Source: a virus | DNA: 64,000 nt | Virus record (IMG/VR): IMGVR_UViG_3300045988_119069 | Direction: 5' to 3' (one strand) | In this document: one piece after another, positions 1 to 64,000 of the stretch | Numbering within the stretch: position 1 is the stretch's first letter | Layout of the letters: each line of letters starts with the position of its first letter | Translations under genes and position numbers: made by a program | The notes under the pieces: generated by a model | The model's database searches: none | What the model saw: the letters and a program-made list of their open reading frames with translations, nothing else | What the model was told of the DNA's origin: nothing

Positions 1-759
1 CGGCACCACATGCACCGAATGCCCCGACTTCTTTGCATTGTAAAGCATATCGTTGTAGCGTATAACCTTGTCGGCATATTCCTCCAACTGTTCTTGCACC
101 CACCGATAACTTTTGCCCTTGAACGGACCCGTCTCAACGGTCAGTTCCAGCTTCTCGTCCTCATGTTCGAGCCACGAACCTTTAGCGGTCAGCGAAGCAT
201 CCGACACAAAGAGTCGTCCGCGGTAAAACGGATTGTATTCCGAGAAATTGATTTCGCCCAACGGATGTGTCTGTCCGGAAAGCGAAGGCATAAACTCCTC
301 GTCAATCTTCTTTTTCGGAGCAAAGCGTCCCTCGTCCAATATTGCGTGTGAAAAAGTGTGGGAGTTTGAACTTGCCACCTGCGCCAGTGATATTGCTGCC
401 CACTGGGCACCGTTAGCCAGCCAGATGATGTTGTCATAGTTTTTCGGCTTGAAGATGCTCGGTCGGGCATGACGTGGCGGTCGTCCCCAGCCCATGTGGA
501 TGCCGAGCACGAAGCCGAACATACGTTCCATAGCCGCCATTGTGCCAGGAATGGTTTTCGAGAAAGCCTGCTGTCGGGAAATGGCGAGCCATGCGCCCAG
601 CATACCCGGCATGCTGTTGCTGACAGCCCAGACGCGCGGTGCCACAAGACCGTCGGTCTTACCCGTGCGTCGTCCTGCAATCACAGTTTCGTCTTTCGCT
701 CCGATATGGAGCATCCGCTGCTGAAAGCGAGTCAGATAGATTTGGTGAGGTTGCTGCAT
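1..759 (-). CDS. terL: terminase large subunit, N-terminal ATPase part (3' end runs off the window start)
   Basis: Absent from the ORF track because there is no in-window stop. Manual translation from the ATG (rc of 757-759) gives MQQPHQIYLTRFQQRMLHIGAKDETVIAGRRTGKTDGLVAPRVW..., open to base 1. It has a Walker A-like GRRTGKT and a Walker B-like ILDEGRF. Confidence 0.7.
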   Translation of the reverse strand, partial: MQQPHQIYLTRFQQRMLHIGAKDETVIAGRRTGKTDGLVAPRVWAVSNSMPGMLGAWLAISRQQAFSKTIPGTMAAMERMFGFVLGIHMGWGRPPRHARPSIFKPKNYDNIIWLANGAQWAAISLAQVASSNSHTFSHAILDEGRFAPKKKIDEEFMPSLSGQTHPLGEINFSEYNPFYRGRLFVSDASLTAKGSWLEHEDEKLELTVETGPFKGKSYRWVQEQLEEYADKVIRYNDMLYNAKKSGHSVHVVP

Positions 760-788
760 ATTGTTATCCTGATTTTGTGTTGTTCAAA

Positions 789-924
789 CCACAGAGGACA
801 CGTTTTTTCTACTAACGGAACACACAGAAACAACAGAAAAACAAATGTGTCGTATCTTGAATATTTCTGTGAATTTCGTGCTTTCTGTTGGCTTTTACAT
901 CTGTGTTCTATGTGTCCTCTGTAG
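789..924. repeat. interrupted intergenic palindrome (family member H1)
   Basis: Outer arms CCACAGAGGACAC ... GTGTCCTCTGT, with inner matched blocks AACACAGA and AACAGAAA separated by unmatched spacers. It lies between the terL start and the upstream gene. Confidence 0.6.
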
Positions 925-1159
925 TTTTATTTTTTTCGTTGGCGATATGTCCCACGTGCCATTTACTGCAGGTCCTGCACCGATACACCGTATATCCCTG
1001 TGCTTTGAGCTTCGGATTCTCTTGCAAGAACTCCCAAGCATCATCCTCCGTCTCGTAGGCCTCCTTCGCCTTCCATGAGCGTTGCTTGCGAGTGTAGTGC
1101 TCAGGGTCCGGCTTGAACGGCGGAATCTTGTTGAAATATTTGTGTCGTTTGTTGCTCAT
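908..1159 (-). CDS. hypothetical small protein, possible zinc-ribbon (CRTC..H)
   Basis: 83-aa ORF with an A/C-rich leader upstream (rc AAAACAACACAAAAACAATACATG). Ends in TAG. Confidence 0.45.
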   Translation of the reverse strand: MSNKRHKYFNKIPPFKPDPEHYTRKQRSWKAKEAYETEDDAWEFLQENPKLKAQGYTVYRCRTCSKWHVGHIANEKNKTTEDT

Positions 1160-1210
1160 GTATTGTTTTTGTGTTGTTTTGTTTTGTTTTCTCTGTTGTT
1201 CTGACTCCCC

Positions 1211-1810
1211 TCAGTTAAACCATTTCACAGTCGTCTCGCCCTTATATCCTTTCTCCCATACAAACCAGGCGTAAGCCGCAGCGCTGCTTCCGCACTTGTC
1301 GAAGTCTCCATTCATAGCGCATTTCAGTCGCGACGAACTTACCCAAACGCGAATGGGGGGGGAAGAACGGAAGAGAGCGCGTCGGGCCTTGCCTTCGAGG
1401 AAAGTCAGCTTCAGAAACATCGCCACCTTCTTTCCTTTGGGAATGATGTTCAGAGCCTTCTCCACAAACTGCTGCGCGAATTTGTAGGGAGGATTGGTAA
1501 CGATGTCTCCGTCCCACGCCAAATTATCAATAGCGAGGAAGTCAGCCACCTCGCCGTAGCCTCTATCCACAAGGTCGCGGCTCACCACCTCATACCCTGC
1601 TGCCTTCAGCACCTCGCTCATGTGACCCTCGCCACACGACGGCTCAAGAATCCTTCTCTCAAATTGTTCCAGCTTGCACAGCCATTCCGTCGCCTTCGGT
1701 TCTGTGGCATAGTAATCCTCCCGCTGCCTATCCGCATCCGTATGGTTGCTTGCGCCCAATGTCTTGAACACAGCAGCCGAGCCACCTACCCAGTCCTTAG
1801 CCATTGTCAT
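1211..1810 (-). CDS. N6-adenine DNA methyltransferase (NPPY class)
   Basis: Motif I-like EPSCGEG and motif IV TNPPY in the 199-aa product. Confidence 0.8.
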   Translation of the reverse strand: MTMAKDWVGGSAAVFKTLGASNHTDADRQREDYYATEPKATEWLCKLEQFERRILEPSCGEGHMSEVLKAAGYEVVSRDLVDRGYGEVADFLAIDNLAWDGDIVTNPPYKFAQQFVEKALNIIPKGKKVAMFLKLTFLEGKARRALFRSSPPIRVWVSSSRLKCAMNGDFDKCGSSAAAYAWFVWEKGYKGETTVKWFN

Positions 1811-1846
1811 CCTCCTTTCCGCATTTAATTGAATAGTTCATGTCTT

Positions 1847-2176
1847 TTACATTTTGAATTGTCGTTTCAAGAAAGAATTACTCTTTATGAGATCTATTAT
1901 TTCCTTCTCTGAGTGTAAACCCTCCCAAAATACTTCAGTATGTGAATAACTTCTTTCATCATCAACAGAGAACGGCACGGCATAGTTGGTATATACAACG
2001 CCGTGATGTTTTATCAAGTGGCGACCCGGATTTTTGTAGATGTTATCAATCCACTTTTCGTTGTCACATTCAGTCCATATTTTGTATTCTTCATGGGTAA
2101 GGCCCTTGTCGATACCCATAGGATAGTGCCCAGCCTTGCCGTTGCCTTCAGTCCCGAAATAAATTATCTTTGCCAT
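1847..2176 (-). CDS. hypothetical protein
   Basis: 109-aa ORF in the same operon orientation, with an A/C-rich leader. Confidence 0.5.
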   Translation of the reverse strand: MAKIIYFGTEGNGKAGHYPMGIDKGLTHEEYKIWTECDNEKWIDNIYKNPGRHLIKHHGVVYTNYAVPFSVDDERSYSHTEVFWEGLHSEKEIIDLIKSNSFLKRQFKM

Positions 2177-2197
2177 ATCGTGATTGTTTTGTGTTGT

Positions 2198-3049
2198 TTA
2201 TAATGTCAAGTCAATACCAAATTCTCTTTCCAAGAACTCCTTCCAGTCCGGTTTCCCGAACAGCGAAACGTTAGCCTTCTGCCAATCCTTTTCGCGAGGG
2301 AAGAACACATCACGCGCAAACCATTCGTACACGTTGTCGTAGCGTTGACGGACTTTTGCGTCGGGATGATTGTTCCAAAAGCGTTGCCCGGCACGTAGGT
2401 AGGCTCGTGCCATACGCGGATAATCCTTGAAGTAGAGGATGCGCTTGCGTTCTGTGGCGAGAGGGCAGCACATACAGCCGAGGCGTTTCGACACGTCGAT
2501 TTGCCCCCGACTGGTATAATAGACTGGAGCGAGTGTCAGATGCCGATCTTCGACGAAAGCCAACACATCATTGTCCGTCCAATCGAGAATAGGATAAATG
2601 GCTTCCACATGATTGGCTTCCGTCTTACGACCGTAAAAACGGCATTCCGTAGGTTCGTTCTATCGCTCGTTGCGTTTCGAGCTCTCCGACTTCCTTACGC
2701 CCATGATGCACTTATCCATAACCTTATACTCCTTCAACTTCTCGCAACAGAATCTCGAGAAACGGTTAGGAAATCCCTTTTTCGCTACAATCTGAAAGAA
2801 CGTTTCTTTTGGTCGGAGTATTTCGGCACCCATACGCTCCACATGGGCAATCGTCCCTGGAGGGTCAATCGTAGTGTTGCGGTAGATGGCACGGAAGCGG
2901 ATTCCTGCCTCCTTAGCCAGTTGCAGAATCACGTCCGAGTCTTTGCCACCCGAATACGCCACCTCTATCTCACCGTCGTACCCATGCTGTATGCCTTGAA
3001 GCAGACGGATGGCACGGTCAATTTTCTTTTGTAAATCCTCTGTTACCAT
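2198..3049 (-). CDS. PAPS reductase / PP-loop ATPase family protein interrupted by one in-frame TAG (2660-2662)
   Basis: The N-terminal ORF has the PP-loop YSGGKDS and FCCEKLK. The C-terminal ORF has IYPILDWTDNDVLAFV. Both are in the same frame, separated only by TAG: ...SKRNER*NEPTECRFYGRKTEANHVEAIYPILDW. Confidence 0.7.
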
Positions 3050-3122
3050 ATCGTTGCTATATTGTTTTTGTTTATGAAGTTTATGTTATGCCTATTACTT
3101 CGCTAAGGTTATTCCTGTCACC

Positions 3123-4142
3123 TTATATTCCGTACTCCTTCAGATACCCCTCACACTTGAATCCCTTTCTTGGCATGAAGTCCTTAAAGTCGGTGGTGCA
3201 GAATATCATTCGCTTGTTGCACCATCGGGCCATATCCTTTTGCCATTCGGGGATGACGTGATTTGGATTTGTAGGGTTGCGGTATGGTTGTGCGTAGGCA
3301 TACACGGCTCTGCCTTCATGGTTTTTGCGGAAGCGTTGCAGTCGCTCCCACCAGTAGTGTAGACGGTGGTAACATTCTCGGAAGTTGTTCTTTCCGCCTA
3401 TCATGGTATAGAGAAAGTATTCGCCACGGAATCCTGCATCATTGATTAGCTTCATGGCTCGTTCACATTCCGCTATCTGTGCCGTGGTGTCGCAACCGAA
3501 GCGGATGCGAGAGTCTATCCATTTCACTTTGCCCAACAGTTCTGCATATTCGGTAGTGACAAGCCGTGCGTCCATCGCCTGATTGAAGTCGATATGATAC
3601 CCTCCCCGAATGATTTTTTCCAACTGTTCTTTTGCATAGTCGCCAGCTGCAAGGATGTTGTTATCCATTAACACAACGTGCGTTCTGCCCCCGATGGCTA
3701 TCTCTTCTATATCCATGTACGGACGGATGAACCCTTCCTTCTTTGGCACCACACACCAAAAACACTTGTTGGGACAGCCCTCGGTCAGTTTGCCGTAAGC
3801 ATGGTTCTTTGGCACCCATGGGAACAACTCGTATAGCGGTTGCAGTCGGTCTATCTCGTCGGGAAGACGCTTATAGATGTCGTAGCCAGTGCCACCCTTC
3901 TCCAGTCGGTCGTAGGAGAACTGCCGAAAGTCGATGTCGGGCGAAAAGTTGAAAACCTTGCTGGCATACAGTATATCGTAATGATGCCTGTCGAAAAGGT
4001 CGGTAGGTTGTGCCCATTCCACTTCATCGCCCCTTGTCGTGTACCAACGGGCAATCTTGCCGAGAGCCACGTTAGGGTATATCGTAGCTCCCCGTTTCTT
4101 TTTGCCGTGTCGTCCGTCCACGTCTATGAGTCCTATTTTCAT
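3123..4142 (-). CDS. radical SAM domain protein
   Basis: CX3CX2C cluster CPNKCFWC after an N-terminal MKIGLIDVDG Rossmann-like segment. 339 aa. Confidence 0.75.
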   Translation of the reverse strand: MKIGLIDVDGRHGKKKRGATIYPNVALGKIARWYTTRGDEVEWAQPTDLFDRHHYDILYASKVFNFSPDIDFRQFSYDRLEKGGTGYDIYKRLPDEIDRLQPLYELFPWVPKNHAYGKLTEGCPNKCFWCVVPKKEGFIRPYMDIEEIAIGGRTHVVLMDNNILAAGDYAKEQLEKIIRGGYHIDFNQAMDARLVTTEYAELLGKVKWIDSRIRFGCDTTAQIAECERAMKLINDAGFRGEYFLYTMIGGKNNFRECYHRLHYWWERLQRFRKNHEGRAVYAYAQPYRNPTNPNHVIPEWQKDMARWCNKRMIFCTTDFKDFMPRKGFKCEGYLKEYGI

Positions 4143-4163
4143 CTCTATTCCTTATGTTTCCGT

Positions 4164-4970
4164 TTATTCCGCGTCATCCGTTGGCTCGGAATTATTTGTC
4201 AATTTGCTTTCTTTCATGTACCCGTGTCTAATCACATCCTCCTCGTCCTTCTCCTCCATATACTCGAAGTAGTCCGGCTCTTCCGGCTTCTCCCCACTCA
4301 GCAGTTCCTCGTCTTCTATCTCCTGCAGGTCCTTGGTAGTAAGACCATACTTGCGAGCCATGCGTAGCTTCTCCTCCTCGGTGTAGTTGATGCGGTCGCG
4401 CTTCACGATGCTCACGTCCTGCGTGATGGCAATGTGGCTCATGTCCGGCATCTCGTCCGTAGCATCGCGCTCCTCCTGGAAGTTGCCATACACATTAGCT
4501 AAGGCTTCCATGCCCTTCGCCACAGCACGGTCGTTGTTCTGTTGCTTGCCTGTGCGGATAAGCCATTCTGCCGAGCTGAGGAACATGGCTTTATGACGCG
4601 GACTGTCATCCGTCTGGAAGAAACTTATAAGATGGTTGCATACTGTCACGTCGTTGTTAATTTCCGTGACAGTACGCGGACGGATATTCCCCTCGTCGTC
4701 GAGCGAAATCTTCAGAGCAAGCATTAATGCCTGAGCCTCTTCGTTGCCTTGGGCGGCTTGATTGAAGAATATCTCATAGTCACGCCGGGCAATATTGCGG
4801 CACACGGTGTGAGGGTCAATATCCTTGTTATGCTCCCACCGTTTGTAAAATTCAAAGCACACCTGCATACGGTAGCGTTGCTCCAGCTTGGGAAACGCCT
4901 TCTCAATGGATGTGCCGTAGCTCAACCACTTGTCTATACGGGCGAGCGTGTTTTGCGTAAGTCCTGACAT
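4164..4970 (-). CDS. hypothetical protein with an acidic C-terminus (first gene of the leftward operon)
   Basis: 268-aa ORF. A role as small terminase subunit is possible from position only and is not supported by motifs. Confidence 0.5.
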   Translation of the reverse strand: MSGLTQNTLARIDKWLSYGTSIEKAFPKLEQRYRMQVCFEFYKRWEHNKDIDPHTVCRNIARRDYEIFFNQAAQGNEEAQALMLALKISLDDEGNIRPRTVTEINNDVTVCNHLISFFQTDDSPRHKAMFLSSAEWLIRTGKQQNNDRAVAKGMEALANVYGNFQEERDATDEMPDMSHIAITQDVSIVKRDRINYTEEEKLRMARKYGLTTKDLQEIEDEELLSGEKPEEPDYFEYMEEKDEEDVIRHGYMKESKLTNNSEPTDDAE

Positions 4971-5010
4971 ATCATCATCGTTTTATGTTGTCTCAGACGA
5001 ACTTCAGTTA

Positions 5011-5096
5011 TCATCGAATGAATCGAACTGTTGCTCGTGGTTTTTTTTGAACAACGAATTTCACGAATTGTTTGCTTCATTCGTTTCATTCGATGA
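5011..5096. repeat. interrupted intergenic palindrome (H2) in the divergent control region
   Basis: Arms TCATCGAATGAATCGAA ... TTCATTCGTTTCATTCGATGA. Built from CGAAT/ATTCG words. Confidence 0.6.
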
Positions 5097-5329
5097 CTCT
5101 TCTTATCCGTCCCCAACGTTTCTATATTCGTGTAATTAGTTATTACCGCATCTGAGCGTGTTTTATCTTTTGTTGTTATCTCGCTTGTAAAGTTACGATA
5201 TTCCTCCTCCCCCATACGGACATCCTCAACCTCCCCGTACCCCACCCTGTCCGCTGTGAGTAGCAGCTTATAGCTATCTTTGTTGCATAAAATTCAGGAC
5301 AACAACAACACAAAAACACAACACAAAAC

Positions 5330-5854
5330 ATGAACAATCCATTCTATGTCTCGCGAGCCATTGCCGCAGTGCTCGGCTTGCTGTGGGTTCACATAGAACC
5401 CTCTATTGATTTTATCACCGTGTGCTTCTTCGCCCTCATCATCGACTGCTATACGGCTTGGCGTTGCAACCGTCGTATCTACCAACGATACCGCGAGGAG
5501 ATAAAGCGCAACCCGAAGTGTAAGATGGACGGTAAGCTGCGCTCCAAGAAGATGGCAAAGATGGTGTGGACCTTCTCCGTGCTTATCATGTGCATCTGCC
5601 TTGCCTCGTATCTTGACCGCAACATTCTCGGCTACATGAACACTCACCTCGCCAACCAGCTCACGGCCATGTACTGCCTGGTGCAGTTCGTCTCTATTCT
5701 CGAAAACGAGAGCACCTGCAACGGAGCGGCTTGGGCAAGAGTGCTGCAAAAGATTGTGGCAGACAAGACCGAGCGACACTTCAACGTGAAGCTGAAGGAG
5801 CTGATGAAGGACAAGGAGGAAGCGGAGGAAGCCGCTGACACCACGAAAGAATAA
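5330..5854 (+). CDS. holin-like membrane protein (Phage_holin_4_1-like)
   Basis: Several hydrophobic helices, an IDCYTAW segment, a basic loop and the VSILENES motif typical of the LL-H/TcdE-type holin family (from memory). Confidence 0.55.
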   Translation: MNNPFYVSRAIAAVLGLLWVHIEPSIDFITVCFFALIIDCYTAWRCNRRIYQRYREEIKRNPKCKMDGKLRSKKMAKMVWTFSVLIMCICLASYLDRNILGYMNTHLANQLTAMYCLVQFVSILENESTCNGAAWARVLQKIVADKTERHFNVKLKELMKDKEEAEEAADTTKE

Positions 5855-5876
5855 CTATCCGCGGATGATGTTTTAT

Positions 5877-5939
5877 GCCAACGGATAACACGAAGGACAC
5901 GAATACGAAAAATCCGTGATATTCGTACTATCCGTTGGC
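5877..5939. repeat. interrupted intergenic palindrome (H3)
   Basis: GCCAACGGATAACACGAAGGACACG ... CGTGATATTCGTACTATCCGTTGGC. Paired blocks are separated by 2-3 nt mismatched spacers. Confidence 0.6.
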
Positions 5940-5959
5940 AACAAAAAACAAGCAGTACT

Positions 5960-6550
5960 ATGACAATAAGCAATATTCTTGAGCATTGGGCTTCCATCTA
6001 CAAGCCCCTATCTCACAAACCTGAAAGCGAACGCTTGGAAGACCAGAGCTTCTTCCGCATCCGCTGCATCGACCTTGAGAACATTTTTTCCAGAAACGCC
6101 AACATCGTTCACTCGCCGTGTATGCTATACAGCATCATTACCACTGGTGAACTCGTTGACGCAAAGAAGGCATCTGTCTCTCAGCAGGTGTGGTTTCTCG
6201 CTAAAGTAAAAGACACACCGCAGACCCTTGGCCGTTACGACGGTCGCAAGATGGAACAGACAGCCGAAAGTCTGAAGGACTATTGTAAAGACCTCGTGTC
6301 GTGGCTTCTTGAGGTGAAGCGCACAGGCCGCTGTCCCGTCACAAAGCGCAGCTTTGCCGATGATGCCGTAGTGATGGCAGAGCTGCAAAGCATCGACACC
6401 AGTTCTATCTCCTTCGGCATGGTGGGCGACATCTATGCCGGACAATGGCTCGTGGTGGGCATGGACTGGAAGAGCCTGCAGCCGCTCTACAACTTCGCGT
6501 GTGGCAGCAACGGAAAGTATATCGTGCCGAAAGAGGACTTAAAAGGATAG
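5960..6550 (+). CDS. hypothetical protein upstream of the tape measure gene
   Basis: 196-aa ORF. Ends in TAG. Confidence 0.5.
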   Translation: MTISNILEHWASIYKPLSHKPESERLEDQSFFRIRCIDLENIFSRNANIVHSPCMLYSIITTGELVDAKKASVSQQVWFLAKVKDTPQTLGRYDGRKMEQTAESLKDYCKDLVSWLLEVKRTGRCPVTKRSFADDAVVMAELQSIDTSSISFGMVGDIYAGQWLVVGMDWKSLQPLYNFACGSNGKYIVPKEDLKG

Positions 6551-6561
6551 GAGGGTAGGGC

Positions 6562-7122
6562 ATGGCACGTTTCATTTCTCCCGTACAAAAGCCTTTTGCA
6601 CCTCTGTCGCGGGTAGCTCCGCTGTATCTCGACCAGACTCTTATGGACCTTGAGAAGAATATGCAAGCACAGCGTATTTATCCAACTGAGGTTTATAAGG
6701 GCTATGAGGAAATCAATCAATACCGCAAGAAGCATGGAATGTGGTGGTCTACCGGAGAGGGCGCAAAGTCGTTTGAAGGACACATCTATCAAGCCGACGA
6801 CCAAAAAGGATTGCTCACGGTAGGTATTCGCTATAACGACTATTTGCGATATGTTGACCTTGGTGTAGGCTTGACGGGCAAAATATATGTTCATGCGGAA
6901 GACGTAGACCGAGCACGTCCGGCAAAGAACGCCAAACGATACATTCGTGGCAAGTGGGACCGCAAACAAGGTAAATCACACCGTCCTGCCATCATGCGAA
7001 CCATACGCAGATTGCGCGACCGCTATCGCAATTATCTTGCTGACTTCTACGGTTATCAAGGTGGCATTGAAATTATCTATGCACTGGAAGGACTTGGCGA
7101 ATACGCTAAATCTACATTCTAA
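6562..7122 (+). CDS. hypothetical protein upstream of the tape measure gene
   Basis: 186-aa ORF with a basic C-terminal half. Confidence 0.5.
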   Translation: MARFISPVQKPFAPLSRVAPLYLDQTLMDLEKNMQAQRIYPTEVYKGYEEINQYRKKHGMWWSTGEGAKSFEGHIYQADDQKGLLTVGIRYNDYLRYVDLGVGLTGKIYVHAEDVDRARPAKNAKRYIRGKWDRKQGKSHRPAIMRTIRRLRDRYRNYLADFYGYQGGIEIIYALEGLGEYAKSTF

Positions 7123-7146
7123 CTTTAATTCAACACAAAAACTATT

Positions 7147-10100
7147 ATGGCAAATTTAAAGACCGAAATAATCCTCTCTATGAATGGCAAGGCGGCTATC
7201 CAGGTGCTTGAAGCTCTGCGTGATAAAGCCAAGGCCGTAAGAGAGGAAATAGACAATCTTGATAAGAACGCTCCCGACTTTAAGGAGCAGAAAGCCGGAC
7301 TGGAGAAAGTGTATGATGCCTTGCAGTCGGCACACGAGAATGTTATTAAGGACACGGAACGACTGGACCATGCCCTTCAAAATCTTACGTCCACCTCACT
7401 TCAGAATCTTCGCAAGGCTTTGGGCGACGGTCGCCGTCAGTTGCAGAAGCTATCGGAAGACGAACTGGAACAAGCCGATGAACTAAGAAAGAAGATGAAG
7501 CAGATAGGCGATGAGGTCCGTCTGCTTGAGGGTCAGTATGTCAAGATAGCCGATGGTTTAAAGAATGTCTCCAATCAGTCAGACCAATGGCTCGACAAGG
7601 CTATCAAGCAACAGCGCGACCTCGTAGGGTCTTTGGAAAAATCGGATGCGTCGTATCAGCAGAATCTTGCTACATTGAAGCAACTTGAAGCCGAGGAGGA
7701 CAGACGCAAAGGCAAGATGAACGTGGCAGAGGCACGTCAAACGGTAAGTGATGACAATGCCTCTGCTTCGGATTTGCGTCGTGCAAAAGCAACACTTACG
7801 GAAGCTCGTGACAAGACAGCCATCGGCAAGACTGGAGAGATCGATTCTTACAACCGTGACCTCCAAGAGATAGAGAAGCGACTGGAGGCTGTGTCGGGTA
7901 AGGCGCAGAAGGTGGCAATGAGTTGGAACGAGGCAAAACAGGTGTTAGCTGCGCCAAACAAGGCTACTGGCGAGGACATCAAGCGCACGATGGAAGTGAT
8001 ACAGCAGAAGATACAGCAACTCCCTGCTGGTAGCAAGTTTGTGGCCGACCTCCGTCGCCAATACTCCATGCTCGAACAGACCCTCAAGGGCACCCGTATG
8101 TCGCAGAGTGCTCTCAACGACATTCTCGCCCGTAGCAAGAAGGGTAAAGCCTCCCTCGATGAACTGCGCCGTGCCTACAAACAGCTCGAAGATGAACTGA
8201 ACCAAATCAACATCAAGAGCAAGGAGTTTGCCGACAAGCAGAAGTCGATGAAGGAGCTGAAGAAGAACATCGACGAGGTGACGGGCGCAGCCAATAAGCA
8301 GGGTGGGGCATGGCATACAGCGATGAAGAACCTCACGGCATACGTCGGATTGTTTGCGATATTCAATCATGTAAAAGACCTCGTTGCGGGTGCCATCAAG
8401 AAAAACTTTGAGTATTCGGGTTCGTTGACTGACATCCGTAAAGTCAGCGGTCTAACGATGGAGCAGGTAAAACAACTCTCCACCGAACTGGCTAAAATAG
8501 ACACCAGAACAAGCGTAGATGGGCTTGCACAGCTCGCGTATGAGGCATCTAAGCTCGGCGTAGGAAAGTACGGAGTTGAAGGTATGGCCCAATTTGTAAG
8601 AGCCGCCGATAAAATTAACGTAGCAATCGGCGAGGAAATGGGTGAAAAGGCCCTCCCATCATTACTGAAGATGACGGAAGTGATGGGTCTTATCCCGAAG
8701 ATGGGACTCGAGAAATCCATTGAAGCTGTAGGATCTTCCATGTTTAAGTTGGCTTCTACATCTACTGCCACGAGCAGTGACATTACTGAGTTTGCAAAGC
8801 GATGTACGGGTGTGGCACGAACCGCCGGTATAACAACCGACCAGTTGCTCGCCCTTGGTAGTGCGTTCAGTGCGCAGATGGCTTCGCCCGAAGTTGCAGC
8901 CACCGCTATGTCTAAGTTTATTGTGGCGTTGCAGAAGAACCATAACTTGATAGAAAAAGACCTTGCTATCCCTGCCGGAACCATCAACAGTATGTATCAG
9001 GCAGGTAACGCTATGGATGCTATTGTCCTTATTCTTGAGAAGATGAAGGAGAAGGGCAACATGAACGCCCTTGGCGAAATCTTCAAGGATGTAGGTGGCG
9101 ACGGTCAGCGTCTTATTTCTTCCATGGTTACTATGGCTAAGAACGTGGATATGCTGAAAGACCATCTTTACGAGTCGCAGGAAGCCTTTGAGGAAGCCAC
9201 TGCCGTAGGTAAGGAATACTCGATGCAGCAACAGTCGGCCATCGGCATACTCGAAAGAGCCAATAACCTTTGGGAAAAGGCGTTTGTCAATCCCGACGGT
9301 GTGGATGCAGTAAAGAGTCTGGCAGAATTTTGGTATGAAATGTCGGCAACGATGACAAACAGCCCGTTGTTGAAAGGTACGTTGCAGATTGCTTTACAGA
9401 TGGTTCTTATTTCGCTAAAAGGTCTCGCTACATTTCTTCCAGTGATTATTGGATATATGGCATCGCAAGGTGTATATTCTGGCCTGAGACTTCTGTGGCA
9501 ATATGTAGTAGCACTCGGTATGGCTGGAAAGGCCATGTTCCAATATGTAAGAGCTCTTTTCACGGCTAACGCAGCACAAAGCACGTTAAACAAGACAATG
9601 AAGCTGAATCCGTGGATAGCTCTCGCGAGTGTCATTATCGGCGTAGCTGGAGCTATATATGGTTATACGCAGCGAGCAAAGGAAGCGGCTGAAGCAGCAA
9701 AAGAAGCGCAGCGTCAGGCAAACGCATGGCGTGAAACTCTCGGACAAGCCGCTGTAGAGACCAGCAATCTAAATAAAAAGCTCGCAAATTACAAGCGGAT
9801 GATGAGTGAGGCAAACCTCTCACAAAAGGAACGCCAGGGACTCATATCGCGCTTTAATAGGGAATTTCGTTCTTATATCAACAAACTTGGTATTGAGATT
9901 AAGAGCGTAAAGGATTTGCGCGATCATTATTCAGAACTGGCACAGGAGGCTCAGAGATCTACTTATTATCGTATGCGTGAACAGGCAAAGCAACAAGCAT
10001 TGCCTAAGTTGGATTCCAACCGAAATGCCGCTTCCAACGCATTGATGGCTCATGTAGAGAAGTTAGGACTGACAAAACTCGGTGTCACATTCCAGGACAT

Positions 10101-13100
10101 AGACCGATGGGTAAGTGCAGGAATGGGTGGCGATGCGTTGTTTATGAAATTGGTAAAAATGGCTCCGAAGGACAAGACTGGCTTGGTTGATGGGTTTAAT
10201 TGGAAAATAGGCAAACAGGGATATATCTATCGCGATACTTACGACAAAAACCGCAAGGCGGCTCCTGCTACAGACTTTAAGACACAGACGGATCTCGTTG
10301 ATTTTCTTTCTGCTTCTCGTTGGTATGTTAATGCGACAAGAAGAAGATCGAATACGCTAATTCAGATTGATAAGTCTTATAAAAACTGGGTTCCCGTAGG
10401 ATATACAGATTATACTGAAGACGATCCAGGAACTCTCGGAAAAGACGCTCCAGATAAGGACGCAATCGCGCAGGAAAAACGAGACAAACGCGACCGTGAG
10501 CGTGCTTGGCGTGAAGAACTGAAGCAGAAGCAAGACCAGGCGAAGGCTATCATGGACGATGTGGATAACTACTATGACCGTCAGATTAACGCTAAGTTGG
10601 CTCAAGCCATATCTCTTAATATGGATGAAGCCGAACAGAAGCAGTTTGTCCTCCCTCTTAAGCAAAACAAGGAAATAGCTCGTTCGCAGGTGCGTCTTGC
10701 GGTTGCAGGTCAACCGAATAAGTGGGAGGACGCAAAGAAGATGATGGCTGCTGATATGGTGGAGCAAGCGGACGAGACGGGTGTAAACCTTTCAAAAGAT
10801 TTGCTTGACGGTATATTGAAAAACGACATCGAAAATTTGCGCAAACTTATGGAGCAGTTGGGCAAAGGCCTCGGTCTGTCTATGAACTCCATCACAGCGC
10901 AAATCTTCGCAAAAGCCACACGCAGCGAGCAGGAACTTCTGAAGATGCAGTTCAAACAGATGGAGGCACGCCGTAAGATTGCGATGGAGCACGACTATAC
11001 GGGTATTGTTCAGCAAAACTCGTATGACAACTTCAATGAAATGGGTTATTCTGCGCCTACAAAGGAGGAGACAACCGTTACAAAGAAGATGGTTGACGGT
11101 AAGGAGATTCTCGACAATTCGGCTTTCGAGAAGCGCAAGAAGATCATTAAAGAGATGTTCGAGGCGGCTCGCCGGAATATTGCCCAGCTCTATACGATTG
11201 ATGTTACTACTACAAAGGGTAGGGGAATGTTGATGAAGATGCTCTTTGGCGATGATCCCGACGGCATGGCAGCTCGTATCAAGACATCGTTAGGTGAGAG
11301 CGAAGATAGCTGGAAGGCTTTTTATCAGAACCTTATCCAGTATTCGGACAATTATGCGGAAGCTGAAAAAAAGAAGTACGACTCTGCAAAGAAAATAGTT
11401 GATTTTTGGTGGTCCTCCAATAAGCGCAATCTTGCCCAACAAACAAAACTGCGCAAGATGGAGAACGAAAGCAAGATGTTCGGCAAACGCACAAACCTTC
11501 TCTCTAATCTCGGTCTCGCAAACCTTACAGCCGACCCTGAGATAGAATTAATGAAGGCGCGTATGCAAGCTGCTGAAGACTATTACGCCTTTGTAGAACG
11601 TAACACGAAGAACAAGCAGCTTATCGACGAAGCCGAACGTGCCCGTCAGGAGGCGGAACTTGCCTATGCAAATCAGATGGCAACAGCTATGAAGTCGCGC
11701 CTCTCGCAGATGAAGGAACTTGTGCAGCCCATTGAGGATTTTGGCGGAGCCGTAGGACAGGCTCTTGCCGAAATGCGCTATGATGCCGAGAGCGCAAACG
11801 ACGCTATAAAGTCTGCCCTCAAGTCTATGCTTGAATCATGGGGAAAGATGGCACTTAACGATGTGAACACACAAATGTGGAAAGCCATTAACGATGCCGC
11901 TGCCAAAAAAGGTAAGGCGAACGCACAGCCTGATATAGACGCGGCCCGTGCAAATGCCAATGCAAATGTTATTATGCCTGACTTCACCAATATTGGTACG
12001 GAGCAGAATCCGGTGTGGGTGCGCATCGTTGACAATCATTATGAGAACGCCAACGGCGACCGTGTGGGTGCTCCACGAGCATGGCGCAAGCGCAATGGTT
12101 ATTCCACTGAAGACGACCGCGACGGATTTGCCCAATATGTAGGACAGGTAGGTGGCGAAGTCGCAGGTGTGGTTACAAGTGGTGGCTCTTTGTCTGATGT
12201 TGCAGCAAACGGATTAGGAGCAGCCCTTAACGTCCCTATTAGTGGCAAGGGAAAAAGCTCAAAAGACAAGGACAATCAGCTCAAGAAGGAAAAGAATCAT
12301 CAAAAGGCTCTTACCAAGGAGGTAAAGAAGGGGCTTTCCGACCGAGAGAAGGCTACTGATAAAGGCGTAAAGAATATCACGAAGTCAACCGAACAAGGCA
12401 ATGACGAACAAAGCAAGGGTACGGAATTAGCGCAAAAAGGCATGCTTGCAGGAACCGAGAAGTTCCTGAATACTTCCTTCCAACTCAAGCAGAAGAACAA
12501 TGACGAGCAGGCAAACGCAGACGCGGATCTTGCAGAGAAACAAATGACGTTTTCTATTGCTGGTGCCATTGGTAAGTGTTTTCAGTTCTTAGGCCCGATT
12601 GCCGGACCTATCGCAGCAGCCGTAGTAATGTCAACTCTTACGGGATTGATGCAGTGGGCGTTAAGCTCGGCTTTCAATAAGAAGAAAAGTTCTTCCAAAG
12701 GTCCGAATACTAAGGTTGTTTCCGGCATGCTCACCTACGACTCCGGTAACGTGCAAGACCTCCGTCCGTTCGTCGGCAACGATGGCAGTCTTTATTGGGC
12801 AACCGAGGACAATAAGCCACACGACGGCGTAAACCTCCTTACACGTCCTACCGCCACCACCATCAACGGTCATCCGTCCCTGGTAGCCGAGAATGGTCCA
12901 GAGTTGGTAATCGGCCGAGAGACCACGCAAGCCATGATGATGAACAACCCACAACTATTGAAGGCTCTCGTCAATTACGACCGCAACTATTCAGGTCGCC
13001 GCGCCTACGACAACGGCAATGTAGCCGAAACAAGCCCCACAGTAGCCGCAGGAGCTTCTGTAAGCGACGAAATGGTGTCTGTACAAGCCAACACAAATAT

Positions 13101-13236
13101 TGCGCTCCAGCAAGCCGTAAACGCGCTCCTGCAACGTTTGGAGCAGCCTATTGAGGCGAAGATTGACATGTACGGCCGTGGCAAGCTCTATGACAGCATG
13201 GCAAAGGCCGACCGCTTTATGAAGAATAAGTCATAG
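7147..13236 (+). CDS. tail tape measure protein
   Basis: 2029 aa with long coiled coils, a TP901-type core-like segment (SGSLTDIRKVSGLTMEQVKQLSTELAKIDTRTSVDGLAQLAYEASKLGV) and hydrophobic segments. Ends in TAG. Confidence 0.85.
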   Translation: MANLKTEIILSMNGKAAIQVLEALRDKAKAVREEIDNLDKNAPDFKEQKAGLEKVYDALQSAHENVIKDTERLDHALQNLTSTSLQNLRKALGDGRRQLQKLSEDELEQADELRKKMKQIGDEVRLLEGQYVKIADGLKNVSNQSDQWLDKAIKQQRDLVGSLEKSDASYQQNLATLKQLEAEEDRRKGKMNVAEARQTVSDDNASASDLRRAKATLTEARDKTAIGKTGEIDSYNRDLQEIEKRLEAVSGKAQKVAMSWNEAKQVLAAPNKATGEDIKRTMEVIQQKIQQLPAGSKFVADLRRQYSMLEQTLKGTRMSQSALNDILARSKKGKASLDELRRAYKQLEDELNQINIKSKEFADKQKSMKELKKNIDEVTGAANKQGGAWHTAMKNLTAYVGLFAIFNHVKDLVAGAIKKNFEYSGSLTDIRKVSGLTMEQVKQLSTELAKIDTRTSVDGLAQLAYEASKLGVGKYGVEGMAQFVRAADKINVAIGEEMGEKALPSLLKMTEVMGLIPKMGLEKSIEAVGSSMFKLASTSTATSSDITEFAKRCTGVARTAGITTDQLLALGSAFSAQMASPEVAATAMSKFIVALQKNHNLIEKDLAIPAGTINSMYQAGNAMDAIVLILEKMKEKGNMNALGEIFKDVGGDGQRLISSMVTMAKNVDMLKDHLYESQEAFEEATAVGKEYSMQQQSAIGILERANNLWEKAFVNPDGVDAVKSLAEFWYEMSATMTNSPLLKGTLQIALQMVLISLKGLATFLPVIIGYMASQGVYSGLRLLWQYVVALGMAGKAMFQYVRALFTANAAQSTLNKTMKLNPWIALASVIIGVAGAIYGYTQRAKEAAEAAKEAQRQANAWRETLGQAAVETSNLNKKLANYKRMMSEANLSQKERQGLISRFNREFRSYINKLGIEIKSVKDLRDHYSELAQEAQRSTYYRMREQAKQQALPKLDSNRNAASNALMAHVEKLGLTKLGVTFQDIDRWVSAGMGGDALFMKLVKMAPKDKTGLVDGFNWKIGKQGYIYRDTYDKNRKAAPATDFKTQTDLVDFLSASRWYVNATRRRSNTLIQIDKSYKNWVPVGYTDYTEDDPGTLGKDAPDKDAIAQEKRDKRDRERAWREELKQKQDQAKAIMDDVDNYYDRQINAKLAQAISLNMDEAEQKQFVLPLKQNKEIARSQVRLAVAGQPNKWEDAKKMMAADMVEQADETGVNLSKDLLDGILKNDIENLRKLMEQLGKGLGLSMNSITAQIFAKATRSEQELLKMQFKQMEARRKIAMEHDYTGIVQQNSYDNFNEMGYSAPTKEETTVTKKMVDGKEILDNSAFEKRKKIIKEMFEAARRNIAQLYTIDVTTTKGRGMLMKMLFGDDPDGMAARIKTSLGESEDSWKAFYQNLIQYSDNYAEAEKKKYDSAKKIVDFWWSSNKRNLAQQTKLRKMENESKMFGKRTNLLSNLGLANLTADPEIELMKARMQAAEDYYAFVERNTKNKQLIDEAERARQEAELAYANQMATAMKSRLSQMKELVQPIEDFGGAVGQALAEMRYDAESANDAIKSALKSMLESWGKMALNDVNTQMWKAINDAAAKKGKANAQPDIDAARANANANVIMPDFTNIGTEQNPVWVRIVDNHYENANGDRVGAPRAWRKRNGYSTEDDRDGFAQYVGQVGGEVAGVVTSGGSLSDVAANGLGAALNVPISGKGKSSKDKDNQLKKEKNHQKALTKEVKKGLSDREKATDKGVKNITKSTEQGNDEQSKGTELAQKGMLAGTEKFLNTSFQLKQKNNDEQANADADLAEKQMTFSIAGAIGKCFQFLGPIAGPIAAAVVMSTLTGLMQWALSSAFNKKKSSSKGPNTKVVSGMLTYDSGNVQDLRPFVGNDGSLYWATEDNKPHDGVNLLTRPTATTINGHPSLVAENGPELVIGRETTQAMMMNNPQLLKALVNYDRNYSGRRAYDNGNVAETSPTVAAGASVSDEMVSVQANTNIALQQAVNALLQRLEQPIEAKIDMYGRGKLYDSMAKADRFMKNKS

Positions 13237-13266
13237 GTTAATGAATTATCAAATGTTAAAATTGTT

Positions 13267-13301
13267 AAGACCGTTTCGTTGAGATAGCGAGACGGTCTTT
13301 T
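13267..13301 (+). terminator. rho-independent terminator after the tape measure gene
   Basis: AAGACCGTTTCG ... CGAGACGGTCTT stem followed by TTT. Confidence 0.6.
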
Positions 13302-13656
13302 CGTATGTGCCTTTTTCCCGAATTAAAATGGCGAACCTTGCACCTCTGTAACTTATTGATACTTTGCATTTTCAACGTGTCATATACGTCAAGAGTGCAT
13401 AAATACATAGGAATCCTCTACTATATACTTTATTTTCCGACCATTTCTTTTCTTCCCCATTTTCAAAATCCCCGAACCTCAAATCAAAGGTTAGTAGCAT
13501 TAACGCCTATGGCGTAACTAATACACTCTCAGTAAGTTATGGATGTATGAGAAAGGGGCAGCTCGGCAGAAAATGATGGATTTATGTGGAAATATGATGT
13601 ATTTTCTTATATATTTTTTTCCTTACGCACCCTTATATCTATAAAAAATAATTAAA

Positions 13657-13842
13657 TTTTTGCACTCTTAGAATATAACTAATTGAAAATTTGGAAGATA
13701 AGTAGGATTTTGGTTAGCACAAAGCTTGCTCAAAGCATACATTTGCCTTGCACATTCAGAACGTGTTTTGCACTCTTGGAGTAAGGACGTTCGGCTTGTT
13801 TTCTTAAAGTATGCACATTTGATTTCGGTTTTGCACTCTTGG
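13657..13842 (+). repeat. three direct copies of TTTTGCACTCTTRG in a 690-bp non-coding region
   Basis: Copies at 13657-13671, 13766-13779 and 13829-13842. The last two sit in ~65-bp imperfect direct repeats that also share GCACATT. A related copy lies at 27226-27237. Confidence 0.6.
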
Positions 13843-13919
13843 GGAGTCTGAAGTGCAAGTTTACACAAAAGTCTTGAAAAGTTAAAAATGTATAAAAACA
13901 TGGATAAACGAACGTAAGT

Positions 13920-13951
13920 TTTGGTTATGTTTGTTTTTATTCTTAAATTTG
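13920..13951 (+). promoter_or_regulatory. candidate Bacteroidota-type promoter (-33 TTTG, -7 TAAATTTG)
   Basis: TTTG at 13920-13923 and TAAATTTG at 13944-13951, with a 20-nt gap, about 40 nt upstream of the 13990 start. Confidence 0.4.
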
Positions 13952-13989
13952 CAGTGATAACAATACTGACATTCGTTTAAGGCTATAAT

Positions 13990-15051
13990 ATGTTTGATGA
14001 AATTTGCTCAATATACGAGTCGTCCACCGACAACAAGGGTAGGTTTGTTGACCGTGAGACGGGCGAGTGCATACAGCAGATGACTATCCGTGAGTTTTGT
14101 CTGACGGACAGATGGAAGCCGTATGTGCAGCGGCTGCGTGCCATGCGTCAGGAATTAGGCAGCAAGGCGAAGAAGATGCCGGAATATATCGAGACGAAGA
14201 AGATGTTGCCGGGTGCTACCCTTAGTGGACTGTTCGAGCTCTGGGAGGATGACTGCATTGACAAGAACGGACGCACATATCGCGATGTAGTCAGCCGACG
14301 CGAAACGCATCTGAAGCAGCACACAGGCTGGTTAGCCATCGACATAGACTTGGACGACAATCAGCAGATTACCTGCTTTGACAATATCCGAAAGGTTTGC
14401 CGTTTTCGTCCGGAGGTGGCATTGCTCATGCGTTCCTGTTCAGGTACTGGCTATTTCGGCTTGGTGCGTTTGGCTTACCCTGAACAGCATAAGGCGCAGT
14501 TTAAGGCTCTGAGGCAGGAATATGCAGTGTTAGGCATCACGCTTGACAAGGCATGCAGCAACATCGGGCGTGTGCGCTTCGCCTCATGGGACGACCCTGA
14601 GCATATATATATAAACGAAAAAGCCATTCCATATAAAGGTCTGGATGCGGGAGAGACACAAATCTTGCTGACAGACACATCACACCGGCATCAGCCGGGC
14701 AGGTACAGCAAGGGTCCTGACAGTTGTGACATTATCTATCTGAAGGCTTCACGACTGGTCAGCAAGATAGAGGCGTGTGGCGTTGACATTATGGGATGTT
14801 ATGACGAATGGGTAAGATGCGGAATGGCATTGCACGATGTGTCGGCTTTGTATGGATATGATATGTGGAAGAGGGTTTCACGTTTTCGTCCCTCCGAAGC
14901 GTCACACGGACATAAAGACAGCGACTTCAGTAGTCGTTGGGCAGGTTTTGCCAACAGCCGTGTGAGAGCAGAGACGTTTTTCTGGATGTGTAAGAATAGC
15001 AATATAGAGCTGACGGATGATGATCTCAGAGAGATTTATCAGACACAGTAA
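13990..15051 (+). CDS. putative AEP-type primase-polymerase / PriCT-domain replication protein
   Basis: WLAIDIDLDD (DxD motif), SCSGTGYF, and a C-terminal YDEWVRCGMAL segment resembling the primase C-terminal (PriCT) domain. Confidence 0.5.
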   Translation: MFDEICSIYESSTDNKGRFVDRETGECIQQMTIREFCLTDRWKPYVQRLRAMRQELGSKAKKMPEYIETKKMLPGATLSGLFELWEDDCIDKNGRTYRDVVSRRETHLKQHTGWLAIDIDLDDNQQITCFDNIRKVCRFRPEVALLMRSCSGTGYFGLVRLAYPEQHKAQFKALRQEYAVLGITLDKACSNIGRVRFASWDDPEHIYINEKAIPYKGLDAGETQILLTDTSHRHQPGRYSKGPDSCDIIYLKASRLVSKIEACGVDIMGCYDEWVRCGMALHDVSALYGYDMWKRVSRFRPSEASHGHKDSDFSSRWAGFANSRVRAETFFWMCKNSNIELTDDDLREIYQTQ

Positions 15052-15198
15052 ACAGGAAGGAATTTTGCCTTAAAATACCTTCTATGCGAGTCCTATGCGA
15101 GTTCTATTCGTGTCCTATTCGTGTTCTATGATTCTTCATTTTATATTTACTTCTTTTTCATTGATTATTTTAAATGAAAAATTTCAATAAAACGATAT

Positions 15199-15696
15199 AT
15201 GAAACTAATAACAATTACCGGTCCGAGTGGTGCAGGAAAGGACACTGTGGCTCGGATGCTGTCTGATCTGGGCGGCTATAAGGTGTTGTGTTCTTATACT
15301 ACACGTCCGAAGCGTGAAGGCGAGATTGACGGTTTGGAACACCATTTTGTAGAGAAATGCGACGTGCCACACGACAAGATGCTTGCATACACACAGTATG
15401 GTGGCTATGAATACTGGACCACCATCGACCAGGTGACGGACAAGGCTATTTACGTCATTGACGAAGACGGACTGAGAGCTTTGCGTAAGAAGCTTCACAA
15501 CGTAGATCTGTTTTCTATTTATGTGTCGGCAAATGAAGCAACCCGACTGCGCCGAGGAGTGTCACAGGAACGCATAGCCCGCGACATGGAACGCAAGCAT
15601 CTGCCGTTTTCGTTCTTCAACGCATTCATCTTCAACAATGATTTGCTAAGCGACTTGCTTGACGAGGTGCAGCGAGTGAAATATATGATTGTGTGA
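15199..15696 (+). CDS. guanylate kinase-like nucleoside monophosphate kinase
   Basis: P-loop GPSGAGK and YTTRPKREGEIDGLEHHFV. Confidence 0.75.
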   Translation: MKLITITGPSGAGKDTVARMLSDLGGYKVLCSYTTRPKREGEIDGLEHHFVEKCDVPHDKMLAYTQYGGYEYWTTIDQVTDKAIYVIDEDGLRALRKKLHNVDLFSIYVSANEATRLRRGVSQERIARDMERKHLPFSFFNAFIFNNDLLSDLLDEVQRVKYMIV

Positions 15697-15753
15697 GCAT
15701 CGAGAATATGAAAATGCACTATCTATTAAATAACAAACTAAAATTCATAAGTA

Positions 15754-16650
15754 ATGAAATTCACCGAGCCACAAGTGGAATGGTGGCAGCAGACCTCTCT
15801 TGCACAACATATAGCAAGGGTGGGCAGAATATGCTACAAGGCTAAGGGCAAGCAGCCCGAAGAAGGAATGACCGAAGAGGAGGTGGAAGCCTTTATTCAG
15901 AAGCGCGACGAGGAACGCTGCAAGGGATTTTGGGAAAGCGGACACTGTTCGATGTATCGCCACGGCACTGTCTACTTCTTCATGCCCAACGAAAAGGGTC
16001 TACCTAACTACATCTGGGCATATCTGAATGCTTCGCCTTACATCGACTATGCCACAAAGAACCACAAAGCATGGATTAGCACTAATATGCAGTTTATGCT
16101 TGAGAACAAGAACCTGATGGACGCGCTTAGCCCGTATGGTGTCAGCGAAGACGAGTTTATTGAGAAGGCTCGGAAGTACGAGTGCGAGGAGGCTTTCTCC
16201 ATTATCCGCATGACGCTGGTAGTAACCACGCAGATAAGCACATCGCGCGAGCTCAACCGCACATCGCCCAATAGCATAGCCGAGCAGAGCACACGCTATT
16301 GCAATCTGGAGAAGAAGGGAGGCGTACAGATAGCACGTCCGCATTGGTATGATGAAGGCACTCGTTGGCAGCGTATGGTGTATGGCTTTGTATGCCGAGT
16401 GTGCGAGTGGGGCTACAACCGACTTCTGAAGGCGGGATTGAAGCCGCAGGATGCACGAGGTGTTCTGCCTCTTGACACCTATACTGTTGTGGCATATACA
16501 TACACTATTGCCGACTGGAAGCATATTCTTGACTTGCGCTATCATCGTAAGACGGGCACACCGCATCCCAATGCAAAGATTGTTGGCGAGAAGATACGTA
16601 ACATCATCCTTGAGCGCATGCGCCAATACTTTGCGGTGTTTGACATTTAA
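15754..16650 (+). CDS. ThyX-like flavin-dependent thymidylate synthase homologue with a divergent signature
   Basis: RELNRTSPNSIAEQSTRY aligns to the ThyX motif RHRxxSxxxxSxRY, but RHR is replaced by RTS. The C-terminal DARGVLPLDTYTVVAYTYTIADWKHILDLR is ThyX-like. Confidence 0.65.
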   Translation: MKFTEPQVEWWQQTSLAQHIARVGRICYKAKGKQPEEGMTEEEVEAFIQKRDEERCKGFWESGHCSMYRHGTVYFFMPNEKGLPNYIWAYLNASPYIDYATKNHKAWISTNMQFMLENKNLMDALSPYGVSEDEFIEKARKYECEEAFSIIRMTLVVTTQISTSRELNRTSPNSIAEQSTRYCNLEKKGGVQIARPHWYDEGTRWQRMVYGFVCRVCEWGYNRLLKAGLKPQDARGVLPLDTYTVVAYTYTIADWKHILDLRYHRKTGTPHPNAKIVGEKIRNIILERMRQYFAVFDI

Positions 16651-16676
16651 TCATTAATATAAACTATATATATATC

Positions 16677-17066
16677 ATGGCGAATTTAACATTAAACGAA
16701 TATCAGAACAAGGCAATGAGTACTTGTATGCCTGAGAGTGACAATCTCTTCTATATGCTTGCCAATCTCGTAGGTGAGGTTGGCGAGTTTGCAAGCAAAG
16801 CCGGCAAGCACATGCGTAAGGGCAAGCTGCATATAACCACAACACAACGCGACGAGGAAGGCAAGATCCTGCATACGCAGGTATGGAACGTCAGCGACGA
16901 GGAACGTCATCTTATGCTCTCTGAAATCGGCGACATTCTCTGGCAGACTGCAGGACTGGCAAAAGTAATGGGCGTTACGCTCGAAGATGTGGCAGAAGAA
17001 AACCTCGCAAAATTTGCCTCTCGCAAGCAGCGAAATGTCATTGCCGGCGATGGTGACGAGCGTTAG
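16677..17066 (+). CDS. MazG-like nucleoside triphosphate pyrophosphohydrolase
   Basis: LVGEVGEFASK and EIGDILW motifs. 129 aa. Ends in TAG. Confidence 0.75.
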   Translation: MANLTLNEYQNKAMSTCMPESDNLFYMLANLVGEVGEFASKAGKHMRKGKLHITTTQRDEEGKILHTQVWNVSDEERHLMLSEIGDILWQTAGLAKVMGVTLEDVAEENLAKFASRKQRNVIAGDGDER

Positions 17067-17109
17067 TATTTTATCCCGATAATCGACCTTATGATAAATA
17101 GCATAAATT

Positions 17110-18066
17110 ATGGCTAAATCAAATCCTATCAAAGCGCGAGAAGAACTGGTGCGCAGTCAGCCCACCATCTACTCTTTCAACTTTCGTGATGTGCCTTCGG
17201 GTAAGTATGCCGAGACGCTGGACGTGCTCTTCCATAATCCGGATTATAGCGAAGCCGTTGAGAAGCGTAATCGTCTTGTGAAGTCGGCTGAGCGTTTGCG
17301 TCCGGGTTCGAGCGAAATGGTGAACCTTATGCGTACCATCCAGCAACATGACCGCAAATTGGCGGACACTATGTATGCCTCCATCGTGCAGACAAATCTA
17401 CATTCAGAGGTTAGCTATGATTTTCTTTCGTTCGGCACCCTGTTGAAGTATTATGTTAATTACAAGAAGGACGGTATGCGTGAGCGTGTTGACCGCATGG
17501 CAGCCAATCTTGATAAGGTTACGTTCCTCGCCGATATGCTTGAGAGTATTGTTACCGACGTGAAAGCTGATATGCGGGAGGTGTTTGATGGCAGCATTGA
17601 GTTCAATCAGTTTGATGCGGTACTGCATGTTCTTACTCAACTACGCGGATTCTTTAAGTCTGCCCGACGTGGCGATGCTGATTCGCCCGAGGCTCAGCTC
17701 TACTTCGACTACTCCGACTCCATCAATGATTATCTTGAGAAAAGACTGAAGACATATATCGACAAGTATCGCAAACTGCATCCGGCTGCGCAAGTCTACA
17801 CTGAAGCCGACCTCATAGAAGGTCTGAATCAGTTCTTTGGTCGTAGCGAGAAGTTCGACATGAGCGTTATCGCTCATACCGAGTCGGGAGGTTGCTATAT
17901 CGACCTTGCGCAGCTCTGCCTTCGTCTTAGTAGAAACGACATTGAGAGGATAGAAAAAGTGACTGGCAAAATGCAGTCTAACAGCATGACCGATGCTGCA
18001 TTGCGCTACAGCTTCAATGCCACTGATTTAATTATGAGCCAATACCAACGGCCCAAACCAAAATAA
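17110..18066 (+). CDS. hypothetical protein
   Basis: 318-aa ORF tightly packed with its neighbours. Confidence 0.55.
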   Translation: MAKSNPIKAREELVRSQPTIYSFNFRDVPSGKYAETLDVLFHNPDYSEAVEKRNRLVKSAERLRPGSSEMVNLMRTIQQHDRKLADTMYASIVQTNLHSEVSYDFLSFGTLLKYYVNYKKDGMRERVDRMAANLDKVTFLADMLESIVTDVKADMREVFDGSIEFNQFDAVLHVLTQLRGFFKSARRGDADSPEAQLYFDYSDSINDYLEKRLKTYIDKYRKLHPAAQVYTEADLIEGLNQFFGRSEKFDMSVIAHTESGGCYIDLAQLCLRLSRNDIERIEKVTGKMQSNSMTDAALRYSFNATDLIMSQYQRPKPK

Positions 18067-18074
18067 TAACCGTT

Positions 18075-18809
18075 ATGCCTAATATTTACCTTCGCCTACC
18101 TACGAGTCGCTGCCAGTTTTTCCGCAATCGCGACCCCAAGCACGTGCTTGCCAAGGACGAGCCGTTGGTGTTTAGTCCGTATATGCCTCACCACTTCGTA
18201 TTGCGCAAGTATATAACCAACATTCCTGCCGTTGCACAAAAGGTGAACCCGCAATGCTTCTCACATCAACAATGGCGTAACATGATGCAAGGCAAACACC
18301 CCAACGGTGGAGAGATTGTCACAAAGCGTGATTCGCATGAATACCTGTCTTTTGACGAGGTGCAACGGTTTAATGGAATACAGGAATACTCTAAAAGTGA
18401 CAAAGAAGACTATTTGTGTATAAAGCTACCTTCGGAGGTAGAGGTGATTGACGTGGTTCGTCAGGTCACGCCGGCATGGAATCTGAGTACGCGCGGCATC
18501 CGTCAGTTGCTTATCATGCTGAACGACGATTTTAAGCGTAGTGTCGTAGAATGGGCTTTAGCCACATTCGACTATTGCATATCCAATAAGCGCATCATTT
18601 GCCGTCGTCAAACAGCTATGCTTGAGCGATTCTTGATGCGCTATGGCATAGACCAGAATGAGAATGAAAAAGACACCCTACGTCGCATCATCAATCGTTG
18701 GCTGACTTCGGATCATAGCAATTTCAAAGCTTATTCATTTGCTGATATGCAGTATATAGATGACAGCGAGAAGGTTTATTTCGTAGATGATATATTGTTT
18801 GGCGATTAG
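18075..18809 (+). CDS. hypothetical protein
   Basis: 244-aa ORF. Ends in TAG, with an in-frame TAA 6 codons later. Confidence 0.55.
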   Translation: MPNIYLRLPTSRCQFFRNRDPKHVLAKDEPLVFSPYMPHHFVLRKYITNIPAVAQKVNPQCFSHQQWRNMMQGKHPNGGEIVTKRDSHEYLSFDEVQRFNGIQEYSKSDKEDYLCIKLPSEVEVIDVVRQVTPAWNLSTRGIRQLLIMLNDDFKRSVVEWALATFDYCISNKRIICRRQTAMLERFLMRYGIDQNENEKDTLRRIINRWLTSDHSNFKAYSFADMQYIDDSEKVYFVDDILFGD

Positions 18810-18878
18810 AATAACGTAAACAAGAGTTAAATTAAAATTTAAAACAAGTTAAAAAACAGCCGTTTTAGGTGTACAAAA

Positions 18879-19370
18879 ATGCAACTACCCGATAAATGCA
18901 AAGAATTGTTCCTCGAAGGCATTACTGATGTGATGTTTTATCCAAGGGAAGAGTGTGTTATCCCTGTGCCGTTCAATATGGCACAAGTGTTATATATTAA
19001 TAATTGTAGTCTGCCTGCCGAGCCAACTTTGCGCTTGGCTACGAGTGGCGAAAACTACGTTATTGTAGAGAATCTTAAAGTGAAGATGACGTTCGCCAAA
19101 CAGGGCAATGGCACTATATATACATATAATATTAGTGCTAATGTGGCAAATGGAGGCGAAAATGTGGCTGAAGCGTACCGAAATATGCGTGATAAGGAGT
19201 ATCTTGTGGTATTGCGCAAGATGGACGTTTCGTTGCTGTTGTGCTATACCTTACCCCATACATTCGGTATTGGTGGTACCACGGATCACAGCCAGACTGA
19301 TTTGTCGCGAACCGTCACAGCCACCACTCAAGCCCTGTCGGAGCCTATACCCATCACGCTTCGAGAGTAA
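18879..19370 (+). CDS. hypothetical protein
   Basis: 163-aa ORF followed by a terminator. Confidence 0.5.
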   Translation: MQLPDKCKELFLEGITDVMFYPREECVIPVPFNMAQVLYINNCSLPAEPTLRLATSGENYVIVENLKVKMTFAKQGNGTIYTYNISANVANGGENVAEAYRNMRDKEYLVVLRKMDVSLLLCYTLPHTFGIGGTTDHSQTDLSRTVTATTQALSEPIPITLRE

Positions 19371-19413
19371 AGCTATGCAACCATTTTTCTGATACATTAT
19401 ATTATACTGTTTA

Positions 19414-19447
19414 GAGCCGCTATTCGTGAGAATGGCGGCTTTTTTTG
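19414..19447 (+). terminator. rho-independent terminator
   Basis: GAGCCGCTATT ... AATGGCGGCT stem followed by TTTTTTTG. Confidence 0.65.
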
Positions 19448-19480
19448 TCCTAATGTTAAAAACCACGGTCTTTAATTTTG
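19444..19480 (+). promoter_or_regulatory. possible promoter for the tRNA (-7 box TAATTTTG)
   Basis: TAATTTTG at 19473-19480 matches TAnnTTTG, 15 nt before the tRNA 5' end. The upstream TTTG at 19444-19447 is spaced 25 nt away, which is longer than typical. Confidence 0.3.
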
Positions 19481-19494
19481 CACATGGATAACAC

Positions 19495-19567
19495 AGCGGA
19501 GTGGAGCAGCTGGCAGCTCACTTGGCTCATAACCAAGAGGTCGAGGGTTCGAGTCCCTTCTCCGCAA
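19495..19567 (+). tRNA. tRNA with anticodon CAU (Met, fMet or Ile2 type)
   Basis: Hand-folded cloverleaf: acceptor AGCGGAG/CTCCGCA, D arm GAGC-AGCTGGCA-GCTC, anticodon arm CTTGG-CTCATAA-CCAAG, variable AGGTC, T arm GAGGG-TTCGAGT-CCCTT. There is a 1:72 A.A mismatch and no encoded CCA. Confidence 0.8.
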
Positions 19568-19629
19568 CATAGTCAGTCGGCAAAAAGATTGATTTTTCAG
19601 GATAACAACACAAAACACAGATTTTACTA

Positions 19630-21231
19630 ATGATAACAACACTTCTTGAAGTTTTCGCTACAAGAGAATGGATGATGCACCCGCCTATCCTCAATGCCAT
19701 CCGCATGGCCATGCAGGAGAACATCGCAGGACGTGTCGTCCTCTCAGCAGAGCAGGTAGCAAAGCACCAGGCTTATGCTATCGGCATGACCGCCGACGGC
19801 GAGAGGTCTCGTTTTTCCATGTCGGCAAGTGATGATGATCCAGACGCAGGATGTGGTCCAAGCGAAAAGGAGGTTTCTGACTTCGTAGCTGTAATTCCGG
19901 TATGCGGACCTATCACACGCAATGGCGACGCTTGCTCTTACGGATCTATCGACTTCCGCAACATGATGATGCAAACTTCCGACTATGAGGAGTGTAAGGG
20001 CATCATCGTTTACATCAACTCCGGTGGTGGTTCGGCAGCAGCAATTCCCGACTATAAGTACGCCATCGACTATGCCCACTCAAAGGGCAAGAAGGTAATT
20101 GCCTTTGTGGATGGCACTTGCTATTCGGCTGCTATGTATCTGGCTGTGCTTTGCGACGAGATTTACTACATGAACGTGAAGGACGGTTTCGGTTCTATCG
20201 GCGTGATGGGAGGCTTCTACACTATGTTGTCTGGCGAGAAGAACGCCTACACAAACGAAACTTGGAATGAGATTTACGCCACACAGAGCTACGAGAAGAA
20301 CAAATGGTATCGTGATGCCGCCAAGGGAGATTACGAGGAATTGCAGAAAGACCTTGACGAGACTTGCGAGGAGTTTATGACCGACGTAAAGGCCCACCGT
20401 CCGAATGTCACCGACGAGCATCTGCATGGAGCCACCTTCGAGGCAAAGGATGTTGAAGGCATACTCAACGACGGACAGTCAACTCTTGACGAGCTTGTAA
20501 ACCGTTTTCTTGCGGACGATGATTCAAAGCCAAAAAACGACACTACAGCAACCAACACAAACACAAATATAAACATGGAGAATTACCCATTGATTTGCTC
20601 TGCTTGCGGACTGCAGGCTGGCGAGATTGCCGTTACGGAAGAGGGCGCGTATATGAACGCCTCGCTTCTTGACAACCTCGAAGCCCACATGAAGGAAGCC
20701 GAGCAGAAGGTGACTGATGCCGAGCAGAAAGCCACCACAGCGGAGAACGCTCTCGCGGATTTGCAGGGCAAGTTCGATGAACTCTCCGCTCAAGTAAACG
20801 CAGCCAACGAAGCAAAAGCAGTCGCGGAGACCGCACTTGCCGAAGCTAAGGAGGCTCACAGTAAAGAACTAAGCGACCTTAACGCACAGCACACCGAGGC
20901 TCTTGCCAAAAAGGACGACGAGTTGAAAGCTCTCACCGAGGCAAAGAACAAGGAGATTGCCGACCTCACAGCCGCTAAGACTGAGACCGAGTCAAACCTT
21001 CAGACCGCAAAGGACGCACTCGCCACAGCCGAGCAGTCGCTTGCCGACAAACAGGCTCAGATTGACGAGCTGACCCACGATGCTGGCGCAGAGCAGAACG
21101 CTGGCGAGGCTCCGGAGAATAATGGCGAGGGAGTGAAGACTCGGCAGTTGCGCACATTCGACCCCAGTCAGTACAAGACTAACGTCGAACGCAGAGAAGC
21201 CTTTGAACGCTTCAAGCGTGGTGAGGAATAG
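19630..21231 (+). CDS. S49 (SppA/ClpP-fold) prohead protease fused to a coiled-coil scaffold domain
   Basis: YINSGGGSAAA and DGTCYSAAMYLA peptidase motifs, then about 200 aa of Ala/Glu/Lys-rich coiled coil. Ends in TAG, in frame with the next gene. Confidence 0.75.
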   Translation: MITTLLEVFATREWMMHPPILNAIRMAMQENIAGRVVLSAEQVAKHQAYAIGMTADGERSRFSMSASDDDPDAGCGPSEKEVSDFVAVIPVCGPITRNGDACSYGSIDFRNMMMQTSDYEECKGIIVYINSGGGSAAAIPDYKYAIDYAHSKGKKVIAFVDGTCYSAAMYLAVLCDEIYYMNVKDGFGSIGVMGGFYTMLSGEKNAYTNETWNEIYATQSYEKNKWYRDAAKGDYEELQKDLDETCEEFMTDVKAHRPNVTDEHLHGATFEAKDVEGILNDGQSTLDELVNRFLADDDSKPKNDTTATNTNTNINMENYPLICSACGLQAGEIAVTEEGAYMNASLLDNLEAHMKEAEQKVTDAEQKATTAENALADLQGKFDELSAQVNAANEAKAVAETALAEAKEAHSKELSDLNAQHTEALAKKDDELKALTEAKNKEIADLTAAKTETESNLQTAKDALATAEQSLADKQAQIDELTHDAGAEQNAGEAPENNGEGVKTRQLRTFDPSQYKTNVERREAFERFKRGEE

Positions 21232-21303
21232 TATTTCCCTACCTCAGCTCTCAACCAACACAAAAACAGACAACACAACAACAACACAAAAACACAAACA
21301 ATT

Positions 21304-22605
21304 ATGGCAACACTTCCAGACAACTTTATCGGAAAGGATGCGCTTCAGCATGTAGCCGAGCAGGTTTCTAAGGAAATCCTCATGGGCATTGGTTATACCG
21401 ATCCCGCTGAGACCGACCGTCTTGGTATCGACATTATCAGCGATCAGCAGTTTAAGCGTACCTTCCACATTCTTCTCCGCAAGGGTGGTACAACCCGTCG
21501 TAAAGACGTTCACTCAGTAGTAAACAGTCAGGCGGGATTTTTGACTGAGCGTACTCTTGTCGCCCGTCTTGCTTGGGATCACTTTACCGATTCTATTGAC
21601 GCATATTGTGAAACAGTATTCGGTACGGACGCTCAGGGTCAGTACCCGATGTCAACAGCAGCGGTAGAAGCGATCCTTCGTAATTACGCCGACAACCTTG
21701 CTGCTAACTTCTGGTTTGGCGACATCTCGCTCGACGATGGCAAGGAAAACGTTCCTGCCCACGATCAGGCATTGGCTCTCTATGACGGTATTCACACCTG
21801 CATCAAGCATGACATCGAGGCTGGCATTATCTCTGAGGCTAACGGCAACCTCATTCCTTGCGAGCTTATCGACGCTCCAGCTGACAACAATGACTCTACA
21901 CCTTACGACAACTTCTACAACTGGTACCTGAAGTGGGACGCTCGTCTGCGCAAGCAGAAGACTCTTGTCTATATGAACGAAATCACTGCTCATAACATCG
22001 CAGCCGGCTATGCTAACAAGTATCACGGTAACTACAAGGTTGATTATGACGCAGGTGGCAACTTCGTTTTGCCTGGCATGTCAAAGGTTACAATCTGTCC
22101 TGTTTCTGACTTTGGTGTAGGTGACCGTATGTACGCCACTGTACCGAAGAACCTTGTTTACGGTGTAGATACACTTAGCAACGAGACTTATGTGGGCGTT
22201 AAGGTCGGCACGGACACAGATTTACGCCAAATCCAACTCCAAATTCAGTCAATACAGGGAGCCGGACTGAAGGTGCCCTACGCACACTCGTTTGCAATGT
22301 CGGACGGTAATCTCGCTAACCCTGACTTTGTAGCTGGTGATTACACCAACTCTAACCTCGTTGTTACTCTCGCAAAGGCTAACGCTCAGGACGAGGGCAA
22401 CATCGACGGAACAGTGAAGGTGAATGGTGCTCCCTACAAGAATCCTATTGAGACTTCTGTAAATCAGGTTATCTCGCTTGAGGCAGCTGACGGCACCAAC
22501 TACAAGTTTGTAAACTGGAGCAATGGTTCGACCGAGAAGAAGATCCAGCTCACTGCCACTGGCATGAGCATGGGCTTGATAGCCTTCTTCAAGAAGAACG
22601 GCTAA
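21304..22605 (+). CDS. putative major capsid protein with a C-terminal Ig/List-Bact-repeat-like domain
   Basis: Sits directly after the protease-scaffold gene and has a strong A/C-rich leader. 433 aa with a C-terminal YKFVNWSNGSTEKK repeat-like segment. The call rests mainly on position. Confidence 0.55.
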   Translation: MATLPDNFIGKDALQHVAEQVSKEILMGIGYTDPAETDRLGIDIISDQQFKRTFHILLRKGGTTRRKDVHSVVNSQAGFLTERTLVARLAWDHFTDSIDAYCETVFGTDAQGQYPMSTAAVEAILRNYADNLAANFWFGDISLDDGKENVPAHDQALALYDGIHTCIKHDIEAGIISEANGNLIPCELIDAPADNNDSTPYDNFYNWYLKWDARLRKQKTLVYMNEITAHNIAAGYANKYHGNYKVDYDAGGNFVLPGMSKVTICPVSDFGVGDRMYATVPKNLVYGVDTLSNETYVGVKVGTDTDLRQIQLQIQSIQGAGLKVPYAHSFAMSDGNLANPDFVAGDYTNSNLVVTLAKANAQDEGNIDGTVKVNGAPYKNPIETSVNQVISLEAADGTNYKFVNWSNGSTEKKIQLTATGMSMGLIAFFKKNG

Positions 22606-22726
22606 TCCCGCGAGGCGGTTTCTTTTATCTCTATAAATCCCCGGCGGCGGTCGCTTGACCTGACGGAAAACAGTGACCGTCGCCATTTCTTTTTTCGGAT
22701 AACACAACACAAAAACTTATAAGAAT

Positions 22727-23290
22727 ATGGCAGTAACAGCAACATGTCCTGAGATTAAGGACGTTCTCGCAGCTAATGAATGTCTTGAGAACTTTGGTGG
22801 TCTTGGTGTCAATGTCTACGTCTTCAATAAGGCAGACCTTAAAGCTCCCTTGAAGGCCGAAAAGAACATCTACCCTGCATTGACCTCTGAGTCGTTCAAC
22901 ACTGGTAAGGGTCTTTACAAATTCGAGTGTAAGGAGAGTAGCCAGGGTCACTCTTTTGAGTCACTTGGCCGAAGAGGCGGTTATAAACAGACGATTGACT
23001 ATGTACTCGAAAGCGTAAACGCAGAGTCGGCAGAAGTGGCGCGAGCTCTGAACAACCTCGACCTTGGCTACATCTTCCAGGATGGTGAGAAGAACATCAT
23101 CGTGTACGATTCTCAGCATAAGGTAGAGTACGCTTCCGGTGGCATTAAGGGCGACACGGGCAAGAAATCAGACGATGAACGTAGCGTTGTTTGTAGCGGA
23201 ACTCTCCAGCCTACAGCATACGGACGTTATGAGATTGCAGAGCCTGAGACCGGCGGTTGGGACTCGCTCCTTGCGACAAAAAAAGAGTAA
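22727..23290 (+). CDS. hypothetical structural protein (capsid accessory or tail tube candidate)
   Basis: 187-aa ORF after the capsid gene. It ends ACA AAA AAA GAG TAA, which includes an A7 run. Confidence 0.55.
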   Translation: MAVTATCPEIKDVLAANECLENFGGLGVNVYVFNKADLKAPLKAEKNIYPALTSESFNTGKGLYKFECKESSQGHSFESLGRRGGYKQTIDYVLESVNAESAEVARALNNLDLGYIFQDGEKNIIVYDSQHKVEYASGGIKGDTGKKSDDERSVVCSGTLQPTAYGRYEIAEPETGGWDSLLATKKE

Positions 23291-23412
23291 GCGATATTGA
23301 CGCACAGAGCGAGGACAATATCGCAAAAGAAGTGCTCGACAATGCCGATTCTTCTTTCTTCAGTACAAGTGACGAAGAGGAAGGAACAACGGCAAAGAAG
23401 AGCAAAAAGTAA
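23275..23412 (+). other. candidate -1 frameshift extension of the 22727 gene (about 43 extra codons)
   Basis: The slippery A_AAA_AAA lies at 23278-23284. The -1 frame reads ...KKRVSDIDAQSEDNIAKEVLDNADSSFFSTSDEEEGTTAKKSKK* and stops at 23410-23412, just before a strong terminator. Confidence 0.4.
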
Positions 23413-23450
23413 TCGCTCATACGAGGAAGGTTTTTCATCATACGACAATT

Positions 23451-23498
23451 CCCTGCATCAATTCTTTATATAAAAGGTATTGATGCAGGGATTTTTTA
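23451..23498 (+). terminator. rho-independent terminator
   Basis: Perfect 12-bp stem CCCTGCATCAAT / ATTGATGCAGGG followed by ATTTTTTATT. Confidence 0.8.
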
Positions 23499-23657
23499 TT
23501 ATACACATATTAGTATTTTGACAAAATAATACTAAAATTAGCATTTCTAATATCAAAGCGAAACCAAATACGATAAATACCTGTAACTTTGCAATTAGAA
23601 AAGATTTTTTGATTACGTTTTGTTGTAAACGTAGAATAACTAAAACTTATAGGATTT

Positions 23658-24584
23658 ATGGAACTAAGACATTTGCGTTCGTTTGTAAACGTAGCTGAAA
23701 CCAAGTTATTTAGTATGGCAGCCACACGTTGTTGCGTCACCCAGTCGGCGGTAAGCCAGCACATTCGTGCCCTGGAGGACGAGTTGGGCTGCAAATTGCT
23801 TATCCGCACATCACACGGCATTATGCTCACCGAAAGCGGCGAAGCCCTGTTGCCTCGTGCCAAAGAAATACTGAAGCAGACCGAGGACTGCAAAGAGCAA
23901 ATCTATGCCCTCAACAACTGCATGACGGGCGAACTGCGTATAGGCGTAGGTTCGTTTATTGCTCCGTACGTCCGTATGGCAGCATTGATATTCATGGAGA
24001 GATACCCTAACGTGCGTATCAATGCCGACTTTACTAAAGCCTACATCCTCAACCAATCGCTAAGAGCGCACATGTTAGACCTTGCTTTCACCATGAATAT
24101 GGCATACCGCCACGAAGGAATAGAGTCGAGACCCTGCATACCCTTTAACGTGTATGCTATCATGCGCGATACCCATCCGCTTGCCTCGCTCTCAAAGGTG
24201 TCGTATGAGGACATTCTGAAGCACCCCATCATCATGCCCGACATAGGCGAACGTGCCATTGAGACCTTTCAGCAATACATACAGCGCGACCTATATAAGC
24301 TCAATATCAAGTGCATCATCAGCGACCCTGACGAAGCTCTTGCCTCGGTGGAAGAAACCAAGTATATAACCTTCATGCCTAAGCTCTACCTGCGCAACCA
24401 CCCTACCCTTGTGGCACGTCCAATCGTAGGATTCGAACAGCAGTTGATGAGCAACGCCCACTGTATGCAGGACGTACCAAAGAAGCGAGCTGCACAACTC
24501 TTCCTCGACATCATCCGCGACGAGGTAGTGCCATACATTTCCGTAGCCGAAGAGTCGCAAGGAAAGTTCACACCGCCACCTTGA
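23658..24584 (+). CDS. LysR-family transcriptional regulator
   Basis: N-terminal wHTH (LRHLRSFVNVAETKLFSMAATRCCVTQSAVSQHIRALEDELGCKLLIRTSHG) plus a substrate-binding-domain-sized C-terminus. 308 aa. Confidence 0.85.
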   Translation: MELRHLRSFVNVAETKLFSMAATRCCVTQSAVSQHIRALEDELGCKLLIRTSHGIMLTESGEALLPRAKEILKQTEDCKEQIYALNNCMTGELRIGVGSFIAPYVRMAALIFMERYPNVRINADFTKAYILNQSLRAHMLDLAFTMNMAYRHEGIESRPCIPFNVYAIMRDTHPLASLSKVSYEDILKHPIIMPDIGERAIETFQQYIQRDLYKLNIKCIISDPDEALASVEETKYITFMPKLYLRNHPTLVARPIVGFEQQLMSNAHCMQDVPKKRAAQLFLDIIRDEVVPYISVAEESQGKFTPPP

Positions 24585-24613
24585 TAGTCATTAGATTTTC
24601 TTATAATGAACTG

Positions 24614-24649
24614 AGCCTCACGTTAGCAGCGTGAGGCTTTTTAATTTTA
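24614..24649 (+). terminator. rho-independent terminator after the LysR gene
   Basis: AGCCTCACG / CGTGAGGCT stem followed by TTTTAATTTT. Confidence 0.7.
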
Positions 24650-24748
24650 GTATTAGCCGAAATTATATGTTATCCCATAGCAAGAACACTTAATAAGAAA
24701 CTCTTCGCCCACACCACTTTCTCCCATACCTTTGCAATAAGTTCAATA

Positions 24749-25294
24749 ATGAACGAAACCAACCAAACACAAACAACTATGCAGATTAAAACTAATGACG
24801 GCAACTATGATGTTGCCAGCAAGGGACTCGGCAACACAGCCTTGGGTCTCGGCATCGCAGGCTTGGCAACGAGCCTATTGGGAGGCAGCGCCTCGCTTCT
24901 GGGCATGGGTAGAAACAACGGCATGACCGCCAATCCTACCGACCCTGACGCGCGTTTCGTAACTAAGAGTGAGACTAACCTTATCCAGGAGAACAGCACT
25001 CTGAAGACCGAACTCGCCATTCAGAAGAGCGAGAACTACACCGACAAGAAGCTCGTGGAAGTGACACAGTATCTCGACACGAAGTTGCGCCGTGTGGAAG
25101 ACAAGGTGGATGCAAACAAGGATGCGCAGCAAGCCGTCAACGCACAGCAGATGGCTTACAATGCGGCTGCTAACGCCAGCATCGACGTGCTCAAGTCGCA
25201 GGTGGCATCGTTGTCGAGCGTAACCAAGCTGTTCATCCCTTCAACCAACGTATGCCAGACCGGTTGCGGTTGCGGTTGCGGATGCAATCAGTAG
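24749..25294 (+). CDS. membrane-anchored coiled-coil protein with a C-terminal (Gly-Cys) repeat
   Basis: Gly-rich TM segment GLGIAGLATSLLGGSASLLGMG, a coiled-coil middle, and the C-terminus VCQTGCGCGCGCNQ encoded by GGTTGC x3 + GGATGC. Ends in TAG. Confidence 0.55.
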   Translation: MNETNQTQTTMQIKTNDGNYDVASKGLGNTALGLGIAGLATSLLGGSASLLGMGRNNGMTANPTDPDARFVTKSETNLIQENSTLKTELAIQKSENYTDKKLVEVTQYLDTKLRRVEDKVDANKDAQQAVNAQQMAYNAAANASIDVLKSQVASLSSVTKLFIPSTNVCQTGCGCGCGCNQ

Positions 25295-25320
25295 GAGAAT
25301 GATGTAATCCTGTTGTATAT

Positions 25321-25743
25321 ATGGAATACAAAAACTCACAAATTTTGGCGGCAGTCGTGTCCGAATGGGCACGACCCGCCATTTCGCAGATAGCCGCAGG
25401 CAACCTCATGCGCCTACCCATGCTTCAGTCTCTGCAAGCCACCATCAGCTCGTTAGGCATTGTTAGCGGCAACTATGCCCTACAGAAGGACATCGAACCA
25501 CTCATTCAGCCCATCGTCAACTCGCTCGTCGCACCTATGCTTGCCCGATATTTCGGTCAGATACCCGAAGAGAGCATACCGCAGATGGCACACGACATAG
25601 TGGAGAAGATGCGAGGTAACGGACCGCTGTCGGTGCTCGAAGGCATGGTGACGTTTGAGGAGGAAGACCTCAACGAGCTTGCCGATCTTCTTGACAAGAA
25701 CCTTCCCGTAGAACAGACGCAAGGCTATCATGTAAAACATTAA
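25321..25743 (+). CDS. hypothetical protein
   Basis: 140-aa ORF. Confidence 0.5.
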   Translation: MEYKNSQILAAVVSEWARPAISQIAAGNLMRLPMLQSLQATISSLGIVSGNYALQKDIEPLIQPIVNSLVAPMLARYFGQIPEESIPQMAHDIVEKMRGNGPLSVLEGMVTFEEEDLNELADLLDKNLPVEQTQGYHVKH

Positions 25744-25801
25744 ACAGAGTAACAACACCAGCGGCGGCAAGCATCGTCGCTATAATAAAACAGAAACGAT
25801 T

Positions 25802-26230
25802 ATGAACAAACGTACCATTCCGGCTATCATCATAGCCACACTTGCGGCAGGTGCAACCGCCGCCGCACCCTATTATGATGTCAACATCACACAGCAGCTC
25901 TGCACACCGGCTTGTGTAGACGAGACTCCCGTGTTCGCTCCGAAGTTCTCCGTCAAGAGCATTGCCAACGTAGGCACCTCACAGTATATCATCGTCATTC
26001 ACGTTGAGGGCGTAATAAACTACATCCCTTGCAACTGCGGCTCGTGCTGCACACGCTCACAAGTGGTGTCGCAAGACTTCACCATTCCTGTGTTCAGCGC
26101 CACCGCCATCAATTCGGCAACAATAGCAGTGGGAACCGTCCAGAACGGCATAGCACGCATGTCGTGCTGCAGCTGTTCCAAGACTTTCGTTTCCGACTGC
26201 CCCGTAACGCTCACCCTTGTAACTACATAA
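25802..26230 (+). CDS. secreted cysteine-rich protein
   Basis: Signal-peptide-like MNKRTIPAIIIATLAAGATAAAP. 11 Cys, including CNCGSCC and CCSCS. Confidence 0.5.
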   Translation: MNKRTIPAIIIATLAAGATAAAPYYDVNITQQLCTPACVDETPVFAPKFSVKSIANVGTSQYIIVIHVEGVINYIPCNCGSCCTRSQVVSQDFTIPVFSATAINSATIAVGTVQNGIARMSCCSCSKTFVSDCPVTLTLVTT

Positions 26231-26234
26231 AGCC

Positions 26235-26534
26235 ATGATAGTTCTGATAGCTATAGCCACCATGATAGCCGCCACGCTCGCCCAACACCTCGGACTGGCC
26301 GAAGCCATTGCCCATGTTGTTGACAAGGTGGCATCATGCCCTCAGTGTTTCACTTTTTGGGTTACAATGTCGGCGTTGCTCTACCTCGGCTACGATGTCT
26401 ACACATCGACGCTGGCGGCTATTGTGGTGGCATATCTGTCAAACTGGTTTGTGTTGTTGCTGCTTATTCTTCAACGTAAATTCACAAAGCTATATGAAAA
26501 AGAAAGACACACCACCGACCGCCTCGAACACTGA
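26235..26534 (+). CDS. small multi-pass membrane protein (holin-like topology)
   Basis: 99 aa with three hydrophobic segments and a basic C-terminus. Confidence 0.5.
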   Translation: MIVLIAIATMIAATLAQHLGLAEAIAHVVDKVASCPQCFTFWVTMSALLYLGYDVYTSTLAAIVVAYLSNWFVLLLLILQRKFTKLYEKERHTTDRLEH

Positions 26535-26666
26535 GGCAAAGGCAGAAAGCAAGCCCGAAGCGCAGACCTTCTATCCTATATTGCATGTCTCTGTGCAAAA
26601 AAGCCTGATTGTCCCACATTTTCGGGGCATTTGCCCTACATGTTAAACATATAAAACTCAAACAAA

Positions 26667-27170
26667 ATGAATTACAAACAGATGATTGAACAGGCTCGTG
26701 CCAATGGTATGGCTACCGAGAAGAAGATGTGGGCAGCGGTAGAAACTCTTTCTACCGACCTCCTTGCGCTTGAGCAGACAGACCCTAAGCTCTACTGGCA
26801 CATATTGCGCCGTCAGCACGCCGTTCTCTACGGACGGCACTATTCTGAGAAGATGGCTAACCACGATGTGAACGCTCTTGTCTATAGCGGCATGTACGAT
26901 GAAGAGGGTATGCCAACCGGCGGCGGCGCACATTGGACCCGTATCAAGGTAGACGAGCTGACTAAGGGCATGAAGTTTCACGCCAATGTCAACGCATGGG
27001 ACAAATACGTCGCCTTCAACTCTATGTATGCCGACCTTTGTGCTTGCATGAGCGAGGAAGAGATAATCAAAGCCGCCTACGCTTTCTACTTTTGCGATGA
27101 CGACTGGCAGCCATGCGAAGATGATTGCACTAAGGTATGGGACTATAACGCCCTACACGCCACCCTCTAA
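26667..27170 (+). CDS. hypothetical protein
   Basis: 167-aa ORF. Confidence 0.5.
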   Translation: MNYKQMIEQARANGMATEKKMWAAVETLSTDLLALEQTDPKLYWHILRRQHAVLYGRHYSEKMANHDVNALVYSGMYDEEGMPTGGGAHWTRIKVDELTKGMKFHANVNAWDKYVAFNSMYADLCACMSEEEIIKAAYAFYFCDDDWQPCEDDCTKVWDYNALHATL

Positions 27171-27194
27171 CACTTGGCTTTTACATTTGTTTTT

Positions 27195-27267
27195 AAGCCA
27201 ATGGAAAACTCGAAATTAACAGAAAATTTGCACTCTTTTCTGTTTCTTTTGTGTATTCTGTTGGCTT
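27195..27267. repeat. interrupted intergenic palindrome (H4)
   Basis: AAGCCAA...AACAGAAAA / TTTTCTGTT...CTGTTGGCTT. Shares GGCTTTTACAT with H1 and contains an ATTTGCACTCTT box. Confidence 0.5.
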
Positions 27268-27394
27268 ATATTTTTTTCGTGCAAATAGCAAAATTCGTTG
27301 TCCCCTCCCCGTCGTTGTCCGCTTTTGATGTCCGCCCCACCAAAATAACTTTCCCTATCTTTGTCCTCGGAAAGTTTAATTAATTTATTGTTTT

Positions 27395-28480
27395 ATGTTC
27401 AACACACCCGATACCCGCAGCATCGACCTGCGTATGCCCCGTTCGTGGAACGAGTGCACCACCGAGCAGCTTGAGCTAATCTCCCGCGTCATGCTTGAGC
27501 AGATACAGCGCGTGGACCGCTATCATCCCTTTGACATGCGCAACGTGAAGATAGCTTGTTTCTTCCTGCTTGCCGAAGTAGATATAGTGAAAGGTCCTGA
27601 CGAGTCGCTGCCAATCGAAGACCAGTACTATCTGTGCCGGATGGCATCCGACCGTCCGCGCCGCATCCGTCTGCCCCGCAAGAGCGATGACGAGAAGGTT
27701 TTCCCTATTTATCTCTGGCAGCTCAACTATTGGCTTACGGCCAAGTCCAAGACCGACGACCGCAACTCGCCCGAATACATTGCTGCAGGAGCCGGCACAC
27801 TCGACTGGATGGATAGCGAGAAGGACAGTCCGCTCACACGTTTCCCCTACCCCACGCTTCGCCTACGCAATCCGCAGCACTGGTTACGCAAGCGCACCGA
27901 GTTCTCTGGTCCGGCGCAGGATATGGACGGCTTCTCTTGGCAGCAATACCGCTTTGCCTCCGACCTCATGGGGCAATACACCTCGCTCGACAACAATCTT
28001 ATCAAGATGAAGAAGATGGGTAAGTTCACGGCCGAACAGATGCAGTTGCAAGCTGACAGCGTAGACCAGGCACGCTCCATGTTCCTCGCCACCATCTTCA
28101 ACCAACGCATCCCCTACCTCGACCCGAACACCTCGCTGCGCACCGTAGACTTCCATTACGACACCCGTCAGTTCAACGACAACGCAGCCTACTTTCGTCG
28201 CTTCCCCGACCACCAATGGCAACCCATCCTCTTCTGGTGGACCGGTATGATGCACACCCTCTCACGGCGTTATCCTCATGTATTCAAGGTGCAGAAAATC
28301 GACCGCACACAGCGACCCTCCACCCCACTTGAGATATATACCGCCACCATCGCCACCATGCAGAAATACGCCTCGCTCACCGAAGACCAGGTAAACAACC
28401 AGTCGTATTCGCTTGTATTGGAGCATCTGGAGCGACTCTCGAAGGAGAATGAAGATATGGAGAAACTGCGGAAGAATTGA
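27395..28480 (+). CDS. hypothetical protein
   Basis: 361-aa ORF ending in TGA TGA. Confidence 0.55.
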   Translation: MFNTPDTRSIDLRMPRSWNECTTEQLELISRVMLEQIQRVDRYHPFDMRNVKIACFFLLAEVDIVKGPDESLPIEDQYYLCRMASDRPRRIRLPRKSDDEKVFPIYLWQLNYWLTAKSKTDDRNSPEYIAAGAGTLDWMDSEKDSPLTRFPYPTLRLRNPQHWLRKRTEFSGPAQDMDGFSWQQYRFASDLMGQYTSLDNNLIKMKKMGKFTAEQMQLQADSVDQARSMFLATIFNQRIPYLDPNTSLRTVDFHYDTRQFNDNAAYFRRFPDHQWQPILFWWTGMMHTLSRRYPHVFKVQKIDRTQRPSTPLEIYTATIATMQKYASLTEDQVNNQSYSLVLEHLERLSKENEDMEKLRKN

Positions 28481-28520
28481 TGACAATAACATTAACAAAC
28501 ATAACGGATTTATAGACATT

Positions 28521-28907
28521 ATGACAAAAGAAGACACAAGAAAACTCATCGCTGTAATGCAGGCGTATGTGGACGGCAAGCAGATATAGTGCACGGATGA
28601 CGAATCAGAAATTTGGATAGATGTAGAATCACCCGAATGGCATCCCAACTACGACTACCGCGTAAAGCCTAATCTTACTTACAGACCTTTCCTTAACGCC
28701 CAGGAGTGTTGGCAGGAGATGCAGAGACATAAGCCGTTCGGATTGGTAAAATTCATCGGAACTTACTCTGCCGTCGTTGCTGTTAGCAATGTGGATGTGA
28801 GCGTGGCAACTGTGGATGGAGAGGTTGTCGTTTATCCATTCGTTGATGTAAAGGAAGACCACACCTTCGTTGACGGCACGCCTTTCGGCATCAAGGAGGA
28901 ACGCTAA
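28521..28907 (+). CDS. small hypothetical protein interrupted by one in-frame TAG (28587-28589)
   Basis: MTKEDTRKLIAVMQAYVDGKQI*CTDDESEIWIDVESPEWHPNYDYRVKPNL... continues in frame into track ORF 28719..28907. It is preceded by a TTTATAGACATT box. Confidence 0.55.
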
Positions 28908-28915
28908 AGGTTTTC

Positions 28916-29009
28916 ACATCGGATTGACGGATTCAACGGATCTTTGTTTATTATCGAATGACGCGAATGAGACAAACTGAAAAATTCGTAAAATCCGCGA
29001 AATCCGATG
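28916..29009. repeat. interrupted intergenic palindrome (H5, CATCGGAT family)
   Basis: ACATCGGATTGACGGATTCAACGGAT ... TTCGTAAAATCCGCGAAATCCGATG. Confidence 0.6.
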
Positions 29010-29047
29010 GCTATAATATTAACAATATAAATGGTTTATAGAGAACA

Positions 29048-29311
29048 ATGAAGATACATAAAGGAAGACAATACATCGTAACCGTCAATTGGGAATATGT
29101 TCATCAAATGTATATGCGTCAGGCTGGAGAGAAGAAGCCGCAGAGTGAGGTTGTTCGTGCAGTAATGAAAGATATAGACGATTTTCTTGAAGGCAAGACA
29201 AAGAGGATAGTCCGTTTAATCTTGCCCGACGGGTCTCCATCGTTCACCATTACACCACTTGTGCGGCATAACCTGCAAGAACGACGAAAGGCGAAGCGAA
29301 GAAAGAGATAA
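29048..29311 (+). CDS. hypothetical small basic protein
   Basis: 87 aa, preceded by TTTATAGAGAACA. Confidence 0.5.
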   Translation: MKIHKGRQYIVTVNWEYVHQMYMRQAGEKKPQSEVVRAVMKDIDDFLEGKTKRIVRLILPDGSPSFTITPLVRHNLQERRKAKRRKR

Positions 29312-29320
29312 ACGATGTGA

Positions 29321-29342
29321 GTATTAACGAAAATATAGAGAA
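29321..29342 (+). promoter_or_regulatory. conserved upstream box GTATTAACGAAAATATAGAGAA (copy 1)
   Basis: Identical 22-mer to 29740-29761. Ends 2 nt before the ATG at 29345. Confidence 0.5.
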
Positions 29343-29344
29343 TC

Positions 29345-29728
29345 ATGGGAAGATATGCAACAAGGGCGATATTAAGGTATTATTGCGCCCAAGCCGGCAT
29401 CACGCTCTACTCCCATCGGCTCGATGGTGTCTCCTATCAGTATTGTGCCGGAGGATATGTCGTGAATGGCTATTTGGGACGTAGCAAGTCATGGTCTGAT
29501 TTGAAATATTGTATGCAGCAAAAACTTATCTTTTTGCTAAAGTATGGCTCTGATGACAATCCTACGATATACAGCGATGGAATAGTTATAGAGTGGCACA
29601 AAGAGCCGCACGCAATTCTGCCGTTAGCCCAACCTCTTATCGACAACAACGGCATGAAGGTACGCACACTTTGGCCACCCGAATGTGACGAGGAATTACA
29701 GGATTACTACAATCTTCTTAAATCATAG
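29345..29728 (+). CDS. hypothetical protein
   Basis: 127 aa. Ends in TAG, with a TAA 5 codons later. Confidence 0.5.
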   Translation: MGRYATRAILRYYCAQAGITLYSHRLDGVSYQYCAGGYVVNGYLGRSKSWSDLKYCMQQKLIFLLKYGSDDNPTIYSDGIVIEWHKEPHAILPLAQPLIDNNGMKVRTLWPPECDEELQDYYNLLKS

Positions 29729-29739
29729 CAAGCGATAAA

Positions 29740-29761
29740 GTATTAACGAAAATATAGAGAA
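29740..29761 (+). promoter_or_regulatory. conserved upstream box GTATTAACGAAAATATAGAGAA (copy 2)
   Basis: Identical 22-mer to 29321-29342. Ends 4 nt before the ATG at 29766. Confidence 0.5.
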
Positions 29762-29765
29762 CATT

Positions 29766-30257
29766 ATGAGAACATTCAAATTCAGAGGCAAGTGTACAGA
29801 TCCTAAGTACGATGGCAAAACGGCATGTGGCTCGCTGCTTTCTTTCCCCAATGGAGAGACAAAGATTTTTGAGCACGACCACGACAAGACGTTCAACTAT
29901 TTCGGTGTTGACCCCGCGACCGTCTGCCAGTTCACCGGTTTCCTTGATAAGAACGGCAAGGAGATTTATGAAGGCGACGTGTTGCGGTCAGACGAATATC
30001 CTTATAGCTGCATCGGAGATAAAAAGCGCGACAACTATTATGCCGTAGTTTATTACTGTGAGGAAGGAGCTTGCTTTGGCACTGTGACGGCCAAGAACCC
30101 CAGTTCTGACGTAGGAGGCATTTCAGACGGCATACTTGATGATGTAGAGCGAGAGAAAATGAAGACCTTCGAGGTTGTCGGCAATATCTATGACCCCGAA
30201 TGGCGACAATATAGTGAGTATTTTCAAGAGGAAGATAAGGAGGAAAGCGATGATTAA
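29766..30257 (+). CDS. YopX-family protein
   Basis: VCQFTGFLDKNGKEIYEGDVL and C-terminal EVVGNIYDPEW, typical of YopX. Confidence 0.7.
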   Translation: MRTFKFRGKCTDPKYDGKTACGSLLSFPNGETKIFEHDHDKTFNYFGVDPATVCQFTGFLDKNGKEIYEGDVLRSDEYPYSCIGDKKRDNYYAVVYYCEEGACFGTVTAKNPSSDVGGISDGILDDVEREKMKTFEVVGNIYDPEWRQYSEYFQEEDKEESDD

Positions 30258-30711
30258 ATCGGAAGATTTAAGAATAGGCGACATTGTAAGGGTAAGCCGT
30301 GATTGCATGTTTCCGAAAGACACGTTGTGCATCGTTACCGAAATCCATCCCGATCGACAGCATAAAGACAATAAGGGAGTTGTCAGTCTGAAGGCTGTCA
30401 ACGACGACGATGACGGTCCCTGGGGTACATGGTGCTGCAACATCGATGGCGTGCCTGTCACGCCCGAAATACTTTGCAATAATGACTTTAAGGAAGAGGT
30501 CGAGGGCAAGTACTTCACAAGGCCAATCAAAGCCAGAGCAGGCAGCTCCCTTGCCAGATATTTGGTTGTAGAACGGAAAAAATACGCTTGGGCAATATTC
30601 ATAAAGTATTACAACGTGACAGGCTATGCACTCTTATGTCATATAAAGTACGTTCACGAACTACAGCTCGCCCTCAAGATAATGAAATTTAGTCCGGAAA
30701 TTAAAGTATAG
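30250..30711 (+). CDS. hypothetical protein
   Basis: The ATG at 30250 overlaps the upstream stop (ATGATTAA). MIKSEDLRIGDIVRV... Ends in TAG. Confidence 0.5.
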   Translation: MIKSEDLRIGDIVRVSRDCMFPKDTLCIVTEIHPDRQHKDNKGVVSLKAVNDDDDGPWGTWCCNIDGVPVTPEILCNNDFKEEVEGKYFTRPIKARAGSSLARYLVVERKKYAWAIFIKYYNVTGYALLCHIKYVHELQLALKIMKFSPEIKV

Positions 30712-30715
30712 CTCT

Positions 30716-31279
30716 ATGAAAGCAAAAAACAAGGTACTGCTTGACAGATACGACCTTTACTTTAGAGGTGTTTGGAAGAAACCCTACAACTATCCATCGC
30801 TGTTAGATATAGTACAGCGTCGCATAGGATGGAGGGCTGACGTACTTCGTTGTTGTGACAACTGGGAAGAGATTGTTTCTATTGACCGCAAAGCGCTTTC
30901 CAACTTTTGCGACCCGAAGGTGTTCCATTTCCCGAAAAAGCGGCGTGTGCCTCCTGAAGTTTTTGACCCGAGGTATTCGATGCAAAATGAATATCACATC
31001 GTAAGGAAGAAAAACAATCGGTATAAGATTGTTCTGAATAAGCCCAAAAGACGTTCCGTTGGAAGAACCTTGGTGGTAGATACAAAGAGAGGTTATATCC
31101 GTGAGATTGGCGACAAGGTGTGGTATCATCCAGATTGGATGGATTTCGGTTGTGAGACCTGTGCTGACTTCGGAACTTGTCGGTCTGGTTATCACGACAA
31201 GAGTTTTTGTATGGTGGCTGCAAAGTGTGGAATCGGTCGCTGTAACACATGGCTGGAAGTAAGAGAAAACAATGACTGA
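30716..31279 (+). CDS. hypothetical Cys-rich protein
   Basis: 187 aa. Its stop overlaps the start of the next mini-ORF (ATGACTGA). Confidence 0.5.
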   Translation: MKAKNKVLLDRYDLYFRGVWKKPYNYPSLLDIVQRRIGWRADVLRCCDNWEEIVSIDRKALSNFCDPKVFHFPKKRRVPPEVFDPRYSMQNEYHIVRKKNNRYKIVLNKPKRRSVGRTLVVDTKRGYIREIGDKVWYHPDWMDFGCETCADFGTCRSGYHDKSFCMVAAKCGIGRCNTWLEVRENND

Positions 31280-31526
31280 CCCTCACTACAAGCGCGGCAC
31301 CATCCGCAAGGATGGCAAGCTGTATGGCCGCTATCCCGACGGCTCGCTCTACCGCATCTACTCCACCGACCGACCGTTTCTTCAGTTGGTGGACCGAGAG
31401 GGCGAGACGTTCCTTCGCATACGCCAAGCCACCGAGCAGGGCTACACCGACTGTCCCTGCCCTGGAGCCGCCGACCTAAGTTATCCGTCCTCGGCTCTAA
31501 GGCGCAGTCGCACAGTCGGGGGGTAA
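31272..31526 (+). CDS. TRD-like fragment 1 of a C5-methyltransferase, truncated at a G6 tract (alternative end 31584)
   Basis: ...IRQATEQGYTDCPCPGAADLSYPSSALRRSRTVGG* resembles the ATKKGY...SKTRRGRVG TRD type. Removing one G from 31518-31523 extends it to ...GGKLVNALTAASSGICVFVEL*. Confidence 0.55.
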   Translation: MTDPHYKRGTIRKDGKLYGRYPDGSLYRIYSTDRPFLQLVDREGETFLRIRQATEQGYTDCPCPGAADLSYPSSALRRSRTVGG

Positions 31527-31599
31527 GCTCGTAAACGCGCTGACCGCTGCAAGTAGCGGAATCTGCGTTTTTGTTGAATTATAAAAGGAGAAATAAATT

Positions 31600-31971
31600 A
31601 TGATTATAACGAATGATTGGCGGCTCTGGCTCGCATCAATGTTGTTTACGTTTGTCGTAACAATTTTGTTCATGGCTTACATTTGGTGGACAGAGCGAAA
31701 ACCAAAGAAAGAGATAAAAAATGATAGAGAAATAGACTATCAGAATTGTGATGCGTATTTCTTGTGTGTGTTTACCAAAAGTGGTGGATGCGATTTGCAC
31801 AGAGCCTCGGAGATCAAGCAGGTTGTTTCATCTGTGAATAAAGATTATATCAACGTAATAACGGTCGATGGTGATGTAACGCATTATGAAAATGTCATAT
31901 CGTATGAGTTCAAACACGTTTTAGATTTGTCCTTGTATAATTTGAATACAGTAAAAAGAGTAGCTAAATAG
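31600..31971 (+). CDS. hypothetical membrane protein
   Basis: N-terminal TM segment WRLWLASMLFTFVVTILFMAYIWW. 123 aa. Ends in TAG. Confidence 0.5.
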   Translation: MIITNDWRLWLASMLFTFVVTILFMAYIWWTERKPKKEIKNDREIDYQNCDAYFLCVFTKSGGCDLHRASEIKQVVSSVNKDYINVITVDGDVTHYENVISYEFKHVLDLSLYNLNTVKRVAK

Positions 31972-32027
31972 GCTTGTAGAACATTTAATTAATAAAATTT
32001 ATAAAAAGAGAAAAACGACTGCCCGAC

Positions 32028-32372
32028 GTGCTGTTAATGTCGGATAAAGCATCTACCTTAATGTCAAACTCAACCAAGGACGCTTGCATCTGCGTCGAAT
32101 CTGACGAACAAAGTGTAAGTTTTAAGGACGAACCGTCGGAAGGTGTAACGATGGATATTACAGCCGAGTATCGCAACATCGTTCAGTTGTGGCACCCTGC
32201 CACAGAAAAGCCTTATTGCATAGGTCAACTTCTCTGTTGGTGTCACGACGGAAAATTCTTCGTACACAACCATTACAGCCATGACGATGAAAATTGGCAT
32301 TTATTCATCAGCACTAACAACATAAAGCGTTATTGCTATATTTCCAATTTGGAACCCGAATGGTTCATTTGA
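32028..32372 (+). CDS. hypothetical protein
   Basis: 114-aa ORF directly followed by mini-ORF A. Confidence 0.45.
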   Translation: MLLMSDKASTLMSNSTKDACICVESDEQSVSFKDEPSEGVTMDITAEYRNIVQLWHPATEKPYCIGQLLCWCHDGKFFVHNHYSHDDENWHLFISTNNIKRYCYISNLEPEWFI

Positions 32373-32373
32373 T

Positions 32374-32505
32374 ATGACTGACATTAAGATTTCCGTGCAT
32401 CCCGTTAGCCATCGGCTCGAATGGCGAGGATGGGGTGATTTCTCGCCCTCCCTTCGAGCCACCGACTACAAATGCCCACACTGTATAATGATTGAATATG
32501 ACTAA
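32374..32505 (+). CDS. TRD-like mini-ORF A (43 aa)
   Basis: MTDIKISVHPVSHRLEWRGWGDFSPSLRATDYKCPHCIMIEYD*. Below the track cutoff. SLRATDYK..IMIEYD resembles the distal TRD segment of C5-MTases. Confidence 0.55.
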   Translation: MTDIKISVHPVSHRLEWRGWGDFSPSLRATDYKCPHCIMIEYD

Positions 32506-32629
32506 TCTTGACTTCTACCAATATCCTCGTGGCAATAACGATGGAGGTAAATTAGACACTGACGTTTGCCCGACCGTGACAATCAACTCGTGGCAGCAAA
32601 ATGTATTTCTGATTGAAGAATATGAATAA
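32498..32629 (+). CDS. TRD-like mini-ORF B (43 aa)
   Basis: MTNLDFYQYPRGNNDGGKLDTDVCPTVTINSWQQNVFLIEEYE*. Its start lies inside the junction TATGACTAA of ORF A. Confidence 0.55.
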   Translation: MTNLDFYQYPRGNNDGGKLDTDVCPTVTINSWQQNVFLIEEYE

Positions 32630-32774
32630 CATCACAATAGACTACCACGCTCATGCTATATCGAGCATTTATTGGAATGTTTCGCCTGACTATAAAAGAC
32701 CTCCGTTAGTAGGTATTAATAGATGTGTCAAGACCGATACTCATGCTCCTGGAATTTTGATAGAATACAAATAA
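32622..32774 (+). CDS. TRD-like mini-ORF C (50 aa)
   Basis: MNNITIDYHAHAISSIYWNVSPDYKRPPLVGINRCVKTDTHAPGILIEYK*. Its start lies inside the junction TATGAATAA of ORF B. Confidence 0.5.
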   Translation: MNNITIDYHAHAISSIYWNVSPDYKRPPLVGINRCVKTDTHAPGILIEYK

Positions 32775-32784
32775 CAGCAACAAT

Positions 32785-34110
32785 ATGATCACAAAACTAA
32801 ATTTCACCGACCGCACCATCAAGAGCTATGCCATCCGCAAGCTCACACCCAAGGAGTGTTTTCGCTTGATGGGCGTTCGCGACAACGTAATCGGCACGAT
32901 GCAGAGCAGCAATGCTCAAGCAGCCGAACGTCTGCCCGACTGGAAGGGCAAGGGTAAACCCGAAGACATGGCTATATCTGCCTCACAGCAGTACAAGCAA
33001 GCTGGAAACAGTATTTGTATAGATGTGTTAGCATATCTATATCAAAATCTTTTCTACCCCGCTCCACCCAAGCCTCGCCCCGGCAAGCAGCTCACTCTCT
33101 TCGACGCCCCCGAAGATACCCTGCCCGCCCTGCCGCCCACCGCCGACAAGAACGAAGAGAAGATATTCCTCACCACGTTCTCCGGCTACGACTCGCAGCT
33201 CATGGCAGCCGACGTGCTACGCGAGTGGCATCCCGACTTTCGATGGACATGCGTAGGATGGAGCGACATCGACAAATACGCCTGTCAGATGCACAACCTC
33301 GTCTTCCCTCAGTTTGCCGACTGCGCCCTGGGCGACATCACCAAGATTGACTGGCACGAGGTGGAAAGCTCGCTCGAAGGCCGCGAAGTGGACCTCTTCA
33401 CCTATTCCTCGCCTTGCCAGGACATCAGTCAGGCGGGCAAGCAAATGGGCTTGCAGGAGGGCAGCGACACCCGAAGCGCACTGCTTTGGCGTGTGGCGGA
33501 TGCCGTGGAGGTGCTTCGCCCGAAGTATCTCTTGCAGGAGAACGTGGCGGCACTGGTAAGCCAGAAGTTCTTGCCAGACTTTCAGAAGTGGCTCGACAAA
33601 CTCTCGTCGCTCGGCTATGTGAGCCGTTGGACGCGACTCAACGCCAAGAACTACGGTGTGCCCCAAAACCGCGACCGTGTGTTCTGCCTCTCCATGCGCC
33701 GAGACGTAGCCTTCGACTATCAGTTTCCCGAACCCTTCGAGCTGCTTACCCGATTGGAAGACGTGCTCGAAGAGGAAGTGTCCGACCGCTATTTCCTCAA
33801 GGACGATGCCGTGAGCAAGTTCCTCAAGGCAAACGACTCTGACAATGCCTTATTCCTTCAATTCGACCTGCCACCGACACATGAGGCGGCAATGTTCCTC
33901 AAGACCGTGCTTCAGATATTCATGGAGCGTCACGACGGATGGGACAAGGGCATTGAGTGGAACGAGAAAGAACTGAGCTATCATCGCCCAGCCATCGCCC
34001 ATCTCTACGAAAAGTTCAAGGAGAACCCAAAGAAACTGGACGTGGAATATTGGCGCGGTTTTTATGGAATGTTTAAGGAGAATATGGAGAGGAAGAAGGA
34101 TGAAAAATAA
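32785..34110 (+). CDS. circularly permuted DNA (cytosine-5)-methyltransferase catalytic core lacking an obvious TRD
   Basis: Motif order: IX RKLTPKECFRLMG, X QYKQAGNSICIDV, Pro-rich linker, I TTFSGYDSQ, IV YSSPCQDISQAG, VI LLQENV, VIII VPQNRDRVF. Confidence 0.85.
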   Translation: MITKLNFTDRTIKSYAIRKLTPKECFRLMGVRDNVIGTMQSSNAQAAERLPDWKGKGKPEDMAISASQQYKQAGNSICIDVLAYLYQNLFYPAPPKPRPGKQLTLFDAPEDTLPALPPTADKNEEKIFLTTFSGYDSQLMAADVLREWHPDFRWTCVGWSDIDKYACQMHNLVFPQFADCALGDITKIDWHEVESSLEGREVDLFTYSSPCQDISQAGKQMGLQEGSDTRSALLWRVADAVEVLRPKYLLQENVAALVSQKFLPDFQKWLDKLSSLGYVSRWTRLNAKNYGVPQNRDRVFCLSMRRDVAFDYQFPEPFELLTRLEDVLEEEVSDRYFLKDDAVSKFLKANDSDNALFLQFDLPPTHEAAMFLKTVLQIFMERHDGWDKGIEWNEKELSYHRPAIAHLYEKFKENPKKLDVEYWRGFYGMFKENMERKKDEK

Positions 34111-34246
34111 ACCGTTTCATGCTATTCAAAATGGGGGGGGTACGATTGCACCTGCAATCACCTCCCACTATTTCAAAGCCGGTGTGCGAGATTTCTTGTT
34201 TGCGCTCGCCATACCGCATTGCTGTTTAATAGTAGAATATGATTGA
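34100..34246 (+). CDS. TRD-like mini-ORF D (48 aa) containing a G8 tract
   Basis: MKNKPFHAIQNGGGTIAPAITSHYFKAGVRDFLFALAIPHCCLIVEYD*. The start overlaps the core stop region (GATGAAAAATAA). G8 at 34133-34140. Confidence 0.55.
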   Translation: MKNKPFHAIQNGGGTIAPAITSHYFKAGVRDFLFALAIPHCCLIVEYD

Positions 34247-34376
34247 AAAGATTGGCAACATTTATTACGACAAGTGGAAGTCCGGTTTTGATGGCAACAT
34301 CTGCGGCACTAAAGGAATATACCCCACCCTAACCTTGTCAACACAAACGGGGGAAGTACTGATTGAATATGCTTAG
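34239..34376 (+). CDS. TRD-like mini-ORF E (45 aa)
   Basis: MIEKIGNIYYDKWKSGFDGNICGTKGIYPTLTLSTQTGEVLIEYA*. Has the PTLT signature. Ends in TAG. Confidence 0.55.
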   Translation: MIEKIGNIYYDKWKSGFDGNICGTKGIYPTLTLSTQTGEVLIEYA

Positions 34377-34521
34377 CAACCCTCGTCCCCTCGTCCTCGG
34401 CTCCTACAGCCCCTCGCAGAACGGCATCATCGTGTCACCACACGGCATAGCCCTGTGCATAGTCGGGGGAGGTAAGGGTCACGACGTGGATAAACCGAAA
34501 ATATTGATAGAGTATGATTAA
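34369..34521 (+). CDS. TRD-like mini-ORF F (50 aa)
   Basis: MLSNPRPLVLGSYSPSQNGIIVSPHGIALCIVGGGKGHDVDKPKILIEYD*. Confidence 0.5.
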   Translation: MLSNPRPLVLGSYSPSQNGIIVSPHGIALCIVGGGKGHDVDKPKILIEYD

Positions 34522-34533
34522 AGACAATCTCCT

Positions 34534-34707
34534 ATGCTACACTTTCGCATAGCAGCCTTCCGAGGCCGTGACCCCGACAATCCGTCCGACCGCAAGCATC
34601 CCTCCAACGGACGCTTCTGTCAGCGAATGGAGATAAACTGGGGGAGTACAACCAACACTCTCACCTCAGTAGGCAAAGACAACATGGTATATCTGGAATA
34701 TGAATAG
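34534..34707 (+). CDS. TRD-like mini-ORF G (57 aa)
   Basis: MLHFRIAAFRGRDPDNPSDRKHPSNGRFCQRMEINWGSTTNTLTSVGKDNMVYLEYE*. Matches the RGR..NP.D....Q.LE....NTLT...KDN TRD pattern. Ends in TAG. Confidence 0.6.
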   Translation: MLHFRIAAFRGRDPDNPSDRKHPSNGRFCQRMEINWGSTTNTLTSVGKDNMVYLEYE

Positions 34708-34849
34708 ACAAATCTCTTTCGTGCAACGCACATCAAAGCTCTGCCCACGTCGGGGGTACTCCACGGCATTGTCCGCACGCTACGACGGATGGGCAGGACT
34801 CTACGACGAGCACGGACAGCACACCATTGTATTGATAGAATATGAATAG
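34700..34849 (+). CDS. TRD-like mini-ORF H (49 aa)
   Basis: MNRQISFVQRTSKLCPRRGYSTALSARYDGWAGLYDEHGQHTIVLIEYE*. Ends in TAG. Confidence 0.5.
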   Translation: MNRQISFVQRTSKLCPRRGYSTALSARYDGWAGLYDEHGQHTIVLIEYE

Positions 34850-34982
34850 GCATACACTAAATTGTCCGTCCGGCATCTGCTGCGTCCTGACATCCCATTA
34901 CGCAAGAGAAGGATGGGCGAATATGGCAAGCAATACAACATCACAATGCAAAGCACCTGCAGTATTGATAGAATATGAATAA
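34842..34982 (+). CDS. TRD-like mini-ORF I (46 aa)
   Basis: MNRHTLNCPSGICCVLTSHYAREGWANMASNTTSQCKAPAVLIEYE*. Confidence 0.5.
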   Translation: MNRHTLNCPSGICCVLTSHYAREGWANMASNTTSQCKAPAVLIEYE

Positions 34983-35002
34983 CAATTTAAAATAGAGACA
35001 TT

Positions 35003-35812
35003 ATGAGTCAAAAAGAAACAAGAAGCATCCCTAAAACGGGAGCAAAAACTTTCGAGAATGAGAAACTATCAGCCTTTCTCCACAGTCTGCCTAAAGGAGC
35101 TATGCTTTATTCGCCTTTGTTAGGCTACATGACGGTGTATGACATCAACGAATCGGGCGTTGTGATGGCCCTTCCTAATCCTGTCGAGAATGAACCATAC
35201 GATTGGCCTTTCCTTTACAACGGACGTATAGCGCGCTACGACAAAGGAGAGTGTATGCTGTTTCTCTCGCATCTTTACCGGAGTTGGAATGTGCTCAAAT
35301 TCCAGCTGGGTGACATCGTGGCAATGGACATCAAGTATAAAGATGGCAACATTCTGACCTACATTGTGATTTTCAGCGAAGTGGAATCTACTGATTATCC
35401 CAAGATAAGGACATACGCCTGCTTATGCAAAAACAGCGACGTGCTTACTTCTTACGCTCTGCTTGATCTTCGCGGTACACGCGAAGAAGAAGAAAGCATC
35501 GAACTGAGATACGCTACGCCTACGGAAGAAAAACTTCTCAATAATGCCGTGGAGAAAATCGGGAAAAGATGGGACAAGGTAAAGCAGCGTCTTGTGTCAT
35601 TAGATTCTGAAGCTCACACTCCCGAGCAGCTGCGCGAGGATTTCAACGCCTTACAGGAAGAATACTATCGCTTGTGTGAACATTGCAAGAAGTTAGAGAA
35701 TGAGCGTAACGATTTCCAAAAGAAAGCAGAGTTAGAGTCAGGTAGAATACAGGAAATATTATACAAGGCTATCGAACAAGTAGGGCAGAGTAAACTACAG
35801 ACCGATGACTGA
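35003..35812 (+). CDS. hypothetical protein with a C-terminal coiled coil
   Basis: 269 aa. Its stop overlaps the next mini-ORF start (ATGACTGA). Confidence 0.55.
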   Translation: MSQKETRSIPKTGAKTFENEKLSAFLHSLPKGAMLYSPLLGYMTVYDINESGVVMALPNPVENEPYDWPFLYNGRIARYDKGECMLFLSHLYRSWNVLKFQLGDIVAMDIKYKDGNILTYIVIFSEVESTDYPKIRTYACLCKNSDVLTSYALLDLRGTREEEESIELRYATPTEEKLLNNAVEKIGKRWDKVKQRLVSLDSEAHTPEQLREDFNALQEEYYRLCEHCKKLENERNDFQKKAELESGRIQEILYKAIEQVGQSKLQTDD

Positions 35813-35984
35813 CAAGTATTACATCGGATGGGTACGCAGCGGCAAGGACGGCAAGGACCTCGTAAAGAGCCGACCGCGCAAGCAGATAGCCAATACCGTG
35901 ACAACCTCACCGCCAGGCTGCTTTGCCGACCCTTGCGACGGGCTTGGCAACACCACACCGCATATAGTATATAAATTTGAATAA
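35805..35984 (+). CDS. TRD-like mini-ORF J (59 aa)
   Basis: MTDKYYIGWVRSGKDGKDLVKSRPRKQIANTVTTSPPGCFADPCDGLGNTTPHIVYKFE*. Confidence 0.5.
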   Translation: MTDKYYIGWVRSGKDGKDLVKSRPRKQIANTVTTSPPGCFADPCDGLGNTTPHIVYKFE

Positions 35985-35987
35985 GAT

Positions 35988-36158
35988 ATGAAGCTAAGAA
36001 TTGTTCCAATGGAAGCCTACAACGGTTGCATACCCGTGACCGTTTGGATGGTTCAGAAATTTGTCGATCACTTCCCATTCGGCAAATGGGTAAACATCAA
36101 AGGATTTTCCGACAAAGAAAAGGCAGTGGCGCTAATTTCTCTGTTGTATAATATGTAA
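35988..36158 (+). CDS. hypothetical small protein (56 aa)
   Basis: MKLRIVPMEAYNGCIPVTVWMVQKFVDHFPFGKWVNIKGFSDKEKAVALISLLYNM*. Below the track cutoff. Confidence 0.4.
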   Translation: MKLRIVPMEAYNGCIPVTVWMVQKFVDHFPFGKWVNIKGFSDKEKAVALISLLYNM

Positions 36159-36175
36159 TAAAAATTATAGAGACA

Positions 36176-36745
36176 ATGAAACATCAGGAATTTAGGAATC
36201 GTATTGCCTATGCAAGGCGTTATGGAGAATTGGTAGCCGAAAATGTGGCGATGGGACAAAGAATACATCGTCTTGTCAGAGACTATAACAGGGTAGTAAA
36301 AAAACTTCGCAAGCTGGAAGACAAGCATGAGGATGTAGTAATGGAGCTGGCAAAGGAGAAGGCTGCTCACGATGAATTGGCTAAGGGTTACACCAACGTC
36401 TGCAACGCTAACATAGCGCAAGGGCGTGAGACTGACAATCTCAGAAACGTGCTTGCCAATTTGCGAAGTGAGAACGCAGACCTAAAGCAAGAGCGCAGCG
36501 ACCTTATCGACTTGCTTGAGGAAAAAGGGTTCACTCTCGTCAAGAACACCGAATGCCCTCACGATATGATAGAGACGGGGGGCCCGTTCTGCAAAGAAAA
36601 TCCCGAAACAGTAAGAGTGGATAGCTGCGCATGTTGGAATTGTGAATATTTCTGCCTCCGACTGAAGGACAGAGGCAAGATAGTTTGCAAGGAAGGACAA
36701 AAACGGAAGCAGCAAGACAATAATGCCGATGTCGCTATTGAATAA
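36176..36745 (+). CDS. coiled-coil plus Cys-rich protein (paralogue 1)
   Basis: 189 aa. N-terminal coiled coil and a C-terminal CPHD..C..CACWNCEYFC cluster. Preceded by AATATGTAATAAAAATTATAGAGACA. Confidence 0.55.
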   Translation: MKHQEFRNRIAYARRYGELVAENVAMGQRIHRLVRDYNRVVKKLRKLEDKHEDVVMELAKEKAAHDELAKGYTNVCNANIAQGRETDNLRNVLANLRSENADLKQERSDLIDLLEEKGFTLVKNTECPHDMIETGGPFCKENPETVRVDSCACWNCEYFCLRLKDRGKIVCKEGQKRKQQDNNADVAIE

Positions 36746-36777
36746 TATGTAATAAAAACTATAAAGACAATAAAACA

Positions 36778-37227
36778 ATGAAAACAGAAGAAAACAAACG
36801 CATGTTGGCTCTTTCCTATATAGTAGCCGACCTGAAGGCAGAGAACATTGAGCTTGAGCAGCGTGTACATCAGTTCATGGACGAATACAACAACGTGGAA
36901 CATCAGTTGCGAGGAATGGAAAAACGCAAGGACGAAGACCCGTCAAGGCAGACGCTCGGCGAGATGCTGAAGATGCGCGACCATTGCGACGAGCTGGAAA
37001 AGGAAAACAGGGCGCTGAAGGGCTTTGCAAAAGTAATTCATTCCTTTATGAAGGACAAGAAAATCTATATGGAAAAAGGAACGTCCTGCGGCTACATACA
37101 AGGCTCCCCTGCTGTGTGTTCTACAGCCTGTCTGGAATGCGACTCTTGCCTGGGTGTAATTGAAGAATGTGGCATAATCTGCCGACAGGTGCTTTACGGT
37201 GTGAAGGTTAGTTCCGTAAAACGATGA
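36778..37227 (+). CDS. coiled-coil plus Cys-rich protein (paralogue 2)
   Basis: 149 aa with the same architecture (CSTACLECDSC...CGIIC). Preceded by AATATGTAATAAAAACTATAAAGACA. Confidence 0.55.
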   Translation: MKTEENKRMLALSYIVADLKAENIELEQRVHQFMDEYNNVEHQLRGMEKRKDEDPSRQTLGEMLKMRDHCDELEKENRALKGFAKVIHSFMKDKKIYMEKGTSCGYIQGSPAVCSTACLECDSCLGVIEECGIICRQVLYGVKVSSVKR

Positions 37228-37388
37228 CCGACACCACACGCCCCCTCGTAGTCGGCATGATGCAGACCCCACCCTTTACGCACATGTTTGATGTGCTGCG
37301 TCGTGTGTATTCTGCCCGAGACCTATGCCCTGCTTGTCTTGTACCTACAGGAGGCAATCAAGAGATAAAAGTTTTAGTGGAACTATAA
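37224..37388 (+). CDS. TRD-like mini-ORF K (54 aa)
   Basis: MTDTTRPLVVGMMQTPPFTHMFDVLRRVYSARDLCPACLVPTGGNQEIKVLVEL*. Compare the M.HhaI-type RIYSTRGIAITLSAYGGG...YLV (from memory). Confidence 0.55.
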   Translation: MTDTTRPLVVGMMQTPPFTHMFDVLRRVYSARDLCPACLVPTGGNQEIKVLVEL

Positions 37389-37394
37389 AAAAGA

Positions 37395-37769
37395 TTGAAC
37401 ATGAGAGAATTTGTGATAAAGGCATTGCGAAACTACGGTTACCGCTTTCTTGAGAACCAGAGCGGTTGCTACATTTTTGGCAAACCGCTTGGCTACGGCA
37501 TACTTCGTGCGGATGTGTGCGAGGGTGAAAACTCCGTAAGTGTCATGCTGATTGTTAAAGGAAACGTGAAGGACGGCAAACGCCCTGATCTGAAATGGCA
37601 GCGGACGAGCCAGGGCTTTCCCGAAGAACATGACGAACAGAAGATGTACGAGGCGTTCGTGCAAGCCTTAGCCGATTGTGAGGCAGACATCTTCTCCAAA
37701 ACGCCTGTGGCTCACCTGCAGAACCGAGACGTGAGATACGACTTCGAGGAGAATGTCCGTATCGAGTAA
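37395..37769 (+). CDS. hypothetical protein
   Basis: 124-aa ORF. Confidence 0.5.
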   Translation: MNMREFVIKALRNYGYRFLENQSGCYIFGKPLGYGILRADVCEGENSVSVMLIVKGNVKDGKRPDLKWQRTSQGFPEEHDEQKMYEAFVQALADCEADIFSKTPVAHLQNRDVRYDFEENVRIE

Positions 37770-37841
37770 AAGGAATAATCTAAATTTGCACAAGCATACA
37801 GACAGTCGTCTGACTAAACAAAACTGCGTAACAATTCAACT

Positions 37842-38195
37842 ATGATACAGCATCAACACTGGGAAGACTCCACTCGCATACTCATTACCGACGAGCAGCA
37901 TCAAGGCAGCATACAGGCGTTCATTCCTAATCGTGCCGAAGACAGACCTTTGGATGGCGAAGCGGATGCTCTCATCTACTCGCTGTGGGTGGACGAAGTT
38001 CACCGCGGTCGTGAGGTGGCAAAGCACCTGATGGAGACAGTAGAAAAAGAGCTGAAGTATTACGGCGTAGAGACCGTCGCAATTTCGTGGGACGGACGCG
38101 ACTCTCCTCAGTGGGTGTTGCATTGGTACGAAAAGCTGGGTTACGAGGGGAAGGCGTTAGGCAATCAATGCTGCACGCTTCTCAAACGGCTGTGA
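37842..38195 (+). CDS. GNAT-family N-acetyltransferase (small)
   Basis: LWVDEVHRGREVAKHLMETVEKELKYYGVETV fits the acetyl-CoA-binding motif A region. Confidence 0.55.
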   Translation: MIQHQHWEDSTRILITDEQHQGSIQAFIPNRAEDRPLDGEADALIYSLWVDEVHRGREVAKHLMETVEKELKYYGVETVAISWDGRDSPQWVLHWYEKLGYEGKALGNQCCTLLKRL

Positions 38196-38438
38196 TATTC
38201 GTCATCGGATGAACCAGAAAGTTTGGCGTAAGAGAGTTATCATAGAATAATACTAACATCGGGTTCATCTGGTGACAACCAAGAAACTTATCCCGAAGGC
38301 CAAGGGACCGTACTCAGTGTGCCGCATGTCGCCACTCCGTCCAACGTATCTAACGGGCTCTGGTGCAGACGAGCGAGGAGAAGGAAAACTCAACCACTGC
38401 ACATTTCTTTTACGAATTTATAGACAAAGAAACGAACA

Positions 38439-39614
38439 ATGAGTGACTTAAAGATTTTTGCAAAGACCATCGAACCTGAAGTCCAGGAGCAAGTAAGAAA
38501 GATGGCAGAGAGCGAGGCTTACCGCGACTGTAAGATTCGTATTATGCCCGATTGTCATGCCGGAAAGGGATGCACCGTAGGCACCGTGATTGAAACCCGT
38601 GGCAAGGTGGTGCCCAACACAGTAGGTGTGGATATAGGCTGTGGTATGTTGGTATTCAAGTTCGCTGAGAAGGATATTAACCTTTCGCTTCTCGACCGAA
38701 TCATCAATGAGTCGGTGCCGAGCGGATTTGACGTTCACGAAAAGTCCAAGCTAAAAGTTATGAGTCCGCTTACGTCACATCTTTTGCTCGATTTGCACGA
38801 AAGGACACAAGGTTGCTTCGACCCCGACTATATCGGACGCTCGCTTGGCACCCTCGGTGGCGGCAATCACTTCATCGAGCTTGACGAGGACGAGCAGGGC
38901 TGTAAGTATCTTGTGATACATTCGGGCAGTCGCAATCTCGGAGTTAAGGTGTGCAATTTTTTCCAACACTTAGCCAAGAAGAATGTGAATCGTAGTGAGG
39001 AGCGCAAGCGCATCATCGAAGACTTGAAGAAGTACGGCTTAGAGAGGGAGATTAACAATGCGTTGCGTCGTTTGGGCACCGTGCCTCCCGATCTCGCCTA
39101 TCTTGAGGGAGAAGACCTCGATGCCTATAATTTCGCAGCGAACGTCTGTCAGTGTTTTGCCGACGACAACAGATGGGATATAGCAATGACTATAATCCAT
39201 GGGCTTCAATTATCGTTCGTGGATTTCTTTACCACCAGGCATAACTATTTCGACATACACTCAGGCATCATCCGAAAAGGAGCCGTGTGTGCCGAAAATG
39301 GCGAACAGCTTATCATCCCACTTAATATGCGCGACGGTTCGTTGATCTGTCGCGGCAAGGGCAACGACGACTGGCTTCAGTCAGCTCCGCATGGTGCTGG
39401 CAGACTGATGTCGCGCTCGGCGGCAAAGAAGCAGCTCAGCATGGAGGAATACCGCCAGCAAATGCACGACATCTACTCCACATCGGTATGCGAGTCCACC
39501 ATAGACGAAGCACCAATGGCGTATAAGTCGGCAGAGGAGATAGAAGAACTGATAGGCGACACTGTGGATGTGGTGAAGCGCATCAAGCCGATATATAACT
39601 TTAAGGCAAAGTAA
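38439..39614 (+). CDS. rtcB: RtcB-type RNA 3'-phosphate ligase
   Basis: MPDCHAGKG, VGVDIGCGM, GGGNHFIELD, IHSGSRNLG and SAPHGAGR motifs. Confidence 0.9.
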   Translation: MSDLKIFAKTIEPEVQEQVRKMAESEAYRDCKIRIMPDCHAGKGCTVGTVIETRGKVVPNTVGVDIGCGMLVFKFAEKDINLSLLDRIINESVPSGFDVHEKSKLKVMSPLTSHLLLDLHERTQGCFDPDYIGRSLGTLGGGNHFIELDEDEQGCKYLVIHSGSRNLGVKVCNFFQHLAKKNVNRSEERKRIIEDLKKYGLEREINNALRRLGTVPPDLAYLEGEDLDAYNFAANVCQCFADDNRWDIAMTIIHGLQLSFVDFFTTRHNYFDIHSGIIRKGAVCAENGEQLIIPLNMRDGSLICRGKGNDDWLQSAPHGAGRLMSRSAAKKQLSMEEYRQQMHDIYSTSVCESTIDEAPMAYKSAEEIEELIGDTVDVVKRIKPIYNFKAK

Positions 39615-39642
39615 TAACAATTTAACGAATTTATAGAGAACT

Positions 39643-40266
39643 ATGAACACATTTATATCTACTTTTTTAGGCTGGGCATTCTTTCTTGGTGCCATCTTCG
39701 GCTGGACATTCTTCCTCGCCTTTGTCGTTTGGCGTGTGCGGATAATGCACAAGGAACGTCTTGCAAAGAAAAGTCAGCGAGAGAGAGAGGAGAAGCGGAA
39801 GACATGGCTGCCGGAGCCTCCTGTGCTCCTCACTCCGAAAGAGCGTCGCGAATACATGCTCAACCATATCGAGGACGGACGTTTTTACGAAATCTCGTCG
39901 CTCCGTGGCTCTGACACCACCATTGTGTGCGCAAAATGGTATGATGCCGAAGAACAAAGGCTATATTGCTATGCCTACCTTTACATAAGCGGACGTGGTG
40001 TGTATAATCTGCACGTTCGTGACCCTCGCGGTATATTTAAATTGCGTGATTTTATTGGCAACAAGCCCCTGCGCATCGACTTCGACTGTAATCCTCACCT
40101 CGTTGTCTTTGAAGAAGAGAACATTTCTTCGTATATCGTAGATAGAGACTACAACGTCTTCGTGCAAAGCTTGCAAGCGGCTGGGTTCGACTGGAAGATT
40201 GAGAAGGGCGAAGATAACGGACTGGGCTCTTACAAATATCTCTTGAAAGAAACAAGAACAAAATAA
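39643..40266 (+). CDS. membrane-anchored hypothetical protein
   Basis: N-terminal TM (FLGWAFFLGAIFGWTFFLAFVVW) followed by a basic linker. 207 aa. Confidence 0.55.
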   Translation: MNTFISTFLGWAFFLGAIFGWTFFLAFVVWRVRIMHKERLAKKSQREREEKRKTWLPEPPVLLTPKERREYMLNHIEDGRFYEISSLRGSDTTIVCAKWYDAEEQRLYCYAYLYISGRGVYNLHVRDPRGIFKLRDFIGNKPLRIDFDCNPHLVVFEEENISSYIVDRDYNVFVQSLQAAGFDWKIEKGEDNGLGSYKYLLKETRTK

Positions 40267-40304
40267 CAAGCAACAATTCAATAAACAACTAAATTTCATT
40301 TCTT

Positions 40305-41123
40305 ATGAGAAAATTATTTTCAATTCTTTTTGCGCTTGTCGCAGTAGTGATGTTATCCTCGTGTCGTTTTGTGTCGCCCGATGCCGACGAGGAAACCGTG
40401 TTGGTGAAGAAGCCTTGGTTCTTCGGACACGGAGGAGTTGACAACGACCCGGTGCAGAGTGGCCTGACATGGTGTGCCATGAGTACACGTGCCGAAACTT
40501 TCAAGATTGTTCCGGTACGCCATGAGGTTGTTCTCGACGACATCTTCTCCGACGACAACACTCCGCTCGACTTCCATTCTGTCATAGTTACTCAGGTGGA
40601 GCAAGGCAAGTCGCCCGTGCTGTTGCAGAACTATGGACGCGACTGGTTTAACACCAACCTCTACAACTACTTCTGCAATCTTGTCAGGGACCATATCTCA
40701 CAGTATAGTCCGTTCGACTTGATGTCTAACCGTCAGGTATTGAGCACCATCGACAAGAAGATTCTGAAGCAGATGCAGGATTACGTTGCTGCCCTCTCAA
40801 AGCACAAGCCGATGCCAGTCATCATCAAGGACGTTATCATCGGTAAGGCAACACCCAACAAGGAACAGCTTGCCGAAATGAACCGCACGGCAAAGATGGT
40901 ACAGGCCAAGCAGACGCAGGAACGTGAATATGAGGTTCAGGTGGCTCGCGAGAAGGCCGAGCGTCAGAAGGCTGTGGCAGACAAGGCGTATATGAGCGAG
41001 ATGAATCTTAGCCCACAGCAGTTTATTCAGCTTAAATGGGTGGAGACGGTGGCTCAGAAGCAGGGCGCAAACATAGACGTGCTCGTTGGTCCGGCTGAGC
41101 AAATGTGGAATATCAAACGATAA
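40305..41123 (+). CDS. SPFH/Band-7 (prohibitin-like) lipoprotein
   Basis: Lipobox VVMLSSC. The central domain and the C-terminal EREYEVQVAREKAERQKAVADKA helix are typical of SPFH proteins (from memory). Confidence 0.5.
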   Translation: MRKLFSILFALVAVVMLSSCRFVSPDADEETVLVKKPWFFGHGGVDNDPVQSGLTWCAMSTRAETFKIVPVRHEVVLDDIFSDDNTPLDFHSVIVTQVEQGKSPVLLQNYGRDWFNTNLYNYFCNLVRDHISQYSPFDLMSNRQVLSTIDKKILKQMQDYVAALSKHKPMPVIIKDVIIGKATPNKEQLAEMNRTAKMVQAKQTQEREYEVQVAREKAERQKAVADKAYMSEMNLSPQQFIQLKWVETVAQKQGANIDVLVGPAEQMWNIKR

Positions 41124-41144
41124 ACAATTAAAACAATAACGATT

Positions 41145-41510
41145 ATGGTATCAATTATTTCAGCGTTAATAATCCTCCTGATTATCTTCGTGCTTTCCAT
41201 CTTCTCTTCTTGGATCGACAAGTTCGGACGGAAGCACTAGGAGAAGTTCATAGAGAAGGTTGTCGAGACTGCTTCGGATAAGCTGGCTATGGCGTGGAAC
41301 AAGGTAGGTCCGTGGTATCTTGTGGTATATACCAAAGAAAACAGCCACCCGATATGGATCTCTAACAACAATATCCGCAGCGTTCATCCCGACGTTTTAA
41401 ACTGCCGACTGACAGTAAAACTTTTCAACGGCGAGGACATGGTGATAGATGACGTGGAGAGCTACGACCTTCAGGCTGGCAACGAAATGTTTGGTTACGA
41501 CTTTCAGTAA
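41145..41510 (+). CDS. small TM protein interrupted by one in-frame TAG (41238-41240)
   Basis: MVSIISALIILLIIFVLSIFSSWIDKFGRKH*EKFIEKVVETASDKLAMAWNKVGPWYLV... is in frame with track ORF 41289..41510. Confidence 0.5.
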
Positions 41511-41677
41511 CGGCATGCTCGCTGTGGCATAATGCAGCAAAAGATTAAGTGTTAAAAAGTATGTTTAGACTGCGTGGCTCGCATGGTCTTCCCCGAACAG
41601 CCCGACACCCCGAACTTTCCAATTACTTGGGTGTGGGCAAGGGGAAGACAGCGACCCCGCAGTCTTTTTTGTTTTAG

Positions 41678-41737
41678 GCCAACGGATAACACGAAGCACA
41701 CGGATTTTTATCTTCGTGAAATTTGTAATTCGTTGGC
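41678..41737. repeat. interrupted intergenic palindrome (H6, GCCAACGGATAACACGAAG family)
   Basis: Its 5' arm is nearly identical to H3. The 3' arm is CTTCGTGAAATTTGTAATTCGTTGGC. Confidence 0.55.
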
Positions 41738-41825
41738 TCTCCCCTCCCCGAGCATGTCCGCCCCTTCTCCCCGTCTTTCCCTATCTTTGTGCTATAAACA
41801 TTCAACAAAACACATATACAACACA

Positions 41826-43538
41826 ATGACAACAGTTAGCAACATCAGTGAGCTCCAACAGCGTAGTGAGGAGCTTCAGTCGCAAGGCTACGAGGCCGTT
41901 CTGCCTGGCGCGTTCTGTGCGCCCAAGCAGGGAGGCAGCAGTGTGTTCTCATGGGGCGATTACGTTCACCAGAAGCTCACGGCTTCGGCTACCATGACCG
42001 GAGCGGAAGGCAATGCGGCAAGACGGGAGATTTCCGCTGTGTTCGGATCATCGGGCGGCGAGAACAAAGCCGTGCCCGAAGGTGTAGGCACTAAGGGATT
42101 GGGATTCATGGAGTGGGGCGTGGGCAACCGACTGCCTAACCTCGTGTATCTGCTCTCCAAGCTGTCGCCATTTCCGGCAGCGGGAGTTGACTTCGTGAAG
42201 AAAATACTCGTAGGCCGTGGGCCGTGCGCCAAGTATCACTATACACAGTATGTCGGTGGCAATATCACCGAGAAGTACATCGCCTTTCCCTCTGCCGGCA
42301 CGCTGCTCCGAGGACAGATAGCCGACCTCAAGGCTAAGGAAAAGCAAATGTCTGAAACAGAAAACCAAACGTCAGAGTCTAAATCCAAAGATGCCGACTC
42401 CGAGGAGATGAAGTCGCTCAAGGCAGCACTGAAAGAATGGGAGGACACCAATGAGGAGTTGCAAGCATTCATCAAGAACAACGACCTCCACAAGACCTAC
42501 CTTGAGATGGCAGGCGATATGTCGCTCATGTCGCAATGTTTTTGCGAGTTGCAGCTCAACCAACGTCAGTTGGACGAGAACAAACGCTCCGTGCCCACAT
42601 CACGGTGGGACCCGAAGATTGTCGGCATAAAGCCACGCTCGGTGTTCACCACCCGACTGGAGCGCATGGATAGTCAGTATCGCATCAACTATGCTTACCT
42701 CTCAAATCAGTGGCTCGACTCCACCCAGACGCTCACCGAAACCGACCGTCGCATTGCTGCCGTGCCTTATCTTGCAGCCGACACAGCCGTGAGCGACCTC
42801 AACCGCCGCTTGCGTGAGGCTCGTGAGAAACAAGTGAGCCGCAAGAACCGACCCACACGCTTCATCATGTCGCCACGCGACTTCGGTGGTCCTTACTATG
42901 CCGATGCCCTTTGGCACAGCATCTTTGCCGGAAGCATCTTTGAGTATGCCTTCACCATCGTTGACGACCGTCTCACTCGCAAGCGCAACAGCAACATCAT
43001 CGGTCGCGTCATATACATTCATCAGGAATACCTCAAGCAGCTCTACACCCAGCAGGGCGAGAACAAGAGCAAGACGATGGCTCAGATACAGCAGGAGGTG
43101 TTCACCGATGTCAACCGCTGGCTGTCTAATCCCGACAACGCAGGTCAGGCTCTTATCTCTGCCGTGTTCACCGGACTGGACGGCAAGGAGCACAAGGCAT
43201 GGGAGATTGTGGAGATTGAGAGCAAGGCCAACTCGCAAGCGCAAGCCGAGAAGACCGAGCTCCAGGAAATATCTTCCATTATCTTCTTCGCCATGGGCTT
43301 GGACTCGAAGCTCATAGGCAACACCCCAGGCGACGCTACATCATCGGGCGGCACCGACCTCCGCGAGCGTTTCCTTGTAAAGCAGATACAGTTTGCCCCA
43401 TTGCAGCAGCTCATGCTCCGACCGTTGGAGGTGATAAGCAAGTTCAATAAGTGGGACTCGCACCTTGTGTGGCAGATAGACCGCGAAGTGCTCACCACGC
43501 TGGATAACTCGAAAACGGGGGTGACGATGCAGGAATAG
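41826..43538 (+). CDS. putative portal protein
   Basis: 570 aa from the ATG at 41826. The track's upstream extension covers palindrome H6. The call rests on size, an acidic internal loop and position at the head of the structural block. Ends TAG TAA. Confidence 0.45.
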   Translation: MTTVSNISELQQRSEELQSQGYEAVLPGAFCAPKQGGSSVFSWGDYVHQKLTASATMTGAEGNAARREISAVFGSSGGENKAVPEGVGTKGLGFMEWGVGNRLPNLVYLLSKLSPFPAAGVDFVKKILVGRGPCAKYHYTQYVGGNITEKYIAFPSAGTLLRGQIADLKAKEKQMSETENQTSESKSKDADSEEMKSLKAALKEWEDTNEELQAFIKNNDLHKTYLEMAGDMSLMSQCFCELQLNQRQLDENKRSVPTSRWDPKIVGIKPRSVFTTRLERMDSQYRINYAYLSNQWLDSTQTLTETDRRIAAVPYLAADTAVSDLNRRLREAREKQVSRKNRPTRFIMSPRDFGGPYYADALWHSIFAGSIFEYAFTIVDDRLTRKRNSNIIGRVIYIHQEYLKQLYTQQGENKSKTMAQIQQEVFTDVNRWLSNPDNAGQALISAVFTGLDGKEHKAWEIVEIESKANSQAQAEKTELQEISSIIFFAMGLDSKLIGNTPGDATSSGGTDLRERFLVKQIQFAPLQQLMLRPLEVISKFNKWDSHLVWQIDREVLTTLDNSKTGVTMQE

Positions 43539-43560
43539 TAACGAATAAATGATATAGAGA

Positions 43561-44334
43561 ATGATTGAACTGAATAAGATATATAATGAAGACTGCCTCG
43601 AAGGAATGAAACGGATTCCGGACGGGAGCGTGGATTGCATCGTGTGCGATTTGCCGTATGGTGTTCTCAACAAACAGAGTGAAGGAGGGGGATGGGATAG
43701 CATTATTCCGCTTGAGTCATTATGGAAAGAATATCTACGCATAGCCAAACCCAATGCAGCGATTGTTCTTTTCTGTCAAGGTATGTTCACTGCACAGCTT
43801 ATGATGTCGCAGCCGAGACTTTGGAAATATAATCTTATTTGGAGCAAAAACAGAGCAACGGGCTTTTTGAATGTCAACAAGATGCCTCTGCGCTCGCATG
43901 AGGATATTGCAGTATTCTATCGAAAGCAGCCTATCTACAACCCTCAGATGTTAAAATGTGCGCCACATCAACGAAACCATCGAAGGGGCGATGGTTCTCA
44001 TAGTTTGAAGCGAGGTTGTTACGGCGACCATAAAGAAGTGCCTACTATCGTATCAGATGAAAAATTTCCAAATAGTATTATCTGCTTCGATAAGGAACAT
44101 TCAGCCGACACCTTCCACCCCACTCAAAAGCCCGTAGCTCTTATTCAGTACCTCATTCGCACCTACTCCAACGAGGGTGACTCCATTTTAGACAACTGTA
44201 TGGGCAGCGGCACCACCGCCATTGCAGCTATCCGCGAGAAGCGCAACTTCATCGGCTTTGAACTCAACAAGGAGTATTACGACAAGGCTTGCAAGCGCAT
44301 TAAGCAGGAGCAAGCGCAGCTCACGCTGTTCTGA
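43561..44334 (+). CDS. beta-class N6-adenine/N4-cytosine DNA methyltransferase
   Basis: Motif IV DLPYG first, then HPTQKP and motif I DNCMGSGTT. This is the permuted order typical of the N6_N4_Mtase family. Confidence 0.8.
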   Translation: MIELNKIYNEDCLEGMKRIPDGSVDCIVCDLPYGVLNKQSEGGGWDSIIPLESLWKEYLRIAKPNAAIVLFCQGMFTAQLMMSQPRLWKYNLIWSKNRATGFLNVNKMPLRSHEDIAVFYRKQPIYNPQMLKCAPHQRNHRRGDGSHSLKRGCYGDHKEVPTIVSDEKFPNSIICFDKEHSADTFHPTQKPVALIQYLIRTYSNEGDSILDNCMGSGTTAIAAIREKRNFIGFELNKEYYDKACKRIKQEQAQLTLF

Positions 44335-44342
44335 CAAGAGAA

Positions 44343-44446
44343 TCATCAAATGACACGAATGAAACTAATTGTTCGTGAATTTCGTGAAATTCGTAGTATT
44401 TCACAGACCGCAAGCAGCAGTTAGGTCCATTCTATTCATTCGATGA
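44343..44446. repeat. interrupted intergenic palindrome (H7, TCATCGAATGA family)
   Basis: TCATCAAATGACACGAATGAAAC ... CCATTCTATTCATTCGATGA. Confidence 0.55.
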
Positions 44447-44477
44447 TAAAATATAAACAATAAAATTCGCATAGCGT

Positions 44478-45512
44478 ATGATTTTATCAACCACCAAGGA
44501 GCTTCGGCTCCACATTCCCAGCAACGCCATTGACGAGATAAGTTCTCTTCAAGGTACACTCGACAACAGCGAGAAGGATTTTCTTCGCGACAAGTTAGGC
44601 GACTCGCTCTACGACCAACTGTGCGAGTATTATCAGAGCATTTCTCCCGACGAGTTCTACCTTTCCGTCACCAACGGCGAGCATACTCACCTGCCTTGGC
44701 AGCAACTCCTGCTTATGGCACAGCGCATGGTGGTTTATGATGCCATGTCTCGTTTCGCCTACACGCAAGCCCTCTCTATCAATGGCACGGGCATCAACGT
44801 AGCGTCGAGCGAAGACTACGGCGCTGCATCCAAAGACCTGCTCGACAAGGGTGTGCAGGGCTATAAGCGCGAGGCAATGGTATCGCTCAACCAAATGCTT
44901 GTGATGCTCGAAGGTTGGGCGCGTAAGATGACTACACCCGCACCCATCGCCGATGCCGACTCCACCGATCCACCGACCACCGAGCCAAAGGACGAGGAGC
45001 ACAAGACCATTGAGGAGATAAGCCTATTGTGGCAGGAGAGCCAGTACTACTATCTCCACCACGACCTCCTCATTGCTACATGTGCCGACCTTCAGCACTA
45101 TCTCGACATCTACGAAAGCCGTGAGAAGTTCATCCGTCTTCTGCCCGACCTTCACTTCATCCAGGACGAATACATCAGCGAGGCTATTGGCGAGGACACG
45201 GTGCAGCGTCTGCTCCACACCGACGACCCTGCCGACAAGCCACTCCTTCGCAAGGTACGTCGCCTGATGGTTGCTCACCTCGAAGAGCGCACAACAATTC
45301 TCACTATTGACAAGGCACGCCGAGCCGCTGCCCACAACGAAGCCATCGCCCTACGATCTTCGGTGCTCCGGCTCATGGAAATGCGCAAGGCAGTGGATGC
45401 CGCCAACAACACCCCAGACAAGTCCTCAACCAACACCACCGACTCAACAAGCAAAGGCTACGAGAACAACCAACCAGACAGCAAGATATTCGTGTCGCCA
45501 CTGCTGTATTGA
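44478..45512 (+). CDS. hypothetical structural protein
   Basis: 344-aa ORF in the late block. Confidence 0.55.
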   Translation: MILSTTKELRLHIPSNAIDEISSLQGTLDNSEKDFLRDKLGDSLYDQLCEYYQSISPDEFYLSVTNGEHTHLPWQQLLLMAQRMVVYDAMSRFAYTQALSINGTGINVASSEDYGAASKDLLDKGVQGYKREAMVSLNQMLVMLEGWARKMTTPAPIADADSTDPPTTEPKDEEHKTIEEISLLWQESQYYYLHHDLLIATCADLQHYLDIYESREKFIRLLPDLHFIQDEYISEAIGEDTVQRLLHTDDPADKPLLRKVRRLMVAHLEERTTILTIDKARRAAAHNEAIALRSSVLRLMEMRKAVDAANNTPDKSSTNTTDSTSKGYENNQPDSKIFVSPLLY

Positions 45513-45517
45513 TATTA

Positions 45518-45612
45518 ACATCGGATTAAACGGACAAAACGGACTTTCTTTTGTCATCGAATGAAACAAATGAAACAAACTTCAAATCCGTTGAATCCGT
45601 AAAATCCGATGT
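45518..45612. repeat. interrupted intergenic palindrome (H8, CATCGGAT family)
   Basis: ACATCGGATTAAACGGACAAAACGGAC ... ATCCGTTGAATCCGTAAAATCCGATGT. Confidence 0.65.
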
Positions 45613-45646
45613 TGATAAATAAACAATTAGCTGTGTGATAAGTTTC

Positions 45647-45732
45647 ACATCGGATTTGACGGATTCAACGGATGTAGAATGCTTCAAGCAGCGAGAGTAA
45701 TCAAAATCCGTAAAATCCGTAAAATCTGATGT
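45647..45732. repeat. interrupted intergenic palindrome (H9, CATCGGAT family)
   Basis: ACATCGGATTTGACGGATTCAACGGATG ... AATCCGTAAAATCCGTAAAATCTGATGT. In tandem with H8. Confidence 0.65.
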
Positions 45733-45763
45733 TAAAAATAAAAATCCAATTCGATGTAACACT

Positions 45764-46825
45764 ATGGAAGAAATAATCCGCATTCTAACCCCTGCCCTCT
45801 CCGCCCGTATGCTCACCTCCGACCAGCGTGAAGCCTTCGAGCGTGGTCTTACTCTTCTTGAGCAGAATCCACGGGCAATGTCGTTCATAAAGGAGAGCCG
45901 CCGTTTTCGCGACTATCATCGTCGTGTGCGTCAGCTCCTCACCTATCTGCAAACCATGCAGACCTCTTGCACGGAGATAAAGCGTCACGTCGGTCGCCCC
46001 ACTAAGGAGGAACAGGCCCTCTATGCCGAGCAGCAGAAAGAGAAGGCTCTTGAGGAAGCGCGTCGCTCGCTCTTTCCCGACCTAAAGCCCGACCTCACCT
46101 TGCAGCCCCTTACCTACGGCGGCATCGTAGCCAACCCCAACGGCGAGACCATTGCGTCCACCATGCCCAACCTCATGCAGCTCCGACCGTTCCTCTCCGA
46201 ACGTCTGCAAGAGAAAGTAAACACCGTGCGCTCTCTACGCAACGAGATGGCAGCAAAGTCTGAGCAAGCCAAGACCATGGCCGAAGCCAATGAGAAGGCT
46301 GGCAGACCTATCTACACCGAAGAAGAGATTGCCCTTCTCGCCACCCGTGCCGTAAAGATAGAAAGCGACATCCTCCCTCGCATCTACATCAACGTTGACC
46401 GCGAAATTGGCGAGGCATACCTTCGCCTATCACCGCGCACCGGCGACCCCGAATACATCGCCCGAATAGAGAAGGCGTGCAACGTTCCACCGCAGAACCT
46501 ACGCGCCCAGTTTCGTCCTTTTTATGACAAGGCGCTCGCCCGTGACCCTCTCTTCGCCCAGTCGGTAGCCGACAAGATAGCCAACGACCGGCCCAAGGTG
46601 AAAGCCGCCCGCGACGCAGCAGCCAAGCACAAAGCCGAAGCCGACGCTCTCATTAAATATATCATGCGCAAGGACAAGCCATCCACCAAAGCCCGCGTAA
46701 AAGGCCTTACCGACCGCATCGCCCAACTCCGCAAAGACTATGCCGACATAGTGAGCGAGGACGAACTGAAGGGCTACGAGGCAATATTGGAGAAAACCAA
46801 AAGTGAAGTTTCACCAAAGGCTTAG
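45764..46825 (+). CDS. hypothetical structural protein
   Basis: 353 aa. Ends TAG TAA. Confidence 0.55.
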   Translation: MEEIIRILTPALSARMLTSDQREAFERGLTLLEQNPRAMSFIKESRRFRDYHRRVRQLLTYLQTMQTSCTEIKRHVGRPTKEEQALYAEQQKEKALEEARRSLFPDLKPDLTLQPLTYGGIVANPNGETIASTMPNLMQLRPFLSERLQEKVNTVRSLRNEMAAKSEQAKTMAEANEKAGRPIYTEEEIALLATRAVKIESDILPRIYINVDREIGEAYLRLSPRTGDPEYIARIEKACNVPPQNLRAQFRPFYDKALARDPLFAQSVADKIANDRPKVKAARDAAAKHKAEADALIKYIMRKDKPSTKARVKGLTDRIAQLRKDYADIVSEDELKGYEAILEKTKSEVSPKA

Positions 46826-46846
46826 TAAGGCTTAAAAACAAGACCC

Positions 46847-47494
46847 ATGACCTCATTCGATCAACTCAAACAAATCTGCACCCATGCCTGCCACGACCGC
46901 CACGCTTGTGCCGAAGGCTATCGTGCCATGCTCGCCACCGAAAATATCAGTCAGCTCATGGCTGTGTGGCGAGCCAACTGGGAAGACATCGTTGAGAGCA
47001 AATACGCCGATATCATCAACGAACAGCTTCATGCTCTCTACCTCGACTCCACCCTAAGAGCGAAAATGAACGCCGCCGGCATCTACGTTAACGAATGTCC
47101 GAAGACAGCACCCGAGTTTGTACTTGTCATTGTTACCGACCATGACCGCATCGTTGATATATACGATTATGCCAAGTGCTATGTCCTCGGCAGGGCATAC
47201 GTTCGTGCATGGGACCACGCCCAGGTATATAGCGAGAAAAACGATGAATGTCTTGTTCAGCTCTACGACCATTCTTACGGTCATGTCAGCAAGGGAGGAG
47301 TAGAAGCCACTGGCTACTCCCGTTTATGGACTTCTACTAACGCCCGTCTTTTCGGTCGTGTGACATGCGAAGCCCACGGTGGCGAGATCCGTGTTTGCGG
47401 CTATCTGAAGATTGAAGCCTACGGCGACACCAAGGTATTCAGCAAAACCGACCGCAACATCACACTGTACGGCAACGCCCACATAATAGTATAA
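46847..47494 (+). CDS. hypothetical structural protein
   Basis: 215-aa ORF. Confidence 0.55.
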   Translation: MTSFDQLKQICTHACHDRHACAEGYRAMLATENISQLMAVWRANWEDIVESKYADIINEQLHALYLDSTLRAKMNAAGIYVNECPKTAPEFVLVIVTDHDRIVDIYDYAKCYVLGRAYVRAWDHAQVYSEKNDECLVQLYDHSYGHVSKGGVEATGYSRLWTSTNARLFGRVTCEAHGGEIRVCGYLKIEAYGDTKVFSKTDRNITLYGNAHIIV

Positions 47495-47551
47495 CAAAAA
47501 AGCCCAGCAAACCCCAGAAAGGCCCAGTAAGGTCCATTAAAAAGAAAAAAC

Positions 47552-50386
47552 ATGAACAGCAAACTCACCATTCTTGCCGACGGCAAGCCTCTCGCCCTAA
47601 AGGAAGACACATCCATCAGCATCGAGTTGAGCAACCCTTTGTTCAACGACACCGAGATGTTCTCTTATCCCGTGGAGTTGCCCATCGAAGGCAACCGACA
47701 TTTTCTCAAGAACGTGGATGATGTCAGCAGCGACATCCGCCCCGTGAGCTACGAGCATACGCCGATGCAGATCATCGCCGACGGCGTACCCTTTGCCTCC
47801 GGCACAGCCATCATCCAGGAAGACGAGCGTCTGGAAGACTCCCTCTCGCTCAACATCGACGCATCCACACAGTCGTTCTCCGATCTCATTAGCGACCTCA
47901 AGTGCAACGAAGTGCCTATACCTTCTAAATATAAGGATCAACTCTTGATAGGCGAGAAGATAGACGATGTGAGCGTTAGCGTGACGTATAACACTGAGGT
48001 TGTCATTAAATATCAGGGTAAGAAAGGCGACAAGAAGTATGGTTCGGTGGGCGAATCCACTACTAACGCTACCTTTTCGCCCCAAGCTCTCGGTTTCTCC
48101 TATCCTGCCCAATGCAAGGAGAAAGGCGACAAGCACGAGGCTGTATTGAAGAAGACATATACATATCCTAACAGTAACGAGGTGAAGGTGCCCGACGTTC
48201 TTACTTCTTACATTAACGTTAGCGACCCTTATCCTCTGAAGCCATACTGCAACGCCCGTGTCTGCTATAAGCATTACGACCTTGCCGAAGACGGCTCAAC
48301 GTCAGACAAGGTGGTGGAGTCTATTGACACCCGTAAGGGCGAGGACAGCGACAATACGAACGAGAAGGAAATGTATGAAGACCGCGGACCGATATGGGTG
48401 TTGGATGCTGACCGTCCTCAATCGGGCATCTGCTTCTACGTGTTGTTCTTCCTTGACTGCCTCTTTGAGCATCTTGGCGTACAGTTCGACAATTCGGCTC
48501 TTACAGCCATCGGCGACTTGAACCGTCTCTGCTTCTTCACCACAAAATGCACCTACGACATCGAACCGCTGTATTATGGAGAGAAATACAAGGAGGAAGA
48601 CGAAGCCGTGAAAGCTGGACTGAAAACCACGGAAGACATTAAGGTTGGCTTTTTCCAGAAGCAAGCCAACAGCGAAAATGAGACAAAAAATCTTTTTGAC
48701 GATGTAAACGCATGGCTCAGTTCGCGCGGTTGTGGCGGTCAGCTCAAACTCGAAAATCCAAAAGACAAGAGCGTGCAGGAGGTCAGGTATCGTGAGGTTA
48801 CATATAAGGTAGTGGAGAAGAAGTATGAAGGCGGTTTCTACAACCAAGGAGTTTTCAAGGACACCGAAGTGGTGGCAGTTGAAGGCGACTGGATAACTGA
48901 ACGTGTAGGCGAGAACAAGATTGCAAGCATTACCTGCAAGAGTGCCATCAAGTCGGCGCAGATGAGCGCAAGCATCTTCCGCATGTATGCCAATGGAGAG
49001 AATTTCCCCGACGAGTCGGTTTCGGACGTTATCGACTCGCTTGAACAGCAGTTCGGCATAAAGTTTCATTACGACTACGAGCAGAAGAAAGTAACAGCCT
49101 ATCTCATTCGCGACGTGTTCCGTAAGCAGAACCCTACACCTCGCGATTTCCATGCCCAGGTACTCTCTATGGTGCCCATGACTGAGAAGATAACCGGTGT
49201 GCGTGCCGGATATGCAGCCGAGAGTGAAGCCAAGGAGCAGCGCGACAACGTAAAGAACCAGGTGAAGGATTTCAATACGGATTACGACTATATAGAATAT
49301 CCCAAGAACCGCACCGTGACGAGCCTTACATATAAGGAAATTATTCATCGTGTGCATAATGGCGAAATGAGCGTGTTCGTTGACCTTCAGACGGGCAACA
49401 AATATCGTGTGAAGATAGACAAAGACTTCACCAACGCTGGCGACATGAAGCCGCGACTGTTTGAGGTGGCTGCAATGAAGGGCGTGGAAGTAGGTGATTG
49501 TTCTACAATAAACGAAGACTTCATTCAGGAATTTAAGTCATCGTTCGTTCCCGTAGGAATGGTGGATGCCAACTATCGTAAGGCATTGTCAGCCACTTCG
49601 GGCAGTAAATGCGTAACTGACGATCCGAATCAGCCAACTGAAGTAGGCAAGGAAAGCAAGGGCAGGGAAGTTGCAGGAGTAAATGAGTCTTACGCCAAGA
49701 CTCAGATGGCAGCTCTCGTTGACGAGGACATGGAGCATGAGTTTGTGAAGCAATACATCAAGAATACCATGTCGTCAATGGTAGCCGACTTCTATGTCAC
49801 CGAAGAACTCTCGCTGCGTGAGAGCTATGACCCCTCGAAGACTGACGATGGCAATTCTCCTCTTCAGTCATACGACTGGGGCTTGTCGGTGGCTATTATG
49901 CGAGGCGGTGGCATTGACTCGACGCATGAAGCCTATGATTACAACTACGACGGGTTCGGTAACTCCAAATGGCGCACCAAGGCGGGCGAGTATGCTCTGA
50001 CTACCGACTCTATTGACCCCTACGGTGTAGAATACGACTATAACGGTGTAGAGGAAGGCATCGGCAATGAGGAACGTTTCTCTCTGAAGCCACGTGCGTG
50101 GGTGCAGCCCGAATGGGCAGATGCTCCGCTTGTGGTGAACACTCCGTCGGTAAAGAACCGCGGCTATGTAGACGTGTTCCTCGTCGATTACATCTACTTC
50201 CTCCTACATCGCAAGAAGTATTACGTCAAGTGCCTCGCCTCCGTAGCTCAGATAGCCGACATTCAAAACCATTGGAAAGAATGGTGGAATATCGACGGCA
50301 AGAAATGCCTAATCAACAAAGTAAATGCTGACGTATCGGCAAAGGAAGGAATGGGCGAAGTGGAATTGGAAATATACAGCATTTAA
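47552..50386 (+). CDS. large virion protein (baseplate or tail candidate)
   Basis: 944-aa ORF in the late block. No motif recognised. Confidence 0.6.
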   Translation: MNSKLTILADGKPLALKEDTSISIELSNPLFNDTEMFSYPVELPIEGNRHFLKNVDDVSSDIRPVSYEHTPMQIIADGVPFASGTAIIQEDERLEDSLSLNIDASTQSFSDLISDLKCNEVPIPSKYKDQLLIGEKIDDVSVSVTYNTEVVIKYQGKKGDKKYGSVGESTTNATFSPQALGFSYPAQCKEKGDKHEAVLKKTYTYPNSNEVKVPDVLTSYINVSDPYPLKPYCNARVCYKHYDLAEDGSTSDKVVESIDTRKGEDSDNTNEKEMYEDRGPIWVLDADRPQSGICFYVLFFLDCLFEHLGVQFDNSALTAIGDLNRLCFFTTKCTYDIEPLYYGEKYKEEDEAVKAGLKTTEDIKVGFFQKQANSENETKNLFDDVNAWLSSRGCGGQLKLENPKDKSVQEVRYREVTYKVVEKKYEGGFYNQGVFKDTEVVAVEGDWITERVGENKIASITCKSAIKSAQMSASIFRMYANGENFPDESVSDVIDSLEQQFGIKFHYDYEQKKVTAYLIRDVFRKQNPTPRDFHAQVLSMVPMTEKITGVRAGYAAESEAKEQRDNVKNQVKDFNTDYDYIEYPKNRTVTSLTYKEIIHRVHNGEMSVFVDLQTGNKYRVKIDKDFTNAGDMKPRLFEVAAMKGVEVGDCSTINEDFIQEFKSSFVPVGMVDANYRKALSATSGSKCVTDDPNQPTEVGKESKGREVAGVNESYAKTQMAALVDEDMEHEFVKQYIKNTMSSMVADFYVTEELSLRESYDPSKTDDGNSPLQSYDWGLSVAIMRGGGIDSTHEAYDYNYDGFGNSKWRTKAGEYALTTDSIDPYGVEYDYNGVEEGIGNEERFSLKPRAWVQPEWADAPLVVNTPSVKNRGYVDVFLVDYIYFLLHRKKYYVKCLASVAQIADIQNHWKEWWNIDGKKCLINKVNADVSAKEGMGEVELEIYSI

Positions 50387-50422
50387 ATAATAAATAATAA
50401 ATACCAAATAACAACTGAAGCA

Positions 50423-51460
50423 ATGGCAAGTTTACTTAAATTACATTCAGGTTCGGTATTCAATGGCAATCCTATTGTCTTCATCGTCTGGCCTATTGCA
50501 CTTAAAGAGACACCTTCGTTTCATCGTATGATATTCGAGGTGAAGTGTGGCATGAGTGGCGGCAATTACGAGACAATAAAGATGTCAGAACCTATAAACA
50601 ACGAGAAAGGCAATCCGATAACTGTAGATATTTCGTCTGCCCTGCGCTCATTCCGCGACTCGTATGAGTATTCTCCCAATCCGGGCGTAATGCCCTTGGT
50701 GAAGTTTAATGTGTCGGCATACGACGAGTATATTACTGACGGCGAAGTGAAGAAGTCGGAGCCTGTGTCTTATCTCGCCGGCGAGGACGTGAAGCAAACT
50801 ATCTTCGGTGGTTTTTCCGACTACGACCGCTTTATGGCTACAAACGACACGATGCCTGTTAGCCGAATGACTCGCAAGCCCACCACCATACCGCAGTTGG
50901 CGTGTGTAGGCGAAACCATCATCTACGCAGATCCTTACACTCCTGCCATCGACTTCTCCACAGTCGCATGGGAGGCACCCGAAGCCAAGGCTTTCACTAT
51001 AACCGATGAAGGGCAGCAGACCATAGGTGACATCAGCGTTTACGCCATGCCGCAGTCGGAAGCCAGCCATCGCACGGAGTTCCGCTTCATCAATTCGTTC
51101 GGCGTATTGGAGAGCATCAGCGTGCCGAGAGTGTACAGCAAGAAGCTCGGCATTACCACCACCAACTACACCGTAACACGAAAAGAGACCCTACGCACGT
51201 TCTCACGTTCCGTCACGCGCAAGCAGGATGATAGGGAAGGATGGAACTTCCAGACCGACCCGCTCGATGAAGCATGGCTCGCATGGTATCTGCATGAGTT
51301 CCTGATGTCGAAACGCACATGGATAAACATCAACGGCAAGTTCCTGCCTTGCACCATCACAGCCGAAGAGGAAATCACTTTCTACGACGATACCAAACAG
51401 GAAATGCACAGCATGTCGTTCACGGCGAAACTCGACTTCTGCGGAAGCACAATCATCTGA
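50423..51460 (+). CDS. hypothetical structural protein
   Basis: 345-aa ORF. Confidence 0.55.
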   Translation: MASLLKLHSGSVFNGNPIVFIVWPIALKETPSFHRMIFEVKCGMSGGNYETIKMSEPINNEKGNPITVDISSALRSFRDSYEYSPNPGVMPLVKFNVSAYDEYITDGEVKKSEPVSYLAGEDVKQTIFGGFSDYDRFMATNDTMPVSRMTRKPTTIPQLACVGETIIYADPYTPAIDFSTVAWEAPEAKAFTITDEGQQTIGDISVYAMPQSEASHRTEFRFINSFGVLESISVPRVYSKKLGITTTNYTVTRKETLRTFSRSVTRKQDDREGWNFQTDPLDEAWLAWYLHEFLMSKRTWININGKFLPCTITAEEEITFYDDTKQEMHSMSFTAKLDFCGSTII

Positions 51461-51614
51461 AATAACAACACCAGATTTTCTTTATTATTTTATTCTCTCT
51501 ATTTCTTACGACCTCAAGAGACGCATGAGCGAGCTCTTGGGGTCGTTTGCGTATGTCCGCTTTGTGTCAATGTTTAAGGCTATCTTTGACGTATAATCAC
51601 AAGAAGACAACAGC

Positions 51615-52118
51615 ATGATAAACAAGAAAACATTTATTTTCAACACTCTTGCTGACGCACTGGTTTTCAAGATAGGAGCCGATCCTAAGAACACTACGTA
51701 TCGCTTGGGGTCGTTTGCCGAGGATGCGGAGATAAAGACCGGCGAACCCGACATTCCCTATTATTCCGAAATCCTTATTCGCGAAACGAACCAAATGTGG
51801 CGCTGCAACCAGTTTTGGCTGAACGACGTAAACCGTAGTCCCGACAACGACCTTGCGACGGAGCGTGCCGAGCGTATGGCAGCGGATCAACTATTGCGCA
51901 GCGAGATCGACCGGCTGACAACCGAAACACATACTCTCAGCGAACAACTGCAAGCGGAAGCCAAGACACGTAAGGAAGCAGACGCGGACATCCAGACGGT
52001 ACTGGAGAATCAGCAGAAAGCCATCGCCGCACTCGTTTTGCGTGTGGACGGCTTGGCAGGAGTGCTTATCACGAAGGACGAGTATCGCGCCATTTCGCCC
52101 AAGAAGGACAATGAATAA
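51615..52118 (+). CDS. hypothetical protein with a coiled coil
   Basis: 167 aa with a coiled-coil segment ERAERMAADQLLRSEIDRLTTETHTLSEQLQAEAK. Confidence 0.5.
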   Translation: MINKKTFIFNTLADALVFKIGADPKNTTYRLGSFAEDAEIKTGEPDIPYYSEILIRETNQMWRCNQFWLNDVNRSPDNDLATERAERMAADQLLRSEIDRLTTETHTLSEQLQAEAKTRKEADADIQTVLENQQKAIAALVLRVDGLAGVLITKDEYRAISPKKDNE

Positions 52119-52145
52119 GCACGTGAGGATATTGAGTCTTCCGGT

Positions 52146-52481
52146 GTGCCGCAGAACGAGTTTCTTTCTGCTGACGGCGGATTCCCCTTCTCGTTCTCCG
52201 TGATGGGAGCTGTTGACAAGAAGCTGCATGTCACGATGACGGGTGCTACAGGCACATGGGCGATGGAACCGAAGACGTTTCTTGCCGACGAACAGCGACC
52301 CGAAGCTAACCCTTATTCGTGGACACAGCAGGAAATTTCGGCTTATGGATTGTTGTCGCACGGTGTGCATACCGTAACGGCATGGGTAACGTGTGATGAC
52401 GGCATGGGTGGCGAGTTGTCGTCGGAAGTGCAGGTAAACCGCTTTATGGTGGTGAACGAAACGACCTCTTCTCCGTCATAA
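52146..52481 (+). CDS. hypothetical protein (GTG start in the track)
   Basis: 111 aa, in the same frame as both flanking ORFs. Confidence 0.4.
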   Translation: MPQNEFLSADGGFPFSFSVMGAVDKKLHVTMTGATGTWAMEPKTFLADEQRPEANPYSWTQQEISAYGLLSHGVHTVTAWVTCDDGMGGELSSEVQVNRFMVVNETTSSPS

Positions 52482-52499
52482 CTGGTACAACCATATCTG

Positions 52500-52730
52500 A
52501 TGCTTCAGGGCGTGCAGAGCGTGGTGGAGAACTATGTGCGCACGGTTATCTCAAACTTTGCGGTATGGGTGCCGAAGAGTGCAGACACGCCTACGCTGCC
52601 CGCCACCGAACCGCTGCCCGTGAGCATCCGCATCACGAATGCCGGCGACGACGACTTGGACTACACGGCTTCTTGTTTCGTGTCAGATGTCCGGTCCGTA
52701 AAAACGGAAATCACTAACTTTGTAACATGA
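52500..52730 (+). CDS. hypothetical small protein
   Basis: 76 aa. Confidence 0.4.
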   Translation: MLQGVQSVVENYVRTVISNFAVWVPKSADTPTLPATEPLPVSIRITNAGDDDLDYTASCFVSDVRSVKTEITNFVT

Positions 52731-53077
52731 ATTTTAATAATAAAAATATAAAGATTGAAAATCAAACCCAAAGCAAAACCTCAATACTTAGCAGCATGAA
52801 CATCAGAGAAACGAAAAACGAGGCCATAGCGAAAAAAGGAATGTTCGCTCATATTGACGCTACCTTCCTCAAGCGTCTTGTCGCCCTTTTCTCCATACCC
52901 GACTATGACACGTTTGCCGCAATCCTTGTCAGCGGCAAATACACCTACCCCGAAGAACTCTCCTGCCACCGCAAGGCGCTATTGGGCAACATGCAACCGC
53001 TGAAGGAGCTTAACGCCTACGTAGAGCAATGCAAGAGTCTTGCAGCACAATGCTTCGACAACTTAATCATTAAATAA
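52727..53077 (+). CDS. hypothetical protein
   Basis: 116 aa. The start overlaps the upstream stop (ATGA). Confidence 0.5.
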   Translation: MNFNNKNIKIENQTQSKTSILSSMNIRETKNEAIAKKGMFAHIDATFLKRLVALFSIPDYDTFAAILVSGKYTYPEELSCHRKALLGNMQPLKELNAYVEQCKSLAAQCFDNLIIK

Positions 53078-53085
53078 CACGCAAT

Positions 53086-56000
53086 ATGGCTAACCCTAAT
53101 CCCAACATGACAGTGGCGACACCCAAAGACTACTGGCTTTCGCCTAACGCGCTCCACATAGAGCGAAACGCATTGGGCTATCCTGATTACATTCAGGCAT
53201 CGTGCATAAGCGGAGCGCAGATCCTCGTCTACATCAAGGGTATCATCAGCTATGACGCGGGACACAACTACCGCCGTTGGCCGCTGCAAGCCTCGCCTAC
53301 AGTGTTCAACACCCATACCGAGAAATACGTATATGTGGCTGTGCCGCGTGACTCCACGCTGTCCTCAGCCATTGTTGTTTATCCCTCCGAGCTTCTTGAC
53401 ATCTACGGCAAGAACGATCAACAGCAGCAGGTGGGTTCGGAGAAGTATTACTACATCTTCCTGCAAGGCATACTCTCTTCTTCGGGCGACAACGGCACGG
53501 TGCAGCGCGACTGGCTTGAGGGCCATACCGTCCTTACGGGTTATCTTTCTTCCAACGAAGCCATCAACGCCGGACCGGACGAAGCCGAATGGTTCCAGTA
53601 CAGCACGGTGGACGAGATAGTGACGTTCCTCAAGGACCTCACGATGAAAGCCGGAACGAAGTTTCGTGAACTGTTTGCTAAGGCGGTCACTATCGTGTCG
53701 GGAGGATATATCACGTTTGAGGGCAAGACGGGTTCGGTGTCGGGCATCGCCAACGCCGATACGTCGGTTGAGTCGGAAGCGGATATCGTCACGCCGAAGT
53801 ATATGGACGGCAAGGCTCTCTCGAAGAGTCATAACGACAAGACCGACTTCGACATCGAACTGAAAAACCTTCGCGCCAATGGCACTGTTGACGTGTTCGG
53901 CGGTCTGACAATCGGCAGGACGGAGGACGGATATGGCGTGACGGGCGAAGGTGCTGCCACGCTGAGTACGGTTGTTGTGGACGAGGTGCGTGACCCTAAG
54001 AGCACCGAGCAAGACCGTGTGATTGTCGGTGCGCAGGGCTTTAACCTCTATATGGGCAAGGACGGCAAGAGCCACCTCTACATTGACTACCTGATGACAA
54101 GGACGAAATTCTTTGCTGCGAGTGCGGAGGTGAGAAAGGTGAGCTATTCGGGCGGTACTACGCTCTTCTCAAACGCTGGCAGCACGATAATGAAGGTGGC
54201 TCACGTACTGGATGATGCAGGAGTGACTGTCGGCTACAAGTGCTACGCTGCTGCTGATGACGGCACAACACGGACGGCTAACTGGTGGCATGTGGGCATG
54301 ATGGCACTGTGCCAGACCTTTAATGTGAAGGCTGGTGAGACGGAGAACCTTCAGAACCGCTACTACTGGCGCCTTGTGGTAGGTGTCGGACAGGAGACAT
54401 TAGAGGACGGCAAGCTGTATGACTACGTGATACTGAGCAACAGGAAGACGTTTGCGGGTTCTGACAGCATCACGGAAGACGGCCGGAGTCTGGCGGCGGT
54501 GTTCGAGGAGCAGGAGGGCAAGACTACTGACGACGGCAACAACGTCATAGCAAACCGCATGTTCTTCGGCTACGAGCCAGCCGCGGACGGCGGAGAACCT
54601 GACGTGCCGCAGCCTTACGACGTGATAGTGCAGGCAGGAGACCAGATTCAGTGGAACCGCTTCGGCAACCTCATCAAGCTGACGACATCTACGGAGGACG
54701 GAAGCGACAACGGAAACGCTCCTGCCATTGCGATATATCATGCGATGGGTGCGCCTTACAAAACGGGAGACACGGTGAATCCGTATCAATGGAAAACGCT
54801 GACTTCATTAGATTCCCCTCTCCTTGTGCTCAAGAACGCAAAGAACTTCAAGTTCTTTACCGATGACAACCCTGACAATATCATCGACCCTGTGACGGTG
54901 ACGTACGACCTTGTACCATCCTCGGAATATATCATCCGCAAGCCGAACTCTCAGACGGCGACACCGAACGACATTACCTTCACGCTTCGCAAGCGCACGG
55001 GCAACGTGACTGAGGACATGAAGGACGGATATTTGCTGACGGCAGACTATACGACCACTGCGGGCGAAAGCAAGAGCGGCGTGGCGATAAACCGCCTGTC
55101 CGACATTGGCGTGAGCTTTTACCTCCTCGCTTCGGTGACGGTACGGGCAACTGTCAAGGCGGACAACACCCCCGTAACGCTGACACTTCCGATTCTTTCC
55201 GACGGCGCGAAAGGCGATACGGGCACAAGCTTTAAGGTGCTCGGCTACGCTCTTGCCCATGCCAAGACATACGCGGAGCTACAGCAGATAACGCCTACGG
55301 ACGGCGGTCTGTACCTTGTGGACGACACAACGGGCATGGAAGGCGGCGGAAAGAAGCCCTGCGTGGTGCAATGGAAGAACGGCAAATACATCGTGTGTGA
55401 CTCAAACGACGGCGACTCGTATAAGATAGGCGAAATACTCTGGACAAATACTGGAACCTACTGGCTTGACATCGGCAGCGTGAAGGGAGAGGGTGTGGTG
55501 ATATCGGACATGAGCGTGACGTACGCCATATCTGACAGCGCTACGGTGACACCTACGGAATGGCAGTCAGCCATCATCGCCGCCACCGACGCGAAGCCCT
55601 ATCTCTGGACGAGGACAACGGTGACCTACAAGGATTCGGAAGGCGAGCATACAACGGTGTCGTACGCCATCGCCTATAAGGGCAAGGACGGCGACAAGGG
55701 AACCCCCGGAGCAAACGGCACGGACGCTGTGGAGTTTATTGTCAGTAATGCTCCTCTTGTGTTCGACACAGACGAGAACGGCGTGGTATCTGCAAGTGTC
55801 AGCAAGACTGCCACAATACAAGTGATGCGTTCCGGTAAGAACATCACATCGGAGGTGAGCAATCTCTTCCCGAGCAACAGCAACATGGGCTGCGGAAAAC
55901 CGACGCTGACAAAGCGGACTGACGGCATAGACGTGACGATATCGGGAGCTTCGATAAACAAAGACAGCAAGCTCGGTGTGAGTGTGACGAGCGGATATGT

Positions 56001-57348
56001 CATCGTGTATATGGCAATCGGAAGTACGCTATACTCTCAGCAGATACCCTTTTTGGTGAACGTGGCGAAGTTTACGGGGACGATATCGGCTGACAACAAG
56101 AAGCTGCGGACGGACTATACGGAGCTGACGAACCGTGTAGGAGCAGTGGAAACGGACGTAAACGGCATCCCCATCAAGACGCAGGGCGAGCTGAAGAAGT
56201 ATACCTCGACCATTGAGCAGACGGCCCGTGAGATATCGCTGAAGGTGACGGAGGAGACCGTGAACATGGCACGTAACTGCATCGTTGGTTCGGCGCTTAG
56301 GGAATATGACGAAATAACGCCAATCAACGGTACGGAGAAAGTGACGATAATGACGCAGGGCGTGGGTGGCACTAACTATGCCCAATGCTACTGTATCGGA
56401 GCCACTGCAAACTCTTGGACGGGCCTGTATTTCAAGGACGTGCGCGTGAAGCCGCAGACAAAATACATATTCAGCGTATGGATGAGAATGACGGCAAAGC
56501 CCGACAATGGCAGCTACGTGGCTATCAAGACATACAACACCTCCGTGACGGGCACGGAGGTGGCACGCATCAAGTTCCCTGACAGTCAGACACTGAACGT
56601 GTGGGCATTGTACAAGGTGGCGGTGAGCGTTCCGGCAGCATGTAACCGCCTTCTGATAGAGACAGGCGTGAGAAAGAACGGAGCGATAGACCTGTGTCGT
56701 CCGATGCTGGAAGAAGGCGATACGTACCAAGGCTGGAGCCTCTCGCCTTACGACGTAACCATAGACGATGCAGTGGTGGCGACAGGCTTAGACATCAAGA
56801 ACGGCATCATCAAGGCAACGGCTGATAAATTCGAGATAAGAAACAACAACGGCGAACAGACGGCTGCCGTGAACGAGAAGGGACGCTTGGAGGTAAAGAG
56901 CGGTTTGTTTTCGGGTTTTATAGTGAAGAAGATGACGACACTCACTCCTGATAACATTTCCGAATATCTTAAAAGCTCACAGAGCAATGGCTATTTAAGC
57001 ATGGACTTCTCGGCAGCTGGCTCATACGTGTGCTTTACGGGCGCGATGAAGGCGAAATATGGAGACGATTATCCTTCACCTGTACTACCTTTTTACAATA
57101 TAGGCAGTATAAGTGCATCACTCGGCGTAACGGCGGAAGAAGCAATATCCTACATAGGACAAATCGTGATAATAGCGAACAAGAGCGACACGACGGTAAA
57201 CGTTATTGGCGGAGGGACTATCAAGGGTGGCGGCACACAGTCGCAGTGGATAGAAACGGGCTACATGGCTGTGTTGGCTTGCGAGTTCGAGTACACATCG
57301 GTAAAGAACTATAAAATAGTATGGAATGGATATTGTGTAAAAATATAA
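53086..57348 (+). CDS. large tail fibre / host-specificity protein with a C-terminal carbohydrate-binding-like module
   Basis: 1420 aa and beta-rich. The C-terminal segment (NYAQCYCIGATANSWTGLYFKDVRVKPQTKYIFSVWMR) resembles CBM/galactose-binding-like folds. Confidence 0.6.
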   Translation: MANPNPNMTVATPKDYWLSPNALHIERNALGYPDYIQASCISGAQILVYIKGIISYDAGHNYRRWPLQASPTVFNTHTEKYVYVAVPRDSTLSSAIVVYPSELLDIYGKNDQQQQVGSEKYYYIFLQGILSSSGDNGTVQRDWLEGHTVLTGYLSSNEAINAGPDEAEWFQYSTVDEIVTFLKDLTMKAGTKFRELFAKAVTIVSGGYITFEGKTGSVSGIANADTSVESEADIVTPKYMDGKALSKSHNDKTDFDIELKNLRANGTVDVFGGLTIGRTEDGYGVTGEGAATLSTVVVDEVRDPKSTEQDRVIVGAQGFNLYMGKDGKSHLYIDYLMTRTKFFAASAEVRKVSYSGGTTLFSNAGSTIMKVAHVLDDAGVTVGYKCYAAADDGTTRTANWWHVGMMALCQTFNVKAGETENLQNRYYWRLVVGVGQETLEDGKLYDYVILSNRKTFAGSDSITEDGRSLAAVFEEQEGKTTDDGNNVIANRMFFGYEPAADGGEPDVPQPYDVIVQAGDQIQWNRFGNLIKLTTSTEDGSDNGNAPAIAIYHAMGAPYKTGDTVNPYQWKTLTSLDSPLLVLKNAKNFKFFTDDNPDNIIDPVTVTYDLVPSSEYIIRKPNSQTATPNDITFTLRKRTGNVTEDMKDGYLLTADYTTTAGESKSGVAINRLSDIGVSFYLLASVTVRATVKADNTPVTLTLPILSDGAKGDTGTSFKVLGYALAHAKTYAELQQITPTDGGLYLVDDTTGMEGGGKKPCVVQWKNGKYIVCDSNDGDSYKIGEILWTNTGTYWLDIGSVKGEGVVISDMSVTYAISDSATVTPTEWQSAIIAATDAKPYLWTRTTVTYKDSEGEHTTVSYAIAYKGKDGDKGTPGANGTDAVEFIVSNAPLVFDTDENGVVSASVSKTATIQVMRSGKNITSEVSNLFPSNSNMGCGKPTLTKRTDGIDVTISGASINKDSKLGVSVTSGYVIVYMAIGSTLYSQQIPFLVNVAKFTGTISADNKKLRTDYTELTNRVGAVETDVNGIPIKTQGELKKYTSTIEQTAREISLKVTEETVNMARNCIVGSALREYDEITPINGTEKVTIMTQGVGGTNYAQCYCIGATANSWTGLYFKDVRVKPQTKYIFSVWMRMTAKPDNGSYVAIKTYNTSVTGTEVARIKFPDSQTLNVWALYKVAVSVPAACNRLLIETGVRKNGAIDLCRPMLEEGDTYQGWSLSPYDVTIDDAVVATGLDIKNGIIKATADKFEIRNNNGEQTAAVNEKGRLEVKSGLFSGFIVKKMTTLTPDNISEYLKSSQSNGYLSMDFSAAGSYVCFTGAMKAKYGDDYPSPVLPFYNIGSISASLGVTAEEAISYIGQIVIIANKSDTTVNVIGGGTIKGGGTQSQWIETGYMAVLACEFEYTSVKNYKIVWNGYCVKI

Positions 57349-57359
57349 AATATTAAGAT

Positions 57360-57962
57360 ATGAAAAAGATACGTATAGGCAATGACATTAACTTCCGATG
57401 GACTGTCAGACGTGGCGGAGAGGCAGAAAGCTTTGAGGGGAAAACTGTCAAGGTTCTGCTGCGTAATACGTATGGTCATCGTTGTGATATTGACTGGCAT
57501 ACAGAACCAGGCGGTATCATCGCTGGCACGTGCTACGGCTCTACGCAGCATTACCTTGGAGCGTACACCCTCACATTAGTTGAGAACGACGGCGAACGAG
57601 GCATGAACACTGTAGATAAAATTGACGTATGGCAGCTTGTGGCACAGCAGGATAGTTCTGTTATGGAGACTAAAAATGATTGTGTCGGTTCACAAGTAGA
57701 AACCGTCACGGCTCTCATAGAGTCGGAAATAGGTCTTGCTGGAGCAGCGCAAGTGACAATAGATGTGGAATTAAACGAGGAGTCATACAACGCCATCGCC
57801 AATGCGTCTGTAACAAAGGCTTTCAAGGAAGTGCGTAAAGATGTTGACTCTTTGGATTCGGAAATGAAGGAACTGAAACCACGTGTTGAGACGTTGGAAG
57901 AAGTTAAAACAGAAGCAATAGACCTAAAGGGCATTGATGATGCCTTTAACGAGAGCATATAG
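57360..57962 (+). CDS. hypothetical tail-associated protein
   Basis: 200 aa. Ends in TAG. Confidence 0.5.
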   Translation: MKKIRIGNDINFRWTVRRGGEAESFEGKTVKVLLRNTYGHRCDIDWHTEPGGIIAGTCYGSTQHYLGAYTLTLVENDGERGMNTVDKIDVWQLVAQQDSSVMETKNDCVGSQVETVTALIESEIGLAGAAQVTIDVELNEESYNAIANASVTKAFKEVRKDVDSLDSEMKELKPRVETLEEVKTEAIDLKGIDDAFNESI

Positions 57963-58026
57963 CATTACAATGAGATTTTTTACAATCTATATATCAATGT
58001 TTTATTAATTAATTTTTTTAAGAATT

Positions 58027-59220
58027 ATGGCAAAGTATTTAGACGAGAAAGGTCTGTCAAAACTCGTTTTTAAGACCAAAGAGTATGCGGATCATTCTTC
58101 CGCAGCAGTGAAGACAGCTGTAGATGGCTATACCATCAACGGCAAAAAGATTTCTACTAACCCAGTGATTGCAAAGGCTGATGTGGGCCTGACTAACGTG
58201 GACAACGTTAAGCAGATACCCGCATCGGAGAAGGGTAAGGCAAATGGCGTGGCAACTCTCGGCACTGACGGCAAACTTACAGCGGCACAGATGCCGGCAA
58301 TGAAGACAATTAACGGTGAGAGCGTCGTGGGTTCTGGTAACATCAAAATAGACCTGTCACTCTACAAGGTTATCACTGACTTTCCTACATCAAACATTGA
58401 TGCCACGAAGATTTACTTGAAGCTTGCTTCAAGCACAGCTGAAAAGAATGTCTATGCGGAGTATATTTATACTGGTGACACAACGGCAGCATACGACGCA
58501 TCAAAGTGGGAAAAATTGGGTGAGGCGCAGACATCAATTATCGTGGATGCAGCACTCTCTACATCATCGACCAATCCGGTGCAGAACAAGGTTGTCAACA
58601 AAGCGATAAATGATGTTCAGACCAATCTTAACACCCACATCAACAACAAGGAGAATCCGCACAAAGTAAACAAAGCACAGGTAGGTCTTGGCAATGTAAC
58701 TAACGAGGCGCAGATACCCTTAAGCCAGAAGGGTGCCAACAACGGTGTAGCTGCTCTTGACGGTGACGGACACGTCAAGGACAGCCACCTGTGGGATGCC
58801 TCGGAAGGTTTCCACGGTCTCATTTCAGCAGACGACTGGAAGAGACTTGATGATGTGTACGGTGTCTACGACAGCAAAACCATGCTTGTCAAGGAGGGTG
58901 CTATCCCCACATCCGCATACGGCGTGGTTGAGTTCGGCGGAATGACATCTGGAGAAACCACCATGGGAGGTTCTGCGACACGAGGAAAGATAATGTTCAA
59001 CACAACCAAGAACTGTTTTGTTGAGGTTGTCGGCTCGACACAGTATAGTGCGCTTAGTGGCGGAAACATGTATGGCACTCTTTCCGGCGGACTGACCAAG
59101 CCTACAGCAGGAAAGATTTACTCAATTGGCACAAGCCTGTATATGCTTGACGCTACGTCAGGCGGTCTTGTCCTTATCAACGGCAGGATAGACGAGACCT
59201 ACATCGAATCATTGTTCTAA
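58027..59220 (+). CDS. tail fibre protein
   Basis: N-terminal MAKYLDEKGLSKLV and SSTNPVQNKVVNKAI repeat motifs shared with the next gene. Confidence 0.65.
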   Translation: MAKYLDEKGLSKLVFKTKEYADHSSAAVKTAVDGYTINGKKISTNPVIAKADVGLTNVDNVKQIPASEKGKANGVATLGTDGKLTAAQMPAMKTINGESVVGSGNIKIDLSLYKVITDFPTSNIDATKIYLKLASSTAEKNVYAEYIYTGDTTAAYDASKWEKLGEAQTSIIVDAALSTSSTNPVQNKVVNKAINDVQTNLNTHINNKENPHKVNKAQVGLGNVTNEAQIPLSQKGANNGVAALDGDGHVKDSHLWDASEGFHGLISADDWKRLDDVYGVYDSKTMLVKEGAIPTSAYGVVEFGGMTSGETTMGGSATRGKIMFNTTKNCFVEVVGSTQYSALSGGNMYGTLSGGLTKPTAGKIYSIGTSLYMLDATSGGLVLINGRIDETYIESLF

Positions 59221-59276
59221 TTTTTTAATTCATCGCTACGCTCACCTTATTGGTGGGCGTAGCTCAATTTTCTACT

Positions 59277-59993
59277 ATGGCATATCTTGACGATAAAGGA
59301 CTCTCCCACCTTGTGACGAAGCTTAAGACAATGCTTTCGTCCTATTTCAACAAGGTAGAGACAATAGGTAGCGGAAACGCCATCACTGATGTCACGATAG
59401 ATGGCAACAAGCTAACCTTTAAGCGCAATACGACATTTGCAACAACCAACAATAACATAACGGTTGACTCGGCTCTCAGCAGTACATCCACCAACCCGGT
59501 GCAGAACAAGGTTGTCTATACGGCTCTCAACGGCAAGGCTTCGACAACACACAGCCACAACATCACATCCCTTAACAACGTAAGCGTCACATTGAAGGAT
59601 GCCACCACAGGTGGCTGGAGCGCTATAAGCAACGACTACGCAAAAGGCACATGGCTCAAGGTGGTCAAAGGTGCCAATAACGCCCCCGCATGGTACGCGC
59701 AGAAATACGCAAGCGGCCTTGCTTTCGGCGTAGGCGACATCAAGGGCGTGCTGTCATTGTCGAACTCCTTGGCAAAGGTCTGTTTCGCTTCCGGCGGAAC
59801 AGACCAAGGGACTCCAAGCTGGTATTTCACATTGACAGGAACAAAAGAAGAGGAGTATAATCTTGACAATATACCGACAGGTAAAATGCCGGCGCAGGCA
59901 GAATTGTCTTCCTCAGCATCCTTAACAACCGTAATAAACAAAGTAAACGCTATTATAAAAGCATTGAAGACGGCAGGAATAATGAACTCTTAA
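59277..59993 (+). CDS. tail fibre protein (paralogous N-terminus)
   Basis: The ATG at 59277 gives MAYLDDKGLSHLV, parallel to the 58027 product. Shares STSTNPVQNKVVYTAL. Confidence 0.6.
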   Translation: MAYLDDKGLSHLVTKLKTMLSSYFNKVETIGSGNAITDVTIDGNKLTFKRNTTFATTNNNITVDSALSSTSTNPVQNKVVYTALNGKASTTHSHNITSLNNVSVTLKDATTGGWSAISNDYAKGTWLKVVKGANNAPAWYAQKYASGLAFGVGDIKGVLSLSNSLAKVCFASGGTDQGTPSWYFTLTGTKEEEYNLDNIPTGKMPAQAELSSSASLTTVINKVNAIIKALKTAGIMNS

Positions 59994-60119
59994 AAAGGGA
60001 TTTGGCAATGAACGATGAGCCTCACTGAGCCTTTCTAAGCCTCACTGAGCATATCTAAGCCTCTTTGCGTGGCTGCTTAATGGGCGCAAATAATAAATAA
60101 TAATTAATAAATAATAATT

Positions 60120-60554
60120 ATGAGAAGTATTCAGCGTATTTTCGTGCATTGCACGGCAAGCAACCAGTCTTGGGGAGTGAAAGAGCTTTGGGCGGAGTTC
60201 CGTCATAAAGGATGGAAAAATCCCGGCTATCATTACGTAGTAACAGCCGACGGCGGCATCCATCAGATGCTCGCCCTTGAGGAAGTGAGCAACGGTGTGA
60301 GAGGCTACAACTCCACCGCCATCAACATCGCCTACGTCGGCGGCATCAGCCGTCAAGGCAAGAAAATTGTCGCCACGGACAACCGCACACCCGAGCAGAA
60401 AGCCTCCCTGCGCAAGCTCCTCGGCATCCTCCGTCAGAAATACCCTGACGCAAGGATAATGGGACACCGCAGCATCTGGGGCGAGGACACACCCTCAAAA
60501 TGGCAGAAGAGCTGCCCCTGCTTCAACGCCGTGGAGGAATACAAGGACATTTAA
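60120..60554 (+). CDS. N-acetylmuramoyl-L-alanine amidase (Amidase_2/T7-lysozyme-like endolysin)
   Basis: VHCTAS, NPGYHYVVTADGGI, NSTAINIAYVGG, MGHRS and CPCF zinc-ligand pattern. Confidence 0.85.
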   Translation: MRSIQRIFVHCTASNQSWGVKELWAEFRHKGWKNPGYHYVVTADGGIHQMLALEEVSNGVRGYNSTAINIAYVGGISRQGKKIVATDNRTPEQKASLRKLLGILRQKYPDARIMGHRSIWGEDTPSKWQKSCPCFNAVEEYKDI

Positions 60555-60581
60555 CGTCAGCAATGTCCGGACACTAAAAAA

Positions 60582-60620
60582 GCCGCTTCCATCCTCACAG
60601 ACAGAAGCGGCCCAACTTTT
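60582..60620 (+). terminator. terminator after the endolysin gene
   Basis: GCCGCTTC ... GAAGCGGC stem, then CCAACTTTT. Confidence 0.5.
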
Positions 60621-60759
60621 AATACTTTACAGATTATGACTAAGAGCCATATTCTTGTCTGCAAAGGTATATATATTTTGCTTTTATTCCTAACAAATCA
60701 CCTAAAACTTTGTTTCCCCGTCAAGAGTCTTCTTCATCGAATGAATCGAATGAGGCGAA

Positions 60760-61248
60760 CTACTTCATTACGTCGTGCCATCCCGATGGAATGTTATCAA
60801 TCTTTACCCACACCTCACGATTGCCTTTGCCTTTCCCGTCGTCCGGCAGGTAATAAGCCTCCATGCGACGGTAATCATTGCTGATAAATTTCAGTTCATA
60901 TTCGATGCCGCTGCTCCAGACATCTCTACAGAAATACACTTTATTGACACAGCCTCCAGCAAACGATATGATGCCATTCCATGCGCTGTCTTCGCCGAAG
61001 AAGCAACAGGAGTATATATTTTCCTTTGCAATGAGCAGCCAGGGCGCGTTAGGATTTTCCTCGTCGCCTTCTCTGACCCATACGCCCTGCATGCGTGAGT
61101 GTCGTTCTCCCCAATAGGCATCACGTATCTTCTGCCATTTCTCCGACCAAGCCCAAAGGTCTTCGTCTTCCTTACTACAGCTCGTTACATTCGCGCCCAT
61201 AGCCAGCAACATGGCTGACATGAGCAAAAAACTAAAGATTTTCTTCAT
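60760..61248 (-). CDS. lipoprotein, probably surface-exposed
   Basis: Signal peptide MKKIFSFLLMSAMLLAMGANVTSC with a lipobox Cys followed by SKEDED, a Bacteroidota-type lipoprotein export signal. Confidence 0.7.
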   Translation of the reverse strand: MKKIFSFLLMSAMLLAMGANVTSCSKEDEDLWAWSEKWQKIRDAYWGERHSRMQGVWVREGDEENPNAPWLLIAKENIYSCCFFGEDSAWNGIISFAGGCVNKVYFCRDVWSSGIEYELKFISNDYRRMEAYYLPDDGKGKGNREVWVKIDNIPSGWHDVMK

Positions 61249-61294
61249 ACTTTGATATTTTTATACGTTAATACTTTCGTAGGTTTGTATTTTT

Positions 61295-61648
61295 TTGTTT
61301 GGCTGCGGAGGGAGTTTGTGCCTTCTTGGGCCTACCTGGGAGAACTGCGCCTTTGTTGTGCTTTTTTATGTCTTCAAGAAGAAGGCGCAGTTTGCGTCTT
61401 CTTTGTGGAAGCAGAACCGTCCGTCCGACAAGTCCGCCAAGGGCACGGAGGCTTACCTCGCCGTGATGAAGGCGTACAAGGCGCAGCACAAGATTGGCAA
61501 CCCCTACAGCTTCATGCGCTCTCTCGTCACCGACGACCTCAAGGTCCTCCTTGCCGGCAACGACATCACGGGTGGCGTGAAGCCCGGCGGCTCCACCACT
61601 GAAGGTGGCGGCGGCGGTCAGAAGCCCGGAGGCGAGGTGGACGCATAG
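61295..61648 (+). CDS. uncertain ORF in a GC-rich patch (Gly-rich C-terminus)
   Basis: The start is unclear (TTG in the track). The internal segment AYLAVMKAYKAQHKIGNPYSFMRSLVTDDLKVLL looks protein-like. Confidence 0.3.
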   Translation: MFGCGGSLCLLGPTWENCAFVVLFYVFKKKAQFASSLWKQNRPSDKSAKGTEAYLAVMKAYKAQHKIGNPYSFMRSLVTDDLKVLLAGNDITGGVKPGGSTTEGGGGGQKPGGEVDA

Positions 61649-61675
61649 TCCGTAGCCTCGCTAAGGCTATCATTT

Positions 61676-61710
61676 CCCACGGTAGACACACGGCTTGCCG
61701 TGGGATTTTT
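61676..61710. terminator. bidirectional terminator between convergent genes
   Basis: CCCACGG ... CCGTGGG stem followed by ATTTTTG. Confidence 0.6.
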
Positions 61711-61711
61711 G

Positions 61712-62116
61712 TTATTCTTCGGGTAGGAGCACCACACCGACCCGAACTTTTGCGCCACAATGAGGGCAGAAGGTGGTGGTATTGATTGTAGGCTGTGCGT
61801 CGGGGAGCTGAATAGCGGTATCGTTGATGCTGAGAACTTCCGTATCGTTTGAAAAGAAATCTTTTTTCTCCACTTTTTCTTTGTTGAATAAAAGAACGTT
61901 TTTCTTAGCATCGTCCGAATCACCTATTGGATAGAATAAATCAGTGATATCGCAATCCAGTTTCTCGCAAAGGTCTTCCAAACGTTTTATTGTAGGGTTG
62001 CCTTTGATATAATTCTGAATGATGTTCTGCGTCTTTAGGTCGAACTTCTGACAGAAAGACGTAATGGTGTAACCGCGCTCTGTTATGGCGCGACGGATGT
62101 CGATTTTTGTTCTCAT
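61712..62116 (-). CDS. XRE-family HTH regulator with a C-terminal zinc-ribbon-like CPHCG
   Basis: ITERGYTITSFCQKFDLKTQNIIQNYIKGNPTIKRLEDLCEKLDCDITDLF is an HTH_3-like fold. AT-rich upstream region at 62117-62330. Confidence 0.7.
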   Translation of the reverse strand: MRTKIDIRRAITERGYTITSFCQKFDLKTQNIIQNYIKGNPTIKRLEDLCEKLDCDITDLFYPIGDSDDAKKNVLLFNKEKVEKKDFFSNDTEVLSINDTAIQLPDAQPTINTTTFCPHCGAKVRVGVVLLPEE

Positions 62117-62517
62117 GTATATATTTGTATTGTTTTGGTTACAAAGTTAATATATATATTTGTATTATGCAAATTTTTTTAGGATAGTTATCACATATAT
62201 TTATTTTTGTTCAAAAAAGTATAGTTTTATCAGTTTACAGTGTTTTTTATGTATTATTGGTGAAAAAAAGAGGGATATATAATCTGCTTTAGTCGTGTTT
62301 GAATTATTCTTTCACCCCTACAAATAGTTAATAATCAACACTTTAACCGATATACTAACCTGTAAAAGCCACCCCAAGAGGGACACATAAATAATTGATA
62401 ATTAGAGCAATCGCATCCAGCAAACTTTCCTTGCAGCTTCGATTCAGAAGCGAGTGCCCCACCGCACTGGGGAGCGTCGCGTGTGCCCGCCTGGGTGGTC
62501 GGCTGTGAATATTCGGA

Positions 62518-62640
62518 CGGACACCACGAGGGCACCCCGCCCCCGCCCTTGATGATCCACCAGGACGGGCACCACGAGGGCACCCCGCCCCCGCCCTCGA
62601 TGATCCACCAGGAAGGGCACCACGAGGGCACCCCGCCCCG
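62518..62640. repeat. GC-rich 48-bp tandem repeat, 2.5 copies (iteron-like)
   Basis: CACCACGAGGGCACCCCGCCCCCGCCCTYGATGATCCACCAGGAMGGG begins at 62522, 62570 and 62618, and is followed by an AT-rich tract. Confidence 0.8.
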
Positions 62641-62838
62641 CGTATATATAATAAGGTATATAATTGCATATATTTGTAAACAAGTGTAAACAAACTATAT
62701 GTATTTGTTTGTAAATGTTAAAAACAAACATATACAATAACTTTTCGGTCAAAAGATTTGGGTATACCAAATTTATATAATACCTTTGCAAATGTAAACA
62801 ATAAACAAATAATAACAACAAACAAATACTTTGAGATT

Positions 62839-63192
62839 ATGAACAAGAAAGAAACATCTGTATTGATCGCGCTTGCAACAATAGCGATCAACAACAAAGA
62901 CGGTTTTACCGTCAACGCTGCGACTCTGCAGCCTATCAAAAAAGGGTACGCTGTAGCCGTTGCCGAAACACAAAATTCTTTTGGTCTTGAGGGCCTCGCA
63001 AACGTTGTTAAATACGTTTCGGAACATCCAGAAATAAACGCTTTCGGCGGCTGGTATAATAGCAAAAATAATATGTATTATTTTGACGCTACAGTAATTA
63101 TAGACGATTTGGCGGCTGCCCTTGAGCTTGGACGTATTAATAAACAAATTGCCATTTTTGATCTTACAAACGGTTTTCCTATAGATTTGTAA
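62839..63192 (+). CDS. hypothetical protein between the two repeat arrays
   Basis: 117 aa from the ATG at 62839, followed by the tight hairpin GGACCGGCGGCGCCGGTCC (63201-63219). Confidence 0.5.
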   Translation: MNKKETSVLIALATIAINNKDGFTVNAATLQPIKKGYAVAVAETQNSFGLEGLANVVKYVSEHPEINAFGGWYNSKNNMYYFDATVIIDDLAAALELGRINKQIAIFDLTNGFPIDL

Positions 63193-63248
63193 TAAAAACA
63201 GGGACCGGCGGCGCCGGTCCTTACATCCAATAACAAAATACTTACATT

Positions 63249-63599
63249 ATGATTTATAACAAAGAGATAAACGGCGTTAAATTTACGTTTGTTTGCGAGT
63301 CTTGGAAGACTCGAAACAGTTGGGGCCACGAAGTAACATTATATAAAAATGATACATTTAAAGTTGGCCGGGCAAAGGTACGCTATTATAACAGAACGTG
63401 GGAAAGATACCAATATCAAAGTACAATAAAAAGCGTTATTTTTGACGCTATCGAAAGAATTTTAGCGGCTGCAAAGGTAGCATTTAAGGCGCTGCATGAT
63501 TACAAAGTTATGACAAAAAAACGTGCGGCCGAATTTACCGAATATCTTACAAAAGATCCGGCTTATAATATGTATAATGAATTATACAGAATGTTTTAA
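63249..63599 (+). CDS. hypothetical protein between the two repeat arrays
   Basis: 116-aa ORF followed by a terminator. Confidence 0.5.
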   Translation: MIYNKEINGVKFTFVCESWKTRNSWGHEVTLYKNDTFKVGRAKVRYYNRTWERYQYQSTIKSVIFDAIERILAAAKVAFKALHDYKVMTKKRAAEFTEYLTKDPAYNMYNELYRMF

Positions 63600-63606
63600 C
63601 CGTTCA

Positions 63607-63645
63607 CGGGCTGCAAATTGTTTGCAGTCCGTTTTTATTTTTTTG
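63607..63645 (+). terminator. rho-independent terminator
   Basis: ACGGGCTGCAAA / TTTGCAGTCCGT stem followed by TTTTTATTTTTTT. Confidence 0.7.
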
Positions 63646-64000
63646 CGCCCGCTGGTGCCCTCGTTGGCATCAGGTATGGAGTATTGCCACGGATGCACAT
63701 TTGCGCCCGTCTGGTGCCCTCGTTGGCATCAGGCATGGAGTATTGCCACGGATGCACATTTGCGCCCGTCTGGTGCCCTCGTTGGCATCAGGCATGGAGT
63801 ATTGCCACGGATGCACATTTGCGCCCGTCTGGTGCCCTCGTTGGCATCAGGCATGGAGTATTGCCACGGATGCACATTTGCGCCCGTCTGGTGCCCTCGT
63901 TGGCATCAGGCATGGAGTATTGCCACGGATGCACATTTGCGCCCTTCCTGGTGCCCTCGTTGGCATCAGGTATGGAGTATTGCCACGGATGCACATTTGC
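63646..64000. repeat. 59-bp tandem repeat, at least 6 copies, running off the window end
   Basis: GGTGCCCTCGTTGGCATCAGGYATGGAGTATTGCCACGGATGCACATTTGCGCCCGTCT with phase markers at 63655, 63714, 63773, 63832, 63891 and 63951. There are no unique spacers. Confidence 0.85.

Follow-up and report, generated by a model that had tools for sequence, protein, structure and literature searches.

In a tailed gut phage of ~98 kb, an accessory gene belonging to a family of small, uncharacterised, two-domain phage proteins is interrupted at codon 23 by an in-frame TAG, which most probably arose in nature as an amber nonsense mutation and simply terminates translation; the phage would be one of standard code and the gene dispensable. 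The DNA analysed here, referred to as the window, is a stretch of 64,000 nucleotides from the IMG/VR record IMGVR_UViG_3300045988_119069; its genes include those for tape measure, head maturation protease, holin and amidase, and no close cultured relative was found among GenBank phages, either by searches for near neighbours or by searches at the protein level. A C-to-T transition has turned CAG into TAG at codon 23. In the proposed course of events, translation would still start at ATG 28521 and end at codon 23 with release of a peptide of 22 residues, and the remaining 105 codons, apart from trace near-cognate read-through of UAG, would no longer be expressed and would be beginning to drift. 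Both actual termination at codon 23 and dispensability in the host of the strain are what we infer from comparison of the sequences.

When a TAG is met in frame at a site that is Gln in the homologues, it is often taken, in work on gut phage metagenomes, as a hallmark of TAG-to-Gln recoding. Taken alone this pattern says little: no change gives rise to nonsense codons more often than CAG to TAG, and a TAG at a Gln site is therefore to be expected with recoding and with a knock-out alike. The present allele would provide a natural, population-level example of ongoing gene loss, and it would mark the small family, together with a PAPS-reductase gene and neighbouring genes for a lipoprotein and a membrane protein, as genes that this phage group can do without. 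The coordinates of the features are collected in Table 1.

Table 1. Coordinates, in the window, of the interrupted gene, its parts and related features.
Feature	Position	Strand	Remarks
Upstream motif TTTATAGAC	28509..28517	+	12 nt before ATG; conserved in L001 and L002
Accessory gene, 128 codons and stop	28521..28907	+	interrupted at codon 23; small two-domain phage protein family, uncharacterised
N-terminal 22 codons MTKEDTRKLIAVMQAYVDGKQI	28521..28586	+	ATG at 28521-28523; sole part for which efficient translation is expected
In-frame amber TAG, codon 23	28587..28589	+	CAG (Gln) in the closest relatives
105 sense codons after the amber, with TAA stop (28905-28907)	28590..28907	+	open, family-like
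Residual 62-aa ORF from Met67	28719..28907	+	sole in-frame ATG restart; corresponds approximately to the C-terminal beta domain
Second amber gene, 121 codons, N-terminal transmembrane helix	41145..41510	+	TAG at 41238-41240, codon 32
Third amber gene, PAPS-reductase-like moron, 283 codons	2198..3049	-	TAG at 2660-2662, codon 130
tRNA-Met (anticodon CAT)	19495..19568	+	sole tRNA in the whole phage genome; not a suppressor

Layout of the gene and its protein family

The layout originally read from the sequence, with a TAG in frame and the frame running on for 105 codons behind it, is confirmed. By our own arithmetic, a run of 105 codons without a stop has a chance of ~0.6% in random sequence ((61/64)^105). 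With the standard code the gene appears as a hole of 567 nt in the otherwise dense gene map of the window; gene callers annotated the remnant that begins at Met67 in one TAG-carrying assembly (L012) and otherwise left the locus empty. If the TAG were decoded as Gln, the product would bridge codon 23 as ...DGKQIQCTDDESEIW.... The gene is preceded by a copy of the motif TTTATAGAS, and the “TATAGAC box” that the original prediction had placed upstream of the N-terminal codons is thus a real element, as judged from its enrichment and its placement before starts. The motif occurs five times in the window, where 0.52 copies are expected (an enrichment of about ten-fold), and each of the four copies on the plus strand (28509, 29035, 38417 and 39630) precedes an ATG (28521, 29048, 38439 and 39643) by 12-22 nt, while the fifth copy is on the minus strand (22629-22637). 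It is probably a shared promoter, leader or initiation-region element. Since the motif itself contains a TAG, some ORFs seem to have an in-frame TAG shortly before their start, at 29039, 38421 and 39634, but these are spurious.

Two PHROG profiles match the read-through product across codon 23, namely phrog_21668 (residues 2-54, E 2.3e-09) and phrog_15048 (residues 1-51, E 1.5e-08). With X placed at the stop, a search of a collection of 5.8 billion proteins returned 191 homologues, of which the best is 96% identical; most of them are 125-137 aa long and align over 98-100% of the read-through product. The profile matches and the homologues lie on both sides of the stop, indicating that the interrupted frame is a real gene. 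All full-length homologues begin with MT(K/R)E... at the Met encoded by ATG 28521, so that the expectation that homologues would hold the N-terminal 22 residues and share this Met is borne out by the alignment. The motif DGK.IQ...W...YR.KP, which the original prediction had given with Gln at the site of the TAG, proved correct as well: Gln is nearly invariant (at least 90%) at this site among 49 aligned homologues. Across the family at large this position is Gln or Glu, encoded in the IMG/VR copies by CAA (20), CAG (11), GAG (11) and GAA (1), with a similar split between Gln and Glu in the copies from bacterial genomes. Residues G19, W32, R47, K49, R55 and C63 are invariant in the family alignment.

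Several apparent complications of the alignment could be set aside. The Gln of the homologues is not an artefact of databases translated with code 15, since the DNA of the relatives reads CAG or CAA. Two homologues listed as starting at Met13 (P0006 and P0030) have an upstream ATG and the MTKED... codons in their DNA, so that the difference lies only in the choice of start by the gene caller. A tblastn match to IAS virus (Crassvirales) that begins exactly at query residue 23, and might be taken for an interruption by a stop, falls in an annotated ORF that is intact and has an unrelated N-terminus.

The family is abundant in gut phages, with more than 535 matches in IMG/VR, and complete chromosomes of Segatella copri as well as isolates of Prevotella contain members too, which are presumably prophage-borne. 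The interrupted gene thus appears to belong to a phage gene family otherwise found in phages and prophages of Prevotella/Segatella. With PHROG 21668 and 15048 it shares the N-terminal ~55 residues, which match across the TAG, and full-length relatives that are abundant in gut phages and Segatella copri prophages; it differs from them in that the member of the window strain is interrupted. The AlphaFold (AF2) model of an intact orthologue (P0001; pLDDT 89.9) is confident and has a helix at the N-terminus with two small beta domains behind it. The protein has no match in Pfam and no significant match in a sequence search of the PDB; Foldseek comparison with the PDB gave just weak similarities to SH3/Sm-like beta-barrels (E > 0.1), and a fold search of BFVD returned uncharacterised phage proteins only. 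The nearest relatives of the N-terminal half (up to ~residue 75) and of the C-terminal half are different, a mosaic pattern that suggests recombination at the domain boundary within the family.

Origin and possible decay of the TAG allele

Codon 23 is CAG in five relatives (L001, which is ~95% identical overall, L002, L143, L144 and L146), indicating that the TAG of the window is derived and arose by a single C-to-T transition. The identical gene of 387 nt, including the TAG, is present in nine independent assemblies that stem from different samples and different assemblers (ENA and Logan), so that a sequencing or assembly error, suggested by the single base that separates the TAG from its nearest relatives, has a negligible probability and can be dismissed unless all assemblies share a systematic error. 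Carrier samples include SRR2222795, SRR2191920 and SRR2194861 as well as those of the BRIT16 assemblies ERZ28566642 (SAMN02334136) and ERZ28568441 (SAMN02333984). Over stretches of up to 21 kb the nine contigs with TAG share at least 99.98% identity with the window, which makes them one young clonal strain and no evidence of long-term maintenance of the allele. Judging by their record names, the contigs of the strain come largely from one cohort, in which it is widespread.

Seven nucleotide differences separate the gene from that of L001, and all of them are derived on the window branch: one is the nonsense change, four are missense changes located 3' of the amber (N31I, D41H, W75L and D101E), and two are synonymous changes within one codon. 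The dN/dS ratio of the window branch is ~1.3 (1.30) as compared to 0.20-0.34 for intact copies, a value that is derived from seven substitutions only, in carriers that are clonal, and that suggests a relaxation of constraint after the stop had arisen. The 105 downstream codons are wholly open and retain all highly conserved residues.

The gene is also disrupted by other lesions in relatives. In L066 the codon of the invariant Trp64 has changed from TGG to TGA. In the P0022 lineage (L146/L147) the gene lies in rearranged surroundings beside a YopX-like gene and has an internal deletion that is out of frame. In the P0030 lineage (L144/L145) ~2 kb of small genes are deleted, which joins codon ~72 to the C-terminal half of a homologue of the window ORF 30716-31279. 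In total, at least five independent disruptive alleles of the family are known when a second TAG in a distant homologue (see below) is included (two with TAG, one with TGA and two deletions, of which one is out of frame and one creates a fusion), and the independence of the disruptions in relatives argues that the gene is dispensable. The situation resembles that of the am mutants of T4 and lambda, in which a premature stop likewise arises from CAG to TAG, the frame remains intact and a suppressor inserting Gln would restore the protein exactly. Here, by contrast, the mutation is of natural origin, has spread and lies in a non-essential accessory gene, for which a suppressor host is neither known nor needed.

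TAG usage and tRNAs in the phage genome

Decoding of TAG as Gln, as implied by the original prediction, finds no support, given that a suppressor tRNA and a gain in coding density are both missing, TAG serves as a true stop, one of the ambers replaces Tyr and relatives carry other lesions in the gene. The genome of the strain could be closed by joining the window to contigs L013, L340 and L016 and back to the window, with overlaps that are 100% identical and a total of ~98 kb. In this fully tiled genome no suppressor tRNA (CUA) was detected by ARAGORN and Rfam, which returned only tRNA-Met(CAT) and no further RNA family, and dozens of relatives do not contain a suppressor tRNA either. The possibility that a suppressor tRNA is hidden outside the window was discarded by walking the genome, with the relatives L019 and L023 and then with L340 of the same strain, which yielded none. 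Suppressor tRNAs are detected in only ~40% of TAG-recoded phages (Borges et al., bioRxiv 10.1101/2021.08.26.457843), so that absence of the tRNA alone is not decisive. The tRNA-Met(CAT) sits between genes of the structural region, and is conserved in L002, L004 and L005. In one related IMG/VR contig only, ARAGORN predicts an unusually long (93 nt) tRNA-Ala(AGC) (L034:4905-4997), for which an intron, or a false-positive call, may be the reason. Among the genes called in L004, L013, L016 and L340, the precomputed annotations list no Pfam family of accessory code-change genes such as release factor 2 or an aminoacyl-tRNA synthetase; for the window, the gene-by-gene coverage is that outside 5-17 and 38-53 kb.

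TAG is the terminator of 18 of the 73 ORFs in the window. Among orthologous genes TAG interchanges with TAA or TGA as the stop in ~25 genes: the tape measure of 2029 aa ends with TAG in 50, TGA in two and TAA in three relatives, the head maturation protease with TAG in 13 and TAA in four, and a protein of 651 aa with TAG in 29 and TAA in 12. The coding density of the window is 0.892 with code 11 and 0.902 with code 15, as estimated by a greedy ORF heuristic and not by Prodigal, as compared to the increase of >10% that is used as a criterion of recoding for contigs of 5-100 kb (Borges et al., bioRxiv 10.1101/2021.08.26.457843). What had been counted as the “first” in-frame TAG (21229-21231), at the end of the head maturation protease gene (phrog_53), is an ordinary stop, and four relatives use TAA instead. 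This TAG is in frame with the next gene, of 433 aa, across a spacer of 72 nt (21232-21303), as is also the case in L002; the spacer is free of stops because its A/C-rich leader cannot contain them. The other ORF fusions produced by code 15 were rejected as short 3' extensions, antisense shadow ORFs or TAGs within TTTATAGAS.

A code-15 phage would be expected to carry numerous in-frame TAGs in conserved genes, above all in structural and lysis genes. A tblastn comparison with ORFs of relatives, covering all ~98 kb of the strain genome including the window, gave three real in-frame stops and no more (28587, 41238 and 2660-2662). All three are TAG and lie in accessory-type genes; structural and lysis genes, among them those for the tape measure, head protease, holin, amidase and tail, have none. 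The homologues have Gln at two of the three sites (28587 and 41238) and Tyr at the third (2660-2662). The 3' contexts of the three ambers differ (TAG-T, TAG-G and TAG-A). At 41238, the second amber gene has CAG in L285 and L288 (99.2% identical) and AAG in more distant relatives; besides the amber, the gene differs from that of L285 at two sites, both of them missense, and a PHROG search with this gene gave no match. The PAPS-reductase-like gene is recognised by PF01507, which spans residues 29-197 across the stop, and by phrog_424 (E 1.3e-33). Its amber replaces TAC (Tyr) of L021, in which the gene is frameshifted after ~residue 182, and L019 and L020 have no copy of it.

Among the orthologues in relatives (3.8 Mb), in-frame stops amount to nine TGA, eight TAA and six TAG events, which is what random nonsense mutation predicts; these stops lie in accessory genes, with TGA typically at Trp and TAG typically at Gln or Tyr. 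With the code-15 gut phages (crAss-like, Lak and others) the phage shares its origin from the Prevotella/Segatella world of the gut and a TAG at a Gln site (bioRxiv 10.1101/2021.08.26.457843, 10.64898/2026.08.21.746148). In contrast to them, it has neither a suppressor tRNA nor a density gain, its genes often end in TAG as a true stop that is interchangeable with others, and the in-frame TAGs are only three in number, none of them in a structural or lysis gene and one at Tyr. In tRNA content, coding density, stop usage and location of the in-frame TAGs the phage thus departs from code 15 and, as judged from its genome, it is a standard-code phage.

Recurrence of TAG and alternative readings of the stop

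A TAG at codon 23 is also present in a homologue of only ~49% identity, located at L064/L342:10001-10387 in a different phage (IMGVR_UViG_3300045988_153474). The local context CAG ATA TAG T is shared with the window and the rest of the ORF is intact. No tRNA is found in 20 kb of this phage and no other real in-frame stop in the segment; the coding density of L342 (0.878 with code 11 and 0.887 with code 15) gives no code-15 signature. A search for the pattern MQAYV[DE]GKQI followed by TAR returned the L064 contig only from IMG/VR, and none from JGI metagenomes. Since the gene offers 14-16 targets at which a transition creates a stop, the chance that the same codon is hit is ~7% for each additional nonsense allele, and the recurrence could be a coincidence, a mutational hotspot or the result of selection for early truncation. 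The window also encodes a C5-cytosine methyltransferase (32785-34110), and deamination of 5mC, if the C of ATA-CAG-T were methylated, would account for such a hotspot.

This recurrence counts against the nonsense reading, as do the presence of three ambers without any in-frame TAA or TGA, two of them at Gln codons (CAG in relatives), the number of in-frame stops, which at three is several-fold higher than the average of ~0.4-0.8 per 64 kb in relatives, and the downstream frame, which is open and conserved while the signal of decay consists of just seven substitutions; the evident success of the strain in many people is a further point of this kind. All but the last of these observations would fit a reading in which TAG is decoded as Gln in trans, by a tRNA of the host strain, of a co-infecting amber-recoded phage (e.g. 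Segatella-infecting Crassvirales) or by an undetected non-canonical tRNA of the phage, and the three genes are conditional. Many recoded phages are without a detectable suppressor tRNA of their own (bioRxiv 10.1101/2021.08.26.457843), and amber-reassigned Crassvirales predicted to infect Segatella copri do exist (bioRxiv 10.64898/2026.08.21.746148), which likewise counts in its favour. We nevertheless regard this reading as quite unlikely. Neither the complete strain genome nor the 20 kb of the L064 phage provides a tRNA(CUA), and TAG ends about one quarter of the genes, including those for tape measure and head protease, which efficient suppression would extend. In addition, one amber is at a Tyr position, and TAG is expected to make up ~50% of the one-step nonsense mutations in the three genes, so that three TAGs out of three have p ~0.13. 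Moreover, relatives have lost these genes or have copies with a frameshift or a TGA stop, and the branch dN/dS is ~1.3. A narrower form of this reading, in which the three ambers mark genes that are expressed conditionally, with tRNA(CUA) supplied in trans by a Segatella/Prevotella host or by co-infecting amber-recoded Crassvirales, is quite improbable. If it were true, a standard-code phage would sense or exploit the code-change machinery of another phage, with the recurrence in L064 being convergent, and trans-suppression by a co-infecting recoded phage would represent a new kind of phage-phage interaction.

Selection for loss of function would be a refinement of the nonsense reading and not an alternative decoding mechanism. 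It has been considered that the protein is a liability in some hosts, for example by triggering host defence, so that early truncation is repeatedly favoured. This would explain the recurrence at codon 23, and it agrees with the number of independent disruptive alleles in the family, with the wide distribution of the TAG strain in its cohort and with the presence of multiple nonsense alleles in other accessory genes. Such a role of the amber is distinctly unlikely all the same, because neither Pfam nor the fold searches gave a function for the protein, a second hit at the same codon has the probability by chance given above, and neutral decay explains the same data.

Programmed read-through is exemplified by the UAG of MuLV gag-pol, which is read as Gln, and by the UGA of the Q-beta A1 protein. 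The gene of the window has in common with them an in-frame stop followed by a long open frame, and UAG is readable by tRNA-Gln. It differs from them in that the stop is not conserved in orthologues, a stimulatory structure downstream is missing and codon 23 lies inside a single folded domain rather than at a domain boundary. A low level of programmed read-through, or re-initiation, that yields a functional full-length protein or a C-terminal domain from Met67 is thus highly improbable, although the frame is open after the TAG and the ORF from Met67, which one assembly has as a called gene, corresponds roughly to the second predicted domain. All close relatives are without the stop, which is therefore no conserved regulatory feature, and only the distant L064 has a TAG. 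The RNA downstream of the TAG shows nothing unusual in the window (fold z = +0.88) and no stable structure, with a fold z of -1.42 for L064, and U after UAG is a context of efficient termination in E. coli. Likewise, the sequence before Met67 is G+C-rich coding sequence without an upstream motif.

Nonsense alleles accumulate in the surroundings of the second amber gene as well. The adjoining phrog_200 lipoprotein gene (40305-41123, plus strand) has four in relatives (Q108 TAG, Y209 TAG, Q212 TAG and G41 TGA), and the DNA methyltransferase gene (43561-44334, plus strand) has two (W45 TGA and W88 TGA). The relatives that carry these alleles are L263, L265, L275, L300, L311 and L315, and the lipoprotein/methyltransferase region is, as far as can be told from these genomes, a hotspot of accessory-gene inactivation.

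Follow-up and report, generated by a model that had tools for sequence, protein, structure and literature searches.

The locus raises the question of whether three small open reading frames, which lie apart from an array of similar minigenes around a C5-cytosine methyltransferase gene, are genuine genes, and how so many small units might serve one enzyme. The window, a DNA stretch of 64,000 nucleotides that belongs to a gut phage, probably one of Prevotella, was compared with 80 related viral loci (81 loci counting the window itself). In the first-pass annotation, the ORFs at 31272, 35805 and 37224 had been described as TRD-like units starting with MTD, which bring the number of such units to 12. 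All three were found, all three start with MTD, and the count is correct; the remnant of a thirteenth unit is present in addition (Table 1).

Table 1. Coordinates of the methyltransferase core, the TRD-type units and associated features in the window.
Feature	Position	Strand	Description
TRD-type unit, ORF 31272	31272..31584	+	105 aa in relatives; split by a frameshift in the window
Poly-G tract G6 in ORF 31272	31518..31523	+	out of frame
Unit A	32374..32505	+	43 aa, C-terminus MIEYD
Unit B	32498..32629	+	43 aa
Unit C	32622..32774	+	50 aa
Catalytic core, circularly permuted C5-cytosine methyltransferase	32785..34110	+	Pfam PF00145, 3e-48
Unit D	34100..34246	+	48 aa, G8 tract in frame at 34133-34140
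Unit E	34239..34376	+	45 aa
Unit F	34369..34521	+	50 aa
12-codon remnant of a unit family (MIKDNLLCYTFA*)	34514..34552	+	family of about 60 aa in 57 relatives
Unit G	34534..34707	+	57 aa
Unit H	34700..34849	+	49 aa
Unit I	34842..34982	+	46 aa
TRD-type unit, ORF 35805	35805..35984	+	59 aa, C-terminus IVYKFE
TRD-type unit, ORF 37224	37224..37388	+	54 aa, C-terminus KVLVEL

Conserved small genes around a methyltransferase core

The ORFs 31272, 35805 and 37224 are real, conserved genes. Their families occur in 59, 56 and 45 of the 80 related loci, respectively, while the flanking genes, which had been regarded as unrelated, are rarer than the three unit families and were found in 12-14 of these loci. 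Values of dN/dS of 0.11 for ORF 31272, 0.25 for ORF 35805 and 0.27 for ORF 37224 indicate purifying selection. Stand-alone homologues of the units form hundreds of clusters of constant length, as in the case of ORF 35805 with 266 clusters of 55-61 aa. When the relatives were inspected for absence or disruption of the three ORFs, most of them were found to keep these genes.

As originally delimited, ORF 31272 represents an OFF allele with a frameshift. The C-terminus that had been quoted for it (...RRSRTVGG*) does not mark where the gene really ends, since the frame is shifted by the G6 tract. In the window, 84 aa are read from 31272-31526 before a stop codon is reached; the homologue in relatives comprises 105 aa and has the C-terminus ...TVGGGKLVNALTAASGGICVFVEL. 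The next frame still holds the last 19 codons (KLVNALTAASSGICVFVEL) undamaged, at 31525-31584. The tract supplies the codons for Gly-Gly-Gly just ahead of a K-L-V-N-A-L-T segment. In relatives, its uninterrupted forms are G5, G6, G7, G8, G9 and G11, G8 being the commonest and in frame, and interrupted tracts are in frame without exception.

In the core enzyme, motifs IX-X come first, followed by motifs I-VIII and a tail of about 90 aa (RKLTP at position 18, GNS at 74, FSGYD at 132, PCQ at 210, ENV at 252 and QNRDR at 294). The N-terminus lies 17 residues ahead of motif IX with no N-terminal TRD in the same chain, and neither the match to Pfam PF00145 nor motif mapping revealed a recognisable TRD in the core; a TRD on the core chain was seen in fused relatives only. 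The core gene is intact and free of frameshifts in 81 of 81 loci. M.BssHII, M.Alw26I and M.Esp3I are naturally circularly permuted C5-methyltransferases, termed 'type H' (PMC5944983). The core shares the motif order of M.BssHII, and the fused relatives P0291 and P0316 are laid out like type H enzymes as TRD-IX-X-I..VIII. Unlike M.BssHII, however, the core of the window begins just before motif IX, its N-terminal TRD apparently lost to separate genes.

Analysis of the junctions confirmed that the ATG of each of the three ORFs overlaps the upstream TGA. ORFs 31272 and 35805 have their ATG 5 nt ahead of this TGA, resulting in an 8-nt overlap (ATGACTGA), and at ORF 37224 the overlap with the upstream gene is 4 nt (ATGA). 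Unit A has a non-overlapping junction, as had been reported, with the upstream TGA ending at 32372 and the ATG beginning at 32374. The sequence ATGACYGAC occurs five times in the window where 1.04 occurrences are expected, a number reached by 0 of 100 shuffles; four of the five mark the start of a TRD-type unit, and no similarity around the sites extends past the 9-mer. The ATGAC(T/C)GA junction (MTD/ATGACTGAC) had been taken for a hallmark of the three units and of their fusion to unrelated genes, but it is special to neither, being one version of an ATGAnTRR overlap. Of about 22 unit families, nearly all begin with this ATGAnTRR box, by which both other frames are closed with a stop codon, and overlaps of 8 or 4 nt predominate. 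No unit lacks an ATG or a stop of its own, and neighbouring units lie in different frames. The stop-start overlaps suggest translational coupling, as had been predicted from the sequence, and since the box stops any upstream frame, such coupling probably extends along the operon.

The gene overlapped upstream by a unit start is usually another unit. Among relatives, a further TRD unit lies directly upstream of ORF 31272 in 41 of 58 cases and of ORF 35805 in 42 of 67; the latter is typically the final unit of the downstream array. The order of units among relatives is largely collinear, with rearrangement or duplication in a few loci (L007, L011, L068 and L070). Given this collinearity and the predominance of units among the neighbours, the dispersal in the window stems mainly from variable accessory genes between conserved units; mobile TRD cassettes, which had been offered as its cause, are not supported.

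Relationship of the units to methyltransferase TRDs

Sensitive searches do detect TRD similarity, which supports the proposed membership of the three ORFs in the TRD minigene set, and the three are related to methyltransferase TRDs. In a tblastn search of 2.3 Gb of phage DNA, the repaired ORF 31272 matched 103 Streptococcus phage records with E down to 9e-4, and among the matches listed nearly all lie within annotated cytosine methyltransferases. It resembles the TRD that comes last in Streptococcus phage methyltransferases and aligns to aa 281-356 of the C5-methyltransferase of Streptococcus phage Javan123, between motif VIII (159) and motif IX (about 365). The tblastn matches of ORF 37224 lie almost exclusively in annotated phage C5-methyltransferases, including those of H2 (aa 325-352), phi3T and SPbeta. 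ORF 37224 and unit F both align to one of the TRDs of M.H2I (aa 322-353), the alignment taking in its terminal ...KIAVEY strand, and the unit C-termini, (I/L)(I/V)EY(E/D), agree with the end of a TRD in the H2 enzyme (...PKIAVEY). By hhalign, the ORF 37224 family was linked to array units E (86%) and F (94%). The top methyltransferase matches of ORF 37224 in a PDB profile search were the TRD loops of M.HhaI (239-257) and M.MpeI, with an E of only about 1.

Direct similarity searches gave no significant similarity of ORF 35805 to TRDs of characterised enzymes; its assignment as a putative TRD is based on natural fusions and on context. Natural in-frame fusions carry a unit of this type at the N-terminal end of a permuted core (P0291, P0307-P0312 and P0316), the P0291 fusion having an E of 3.4e-6 in a search of 1.8e9 proteins. 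The fused unit sits directly before motif IX, which is where M.BssHII and other known permuted C5-methyltransferases have their TRD (PMC5944983). P0256 is a two-unit fusion protein. Pfam returned no match for any unit searched alone, and for unit-core chimeras PF00145 gives 165-176 bits for real and shuffled units alike, so that the model cannot separate them. In an AlphaFold model of a natural fusion the core is confident and TRD residues 10-48 have a pLDDT below 50; a stand-alone model of the ORF 31272 family is poor (pLDDT 52.7).

Poly-G tracts and the reading frame of the units

The poly-G tracts differ in length, and the reading frame depends on this length. Runs of at least 6 G or C are concentrated in the unit arrays that flank the core on either side, and frameshifts between relatives lie almost all inside poly-G tracts. 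Across the 81 loci, 96 of 159 unit tracts are OFF and 63 ON, according to a C-terminus pattern that we defined and to tract lengths taken from assemblies, not reads, in which some differences could be homopolymer errors. Every OFF allele can be restored by a change of tract length alone and carries no other damage. Unit A, present in 51 loci, is often frameshifted at its G tract in relatives. Two loci are otherwise identical to the window: L086 shows 0 mismatches over 3881 nt, the sole difference being G7 instead of G6 in the ORF 31272 tract, and L084 shows 0 mismatches over 7372 nt, the sole difference being G10 instead of G8 in unit D. In the window itself, ORF 31272 is OFF (G6) and unit D is ON (G8).

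The tracts are maintained against the codon bias of the phage. GGG accounts for 18% of Gly codons in the units versus 4% elsewhere in the phage, and GGGGGG is used for 113 of 600 Gly-Gly pairs in the units versus 0 of 51 elsewhere. The core gene has G7/G8 tracts in 15 loci, yet is frameshifted in 0 of 81.

A proposed library of free TRD peptides and its alternatives

We consider it rather probable that free TRD peptides dock on one TRD-less core, acting in trans, and that many of these modules are switchable individually by poly-G. One permuted core would be served by 12 small genes (43-105 aa) with one TRD module each, and the genes at 31272, 35805 and 37224 would be three such modules, set off from the main array by accessory genes. 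Each module would be translated separately, its ATG lying within the ATGAnTRR box that also halts the upstream frame. The free peptide would dock non-covalently at the usual TRD site, beside the N-terminal motif IX. If each unit has a distinct specificity, the single core would methylate as many motifs as there are TRDs expressed, and the phage DNA would thereby be protected from many host restriction systems. Slippage in the Gly-Gly-Gly poly-G tract would turn single modules OFF or ON, possibly within one population and to its benefit.

The multispecific C5-methyltransferases of Bacillus phages (M.SPRI, M.Phi3TI, M.H2I and SPbeta MtbP) have their TRDs in tandem within a single chain, placed between motifs VIII and IX. 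Like these, the enzyme of the window is a phage-borne C5-methyltransferase with several modules of about 40-60 aa per catalytic domain, and its presumed role is broad anti-restriction. In contrast to the Bacillus phage enzymes, its TRDs are separate genes and not tandem in one chain, the core is circularly permuted, the units flank the core on both sides, some of them past accessory genes, and many have poly-G switches. M.AquI and M.EcoHK31I consist of two polypeptides, artificial fragment complementation also works, and a C5-methyltransferase can thus function as non-covalent pieces, including those produced by cuts in or near the variable region (PMC3404938, PMC5944983). The small subunit keeps conserved motifs, namely IX-X in M.AquI and IX in M.EcoHK31I (PMC3404938, PMC5944983). 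The assembly proposed here would likewise be non-covalent; however, the known split enzymes are cut elsewhere, with conserved motifs on the small subunit, whereas in the present case only the TRD would be detached, with a dozen alternatives rather than one partner. In bacterial phasevarions, simple-sequence repeats switch Type I and Type III mod and hsdS genes. There, as here, the frame is set by the length of a tract in the coding sequence, and close relatives differ in carrying ON or OFF alleles, but the present system is found in a phage and on a C5-methyltransferase, and it would switch single specificity modules rather than the enzyme, so that the output would be a combinatorial set of methylated motifs. 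As with HsdS of Type I restriction-modification systems, a separate specificity protein is proposed to plug into a shared methyltransferase, although fold and enzyme class are unrelated and HsdS is a large two-TRD protein as opposed to a peptide of about 50 aa.

The separate ORFs could be only apparent, if programmed frameshifting or re-initiation at the overlaps or poly-G tracts led to read-through and joined the units in cis as core-TRD or multi-TRD fusions. The regular +1 frame step between successive units (an 8-nt overlap equals a +1 step), the natural fused forms, including the two-unit P0256, and the slippery potential of homopolymer tracts are in line with such joining. We nevertheless regard it as unlikely, because no conserved slippery heptamer is seen at the junctions, whose sequences vary (ATGACTGA, ATGAATAG, ATGATTGA, ATGCTTAG), because gaps replace overlaps at some of them, and because every unit keeps its own ATG; transcriptional slippage, moreover, is not known to be usual at poly-G. 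Where a tract is interrupted and non-slippery, it is invariably in frame, which fits switching at the DNA level better. Quite unlikely is that the differences in tract length are sequencing or assembly artefacts, the units being constitutive and ORF 31272 mis-assembled. Homopolymers are prone to error and all data are assemblies, but the tracts of the core gene are never frameshifted, differences of 2 nt exist (G6 versus G8, G10 versus G8), and an OFF share of about 60% far exceeds any consensus error rate. Moreover, the G6 allele of ORF 31272 was encountered again in 29 index blocks that stem from several studies, and the strong anomaly in codon usage indicates that the tracts themselves are maintained.

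The units might also be silent cassettes, brought by recombination into an expression site beside the core in the manner of hsdS shufflons or pilin genes, or might act independently of the core, for instance by serving as decoys for host enzymes. The repeated junction sequence (GAATATGAATAR) could support recombination, and occasional rearrangements, duplications and deletions do occur; this explanation is nonetheless very unlikely, as a silent cassette could do without an ATG and stop of its own and without selection acting on its full length, the unit order is largely fixed, and unsystematic inspection noticed no inverted repeats or recombinase beside the array. That the minigenes are decaying, functionless pieces of a former single multispecific methyltransferase gene would agree with the many frameshifted copies and with the internal deletion in the remnant at 34514-34552, but it seems very improbable in view of the purifying selection in every family tested, the conservation, in 80 loci, of start codons and of stop-start overlaps, and the lack of damage to OFF alleles outside the tract. 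The core, which would be useless without TRDs, is moreover intact in all loci.

Going beyond free TRD peptides on a common core, we tentatively suggest a two-part, Type I-like enzyme, composed of the core and a library of free TRDs of about 50 aa, each with a poly-G switch, by which the population may hedge between restriction threats. The library would count 12 members in the window and at least 22 families in the clade. If this is true, the phage population would hold many combinations of methylated motifs, because each peptide gene would have its own poly-G switch, and it would thus be hedged between Type II hosts, which cut unmethylated sites, and methyl-dependent Type IV hosts, which cut methylated ones.

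Outlying minigenes and their start junctions

The first-pass annotation had placed three further minigenes resembling target-recognition domains (TRDs) around a methyltransferase array, and their positions and MTD starts were confirmed. The core between them is a circularly permuted C5-cytosine methyltransferase, in which RKLTP (motif IX, residue 18), GNS (X, 74) and FSGYD (I, 132) precede PCQ (IV, 210), ENV (VI, 252) and QNRDR (VIII, 294). The approximately 90 residues following motif VIII had no Pfam match, and no TRD was seen in the core protein. The core is flanked by nine mini-ORFs of 43-57 aa, three upstream (A, B and C) and six downstream (D to I). With few exceptions they end in (I/L)(I/V)EY(E/D/K/A), and most start within the last codons of the preceding unit. 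Of the 12 units, only three (the ORFs of 84, 57 and 54 aa) have gene calls in the public record of the same genome; most of these minigenes thus escape standard gene callers. The 12-codon ORF located within the array (MIKDNLLCYTFA and a stop) comprises only the start and the end of a unit family of about 60 aa present in 57 related loci, which indicates an internal deletion of a thirteenth unit. The ATG of unit G sits in the 3' end of this remnant, as it does in relatives.

Coordinates of the three outlying units, the core and further features of the window
Feature	Position	Strand	Description
Methyltransferase-like ORF	1211-1810	-	199 aa, NPPY motif; unrelated to the core
YopX-family gene	29766-30257		PF09643 (annotation of the public record); among small accessory genes upstream of the array
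ORF 31272 (o31272)	31272-31526	+	84 aa, starts MTD
C5-cytosine methyltransferase core	32785-34110		Pfam PF00145, 3e-48; between the three ORFs
Unit remnant	34514-34552		12 codons
ORF 35805 (o35805)	35805-35984	+	59 aa, starts MTD
First paralogous gene	36176-36745		N-terminal half coiled-coil, C-terminal half Cys-rich; G6 run at 36577
Second paralogous gene	36778-37227		N-terminal half coiled-coil, C-terminal half Cys-rich
ORF 37224 (o37224)	37224-37388	+	54 aa, starts MTD
GNAT-type acetyltransferase	37842-38195		just downstream of last unit
RtcB tRNA-splicing ligase	38439-39614		PHROG 1075, 2e-124; just downstream of last unit

The ATG of ORFs 31272 and 35805 lies 5 nt upstream of the TGA of the preceding gene, giving an 8-nt overlap (ATGACTGA), and the overlap at 37224 is 4 nt (ATGA). 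Unit A (32374) has no such overlap, its ATG lying two positions after the end of the upstream TGA. The arrangement of all four starts is therefore as originally described. The window contains five copies of ATGACYGAC where 1.04 would be expected, a count reached in none of 100 shuffles. Four of these sites are the starts of 31272, 35805, 37224 and unit A, which share no sequence beyond the 9-mer. The claim that ATGAC(T/C)GA marks fusion to unrelated genes was not upheld. Starts of the general form ATGAnTRR (for example ATGACTGA, ATGAATAA, ATGAATAG and ATGATTGA) were found in about 22 unit families, with an 8- or 4-nt overlap with the preceding ORF, and MTD is the ATGACTGAC version of this start. 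This version is kept in 27/51 members of the 31272 family and 20/62 of the 35805 family, but not in the 37224 family (3/30). As the ATGAnTRR box holds a stop in both other frames, any upstream frame ends within the start. Judged from their sequence, such junctions are consistent with translational coupling and a modular design. A promoter and terminator scan gave results at or below chance.

Relationship to target-recognition domains

No unit searched alone gave a Pfam hit. Pfam searches with core-unit-core chimeras were dropped as a test, since shuffled units scored as well as real ones. In tblastn searches against 50,697 phage records, the 37224 family matched almost only annotated C5-methyltransferases, among them the multispecific enzymes of Bacillus phages H2, phi3T and SPbeta. 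The match in M.H2I (aa 325-352, KRVYSPDGVSPTLTTMGGGHREPKIAVE) lies well past motif VIII (158) and ends in the ...VEY strand common to the minigenes. Profile-profile comparison (hhalign) linked the 37224 family to array units F (94%), c55 (92%) and E (86%), while 0/264 TRD-versus-control comparisons reached 20%. A PDB profile search with this family returned M.HhaI residues 239-257 and the TRD loops of M.MpeI among its few hits, with E only about 1; the o37224 protein alone had no match when its sequence was searched against the PDB. The 31272 family, searched with the frame-restored sequence, matched 103 Streptococcus phage records (E down to 9e-4), nearly all within annotated cytosine methyltransferases. 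In the Javan123 enzyme, the match (aa 281-356) falls between motif VIII (159) and motif IX (~365). The proposed TRD-likeness is thus borne out for both 37224 and 31272.

The 35805 family had no significant match to characterised enzymes, and in this respect its TRD-likeness was not corroborated. Support came instead from a profile search of 1.84 billion representative proteins. In one match, P0291 (375 aa, E 3.4e-6), a 35805-type unit is fused in frame directly before IRRLTPRE (motif IX), followed by motifs X and I-VIII. The same layout was found in six close relatives (P0307-P0312) and in P0316 (427 aa, 439 member sequences), and it is the TRD-IX-X-I..VIII order of permuted enzymes of the M.BssHII type (PMC5944983). 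An AlphaFold model of P0291 had a confident core (mean pLDDT 79.5) and a TRD part of low confidence; its best structural matches were M.MpeI, M.HhaI and M.HaeIII. A combined alignment made to deepen the TRD part of a fusion model mis-aligned the short units and was discarded, and an AlphaFold model of the 31272 family alone was of too low confidence for a fold search. Neither o31272 nor o35805 was linked to other unit families by hhalign, because the TRDs are too divergent. PDB profile searches with the other two unit-family alignments (A2 and A3) returned nothing relevant. Also rejected, as summed weak matches to long repetitive proteins, were hits to a grappling-hook protein (A2) and to P0247 and P0272 (o35805 profile); the P0247 sequence is repetitive.

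Other arrangements were also encountered. P0256 (124 aa) carries two unit types in tandem in one ORF, a 35805-type unit and then one of the ...TKDNYLIQVYE type. Core relatives such as P0344 and P0352 (255-261 aa) start at motif I and lack motifs IX-X, which suggests that this enzyme family has also been split naturally at another point.

Conservation and order of the units

Scanning IMG/VR with the core yielded 80 loci, located on phage contigs about 45-110 kb long, whose cores are 69-94% identical; the region had no megablast match among GenBank phages. By tblastn, the 31272, 35805 and 37224 families are present in 59, 56 and 45 of the 80 loci, respectively. The abutting "unrelated" genes of the window are scarcer (30716-31279 in 14 loci, 35003-35812 in 12). 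Pairwise dN/dS (Nei-Gojobori, custom script) was 0.11, 0.25 and 0.27 for the three families in the same order, and 0.10-0.23 for core-array units F, H and B. Among 5.8 billion proteins, stand-alone homologues formed 286 clusters of the 31272 type (constant length ~105 aa) and 266 of the 35805 type (~56-59 aa). Where a source was named it was Caudoviricetes or Alloprevotella, and a 95% identical copy sits on a contig binned as Prevotella sp. Taken as comparative evidence, these data indicate that the three ORFs are real genes and members of the array.

Among relatives, members of the 31272 family come directly after another TRD unit in 41/58 cases, and so do those of the 35805 family, which usually closes the downstream array, in 42/67. 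The 37224 family is more often preceded by a non-TRD gene (24/36). Unit order is mostly collinear, with a few rearrangements or duplications: in L068 (8012-9160) the core is followed, not preceded, by a 31272-type unit and unit B, in L007 (7793) a 35805-type unit lies between F and G, L011 holds two 35805-type copies (8250 and 10313), and L070 is a further such locus. As unit order is largely conserved and the accessory genes are variable, the units are dispersed in the window mainly because of accessory genes situated between them. Separation from the core by unrelated genes therefore stands for the window, whereas mobility of TRD cassettes does not as its main cause.

Homologues of the two paralogous genes preceding ORF 37224 precede this unit type in many relatives. 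Methyltransferases adjoining a tRNA ligase have also been described in Quimbyviridae gut phages (PMC8008677).

Poly-G tracts and proposed specificity in trans

In relatives, the 31272 homologue has 105 aa and ends in ...TVGGGKLVNALTAASGGICVFVEL and a stop. Most relatives carry G8 where the window has G6 (31518-31523), which shifts the frame and brings a stop at 31526. The final 19 codons are intact at 31525-31584; the gene is real, but 31526 is not the end of the unit. Uninterrupted tracts of this unit comprise G5, G6, G7, G8, G9 and G11 across loci, and interrupted tracts are in frame in every case. In units A, B, C, F, G, H and 35805, frameshifts between relatives fall almost without exception in a G6-G11 tract encoding Gly-Gly-Gly, as do some of those in 37224. 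G/C runs of at least six are concentrated in the arrays either side of the core. According to a C-terminus pattern that we defined, the approximately 159 distinct tracts in units divide into 96 out of frame and 63 in frame. GGG makes up 18% of glycine codons in units versus 4% in 22 large genes and control small genes, and Gly-Gly pairs are encoded by GGGGGG in 113/600 cases versus 0/51 elsewhere. The second methyltransferase-like ORF carries an in-frame C8 homopolymer on its coding strand (SSPPIRV; G8 at 1355-1362 on the plus strand), and three of the four G/C runs of at least six in the 64-kb window lie in methylation genes.

In our reading, the tract differences reflect phase variation of single units by slipped-strand mispairing. 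Across 5469 nt, L085 and the window are 100% identical. Comparison with L086, a genome from a different study, shows 0 mismatches in 3881 nt, the sole difference being in unit 31272 (G7 versus G6); L084 likewise shows 0 mismatches in 7372 nt, with its sole difference in unit D (G10 versus G8). An exact-flank scan of IMG/VR found no more unit D variants. Index entries for the 84-aa G6 product occur in 29 of the collection's blocks, versus 230 for the gene immediately downstream. An assembly artefact, which would account for the tract variation alone, is quite improbable in our estimation: the core, as a control, carries G7/G8 tracts in 15 loci and is frameshifted in 0/81. That the units are decaying relics is the least credible account, despite the many out-of-frame alleles, as every one of these yields a full-length unit with canonical C-terminus on a change of tract length alone. 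Silent cassettes or decoys are scarcely more plausible.

The reading that we favour, and consider reasonably likely, is that coupled minigenes, each switched by its own poly-G tract, would yield free TRD peptides that confer specificity in trans on the TRD-less permuted core, resulting in variable, multispecific protective methylation. Programming in trans is made plausible by the fusions of TRD and core, by the terminal ...EY strand that the units have in common with M.H2I and by the existence of two-polypeptide C5-methyltransferases, M.AquI and M.EcoHK31I (PMC3404938). The fusions also present unit and core in one chain, yet joining of the minigenes to the core in cis by recoding seems unlikely. 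Stop-codon reassignment was rejected, as all three stop codons (TAA, TAG and TGA) terminate units and each junction brings a change of frame. Introns, or splicing of RNA by the RtcB encoded nearby, were likewise rejected; there is no intervening sequence, and RtcB fits tRNA repair.

Multispecificity, permutation, split enzymes and repeat-mediated phase variation are each known separately; their combination, TRD-only subunits in particular, would be new. A full-text literature search turned up no account of arrays of TRD minigenes, nor of phage methyltransferases switched by poly-G tracts. If free peptides programme the core, this would be, to our knowledge, the first C5-methyltransferase to draw its specificity from interchangeable, separately encoded TRD-only subunits. 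For the engineering of targeted cytosine methylation, such a system would offer minimal and portable DNA-recognition modules of natural origin. It would also mean that a phage varies its own epigenetic coat by bacterial-style contingency loci, and it would account for the ability of abundant gut phages with Prevotella-type hosts to withstand highly diverse restriction systems.

Follow-up and report, generated by a model that had tools for sequence, protein, structure and literature searches.

How might a phage DNA methyltransferase work when the part that should recognize its target is missing from its gene, and when that gene is surrounded by a chain of very short open reading frames (ORFs)? 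In the window, by which we mean the whole 64,000-nucleotide stretch of viral DNA analysed here, nine mini-ORFs of 43-57 amino acids, all on the plus strand, flank a circularly permuted C5-methyltransferase core, with A-C lying before it and D-I after it. The array is encoded by a common family of ~100-kb gut phages. The answer toward which we lean is that peptides acting in trans, each a piece of a target-recognition domain (TRD), complete a core that has no TRD of its own and so bring about multispecific anti-restriction methylation; the locus would then represent a phage DNA (cytosine-5) methyltransferase of the multispecific kind in which the TRDs have become detached and occupy genes of their own.

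The core (32785-34110, plus strand; 441 amino acids) matches the Pfam profile PF00145 at 3e-48 (165 bits). It begins just ahead of motif IX and runs through motifs IX-X, a Pro-rich linker, motifs I-VIII and a variable helical C-terminal module. Motifs I (FxGxG-like), IV (PCQ), VI (ENV), VIII (QxRxR), IX (RxLTPxE) and X (GNS) define a C5-methyltransferase, and the catalytic motifs present in the core read FSGYDS, SSPCQDIS, QENV, PQNRDRVF, IRKLTPKECFRLMG and AGNSI. The placement of motifs IX-X N-terminal to I-VIII within one chain is that of the permuted enzymes of the M.BssHII type, and 20 of the top 150 representative clusters have the same motif order; close relatives of the core number in the thousands. 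Its best matches in the PDB are M.MpeI and M.HhaI. The original prediction had described the core as permuted, with motif IX at its N-terminus, and the alignment to M.MpeI agrees, core residues 193-350 corresponding to M.MpeI 117-277 and core residues 15-49 to M.MpeI 333-367. The TRD is what is absent: the ~55 residues between M.MpeI 277 and 333 have no equivalent in the core, in which motif VIII is followed by ~30 residues of the usual proximal segment and then by an all-helix module of ~90 amino acids (pLDDT 53-69).

All nine mini-ORFs were located on the plus strand at the positions predicted. Counted from the junction ATG, A (32374-32505, 43 amino acids; SPSLRATDYK), B (32498-32629, 43 amino acids, or 45 if counted from the TTG at 32492; CPTVTINSW) and C (32622-32774, 50 amino acids) are followed, after the core, by D (34100-34246, 48 amino acids; APAITSHYFKAG), E (34239-34376, 45 amino acids; YPTLTLST), F (34369-34521, 50 amino acids; GIALCIVGGGKG), G (34534-34707, 57 amino acids; RGRDPDNPSDR and NTLTSVGKDN), H (34700-34849, 49 amino acids; GYSTALSARYDGW) and I (34842-34982, 46 amino acids; CCVLTSHYAREG). 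They share a tail of the pattern [LIV][LIV]EY-x, which from A to I reads IMIEYD, LIEEYE, LIEYK (ILIEYK with the preceding residue), IVEYD (LIVEYD), LIEYA, LIEYD (ILIEYD), YLEYE, LIEYE and LIEYE. Across the 64-kb window, matches to this tail expression are confined to the array region, bar one chance 30-amino-acid match at 47248.

The ATG of the next cassette lies within a GAATATGAnTAA junction and starts 5 nt ahead of the previous stop codon; that of B is thus inside the tail of A, and that of D overlaps the final codons of the core. This overlap had been predicted together with two exceptions, and the coordinates bear out all three. At the end of C the junction is without an ATG (TAC AAA TAA) and the core ATG follows 10 nt past the stop, while the ATG of G lies 12-13 nt past the stop of F. 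The latter spacing arises because of a 12-codon remnant, MIKDNLLCYTFA (34514-34552, plus strand), within which the ATG of G sits and which is an internally deleted copy of a 60-amino-acid cassette (MINRSVL..SNSITTVTKDNLLCYTFT) found between F and G in 54-61 relatives. A second short remnant of six codons, MNNNLK (34975-34995, plus strand), begins at the junction ATG of I and ends this cassette run. Two further cassettes on the plus strand lie outside the predicted range: K' (31272-31526, 84 amino acids; MTDPHYK family) and J (35805-35984, 59 amino acids; RKQIANTVTT, with TTPHIVYKFE at its end and HIVYKFE as its tail). A 269-amino-acid ORF to which no function is assigned (35003-35812) stands between I and J. 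Neither a terminator-like site nor an RNA family was detected inside the cassette chain. That such ORFs should be invisible in an ORF track, as had been claimed, fits a public assembly with an identical core, in which gene callers give just 84- and 57-amino-acid pieces.

Judged by their homologies, the mini-ORFs are TRD segments, and they appear to supply the TRD part that is absent from the core. Most cassette families have homologues among the TRD regions of full-length enzymes, in keeping with the resemblance first predicted, and among the nine only H is without a full-length relative. Annotated C5-methyltransferases of phages match mini-ORF G at 55-60% identity (E 1e-5), C matches P0192, F matches P0205 and P0224, and J matches P0175, P0254 and P0153; searched against the PDB, the F family profile has as its sole match residues 237-257 of M.HhaI, the recognition loops, at an E of about 1. 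The H family occurs in 72 database clusters, all stand-alone (44-75 amino acids), with no relative inside any full-length methyltransferase, and for H and four other families together none was detectable. Nine intact mini-ORFs and two further cassettes, of different families, accompany a single core in the window; the TRDs are not contiguous in one polypeptide, each being closed by a stop, with the next in another frame and with its own ATG, in 80/80 loci.

Fused relatives of the array include P0132, many normal-order proteins and the beta chain of Dulem virus 40, and more distant ones carry the modules in tandem. Dulem virus 40 (PP511379.1) encodes an alpha/beta pair (XCD03592.1, 258 amino acids, and XCD03591.1, 373 amino acids). 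Its beta chain has about six tandem TRDs, each ending in a hydrophobic-x-E strand; successive members of this series are matched by B, C, D, E, G and K', with D giving a weak match to the first. Motifs IX-X come after these TRDs, and the C-terminus (..QLSLFD) shares homology with the core linker that joins motif X to motif I. Unlike in the array, the TRDs of Dulem virus 40 form one chain with one another and with motifs IX-X, in an enzyme that is not permuted; as in M.AquI, it is divided after motif VIII, ahead of the TRDs. The shared tail of the mini-ORFs corresponds to the strand leading into motif IX in fused relatives. P0132, P0140, P0159 and P0220 are permuted proteins of the core's superfamily with one or more N-terminal TRDs fused.

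For comparison we used 80 related phage contigs, which with the window make 81 loci, and examined the 4-kb flanks of the core. Cassettes adjoin the core, or lie further downstream in one of two outlier loci, in 80/80 contigs, and tail-bearing ORFs (503 in the window and the 80 loci) group around the core with essentially none elsewhere in the flanks. Each related contig has 2-13 cassettes; about 25 families are represented in all, and their order is for the most part conserved. F is the commonest family (~62-65 of 81 loci), and J is present in 27-40. Since each TRD is an ORF of its own, gain, loss or frameshift of a cassette would spare the core and the other cassettes.

Variable content on a conserved order could also be the mark of a store of silent TRDs, with one slot expressed, the functional cassette being core-adjacent (in the C or D position) or core-fused, and with recombination at the conserved ~18-bp junction repeats moving or deleting cassettes. 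We regard this as unlikely. The junction DNA is indeed conserved, presence and absence of cassettes do vary, families E, P and A occur on either side of the core, and an internal deletion has left its remnant at 34514-34552. Every cassette, however, has its own in-frame ATG and stop and purifying selection acts even far from the core; the core-adjacent cassette differs widely among loci, not one of the 80 has a cassette fused to the core, and no recombinase was found near the array. Moreover, all junction repeats are direct, so that recombination would only delete.

The junctions themselves speak to how the cassettes are expressed. An ATG is present at -5 in 391 of the 454 junctions that do not precede the core, versus 7 of the 49 that do, and at 35 of those 49 the Tyr is retained as TAC, which implies separate constraints on the ATG and on the tail of the peptide. 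One geometry is common to 352 of the 503 junctions, the next frame always being +1; the remaining geometries (-11, +2, +14, +15 etc.) likewise retain a start codon. Between the last upstream cassette and the core the gap is 5-26 nt, spread over all three frames, and all three stop codons are in use. Junction GC is 19-31%, versus about 50% in cassette bodies; 22 of 235 junctions have a Shine-Dalgarno-like motif. The start codons retained over several geometries, together with a pre-core gap in three frames, argue for separate translation of the cassettes, and not for frameshift fusion or decay. If ribosomes instead shifted +1 or hopped at each GAATATGAnTAA junction, one long multi-TRD enzyme like those of Bacillus phages would be made. 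The dominant geometry and the strong conservation of junction sequence agree with such recoding, and relatives with fused tandem TRDs show that the product would work. It is nevertheless improbable, as the conserved element is the ATG, which disappears precisely at those junctions whose following gene brings a start of its own, Tyr being preserved there through a synonymous codon; intercistronic gaps and same-frame arrangements are seen as well, the gap before the core ignores frame, and no known slippery motif or RNA structure family was detected.

Decay, in which frameshifts would have broken up a formerly fused multispecific gene and left the mini-ORFs as pieces that no longer function, we consider very improbable. 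The original prediction had named, as the signature of decay products, relatives with one intact fused gene beside pieces that evolve neutrally. The first half is found, in that fused multispecific relatives exist; the second is not, with dN/dS at 0.11-0.47 for pS of 0.2-0.69 in 15 of the 18 larger families (0.32 for A, 0.33 for B, 0.32 for C, 0.29 for D, 0.25 for F, 0.24 for H and 0.19 for J) and the split layout in 80/80 loci. Three small families look neutral or degraded (dN/dS near or above 1, or sequences that do not vary), a minority of cassette copies are frameshifted and a few cores contain nonsense codons. Against this stand break points and start codons that are constant in 80/80 loci over 69-94% core identity, an H family that keeps its 49-50 amino acids in 72 clusters and down to 62% identity, and a very abundant core, intact in about 76 of 81 loci. 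Equally improbable is that the peptides are translated to another end, for example as regulators of the methyltransferase or, towards host enzymes, as inhibitors or decoys: the peptide-core link is indirect, and H and several families have no detectable TRD relatives, but in most families there is homology to the part of the TRD that does the recognizing, cassettes are found only beside a core without exactly that part, and their common tail matches the strand before motif IX.

All those parts of the original prediction that are open to sequence analysis were borne out. The trans-acting mechanism that we infer runs from translation through non-covalent assembly to multispecific activity and an anti-restriction role. 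Each mini-ORF of 43-60 amino acids would be the distal, base-contacting part of a TRD, ending in the 'LIEY' beta-strand that precedes motif IX in ordinary enzymes. Cassettes and core are probably on one transcript. Translation of each cassette would start at an ATG of its own, set in an AT-rich junction (TatTgaTaGAaTATGAnTAA) that overlaps the stop before it, through termination-reinitiation, Shine-Dalgarno-independent initiation or both. One peptide would bind non-covalently per core molecule, its tail pairing with the strand before motif IX and completing the small domain, and the outcome would be a set of enzymes of differing specificities, by which phage DNA would be methylated in advance and so shielded from many host restriction systems. 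Against this mechanism, yields would fall along the 6-8 ORFs if termination-reinitiation acted without independent initiation at each junction, and we know of no experimental precedent for a three-way assembly relying on a 45-amino-acid beta-rich peptide. The natural two-subunit C5-methyltransferases M.AquI and M.EcoHK31I, together with fragment complementation, provide a precedent (PMC3404938); among engineered methyltransferase fragments, insolubility or weak complementation is common (PMC5944983).

We modelled the core and one cassette with AlphaFold as a chimera, artificially joining core residues 117-441, mini-ORF F and core residues 1-110 into one covalent chain. The model has a pLDDT of 82.7 and a pTM of 0.81, with the catalytic domain above 90 and the F region at 72-81; the segment past motif VIII is helical, and the tail strand (368-379) adjoins the N-terminal strand of the core (382-393). 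It reproduces a complete M.HhaI-like fold, its best PDB match being M.HhaI (target-normalised TM-score 0.80-0.82); because the alignment contains normal enzymes, this chimera, the one confident structural model, is biased towards a normal fold. On the basis of this covalent model, the LIEY tail may serve as a docking strand.

The closest relatives of the core are phage-type multi-TRD enzymes, and its nearest normal-order relatives have 47-494 amino acids between motifs VIII and IX, room for one to many TRDs. Multispecific phage C5-methyltransferases include M.SPRI, M.Phi3TI, M.H2I and M.Rho11sI, as well as M.(phi)BssHII with TRDs at separated locations (the Trautner laboratory). Like the M.SPRI-type enzymes, with their several short TRDs (about 40-60 amino acids) in series between motifs VIII and IX, the array combines one core with multiple TRDs, is phage-borne and has a presumed anti-restriction role. 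Unlike those enzymes, in which all TRDs share one polypeptide, its TRDs are separate ORFs with their own start and stop, its core is permuted and its cassettes lie on both sides. To our knowledge, how several TRDs share one catalytic domain has been an open question since the 1980s, and no structure of a multispecific methyltransferase exists. In type I restriction-modification specificity subunits (HsdS) and phase-variable hsdS or mod loci, specificity comes from a separate exchangeable polypeptide, repertoires vary among strains and homopolymer tracts can switch expression. There too a catalytic subunit gains its specificity from an exchangeable partner; fold and chemistry, however, are unrelated (N6-adenine, coiled-coil, about 400 amino acids), one HsdS acts at a time, and variation is by inversion or repeat tracts in bacteria, whereas the array would consist of co-expressed peptides in a phage.

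M.AquI and M.EcoHK31I resemble the array in the non-covalent assembly of separately translated chains proposed for it, the break in M.AquI lying inside the variable region; they differ in having two large subunits with one specificity and no array of alternative subunits, and their small subunit carries motifs IX-X, or IX alone, and not a bare TRD segment (PMC3404938). The permuted enzymes M.BssHII, M.Alw26I, M2.Eco31I, M.Esp3I and M2.BsaI share with the core the placement of motifs IX-X before I-VIII and an N-terminus in the variable region, but keep the TRD in-chain (PMC5944983).

Should the mechanism hold, the distal TRD would be an autonomous, exchangeable unit with a defined minimal size and LIEY docking strand, its specificity testable cassette by cassette. 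Phages would have a new way to escape many restriction systems simultaneously, one that is fault-tolerant, modular and possibly phase-variable, and about 25 cassette families with one core would form an m5C specificity library for methylome engineering. For annotation, the gain is a set of ORFs that gene calling mostly overlooks across thousands of contigs from gut phages.

Runs of at least five G number 195 in 70.8 kb of cassettes, versus 15 in 94.8 kb of cores. In the window, G8 lies at 34133-34140 in D, G5 at 34752 in H and G6 at 31518-31523 in K'. Between locus pairs at least 97% identical, length differs in 27 of 51 array G runs, versus 10 of 162 A and 3 of 46 T runs, counts taken from assemblies, in which error at G homopolymers is possible. 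In the D, F and H families, the intact or broken state of assembled sequences tracks G-run length modulo 3, and changes in tract length appear to turn individual cassettes on or off from one near-identical genome to another. We tentatively suggest that the array consists of phage-borne trans-acting specificity subunits of 45-60 residues, each retargeting one core and each with a switch of its own, the slipping of a G tract on the coding strand. The phage population as a whole would then hold a combinatorial, phase-variable methylation repertoire, and the array would offer a natural template for peptide-programmable methylation and, among DNA methyltransferases of any kind, the first known exchangeable DNA-specificity subunit of peptide size. 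The original prediction had taken in neither the apparent on/off polymorphism of the G tracts nor the cassettes beyond its range nor the broken copies in relatives. Cassette K' ends right after its G6 tract; one added G would restore ..GGKLVNALTAASSGICVFVEL and move the end to near 31583, the downstream frame being intact.

The nine mini-ORFs and the 441-aa ORF that interrupts them lie on the plus strand at 32374-34982, as the original prediction described, and the chain can be extended by further cassettes and a remnant. Counted from their junction ATGs, the mini-ORFs upstream of the core encode 43 (A), 43 (B) and 50 (C) aa, and those downstream 48 (D), 45 (E), 50 (F), 57 (G), 49 (H) and 46 (I) aa. 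All nine end in the tail [LIVMY][LIV]E(E)Y, followed by one residue and the stop; as a regular expression across the 64-kb window, this tail returned the mini-ORF region and one chance match. At seven of the window junctions the next ATG begins 5 nt upstream of the stop (GAA TAT GAn TAA), while the core starts 10 nt past C and D starts within the last codons of the core. The core (32785-34110) is a C5-methyltransferase (PF00145, 3e-48); the nine mini-ORFs alone, too short for such a search, gave no Pfam family match. The core is circularly permuted, in that residues 15-49 align with motif IX of M.MpeI (333-367) and residues 193-350 with M.MpeI 117-277, and about 55 M.MpeI residues between the aligned blocks have no counterpart in it.

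The original description had missed a cassette of the MTDPHYK family upstream of A (K', 31272-31526; cluster label J), a 59-aa cassette (J, 35805-35984; cluster label H) behind an inserted ORF, and a 12-codon remnant, MIKDNLLCYTFA, at 34514-34552. The remnant starts at a junction ATG, holds the ATG of G and represents a 60-aa cassette with an internal deletion, the full cassette being present between F and G in most relatives. Its position explains why G starts, exceptionally, 12-13 nt past F, and ribosomes may still be handed on through it to G. A second very short ORF, MNNNLK (34975-34995), likewise starts from a junction ATG. Inserted among the cassettes are ORFs of 123 aa (31600-31971, with a predicted membrane helix), 114 aa (32028-32372) and 269 aa (35003-35812, in the same place in eight loci). 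None of these has a family match at threshold; in searches against PHROGs and Pfam, no neighbouring ORF (187, 123, 114, 269, 56 or 189 aa) scored above threshold, and no recombinase was found. The inserted ORFs are start/stop-coupled to the cassettes: the 114-aa ORF stops 1 nt before the ATG of A, and cassette J overlaps the end of the 269-aa ORF.

Judged by sequence, most cassette families are TRDs. When the concatenated cassettes were compared with GenBank phages by tblastn, matches fell solely on annotated C5-methyltransferase genes, to which G is 55-60% identical. Among 150 representative core relatives, 15 of 20 cassette families found matches (A at 63% identity over 33 aa), and on proteins of normal motif order 76 of 77 matches lay between motifs VIII and IX. 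Permuted relatives with TRDs fused at the N-terminus also occur, two TRDs in P0132 and one each in P0159 and P0220. A search of the PDB with the F-family profile retrieved M.HhaI alone, at residues 237-257 of its recognition loops, a weak (E ~1) but specific match; a PDB sequence search with all cassettes concatenated gave nothing at E up to 10. No full-length relative of cassette H was found: all 72 of its database clusters are stand-alone ORFs of 44-75 aa.

A fused relative occurs in Dulem virus 40, a lemur-gut phage (PP511379.1), which carries a methyltransferase split over two genes (2176-2952 and 2995-4116), annotated merely as two methylases. Its alpha subunit comprises motifs I-VIII, and its beta subunit (about 374 aa) consists of approximately six tandem TRDs followed by motifs IX-X. 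In alignment, cassettes B, C, D, E, G and K' fall on successive beta units, each of which ends in a hydrophobic-x-E strand. The pair looks like the fused counterpart of the window system, a split multispecific enzyme of the M.AquI type.

Comparison of 80 IMG/VR contigs whose cores are 69-94% identical to that of the window revealed the same kind of mini-ORFs throughout, either directly around the core or past one or a few inserted genes. Two loci (L056 and L059) are outliers: in one, a cassette lies about 3.7 kb downstream, at the limit of the retrieved flank, and in the other the flank contains none. Altogether, 503 tail-bearing segments fell into 24 clusters, and further families carry differing tails (...CYTFT, ...VFVEL, ...VAVEL, ...IVYEFE). 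Approximately 25 families have at least three members, and a locus holds 2-13 cassettes. Cassette order is largely colinear across loci, with variable presence or absence; in cluster labels, which are independent of the window letters, it reads I-M-J-F-Q-X-G-T-E-P upstream of the core and E-B-a-O-L-A-C-N-D-Y-B-K-H downstream, and at least three families are found on both sides.

The last ~60 residues of the core (~372-432, window ~33900-34080) form a helical module of at least 10 mutually divergent types (<55% identity), while its flanks (..HEAAMFLKT, ..FKENMERKKD) are conserved and the rest of the cores is 70-94% identical. This module might serve as a platform for the peptides; among the 80 loci its type showed no obvious link to cassette content. 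A 329-aa relative containing motifs I-VIII only (P0126) shares the C-terminal helical module and the ...ENMERKKDEN end, and two permuted relatives, P0147 (623 aa) and P0156 (503 aa), have an acidic/helical insertion of 150-270 aa between motifs IX and X.

For structure prediction, a de-permuted covalent chimera, core[117-441]+F+core[1-110], was aligned with 61 natural relatives and submitted to AlphaFold. The model (pLDDT 82.7, pTM 0.81) has a catalytic domain above 90, a beta-rich F region at 72-81 and, after motif VIII, three long helices of low confidence (53-69), the alignment having little family-specific depth for the helical module. Foldseek placed the model on M.HhaI (E 6e-24, target-normalised TM-score 0.80-0.82); thus, core plus one cassette would amount to a complete enzyme fold with only the helical module left over. 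Just ahead of motif IX (pLDDT 95-97), the cassette tail (PKILIEYD...) runs as a long strand beside another formed by the core N-terminus (...TIKSYAIR). This is consistent with docking of the tail by strand pairing, in a model that is covalent, biased by its alignment and no test of non-covalent assembly. A G-plus-core model predicted from single sequence, without an alignment, reached a pLDDT of 33.

Multispecific methyltransferases of Bacillus phages carry tandem TRDs in one chain; these are similar in size to the cassettes but, unlike them, reside in a single polypeptide. The motif VIII-IX gap of the nearest normal-order core relatives spans 47-494 aa, which could accommodate anything from a single fused TRD to many. 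There is published precedent for natural enzymes that are permuted (M.BssHII and others) or built of two subunits (M.AquI, M.EcoHK31I), and for fragment complementation (PMC5944983, PMC3404938). In the literature that we searched, neither stand-alone TRD genes nor a TRD-less core amid an array of them is described. The proposal that one core pairs non-covalently with many interchangeable recognition peptides, docked by their tails, withstood the sequence-based tests and is the best available interpretation, its central biochemical step being one that we infer. We regard completion of the core in trans, by TRD peptides that are each translated separately, as moderately probable. That the cassettes instead constitute a silent reservoir is unlikely.

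Completion in trans presupposes separate translation, and here the junctions are instructive. Of the 454 junctions not followed by the core, 391 have an ATG at -5 from the stop, compared with 7 of the 49 junctions in front of the core; at the latter, the tail Tyr is mostly encoded by TAC (35/49) and the last residue then varies (K, I, M, N). Peptide tail and overlapping start codon are therefore constrained independently. A start is also kept in other geometries (-11, +2, +14, +15, +21), the gap to the core ATG is 5-26 nt in all three frames, and all three stop codons are in use. Junctions have the consensus TatTgaTaGAaTATGAnTAA and a GC content of 19-31%, versus ~50% in the cassette bodies, and a Shine-Dalgarno-like motif is rare (22/235). 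Initiation in Bacteroidota is Shine-Dalgarno-poor, and such AT-rich junctions would suit either this mode or termination-reinitiation. An Rfam search over the window found tRNA only, with no RNA family inside the cassette chain, and a promoter/terminator scan was at chance level, with no terminator-like site inside the chain. Together with the junction data, these results argue for one start per cassette, as read from sequence. Programmed frameshifting at the junctions, which would fuse the cassettes by recoding, is very unlikely in view of the ATG/TAC pattern, the varied geometries, the core gap in all frames and the lack of an RNA family. Stop-codon reassignment was rejected as a read-through route, since successive ORFs differ in frame and use all three stops.

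The original prediction had held that intact fused relatives, with neutral evolution of the pieces, would mark the mini-ORFs as decay products. Fused relatives do exist, but the pieces do not evolve neutrally: pairwise Nei-Gojobori dN/dS is 0.11-0.47 in 15 of 18 families (pS ~0.4-0.7 in most of the 15 and 0.2 in one), three small families appearing neutral or degraded. The H family holds its length of 49-50 aa down to 62% identity, and all 80 loci share their break points and start codons. Decay is thus very improbable, and some other function of the peptides is an equally slight prospect. Four cores are broken (L043 at ~4706, L053 and L054 at ~4304 and ~4604, L073 at ~4841) by in-frame stops, without frameshifts, at Trp or Tyr positions (TGG to TAG or TGA, TAY to TAA). 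They may represent pseudogenes, or genes that depend on a suppressor; no single known stop-codon reassignment accounts for the pattern.

Where a relative carries a broken cassette copy, the frame is usually lost at a run of G on the coding strand. Copies of the H family are intact with G5 or G8 and broken with G6, G7 or G9, and F and D follow the same rule; cores are never frameshifted. G runs of at least 5 are strand-specific, and cassettes contain them at ~17 times the density of cores. Among the 80 loci, comparison of pairs with at least 97% identity showed a length difference in 27 of 51 array G runs versus 6% of A or T runs. In the window, K' ends directly after a G6 tract (31518-31523) and the following frame still reads ...GGKLVNALTAASSGICVFVEL, so that K' is a putative 'off' copy with an intact downstream frame. 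The other window tracts are a G8 in D (34133-34140) and G5 at 34349 (E), 34465 (F), 34640 (G) and 34752 (H). Single specificities may accordingly be switched on and off independently by phase variation, to which a split layout, unlike a fused enzyme, would be tolerant; the length differences may also stem from assembly error at G homopolymers. Elsewhere in the window, G/C runs of at least 6 occur only at 1355 (G8) and 36577 (G6), the latter within the 189-aa ORF (36176-36745) just downstream of the array.

The window belongs to a tailed phage, with genes for a tape-measure protein, a head protease and tail fibre proteins; a crAss-like identity was dropped given the tape-measure protein. At the DNA level, the locus had no relative among GenBank phages. 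Gut metagenomes contain thousands of proteins with an identical or near-identical core, on contigs of 90-110 kb, and some of these bear the label Prevotella sp. or Caudoviricetes. In one public assembly whose core is identical, just 84-aa and 57-aa pieces of the array were called as genes. An RtcB-type tRNA ligase gene (38439-39614; PHROG 1075, 2e-124) follows the array at a distance of 3.5 kb, and its presence with the methyltransferase suggests a counter-defence region. A tRNA gene is located at 19495-19567.
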